20,000 nucleotides of DNA from Lophium mytilinum (lineage: Eukaryota). The DNA lies in NCBI GenBank assembly GCA_010093605.1, contig MU004190.1:1488109-1508108 (forward strand), in the 5' to 3' direction. Positions 1-20,000 of the stretch are shown piece by piece. Numbering within the stretch: the stretch's first letter is position 1; every line of letters starts with the position of its first letter. The notes beneath the pieces are model-generated. The model ran no database searches and was not told the DNA's origin. It was given only the letters and a program-made list of their open reading frames with translations. Position numbers and translations under genes: made by a program.

Positions 1-2107
1 CGCTGCTCCCTCTTCGCCACTGCCAACGATAAGGGAGACCAATGTGGTCTTCCCCGAGCCATTGAGTCCTGCAAGCCCTACTCTCTCACCAGGGTGAATA
101 GTCAGATCAATGTCTACTAACACTGGGGCCGCTGGAACCTTTTTCCGTCCTGGGTATGAGAACGACACCTTCTCGAGCGACACTACAGCCCCAGGAAATC
201 GCAGATCGGGCGGCGTCGCGACCAAGGAAATCTTGACTGCAGGATCGAAGTCCGGCACTTCGATTTCCCCACGCGCGGAAGTGTGGTAGCCACCGCGGTC
301 GCGATTGAGCTTGAAGCGTGTGCCTTTCGCGCTGACTTCCATTCCGGTTCGTTCATCCAGCTTCTTTTGCCGCGATGCCGCCTGCTTCATTCTCTTATCG
401 TCTCCCGTCTTCTTTGCCGCTTTCACATTCTCGGTGATACTCTGTTGCGTGCTTTTCTTCTGGCGATCAATAGCATCTTTCATTTTTGTCAAGTATCTTG
501 CCTTCTTGTGACGCTCTTTCTCATAATAAGAGAGATGTCCTTTGAAGCGCTCTAACGTGAGATTTCGAAGAACGAGCAGCTCTTCCGCAGCCGCGTCGGC
601 AAAATCTCGATCGTGAGTGACGACAACAACTGTCGTATGCTCCAGTGTCCGGACGTAGTCTTGAAGCCAGATAATGGAGGGCAAGTCCAAGAAGTTGGTA
701 GGTTCATCGAGAAGTAGAACGTCGGCGTATTGGCACAATGCGCAAGCCAAATCACAGCGGGTTTTCCATCCGCCGGAAAGTTGAGAAAATGGGTTGCTTA
801 TCCTCTCCGAAGAGAATCCCAAGCCTAGCAGTACCGCCTTGGCTTTTGTTTCTGCTTCCGAAGCGTCCATCTGCTCAAGTTAGTGAACTGACTATGCAAG
901 CAGATGCAGACACCGACTTACGAGCTCGAGGGAGGAGTGGACCCCGGCAAGCATGTCCGCAGCTGCTTGGGTTTCCTCGCTCATCTTTGCTGAATCTATT
1001 TCGGTATCTTGCTCGTTCACCCTGTCTGGGTCAGTACTTGATGATCCCCCAGAACCCTTCCACAGAGGCTTACAGTATCTGCGAGTGCGCCAGCTTGTCT
1101 TCCAAATCAAGAAGGATCTTTTTGGCCTTTGCACCCCGAGCGCCACTTCGTCGAGCGGAAACCTGCCGAGCCTCATCCACGTTTTCTAAAAGACGCTCAT
1201 GGCTGATCTGCCGATACGCTCGCACAGAGGCCATTGAGTCGCTTGTATGCTCCACCGCGGCAGAGAGTACTAAGACTGATATCAGCTCAAGTTTCCATAC
1301 TAGCCAAGGAAGCGGACTTACTTCGAGCCTCGCGAAGAAGCCGCTCTCGCGTTCGATTACTACGAATAACATGTTCTAGCACGGTCTCGCTTTGAAGCTT
1401 CAGATTCTCCAATTCATCGTCAAGAGTCAAACGAGTCTGACCGAGAAGGAGAACGCGAATGCTCCATGGAATGCCAGGGACTTGGCCTTCCGCAATGGCT
1501 TTCAGCAACGCTTTTGGTTTCGTCAGTGACCTGCAATGTCTCCATCAAAAGCGAGATAGACCAACTTGACTTCCCAGTGCCATTACGACCCACTAGAACA
1601 TAGTGCTTTCCCTCCTGCAGATGCAGCTCGGCATGTGACAGAAGTTCTCGCTGGGAGACGCTGATGCTGAGGTCCTTTACCAGGATCTACCCGATTGAGA
1701 TATAGTCAGCATGGAGTTTCAAGCTCATGGGCCACAGAGCCACGCTGGGCATAGAAAAGGTGGCACACTCATCAAGATCTGTCTTTTGCGGTCGTGTTTA
1801 CGCCTATCTGCCACTGCTTGGAGTGCTTTAACAAGTTTCCAGGTAGCCCAAAGCTAAGAGGTTCTACCTCTTTTACATTTTCAAAAAATGTATTGAAGCA
1901 CCCCAAACAGCGGCAGGCAAGTGTATAGGAGGCAGAATGCAATTTGAGTGTGCCCACTTTTTCATGCCCCGCGTGAGAGCTTACCTCTTTCGATGTCGGC
2001 GTATCGACAGCGTCATTGTAAAAGCGACTTTGCTGAGCCGTGACTGTTAAAGCCTGCGAGGCTGCCCCAGAATCTGCGGATGCCGGCTCTTTTCCTTTCC
2101 TGACCAT
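1..2107 (-). CDS. ABC-F family soluble twin ABC ATPase (GCN20/ARB1-related paralogue), 3'-truncated by the window edge
   Basis: Exons 2107-1985, 1686-1566, 1510-1322, 1269-1074, 1021-922 and 870-<1 splice in frame via GT..AG introns of 298, 55, 52, 52 and 51 nt with CTGAC/CTAAC/CTGAT branch sites (533 codons in window). Motifs: Walker A1 GRNGTGKST, signature LSGGW, Walker B LLLDEPTNFLD, H-loop VVTHDRDF, a charged helical linker, and Walker A2 GLNGSGKTT. No transmembrane segments. Confidence 0.93.
1741..1975. mobile_element. 235-bp non-autonomous fold-back DNA transposon (MITE) in ABC-F intron 1; CAC...GTG termini, 5-bp TSD
   Basis: Imperfect terminal inverted repeats at 1741-1771 (CACGCTGGGCATAGAAAAGGTGGCACACTCA) and 1945-1975 (reverse complement CACGCGGGGCATGAAAAAGTGGGCACACTCA). 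An inner inverted pair at 1799-1833/1891-1925 is 26/35 identical. AGAGC is directly repeated at 1736-1740 and 1976-1980. Removing the element plus one TSD copy leaves a normal 58-nt intron. Confidence 0.8.
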
Positions 2108-2179
2108 TACGAAACGAGAATTCGACTAGGTTTGTTTACATCGGCACGATGTGTTTTCTTTATCTTAGGACGTGAGAAG

Positions 2180-2580
2180 GAAAGATATATACGAAAGCTG
2201 CTAAAGGGCCGACAGCGTTCGGCATGCCGACTTGGCATGCAGATGGACACGCGGGGCAGAACGTGGAACACAAGCTGGTGAGTCAACTCCAGATTCACAG
2301 ACTACGCCTCAAATGCAGCGTTCCGAGTTGCATGCGTGGCATTGGATACGAGTCGTGACGCAATCTCTAGAAAAGGGTATGTGACTCAGGCTCCGGTCAC
2401 TCGTCACGAAGCGAAGTTTGCGGATGACTCCCAGATTGCACAGCACGCAAATATACTAGTAGGAATATGAGCCTGTTCATTTAGTTCTGTTCTGAGTCAT
2501 TTCTCTATTTGATCTTCAATTTGAGTTGTAGGCTTCAGATCTGACTTTGACACGACCACTGAGTAAAAGTCACGTGAGAA
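2180..2580 (-). promoter_or_regulatory. ABC-F upstream region with clustered Gcn4/CpcA (AP-1-type) TGASTCA sites
   Basis: TGAGTCA 2279-2285, TGACTCA 2382-2388, TGAGTCA 2493-2499; near matches TGACTC 2425-2430 and TGAGTAA 2560-2566; E-box GTCACGTG 2569-2576; TATA-like TATATAT on the minus strand at 2191-2185, ~80 nt above the ATG. Confidence 0.55.
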
Positions 2581-2618
2581 ATCCCGTAGATGGTTCTGAA
2601 GCCCAGAGTATGCCTGAG

Positions 2619-4580
2619 CTACCGCATACGTTGTGTAAGACTTGATAATTCTGAAAAGAATTTCGAGATTGCAGTACTGTATTGCTCTCGCCCCTCAATG
2701 GCTGATCCGACATGTTCAGATATTGCCAACATCTTCTCTTCTTCGAGCCTCCGGCCAACAAGCTGCAGGGAGACGTGTGCGCCATCGTAGATTTCAGGGT
2801 CGTCTAGACACAGTCAGCATCCTAGTCACTACTTCCTAAGCCCAACTCACAGCTCTCATAGCACGCTCTGTCTATTCCATTCCCGGGAACAAAGCTTGAA
2901 TCAATCTTATCGACGTGCTTATTGACCGTAGTGACTGGCACAACCACTGCAGTATAGTCCAGAAGATTGACAAAGGTAGTGTATCCGTAATAGTGATACT
3001 TTCCGGGGCGGGCGGCCGGAAAAGGAGCCACAGGGGATATCACAGCATCGATGGGTCTTCCTGTACCTGTAAGCTCTTCGGTGCTGTTCCAATATTCCAT
3101 GTATTCTTTGCGTAGCTCTCGGATCGTTACGTTCACGGCGGCAATGTCTGATGCTTTGACTTGTTCAACGGGCTTGTCGCCGTATACCGCGATCTGCGGT
3201 ATGGGAGGCTCTCCGGAAAGCCCCAAGGCGCCATGGACATCTTCACCACCGTCAAATACCCAGGTTTTACCCTATCGAAGTCAGTGCTCTATCTGTTTGT
3301 GTAGTGCCAGTAACCTACTCCGACGTCGACAATGCGTTGGTGTGAAGGGGGTTTCCACTCGATGATCTACCGCCCATAAAGTTAGCAGTGCAGTTCCGAA
3401 CGAACTTTCTAGGACCTTACCTCATGTCCTAAGTCTACCAAAGACTTCTTGACTATTTCCAGCGCCCTAAGAACAGGAGGACTAGGAGCGACCACTCCGT
3501 CATGTTTAAGTAGTCCGAATGCCAGTTTCCCAACCTTCGAAGCATCTCCAATGCCGCCAGTCAATTCGAGTATCTTGCGTTCTTGCTCATACCGCCATGG
3601 AATCTCATGGACCAAAGGATCATGGAGCCACGGTTCCTGGCTCAACAGACCCTTCATCACCAGTCGCAGAGATGATACACTCGTCGCTAGTGGCCCGACC
3701 ACCGATAGAATAGAGTTCTGGCCATCCATCGAATTTGCCATGCCTTCGTAGGGCATTCGTCCAGTCGAGGGTCTGATGCCATATAGACCACAGAAGGCAG
3801 CCGGAATCCGGATCGAGCCACCAATATCGGTCCCAAAGCCGACCGGCGAGCCCTTGAGCCCGATTAGTGCCCCTTCTCCACCCGAGCTACCTCCACAGGC
3901 GAGGTACCTGTTCTTCGGGTTTGTGGTATAACCAATGATGTTATTGGCCGTCTCCCCGGCCATCAGGGTGTGTGGAACACTGGTTTTGCAGAACAGGATG
4001 GCGCCCAAGTTTCGTAGTTCCCGTACCATCTCGCTCTCGAAGATTTTCTCTTTGCCAGTCCCTGTCTTGCCTTGGAAGGTGCCTATCCATCCAACATATC
4101 CCATCGTCGTCTCGACACCTTTGACGTGGAACTGATCTTTCAAGCTGACTGGTAAGCCATGAAGCGGCCCGATCGGCTTCTTGTGCTCGGCGAAGTAGTC
4201 ATCAAGTTTCTTTGCATCTTGAATCGCGGCATCGAAGAAGATCTCATGGAGGCAGTTTACCTGACATAGTTAGCGGACGAATCGGATACCAGGACTCGGG
4301 ATTAGAGTACGAGCTGATGAGCAATCGCGGCCCGGTGGCAGAAGGCTTTCGTGACCTCGACTGCACTCCAAAGCCCGCGAACTGTCCGCTTGACTATGTC
4401 GTCTGCGGTTGTCTCCGTGATCTCTATTTCTCGGTCTGTGAGGAACTGCTGGATATAGTTCCCAGTGACATCGCGTTGTTCTTCCACGCTGGGAATCTTC
4501 TCGAGGAGGTGTTCTTTTGGGATCAGAGCGCTGACAGAGTCCCGTTTTTCTTGGGCGCGTTGCTTCCAGTCTGTGGCCAT
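2619..4580 (-). CDS. Amidase-signature family amidase (acetamidase/general amidase-like), 587 aa
   Basis: Exons 4580-4311, 4260-3421, 3366-3319, 3271-2851 and 2803-2619 total 1764 nt, in frame, ending in TAG. Ser-cisSer-Lys triad motifs are intact: GPLHGLPVSLKD (Lys), GGSSGGEGAL and GTDIGGSIRIPA; C-terminal LQLVGRRLEEEK. Confidence 0.95.
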
Positions 4581-4740
4581 GGCTGTAGGCTTACAGTCAA
4601 GGATATCCGCAAGAGTGGTGTATATGAAATGGGACGCGAGCTGACGAATGGGTTCAGGTCGAGCTTATTCGGACTCGACAGGTCAACAGAAATGGTTTGG
4701 ATGGCCTGCCCTAGACGTAACGTTCCAATCGCCTTGCCTG

Positions 4741-4747
4741 TGACTCA
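4741..4747. promoter_or_regulatory. Single perfect TGACTCA (Gcn4/CpcA-type) site ~160 nt upstream of the amidase ATG
   Basis: Exact 7-mer match; a single site, so it could be chance. Confidence 0.3.
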
Positions 4748-5872
4748 CTCGTACAGAGCTCCTACCTTTGAGTACTGAGACTCTGCGGGGCATTGAAGCT
4801 GTGTTTGACCGTGGGTCCGTGCTATCGACGGGCGATAAAAGCTACTTTCCTAAAAGGTCGTAGTGTCTGTCGGCAGTTTTGCCCCGATGAGTCCCTATGT
4901 GTTTCCCTCTCTCGTAAAGAAATTCCATCGTAGGGAAGCGAGACATTATCTTTCCCTCAACGTCCATCTCATCATAGCATAGATACACCATGTAAGCAAG
5001 ATTCTGCTGTTTCGATGGGTTTTGTTACCGTTTCCACCGCGGTATTGACCGCTGGGTCGGCGACGGCTTAATCTACAACGCGCAGCCCGTGAAGTCATGC
5101 TCGACAGCTCACTGGTCAACTTGGAAACCTTCAAGCCTGTTGCTTTTATCAAGGTACTCTCCTATCACTATCGACCGATTTTGCGTGTCGTTTAAAGTTC
5201 TTGCGAAAAGCTCTGGTTTCACATCATCGATCTCAATGACGTAGTTACAAGTCGCACTGGGTTACTTCCCCATCATGTCTCAAAGCGTTAGTAGTTGAAC
5301 GAAGAGGTCTCTGTAGATGTTAAGATAACCTTAAGCTGTTTACTTGCTTGAGTATGGCAAGATGCCCAGTAGTCCCGCCTAGGAGGCTTGCAGGGCACAG
5401 TAACTCCAAGGCCATCAAGGCGTGAAGACAACGCAATTGGGTACTACAGTCGGTAATATCTTACTTAGGGTATCGCGTATAGTTGTTACGCTGCGATCTT
5501 TTGATTCTCCCAATAGAACCCCGCAGCGCACCTGCTTGTCTTTCTCCGTCAGATATATGCTCCCCAACCACAATTCTTTCATAACTATAGCCCCGCACTA
5601 TCGCCGTATGCTTACCTGTTCCCTCTGAATCATTCATTGGTGGGGGCAGTGACCTACTCTGAGCTCGGCTCCTCGTAGGATGTGGGGTAACGTATCGATA
5701 TAAACTTACCGAATCAGCAATATCTGACACGAAACCCAGAACACTGCACATCCGAAAGCTCCACTAGTACTACTCTATAATTAAAACAAGTGCTGCTGTC
5801 TACGGCTCTTTGATAAAACATACTTGGTTCTATCTAGTCGTTAAAGACGCAACTGTTTAGCAGCAAAACGGA

Positions 5873-8163
5873 ATGTCTTCCACCGTAACTCTTACTGCAT
5901 CAACACCGACCATTGCTCCATTCAGCGAAATCAAAAACGCTCAGACACACAATACCAAGAGTCAATTCAATGCGACCGGTGAAAGCAAGAAGCCATCCTG
6001 GTCTTTAGACAAGAATGGCAGATTTGCTGATTGCCCGGGTGGTCTGTTTGATTTCACTCCCTGATTTGAACGTAGCTGATCCGTGTCTAGACATCAGTGA
6101 ATTCCTAATACCCGACCACGCAGGCGCCAGCACTACAACAAACGCACTCCAGTGGAGAGCAAAGAAAACTTACGCTGCTATCGCTGCGTTGGGCCTCACA
6201 TTGTTCTATGGGTCAGAAAACCCAAAGCTGCGAACCGCTGGAATAAGCTTGCTCTTTCCTGGCGCAGGATACCTTGCCGTTGGCGGTGTCCTTGGGTACA
6301 GCGGCTTTCTTATTACGGCGGCTCTTTTTCCACTTTGCATGGTGGCTTGGTTTGGTGCTGGTGGATTGGCATTTCCGCTTGCTGACTGGATTTTCTCCGG
6401 GCTCATTGCGACTTATTTTGCAGGGCCCCAGCTTGTCGAGTCCTCCGCCGTTACGACGCTGGGTCTCGTTGGAGTCGTTTATACGTATTTGGCCACACGA
6501 TCCAGCTGTGAAGAGGCCGCTGAAGTTGAAAAGAAAGCTCGACGAAATGACCTTCTCCATAAAGCAAACAAGAAATGGGAAGTCGAGACCACCATGGCTG
6601 GTCCCCCCGGATCTCGAGAGTTGACACTGGACCAGCTTCGTTTCCTGCAATGGATCCTGGAGCTTGCGATGCAAGACCATGACGACTATTCCAACATGAC
6701 TAATATCGACCAGTTCCAGCCTGCTGCGTTTCGCTACCAGCTCTACGAATTTGTAAATTGCCTGGGGACTTACCAATGCCACTATGCTCCAAATTTTCAT
6801 GGATACCTATCGGCCGCTCAGCGGAATGCGATCGAGAAGTCTATCACTCCCAAGGTACTTGGGTTCTGGCGATGGGAGAGTCTTTGGGGAAAGTTTACCA
6901 CCGTAAGTCAGCTGCTGCTCCTCTCTGCACGAGACGTTCTAAGTAGTATGAGAATTACGACCCGGTCATCAAAGATAACATTATGGTAACCGGGTTTCTG
7001 GCTCTCGCAATTGGCCTTTACCAGCGAAATACTGGAGACACACGCTATTCAAAGCAGAAGGCGCTAGACATGAAAATCACGGACCAGAAGTCCTACAAGC
7101 ATGACTATCACTCACTGTACAAAGCTCTTATCAACAATTGGTCTGAAAGCAAGTTTGTCTTGTATCCGTGCGAGGTGAGTCTAAAAACATCCATCATCCA
7201 TGCCGCCACAGTGTTCTAATGGAGATACAGCCAAATTGGATATATAGCATGTGTAACTTGGAATCTTACGCCGGGGCTACAGTGTATGAAGACATATACC
7301 CAACTGAAAGAAGCCAGCAGTTTCTCCAAGACTTTTACCGGCATTTCGAAGAAGACTTCTTCACCCAAGGTGGATCTTGCATACCAATCAAGAGCGCGAT
7401 AACAGGATTCACGATTCCTGGTCTCTGTGGAAGCATGGCAGACACTTCCAATAGCCTGTTTTGCTCCCCTTTCATGCCGACGCTCGCGAAACGGATCTGG
7501 CTCATCACGAAAGAGGAAAATGTACGTTTCGATCAGGACGGAAAGATTGATATCATCAACCTCAAAGGCGCCGATGTCATAGACGGCGGAAACTATGAGA
7601 AGAACTCCCGTGGCCCTCTGGGTGTGTTTGCGATTACAGCCGCCGAGTGGGGCGACAAGAAGGTATCGGAGGCCTGCTTGAAACGAATTGACGAGGAGTT
7701 TGCGCCTGTCGAAGTCACCCCGAAGACTGGATCTAAGAGGAACAAAGGAATGGGGACTACCACATCTGGCATGCTGACGAGAGCTCGTTTCATGGATGGG
7801 GGAGATTGGGCCAGCCTCGTCAGACACGGACCTGCAAAGACCGCTCTTGCCGGTCCTGTGCTTGATTCAGCACCGTACCCGCAAGTATTGGTTGCGAAGG
7901 CGTTCTCGCACACTTCTAAGGTAGCTTACTCGTCGCTCAACCTAAGAGCATCAAATTGACAGCCATCCCAGGATCTTGAGCTTGTGCTCTACAACGGCAA
8001 AGAAGAGGGCGTTTTCCAGCTCGGATTAACGAAGCTGCAGCCAGGCGTTACATACACCGGGCTGCCTGGACAGACCATTACCGCTGACGGTGCTGGAAAC
8101 GCTGAGTTGTCTGTCGCTCTCAATGGGCGAACACGCATCCACTTGCAGCCCATTGCTCAGTGA
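5873..8163 (+). CDS. Linalool dehydratase/isomerase (LDI)-family protein with N-terminal membrane anchor, ~693 aa
   Basis: Exons 5873-6038, 6091-6902, 6953(or 6947)-7174, 7231-7920 and 7972-8163 join in frame to TGA. Motifs FRYQL, YDPVIKDNIMVTGF..GLY...TGD.RY and YPCEPNWIYSMCN correspond to bacterial LinD motifs as I recall them (DPIEKENIMYKGH..GLY...TG..RY; CEPDNYFVQCN). Several hydrophobic segments are encoded at ~6170-6495. Confidence 0.85.
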
Positions 8164-9279
8164 TTGGGATCAGGGGCCAATCAATGGGGATAGAAATGAG
8201 GGGAATGGTTCTTGTTGATAGTTTGCCGCGCCGAGGGTAGTTTTTGATGGTAGTTGCTGCGTGTACAATTGCTGATGGCACTGAGATTTGCCCCTCTTTT
8301 CGCGCATCTCAATACGAGTAGTGTGCACCCCTGGATAAACTCTCAGTGAGGCTTGCATGACTCGAGTAGAATAGGTAGTTCACCCCACAAATATCCCAGT
8401 TGCGCCACAATTTCCCCACACTCCGGAATATACTGAGGACCTGATGGAGAAATAGTAACATAGCCCCCGTACCCAGCTAAGTAACTCGAGTATCCCATGT
8501 TCGGGTGCTTACACAGCTCTAATGCTTCGCACATACCTTTTGCACCCCTATAGTAAAGCAGTGTAATATTTCTAATTACGTAATATAAGAATTTTAAAAA
8601 TAATAGATATTAATTCTATATAGAAATCTAGCTAGGCTATATATATTAGAGAGGCCTATATAGGCCTTAATTATACTAGATCTATATAGAAAAGTATTTC
8701 TATAGTAGATCTATATATTATATATATAATATCTAAATATTAACTATATATTAAGAATTCTATATTTTCTTCTTCTAGATTTAATTTACTATTAAATTAT
8801 ATTTATAATAGTATATTATGCTTACTACTTTACGCTATATATTATTAGTATATTAGGCTATTAGCTTCTTTAGAAGCTTTAAAGCTTCTAGAGGTATATA
8901 ATACTATAAAAAGTATATTAGTAGGTAGTAATATTATAGTAATATTACCTAAGAGGGGTTTAGAATTCTTTAGAGGTCTACTACTATATTAGTAGGGGAT
9001 AATAAAGGTATTAGAATATTTAATAGCTTAATAGTAAGAAAGAATTAGAAGAGATTATAAAGTATTTATAATAGAGGGAATTATAAAGTAATATAAATAT
9101 TAGCATGCTAGCGTATATTAGGTTCTAATATATAATTAAAGCTATAATAGCTAATAATAGGCTTATTAGAAATCTTATAAAGTTTCTTATAATCTAGTAA
9201 GAAGCTTATAATATTATATAGATTTAAGAAGCTATTAGTATATTATAGAGTAGTAAGTAGTAATTTAAAAGTAATAAAT

Positions 9280-10800
9280 TTAAGAATCTAGAGTATATAT
9301 AAGGCCTTCTTAATACTCTTATACTTTTTCTTCTATACTTAACTTTCTTCTTTAAGGTTTAAGCTTCTCTTATCTTTAAAGATTTATTAAAGACTTTTAT
9401 AGCTTCTCTTTTTATTACTATTATCTTTCTTTATTAATTCTTTTATTAGAACTCTCTCTCTCTTAGCTTCTAGGCTATTTCTTCTTACTCTAAGTTAGTA
9501 TTATAATATTACTTAATACCTAGCTAGGTTCTATAGCCTCTAGCTTACTCTATTTAGAAAGAGGTAGAGATAGAGGTAATAATTCTTTAAACTCTAGCTA
9601 TAGTTATAAGGTTCTATACTCTTATAAATTCTTAGGTATTTTAGCTTATAAAGCCTTATAGGCCTATAGTAAGTTTTTAATAATAGTTTAGCTTTTTCTC
9701 TTAATAAAGCTAATAAGATCTAGTTACTATTATACTTATATTAATTATTAACCTTCTAATAGTCTAGAGGTTCTATAATCTATACTATATATAGCTAATA
9801 GCCTTTAATAACCCTATTCTACTTTCTTAAGCCTTCTAATACTATACTATAGCTTCTAATTATCTAAACTATACTAAATACCCCCTAAAGTTTAAAGATA
9901 GTAGTAGAGCTTAAAGAAATATACTACTTTAAGAGTTTCTTAGTAATATTAGAGATAATAAACTAATTTTAAATAAAAACTATAGCTATACTTTACGCTT
10001 TATAGGGCTTCTTAAATAGTATTTAGGCTTAAGAGTAGATTATAGTAAGAATTTTAGAGCTTTTTCTACCTTTAGGGCCTATAACTACTACTTAAGAATA
10101 TTCTTAGAAGGCTATTAGTTTAGTAAATATATTTAGGCTTATAATCTAGATAGTTCTTCTCTCTACTAAGGATTCTATATAGAATATTATTAGCAGAGTA
10201 GTAAGAAAACTTATTTATTCTAAGGTAAGTTTAGCTTTACTTTTAGAGTATTTTAGAACTTAGCTAATATCTATTATAGAAGAGTAGACTCTAATAGCTT
10301 ATTAGAAGACTACTAGGGCTTATATTTAATAAGGTTACTATAATATTACTAAGTTTATATCTTCTCTTTATAACTAAGAATCTTTTAAGAACCTAACTAA
10401 AAATATAGTATACTTAGCCTTAGCTATATAGCTACTAATAGAATTAATTTAAAGAAAGACTACTATACTACTATATAATCTAGATATTTCTTATACTTCT
10501 ATTTCTTTAATAGCTTAATATTACCTATAGGGCTCTAGTAGTACCTCTACTTAGGCTTTTAGTTTAAGATCTAGCTTTTAGTAATTATCTATAGCTATAT
10601 TAGGTTTAGAAAATATAGCTACTTTAGATTCTAGTACTTAAGGTCTAAAGTAATACTCTCTAACCTTTTCTACTTAGCCTTTAACTTCTCTAACTTCTTT
10701 AACCTCTTATTATTCTTCTTTAGGTTCTCTATAGTGCTTTTAAGAGTCTACTTCTAATATACTATTAAGCCGCCGCTTATCCTAGTTATCTATTAGTAAT
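9280..10800 (-). pseudogene. RIP-destroyed, intron-containing reading frame of unknown family (~490 codons)
   Basis: One frame, 10799-9549, reads as plausible protein if TAA/TAG are restored to Gln/Trp. It is followed by a phase-0 59-nt intron relic at 9548-9490 (GTAAGC...TACTAAC-TTAG) and a K/E/Q/R-rich last exon 9489-~9280. True start and stop cannot be determined. Confidence 0.55.
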
Positions 10801-11253
10801 AATAATAACTCTACTAGAGAGACCCCTCTAAACTCTACTTAGTATTAGATAGGCTCTCTAAATACTATTCTCTAGAAGAATAGAGCTAGTAAGTATAGCT
10901 AAAATATATTAACTTAGAGTGCGCCTCTAAAATAGCCTTAGAAGAATAATAATAGCTATTCTAGTAGTAATAGTAACTATAGAAGTTCTAGTAAAAGAAG
11001 TTCTAGTAGTAGAATAGCTACCTAGAAGAACTAAGAGTATATTAGCTTAGCTAGTATTAGTAGAAAAGCGTTAATTTTCCCTCCCCTTCTAGATATAAGA
11101 AGGGTTAAGTATAATAGAAGTATAAGCTTAGCTTAGTTAATCTCTAATATAGATTCTTAAATTTATTATCTTTTTAATTCTCTAAAGATAAAATATAGCT
11201 AAATAAGTAATAATAAAGAATTAAATACTTAAATCTAAATTAATAAAGAAAAT

Positions 11254-11985
11254 CTAGGTAATAAATATATAGAGTTCTTTTAATACTCTATTAGCTTAAA
11301 ATAGAAGCGCTATTTAAGCTCTCTTATACTTTCTTCTGCGCAACTCTATATTAAGAGCTTAGGTGGGTTATATTATAGATATATTAAAATTACTATCTAA
11401 ATCTAACTTATAATTACTACTAGTATTCTTATTATCTTTAATATCTATTATACTAGTATTACTACTAGAGGAGCTCTCTAATTAAATATTAGAGTTAGTA
11501 TTCTTATCTAAGGACTTATTATTTATGCGTATTTTAGTATTCTTAGCTCTTAAGTTAATCTCTTTATTCTATAGCTTTATAGTATTATTAGTTTAAATAA
11601 TAGTATTACCCCTTAGCCGCATAATAATAGTATCTTTATTATACTTATTATTATCTTAGTATATAGTATTAGGTAATTAGGTAGTAGTATTTATACTCTT
11701 AAGTATTCTATTACTATCTTAAGCTATTTCTAATAGTTCCCTATTATTAGTATCTATAGCTAGTACTAATATATTATTAGGTTATTCTATAGGTGCTGCG
11801 TAATTACTAGTTCTCTATAGAATATTAAGCTTATCTTAACTTATCTCTAGCTTATATATATAAACTTTCTAATAGGTATTTATAGTAGTCTTATTTATAT
11901 CTTTATATTATATAACTATAAAGCTAGTAACCTATACTAGTATAATAGTTAATTAACTCTTTTTAGGTCCCTTTTTCTTAGTAGC
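11254..11985 (-). pseudogene. RIP-destroyed reading frame with acidic low-complexity region, interrupted by the LTR insertion
   Basis: Continuous frame rich in AAT/GAT/AGT codons (probably former Asp/Ser), ending in a basic ELRRRK motif; it runs up to the LTR boundary at ~11990. Family not recognised. Confidence 0.4.
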
Positions 11986-11989
11986 CCGT

Positions 11990-12189
11990 TATTAGGGCTT
12001 AAGGTTGGAACGTTGGAATTATTAGATTAAATAGTATTAATATTAATAAAAGATAAATACAAGAGAGGAAGAGGTTTCTAGGACGGACGTTATAATAACC
12101 TAAAGGGCGGAGTAATATTTACCTATTCTATAGAGCCTCTATTACGTAACCTCTAGTTATGTATTATGCGCAATTATATAGCTATAATA
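11990..12189 (-). mobile_element. 3' LTR (~200 bp) of a Ty3/Gypsy element
   Basis: On the minus strand it begins TATTATAGC and ends CCCTAATA, i.e. RIP-converted TGT(C/T)A...T(G/A)ACA. It is immediately preceded by the polypurine tract AGAGGGGGGAGACG (12203-12190). Confidence 0.8.
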
Positions 12190-12406
12190 CGTCTCCCCCC
12201 TCTAAAGAAGCCCCCTAATTAAAGCTTTTATAAGAGAGAGTCCTTTCTATACTAGAGTATTTATAACCGCTTAAATATCTATTAAATAAAGTGCCTAATT
12301 ATATTTTAGTTGTAAGTAAATAAAGGAAATAAATTAATTTATAGAGAATTACTTATCCTTTCTATTTTTATGCAGCCTACTATAGCCTTACTATTTTAGT
12401 ATAGCA

Positions 12407-12518
12407 GTATTACTATGCGCCGTCTTACTATGCGCAGTATTACTATATATAGTATTGCTATACGCAGTGTTGCTATATATAGTATTACTATACGTAGTAT
12501 TACTATGCGCAGTATTAC
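12407..12518. repeat. 15-bp tandem array (~7.5 copies) in the Gypsy 3' region
   Basis: Units start at 12407, 12422, 12437, 12452, 12467, 12482, 12497 and 12512; GTATTACTATGCGCA with almost exclusively transition variants. Confidence 0.9.
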
Positions 12519-12769
12519 CGTCTTATTATTTATTTAAACTAGGGCCGGCTATAATAGGGCTATAAGAAGCTATATAGCCTTTATAGCTACTAGCCTACTA
12601 CTAGGTACTTATAATAATCTGCGCTGTTTCGCATTAATTATTATACATGTCTACGGTTAGGCCTTCTTAATAAATTAATTTAACCGCCGGTCTAGTAATT
12701 AAATTATATAGCTTCTATAATATTAGTTATATAGAGGTCTATAGCGGCAAGAATAGTAGCTAAGGTTAG

Positions 12770-13375
12770 CTCCTAGTCTAATAGTAGTTAGAATAATAGG
12801 TAAGAGTCTAGTTTCTTAGGGTACTAGTAGTAGAAATCTATAATAAGATATAGATAACTATTAGCGTAATTATAGTTATTCTATTACGGCTTATTATTCT
12901 ATCTAATAAACTTAATCTTATATTATAATATACCCCTTTTTCTAGTAGTAGAATTAAGATATCTTCTATCTAGGCGGCTATCTATAACTTCTTTAGCATT
13001 GCCTTTCTAGTACGTAGGTATTATCTTAATAGGGGGAGGCTTAGGATTGCATTATTCTTTTATAGAAACGGCGTTAGCTAGATAGAGAAGCTATAGATAG
13101 AATACTAGATAGATATTCTCTATACCTTTTAGTAGGTTAAGCTTATACGCGCTTCTATTTTTATAGCTCTCTAGAATCTTAAAGGGGCCTAGCTTCTTAA
13201 AGTTAAGCTTCTTATTTAGGCGCGTGGTTTTAATAAAGCGTCTATCTAATATAACTTAATTACCTAGGTAATATATATAAGCTAGTTACTATCCTGCGTT
13301 AGTATATTTCTTTTACTTAGCCTAGGCCTACTTAATTTCCGTATAGAGAAACGCGCGTAATTTATCTATTCTAGT
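12770..13375 (-). mobile_element. Gypsy chromovirus integrase C-terminus (GPF module) plus chromodomain, RIP-inactivated
   Basis: Literal translation includes KKLGPFKILE, AYKL, PPPI, EVIDSRL, YKIKF and YPKK. De-RIPed, it gives IHPVFHPWLL and ADFHHRYPEKPG, typical of fungal chromoviruses. Confidence 0.9.
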
Positions 13376-14045
13376 NNNNNNNNNNNNNNNNNNNNNNNNN
13401 NNNNNNNNNNNNNNNNNNNNNNNNNNNNNNNNNNNNNNNNNNNNNNNNNNNNNNNNNNNNNNNNNNNNNNNNNNNNNNNNNNNNNNNNNNNNNNNNNNNN
13501 NNNNNNNNNNNNNNNNNNNNNNNNNNNNNNNNNNNNNNNNNNNNNNNNNNNNNNNNNNNNNNNNNNNNNNNNNNNNNNNNNNNNNNNNNNNNNNNNNNNN
13601 NNNNNNNNNNNNNNNNNNNNNNNNNNNNNNNNNNNNNNNNNNNNNNNNNNNNNNNNNNNNNNNNNNNNNNNNNNNNNNNNNNNNNNNNNNNNNNNNNNNN
13701 NNNNNNNNNNNNNNNNNNNNNNNNNNNNNNNNNNNNNNNNNNNNNNNNNNNNNNNNNNNNNNNNNNNNNNNNNNNNNNNNNNNNNNNNNNNNNNNNNNNN
13801 NNNNNNNNNNNNNNNNNNNNNNNNNNNNNNNNNNNNNNNNNNNNNNNNNNNNNNNNNNNNNNNNNNNNNNNNNNNNNNNNNNNNNNNNNNNNNNNNNNNN
13901 NNNNNNNNNNNNNNNNNNNNNNNNNNNNNNNNNNNNNNNNNNNNNNNNNNNNNNNNNNNNNNNNNNNNNNNNNNNNNNNNNNNNNNNNNNNNNNNNNNNN
14001 NNNNNNNNNNNNNNNNNNNNNNNNNNNNNNNNNNNNNNNNNNNNN
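13376..14045. other. Assembly gap (670 N)
   Basis: Run of N. Confidence 1.
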
Positions 14046-16245
14046 TAGTTATTAGTTTTATAGTTTTATAAAAAACTATATAGCTATAAAACTTAATAGT
14101 TTCTTAAGTAATTAAGCACTTATTAGTTTTAGTAAATAGTTATTTCTTTCTAAGAGCTTTAAATAATAATTAGAGGTAGTTAAAATACTCTTCTAATATT
14201 TCTAAAAATACTATAATATTATCTATATAGATAAGCATAAATTAATATAGATATAGTTATAAGGTATTATTTATAATAGCTTAAAAGGTAGCAGGAGCAT
14301 TATAGAGGCTAAAAGGTATAACTAGAAATTTAAATTTCCCTTTAATTATATTAAAAGTAGTCTTATAGATATCTAATTAATAAATATATAGCTAGTAATA
14401 TCTAGAGGTTAAATTAATCTTAGTAAAGAACCTAGCCTTTCTAAATAACTATAGATAGTTATTAATATATAGTAGAGGGTAGATATTCTTCTAGGTTACT
14501 AGATTAAGTACTCTATAGTTAATATATATTTACTACTTACTATTTAGCTTTAGAATAAAAAGAACTAGAGATCTCTAGGCACTAATAGACTCTTAGATAA
14601 GGCCCTATTCTAGTAGCTTATAGATCTATTAGGTCTATTCCTCTATTTAATAATATAAGAGGTAGTATATAGTATTATTTACTAGCTTTATATTTTTAGT
14701 ATTAATTAGATAGTTATATCTACGCTTAGGCGGTAGAATATTAGAGAGAATATTATAGAAATAAGGTTTATACTCTTTAAGAAGCTTTTAAAACTTCTCT
14801 TATATAGAAGTAGTAATATAATTAATTAGGGGTAATAAATTCTTATCTTCTAATAGCGGATTAGTGCCGGGTTATAGTATCTAATCTAGCGTTAGTTTAT
14901 TAGAAGCTTTTATAATATAAAGATAAGTGGAATTAAGCTTATCTACTAAAAGCTTCTTATACTTCTAATAGGATATTATATTAATAAAACTCTAGTATTC
15001 TAGTTTAGAAAGACTAAGGTCTATAATAGGGCTTAATATATTAAGCTAATAAGCTACTAGTTTAATCTTTAGGTTGCGGCTAACCTGCGTTTACAAGGTA
15101 ATAGAATTAGTAAAGAAGTTAATAATAGCTTAGTATTACTATAGCTAGGTTATACTAAGAATATATTAATACTCTTTAAGGTCTAGAATATATATAGTTA
15201 GAGTACCTAATAGTATATAGATCTTAAATAGAATCTCTAAGGCTTTTATACTAATTATAGTTACACCTAAGAGAAGTTTAACTACCTTAGAGGCTATTAT
15301 TTTAATATTTCTTAGCTAATATTAAGTATACTTTAATAATATATAGATAAAATTAGCGCTATAGTTAATTAAGAAGGTAGTTTTTTTCTAATAGTTAGAT
15401 AGTTCTAAAGTTCCCTTATATTCTAAAAGATATTTACCTAGAGAGTTAAGATAGTAGATTCTTTCTTCTATTAATTTAATAATAATTTAGTTAGAATATT
15501 ATTAAAGGGTAGCTAATTCTTTTCTATTATAAGTTTATAAAAAGTAGAAGTCTTATCTTTTAGGTTAGTTAGTTGCTCTAAGGCTACTAACCCTCCTAGT
15601 TTTCTAATAGCTTCTTAGCTAGCTAAGTATAGTTATATTTAATATAGCCCTTCTTACTATAATTATAGTACTTACGCGTATTAGTATTTTATTAAGTATT
15701 ACCTTTACTATATCTACTATAGCCTTAACCGCGTCCTTAAGATCTAGTAGTATTTCTACCTTTAAAGGTATTAAGTTTAGCGTTATCTTTAATATCTAGA
15801 TATTTATATTTATTAGAATTAATATTAGTTCCTTAGAAGTAATTATTATCTAATTCTTTATTAGCCCTAGAGATAGTATTAAGGCGGCCCTAATAGTCTC
15901 TTATTCTCTTATACTAGAAGATTTAATACTTATTAGTAGTAGTAACCTATACTATCTATTTATTAAAATTAAAAGGGGCCTACGCTTAGGCGTTAATATA
16001 AAACTTAAGGCTAGGTTTTAAACCTACGCGGGCATATTAATATACTTTAAGATTAGATAGAGCTATATTAAGAGAGTATATATAAGTAGCTCTAATAAGC
16101 TTATTAAAGAACTAATAAGTACTAGTTATCTATACTATTTTATTAAAGTAGTATTAGCATTACTCTAGTATATCTATACTCTTATAGCGGCGGCTAAAGG
16201 TAGTAAAGAACTAATTTAATATAGTAAACTTAGTATTATCTTAAT
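14046..16245 (-). mobile_element. Ty3/Gypsy gag-pol segment (gag with CCHC knuckle, aspartic protease, RT), RIP-inactivated
   Basis: De-RIPed motifs: CYNCGKKGHIKRDC (~15680-15630), LIDCGA protease (~15375-15355), and RT SPVLFVPK..GKWRMCIDYRALN, YPLPRID, FTKIDLTSGY, MPFGLCNAPATFQ and Y(I/M)DDI (~14620-14200). Confidence 0.92.
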
Positions 16246-16408
16246 AGGAAAAAACATAATATAATTAAATTTGCAGCACCTTAGAAATACAACCTAAGGA
16301 GGGCCTCTAGGGGCTACTTAAGGCCCTATAAACGTTTGCACGCAGTATTAGAGCTCTATAAGCCGTGCTAGCGGCGTTGTAGTAGAATTACGCATCGCAA
16401 CCCCTATT

Positions 16409-18127
16409 ATACAGCATTATTAATAATAATAATAATAATAATACTACTAATAATACTAATAATAACCCTAAAACTAAACCTACTAACTAAAGACTAAGTA
16501 GAATATCTACGCTAACGTCTAAGCGCTTATTAAAGAAGCCTATAGTATATAGGACTCCCTATAGAATAAGCCTATATCCTTTAACCCTAAGATAAATAAC
16601 GCCCTTAAGTACCTCTAGAACTTCGCCGGGCGCGTACTAGCTAGCCTCTCGGGCACTGCAGAGGACCTATAATAAACGCCATAGAGAAAGATAATAAAGA
16701 TAATAGAGAAAATATAGAAGAGTATATAGGTACTATCTATATAAGAAACAACCTATATAGTAGTAATAGCAGTAGAAAGAAATAGTAAGACTGCAGGAAA
16801 TAGGGAGTATATAATGTAGACTACCTATAAAATTACTATATATATTAAGAATAAGAAGAAACGCGCCGTAATAAATAAGGACTTAAATACAACTATTACC
16901 TATAAGCTCTAAGTAGTAGAAGAGCCTAATATAATAAAGATCTATAGCGTTAAAAAGCTCTAGAGCGGAGACGTAAAGGCCTATATACCGGACGCAACCG
17001 CTAAGAAAGCCCTATTAAAGAAGAAGGAATAGATAAAGGTTCTAGGTAAAATAGTATAAATCTAACTACCTAAGGTCCTCCTAGAGGTGCACAGAGTACC
17101 TAAAGAGATAGACCTAAAGAACCTAACACTACAAAGCAGTATTATATAAGATAATAAGGTACTATACCTAGGCCTAGCTATATATAAGATTACGTAGAAG
17201 CATCTAAATTAGATCTAGGCTATTAGAAATAACTCTAAACGGCGCGCCTTATTAGCTATAGTTACTATAGGCATAGAGATAATAGTAAATAAGATTATAG
17301 ATAGCGGGCTAGTATAGAATAGATATATACTAGAGGCTGTAAAGTATAAGGTAGACTTTATAGCTACCTAATACTTCTAATGCTAGGGCTATAGGTATGT
17401 TGCTAGACACTATAAGAAGGAGGCGGTATACGCGGCGTGCGTAGAAGCTTATAATATAAGATAATATATAGAGAAGAGTATTAGAAAGTGCGCTAACTAT
17501 AAGAGAAGCTACCTATTATATAGTGCGGCGTGCACTATAAGAAAGAATGCTTAACTAAAAGCTAATATAAAGAGATAGGTAGCACTAACCTACTATAGGG
17601 CTAATAATAGCCCTAATAATAATACTAATAACACGCCGGGTATAGTAATATTCTAATCTATAATAGAATTACAAGCTCTTAACGCGGTAAGTAGAAAGAG
17701 AAAGGCCACTAAGAATAGTAATATACTAGACAGCAGCACCCTAAGAAGAATAGAACGCCCTCCTATATCTACTATATTCGCCGCGTATAAGAACCTAAAA
17801 TAACTAAAGATAAATAGAGTGCTATAGTCTACCTATACTATATAGACTACCTAATTAATATATACTTTCTATTTAACGCAGCAGCCTAACTATAATAACC
17901 TGCAGCCTTACTATAATAGCCTGTAGCCTTTCTATAGAACTCTATAGCCTACCTATAAAATACTATACTACTCTTAGATAATAACCTATAGTAATAACGC
18001 CGGACTATTGCAATTTAATATAACTTAGGTGCCGTCTACCTAGAAAGAAGAGGTAGCGGGCTATTAGCTCTATACTAAGGCTAGCCGGGCTATAATAAAT
18101 AACCCCGAAGACTCTATAGATACCTAA
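16409..18127 (+). pseudogene. LINE ORF1 (gag-like, three zinc knuckles), ~572 codons
   Basis: ATA (former ATG) at 16409. The same frame holds de-RIPed QCFQCQGYGHVARHC..CAACAEAH....C..KCANCKGSH.....AC at ~17370-17535 and ends in TAA at 18125-18127. Confidence 0.8.
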
Positions 18128-20000
18128 TGTTAGGGCAACCTAATATACTTACTATTATATAGTATAATATTAATAAGAGCTAAGAGACCTAAAGGGAGTT
18201 CCTTAAGAAGGTAGAGGCAGCCTAGCTCTAGCTATTAGTACTAGCTATATAAGAACTATAGAAGAATATCTAGAAATATACCTTACTATATATAAAATTA
18301 TACTACCTACTATATAGAGGAAGCCTAAAAGCTAGAATATGCATGTATATTAATAAGTGCCTAAATCTAGGCTAATAGACTATAGAGCACTACTTACTAG
18401 ACCTTATTACTCTCTCCCTCTAGGCCGGGGGAGAGGATATTTAAATTTATAATATCTATAACCTAAAGCTATATAGAATTATAGCTATACTACCCCCTAT
18501 ACTATATAAGGAGGTAGAGTATATACTTATAGGCGATATAAACCTATACTACCTATTCTAGAGAGGAATATAGGTAATTAGTACGGAAGAGTAAGCTAAG
18601 AAGCTTATTTATATTATAATAGAAGTAGGCCTAACTCTAGCTATAGAGGAGGGCATAGAAATATAGATAAGAGAAACGCAGTAGACTATAATTAACCTTA
18701 TATTTATATCTAAATAGCTAATAGAATATATAATATCCTATATAGTTTAAGAGAAGTAGAACTATTACTTAGACTACTACCCTATATATACGGAATTTAA
18801 TATTACACTACTACTAGTAACTAAATAGCCCCTACGCCGGCTATAGAAGAATATTATATAGAAGGATGTATAGAAGCACCTTATAGCCTAGCTAGTTAAG
18901 CTAGAAAACTAGAATAACCCCCTAGATAATAAAGAAGAAGAAGACCTAGATAACTTTATACGCATTCTCTACTAACTTATTAAAATTACTATTAATGCTA
19001 TAGTACTAATAGCATAGCCCTTATAGTATATATTACTATTCTAGACTAAGAAGTACTTAGAGGAGGTGTATAAGACTAGGCGGGCGTATAGAATATAGCA
19101 CTTATTATACTCTATAGAGGACTAGATATTATACTAGGTCTAGTATAACTGTAAGAAAAGAGCTATATAGAAAGAGAGCACTAAGGTATAGCACTATATA
19201 GTAGAGAAGGTAATAAATAACTCTAAAGGGGTATAGAAACTAGCTAAATAGGGCTGTATAGTTAGAAAGGAATTAAGGCCCCCTCCTTAATTTTCTTTTC
19301 TCTTCTAGCTAGGTAACCCCACCCTGCATGCAGATAATAAGATAAAAGTATATATACTTACTAAATAGTTCTTTCTACTACTAGTAGAAGCTAACCTATC
19401 TAATCTAGAAGAGTTCTAATACCCGGAACTATATACTACCTCTATAGAAGTTACTATAGAAGATATACTCTTAATACTAATAGAAATTACGCTAGATAAG
19501 GCCTCTAGAATTACAGGAATTATAAATAGATTTCTAAAGAAGTGCGAGATGCAACTAGTACTAGTGCTTGCCTACTTCTTTATAAAGTACCTATATAGAG
19601 GACACTACCTCCGCCTATTTAAAGAATTAATTATAGTAGTTCTATATAAACTCTAGAAAGCGTTCTATATAATAGTAAAAGCCTATAGGCCTATTATGCT
19701 ACTAGAAATAATAGGTAAGCTATTTAAATATATTATAGCTAAGAGGCTCTCTAAGATAGTAGAGGAAAAGAGCATACTACCGCCTAGCTAAATAGGGGCA
19801 CGGCCGGAATGCTCTATATAGATAGCACTTAAACTTCTTATAGAATAAATCTATACTATATAGAAAGGAAACCTATAGCTTATAGTATTACTTCTTAGCC
19901 TAGATATATTAGAAGCGTTTAATTAAGTCTTATATAAATAAATAATATATAACCTATAGGTCTAGAGTATACTAGAGTAGATAATAAGGTTTACTAGGTT
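18127..20000 (+). pseudogene. LINE ORF2 (APE endonuclease plus reverse transcriptase), partial
   Basis: ATG at 18127. A single frame contains de-RIPed QYN, LAIQEPW, GDxNLHHPFW, IDL, SDHYPI, DKAPG, AYRPIxLL..MGKLFE, QMGARP and LLSLDISxAFD. Confidence 0.92.

Follow-up and report, generated by a model that had tools for sequence, protein, structure and literature searches.

The insertion in intron 1 and its host gene

The window analysed here is the 20,000-nucleotide stretch C10:1488109-1508108 of the 43.4-Mb, 49-contig Lophium mytilinum assembly. It opens within a minus-strand gene for an ABC-F-type ATPase, which was recognized in a profile search by ABC_tran (E 3e-19) and by ABC_tran_Xtn (E 3e-5, just under its cut-off). 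The first intron of this gene carries a small element that has terminal inverted repeats (TIRs) plus a target-site duplication (TSD), and the features of the locus are as follows:

1..2463, minus strand: host gene, ABC-F-type ATPase, extending beyond the window start
1687..1984, minus strand: first intron of the ATPase gene, length 298 nt, based on the spliced-contig joint 1686-1985
1736..1740, no strand: left TSD copy, AGAGC, 5 bp, from the reading of the flank and the TSD length of the family
1741..1975, no strand: whole MITE, 235 bp, of the ~232-bp size class
1741..1771, plus strand: left TIR, 31 bp, beginning CACGCTGGGCAT
1799..1838, plus strand: left arm of the inner inverted repeat, containing an inverted copy of the TIR core
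1886..1925, minus strand: right arm of the inner inverted repeat
1945..1975, minus strand: right TIR, 31 bp, beginning CACGCGGGGCAT on the minus strand
1976..1980, no strand: right TSD copy (AGAGC), equal to intron positions +5 to +9 on the minus strand

The original prediction had pointed to the length of intron 1, 298 nt versus 51-55 nt elsewhere in the gene, and this was confirmed by a spliced, RNA-like contig from run X3, in which 1687-1984 (298 nt, GT..AG, minus strand) is skipped whole, with 1686 joined to 1985, and the other four introns are skipped at 51, 52, 52 and 55 nt. The RNA nature of this contig is the program's guess; it shows no differences in the listed exon pieces, and is uninformative on whether its own strain carries the insertion. 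The proposed 235-bp element with TIRs of ~31 bp and its exact AGAGC flanks were likewise found in place, the 31-nt arms being 84% complementary, and the single-stranded MITE folds with a z value of -6.97, no shuffle being equally stable (0/200). Taking out the element and one TSD copy leaves, by arithmetic, an intron of 298-235-5 = 58 nt, the length that had been predicted. The right TSD copy falls at intron positions +5 to +9 and so leaves the 5' splice site GTAAG intact; the MITE is inserted just behind it and is removed along with the intron, and as the intron is still spliced the insertion seems harmless.

Run X4 contributed a small share of material, which lies outside the MITE. Over window positions 1710-1931, run X3 also contains many RNA-like contigs with MITE copies, suggesting that copies occur in transcripts; contig depth is no measure of expression. 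An 11-nt exact match to the start of the right TIR at 2248-2258, in the first exon region, is probably due to chance. Further along, positions 8500-20000 are AT-rich and RIPped and include an assembly gap around 13400-14100, and 16242-20000 is 90% identical to C2:1507608-1511368.

A dispersed MITE family with a fixed 5-bp target-site duplication

The insertion was predicted to represent a family of cut-and-paste MITEs whose ends are CAC and whose TSD measures 5 bp, of which other genomic copies should then be found, with differing TSDs. At least 40 places hold short-form homologues that are 75-88% identical to the element (40 of the 133 candidates were scored), and a ~400-bp long form with a different left half adds at least 40 copies (40 of 101 candidates scored). 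A TIR pattern matched the genome 139 times, as compared to 0 for the reversed control, and when the TIRs of a first set of loci were paired, 73 distinct elements emerged, along with 45 ends left as orphans. The 5-bp TSD is exact in 42 of the 73 paired elements and carries at most one mismatch in 58; among the same elements exact duplications of 2 bp occur in 4, and of 3, 4 or 6-10 bp in none. After shuffled pairing of the flanks, exact 5-bp TSDs were counted at a mean of 0.8 and a maximum of 6 in 10,000 shuffles. The predicted family is fully supported. A later, more decayed batch of 20 loci yielded 11 pairs, some of them probably spurious, with 2 exact and 3 one-mismatch TSDs.

The 42 exact TSDs comprise 41 different words. 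Their GC content is 62%, versus 51% in the flanks, and the symmetrised consensus CC(A/T)GG describes a GC-rich palindromic target, flanked by A at -2 (25/42) and T at +2 (26/42). Terminal positions 1-3 of the 42 TSD-intact copies read 5'-CAC, with C at position 3 in 42/42 at both ends. Neither the TA target duplication expected of Tc1/ITm elements nor the 2-3-bp TSD of EnSpm, Plavaka and ESTA is the pattern of the 73 paired elements. Several size classes resemble one another in TIRs and inner repeats only, and inner TIR-core repeats in both orientations were found in 14 of 31 short copies (0.04 expected). The family thus consists of short, non-coding, non-autonomous TIR elements with a TSD of fixed length and many dispersed copies.

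Within the short class the median identity between pairs is 78% (98% for the closest pair), and within the long class 72%, which points to a largely old family that was still somewhat active later. In the short, 232-bp class the C-to-T rates are free of a CpA bias (CpA 0.088 versus 0.055-0.085); in the long, 400-bp class they are mildly biased towards CpA and CpG (0.18/0.16 versus 0.10). RIP has a length threshold near 400 bp, and the difference between the classes fits such a threshold, in keeping with the earlier suggestion that the element escapes RIP by being short.

Search for an autonomous partner

Longer copies with the same TIR had been envisaged as autonomous partners, and none was found: no coding element carries the MITE's TIR among the TIR ends inspected (100 of 139 and 100 of 107 pattern matches listed). 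Where the DNA inward of such ends was inspected, it consists only of MITEs, truncated MITEs and chance ends, and a RIP-tolerant TIR pattern revealed no heavily RIPped pair. The TIR is also absent from the 14 loci with a DDE_3 profile hit (0/14) and from further motif loci (0/3). Whole-genome searches with the RAG1 (PF12940) and Transposase_21 (PF02992) profiles gave no candidate, a result that carries little weight since the controls were silent, and short-motif scans of viral and prokaryote collections returned no Transib proteins. Scans for the MITE's TIR outside this genome gave 0 and 120 single matches in metagenomes and 7 in a viral collection; as a partner TIR or MITE interior accompanies 0 of these 127, they were rejected as relatives and taken as chance.

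At one locus (C1:195921, L031:301-1250) the left TIR of the MITE is followed by an interior of ~800 bp that looks coding and resembles a decayed ORF. It has a single weak, RIPped match in the genome (C2:1502863), and the interior gave no Pfam hit and no relative among longer proteins or, for frame 1, among 1.84 billion representatives. At another (C8:1155818, L042:301-1261), 961 bp separate a left TIR from a short, right-TIR-like end, with a near-matching TSD (CCAGG/CCAGT); this interior is AT-rich and non-coding, and possibly represents a nested insertion.

A Tc1-like relic with CAC ends and a 5-bp duplication

The genome contains two copies of a RIPped Tc1-like element of ~1.5 kb, at C10:1825288-1826810 (L301:1375-2897) and C5:2098412-2099919 (L302:1375-2882); no further copy was found. 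They are 92% identical, and their shared sequence stops exactly at CAC...GTG, with CCGTG/CCGTG flanking the C10 copy and GCCTC/GCCTC the C5 copy; the stop of the alignment together with both flank pairs fixes the ends of the relic and settles its TSD at 5 bp, a length defined by two insertions only. On C10 the relic lies inside a decayed MITE copy, which serves as an empty site: of the 73 MITE copies tested, all 11 that score at least 70 fit one CCGTG better than two. The relic is younger than the MITE copy hosting it. TA duplications were found at 0/2 relic copies.

A profile built from the two copies has the Sleeping Beauty transposase (PDB 5cr4, E 8e-5) as its sole PDB match. The relic had no hit in Pfam, no relative was scored in databases or found in plasmids, and the atlas gave no usable match for a 62-aa piece; since the sequence is RIP-damaged, blank searches for relatives were to be expected, and the Tc1 placement is based on one structure match and the visible motifs. 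Resident Tc1-type elements offer a comparison. Of the 14 genome hits of the DDE_3 profile, the 4 with clear ends have TA TSDs, as does one more element, and three of these five TA-making elements also start with CAC; two other motif hits are not transposases. The relic's TIR, of about 30 bp like that of the MITE, shows an anchored identity of 10/27 beyond CAC, the highest among five Tc1-type TIRs compared; at p 0.07-0.08, this similarity falls short of significance. The relic's half-sites (0/4) do not show the bias seen in the flanks of the MITE (A at -2, T at +2).

In this genome, the relic alone among coding elements has been shown to bear the end-and-TSD signature of the MITE. ITm elements are described as duplicating TA in general (PMC10045372), and no description of a Tc1/ITm element with a 5-bp TSD was found in literature outside subscription journals and Repbase. 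The two insertions provide evidence that a Tc1-type element is able to make 5-bp GC-rich duplications, a more surprising result than the MITE family.

Resident hAT and Plavaka elements

Two further kinds of resident transposon were considered as partners. Among three hAT hits, the only one with readable ends, a decayed element at L244:~3180-6775 (C21), terminates in (C/T)AGGGCT and is flanked by a TSD of 8 bp, CTCCTCTT. A Plavaka-domain element of ~26.5-26.6 kb (C12:209907-236510, C7:2186486-2213101 and C11:258834-285321; 16 profile hits) has PlavakaB-type (C/T)ATTAGG ends and 2-bp TSDs in the three copies read end to end. Both were rejected, as ends and TSD differ from those of the MITE. On C12, one Plavaka-domain copy is nested in another.

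Origin of the mobilizing enzyme

DDE transposases work in trans on TIRs, and the stagger of strand transfer sets the length of the TSD. We consider, with a probability of roughly 0.5, that the mover was a sister family, since lost or erased by RIP, of the Tc1-like (IS630-Tc1-mariner) lineage, the link between MITE and Tc1 being drawn from the signature shared with the relic. The relic family itself is not the mover, given that its TIR match is not significant, that none of its four half-sites shows the flank bias and that no Tc1-type relic carries the MITE's TIR; a sister family is compatible with these findings. In such a scheme, a transposase supplied in trans would have bound the ~30-bp TIRs, with the inverted TIR-core copy further inside perhaps serving as a second binding site. 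The element would have been cut out and joined to GC-rich, CCNGG-like targets with a 5-nt stagger, whose repair would generate the 5-bp TSD. Long copies would then have been lost to RIP, and short copies, below the reach of RIP, would have outlived their mover.

The original prediction favored a Transib-like or convergent family. The first reading, generalized to a RIP-erased transposase of Transib or another member of the CMCT clade (EnSpm-Mirage-Chapaev-Transib), cutting through nicks and hairpins as RAG and Transib do, appears somewhat unlikely. CAC ends and a 5-bp GC-rich TSD are published marks of Transib (PMC1131882), and all three are displayed by the MITE, which also has TIRs in the ~30-38-bp range of non-autonomous Transib/ProtoRAG elements (PMC1131882; PMC4840297). 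At the level of the ends the likeness is partial: the Transib heptamer is CACAATG, whereas the MITE has CACGC(T/G)G, and the AA at positions 34-35, where Transib ends are conserved, occurs at 23/31 left ends of the short class but at 3/31 right ends, and at 1 and 2 of 32 long-class ends; an RSS-like second block is seen at one end of one size class only. The 12-spacer form has no match at the MITE ends. The TIRs of HzTransib are reported to show little nonamer similarity (PMC4840297), hence a missing nonamer is compatible with Transib, and a 2026 preprint describes variation of TSD and TIR ends even within Transib (10.64898/2026.08.26.747230), which makes the signature weak in both directions. 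CAC termini with a 5-bp TSD, advanced earlier as a Transib hallmark, are not diagnostic in this fungus, because the Tc1-like relic carries both; the alternative of convergence gains accordingly. Elements of the CMCT clade, for which CA..TG ends and TSDs of 2-5 bp are described (PMC12730594), occur in this genome in the form of Plavaka relics. The inner core repeats of the MITE, in both orientations, recall the subterminal repeats that CACTA elements carry, while the RAG1 and Transposase_21 profiles came back empty, with the reservation on silent controls made above.

Within the same reading, a true Transib lineage, Transib proper, in a filamentous ascomycete seems rather improbable. The host of the MITE is an ascomycete in which the profile search, with its silent control, found no Transib transposase. 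A 2005 paper mentions Transib among fungi in soybean rust only (PMC1131882), and a fungus-wide survey reports none found (PMC5751038); a 2022 study lists 20 fungal hits of Transib-like proteins, Erysiphe pulchra included (PMC9435367), but its supplement gives the Erysiphe and Austropuccinia loci as lacking identifiable TIRs. No description of a fungal Transib, or of a 5-bp-TSD MITE of this kind, was found in literature outside subscription journals and Repbase. Should the mover nonetheless be Transib, the TIRs and TSDs of the MITE would count as evidence that RAG-type transposition occurs in an ascomycete; in the sources cited, one survey found none there and reported hits lacked TIRs.

It is unlikely that another DDE enzyme with a 5-bp stagger, hAT5-like, Ginger2-like or of an unnamed fungal lineage, moved the family. 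Ginger elements have TG-type ends, which counts against a Ginger2-like mover. For Ginger2 a TSD of 4-5 bp is reported (PMC10045372). Families of hAT with 5-, 6- and 7-bp TSDs are described (PMC12730594), but the third position of hAT ends is G (PMC1131882), where the MITE has C throughout, and the readable resident hAT departs from it in ends and TSD. The coding-looking interior behind a MITE TIR at C1:195921, which has no known relative, counts in favor of this reading, as does the 199-bp MITE with 5-bp TSDs of Penicillium digitatum (as cited in 10.1101/798991). An origin other than a DNA transposon, either a solo LTR or a chance hairpin, is effectively refuted: ascomycete solo LTRs also carry 5-bp TSDs (10.1101/798991), but the ends here are CAC...GTG on both strands and not TG...CA, the TIRs measure 31 bp, and what several size classes have in common is confined to TIRs and inner repeats.

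Taken with a Tc1-like sister family as mover, these observations give close to even odds that filamentous ascomycetes host an undescribed Tc1-type branch that has no TA target, cuts GC-rich sites with a 5-nt stagger, has CAC ends and converges on the Transib/RAG signature, with the MITE family as its footprint. The family itself is real and well defined, and filing it as Transib is not warranted.

Comparison with known systems

Sleeping Beauty (PDB 5cr4) represents the Tc1 elements of the IS630-Tc1-mariner group and their MITEs; the likeness lies in a relic of this genome with the same end and TSD signature as the MITE, and in TA-making Tc1-type elements that start with CAC. The fungal CMCT elements EnSpm, PlavakaB and ESTA (PMC12730594) and Sly1-1 (PMC4592977) are described with likenesses in their CA..TG ends, fungal hosts and RIP-decayed long copies; unlike the 5 bp of the MITE, the TSDs given are 3 bp for EnSpm, 2-3 bp for PlavakaB and TA for ESTA (PMC12730594). 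PdMLE1 of Penicillium digitatum (10.1101/798991), a 199-bp ascomycete MITE with variable 5-bp TSDs, is similar by description only.

Non-coding transposons are classified chiefly by the length of their TSD and by their terminal bases. If the proposed Tc1-type branch is real, a Tc1-like element with CAC ends and a 5-bp GC-rich TSD would violate the ITm superfamily's TA rule, the equation of CAC plus 5 bp with Transib would be unsafe in fungi, and a natural variant would be at hand for the study of target choice and stagger in Sleeping Beauty-type enzymes.

The genome also has 21 hits of the MULE profile, recorded as coordinates only, and a second MITE family of 230-385 bp, with TA-flanked CAGT...ACTG ends, which was observed at L068, L071, L072, L082, L100 and L300:4360-4530.
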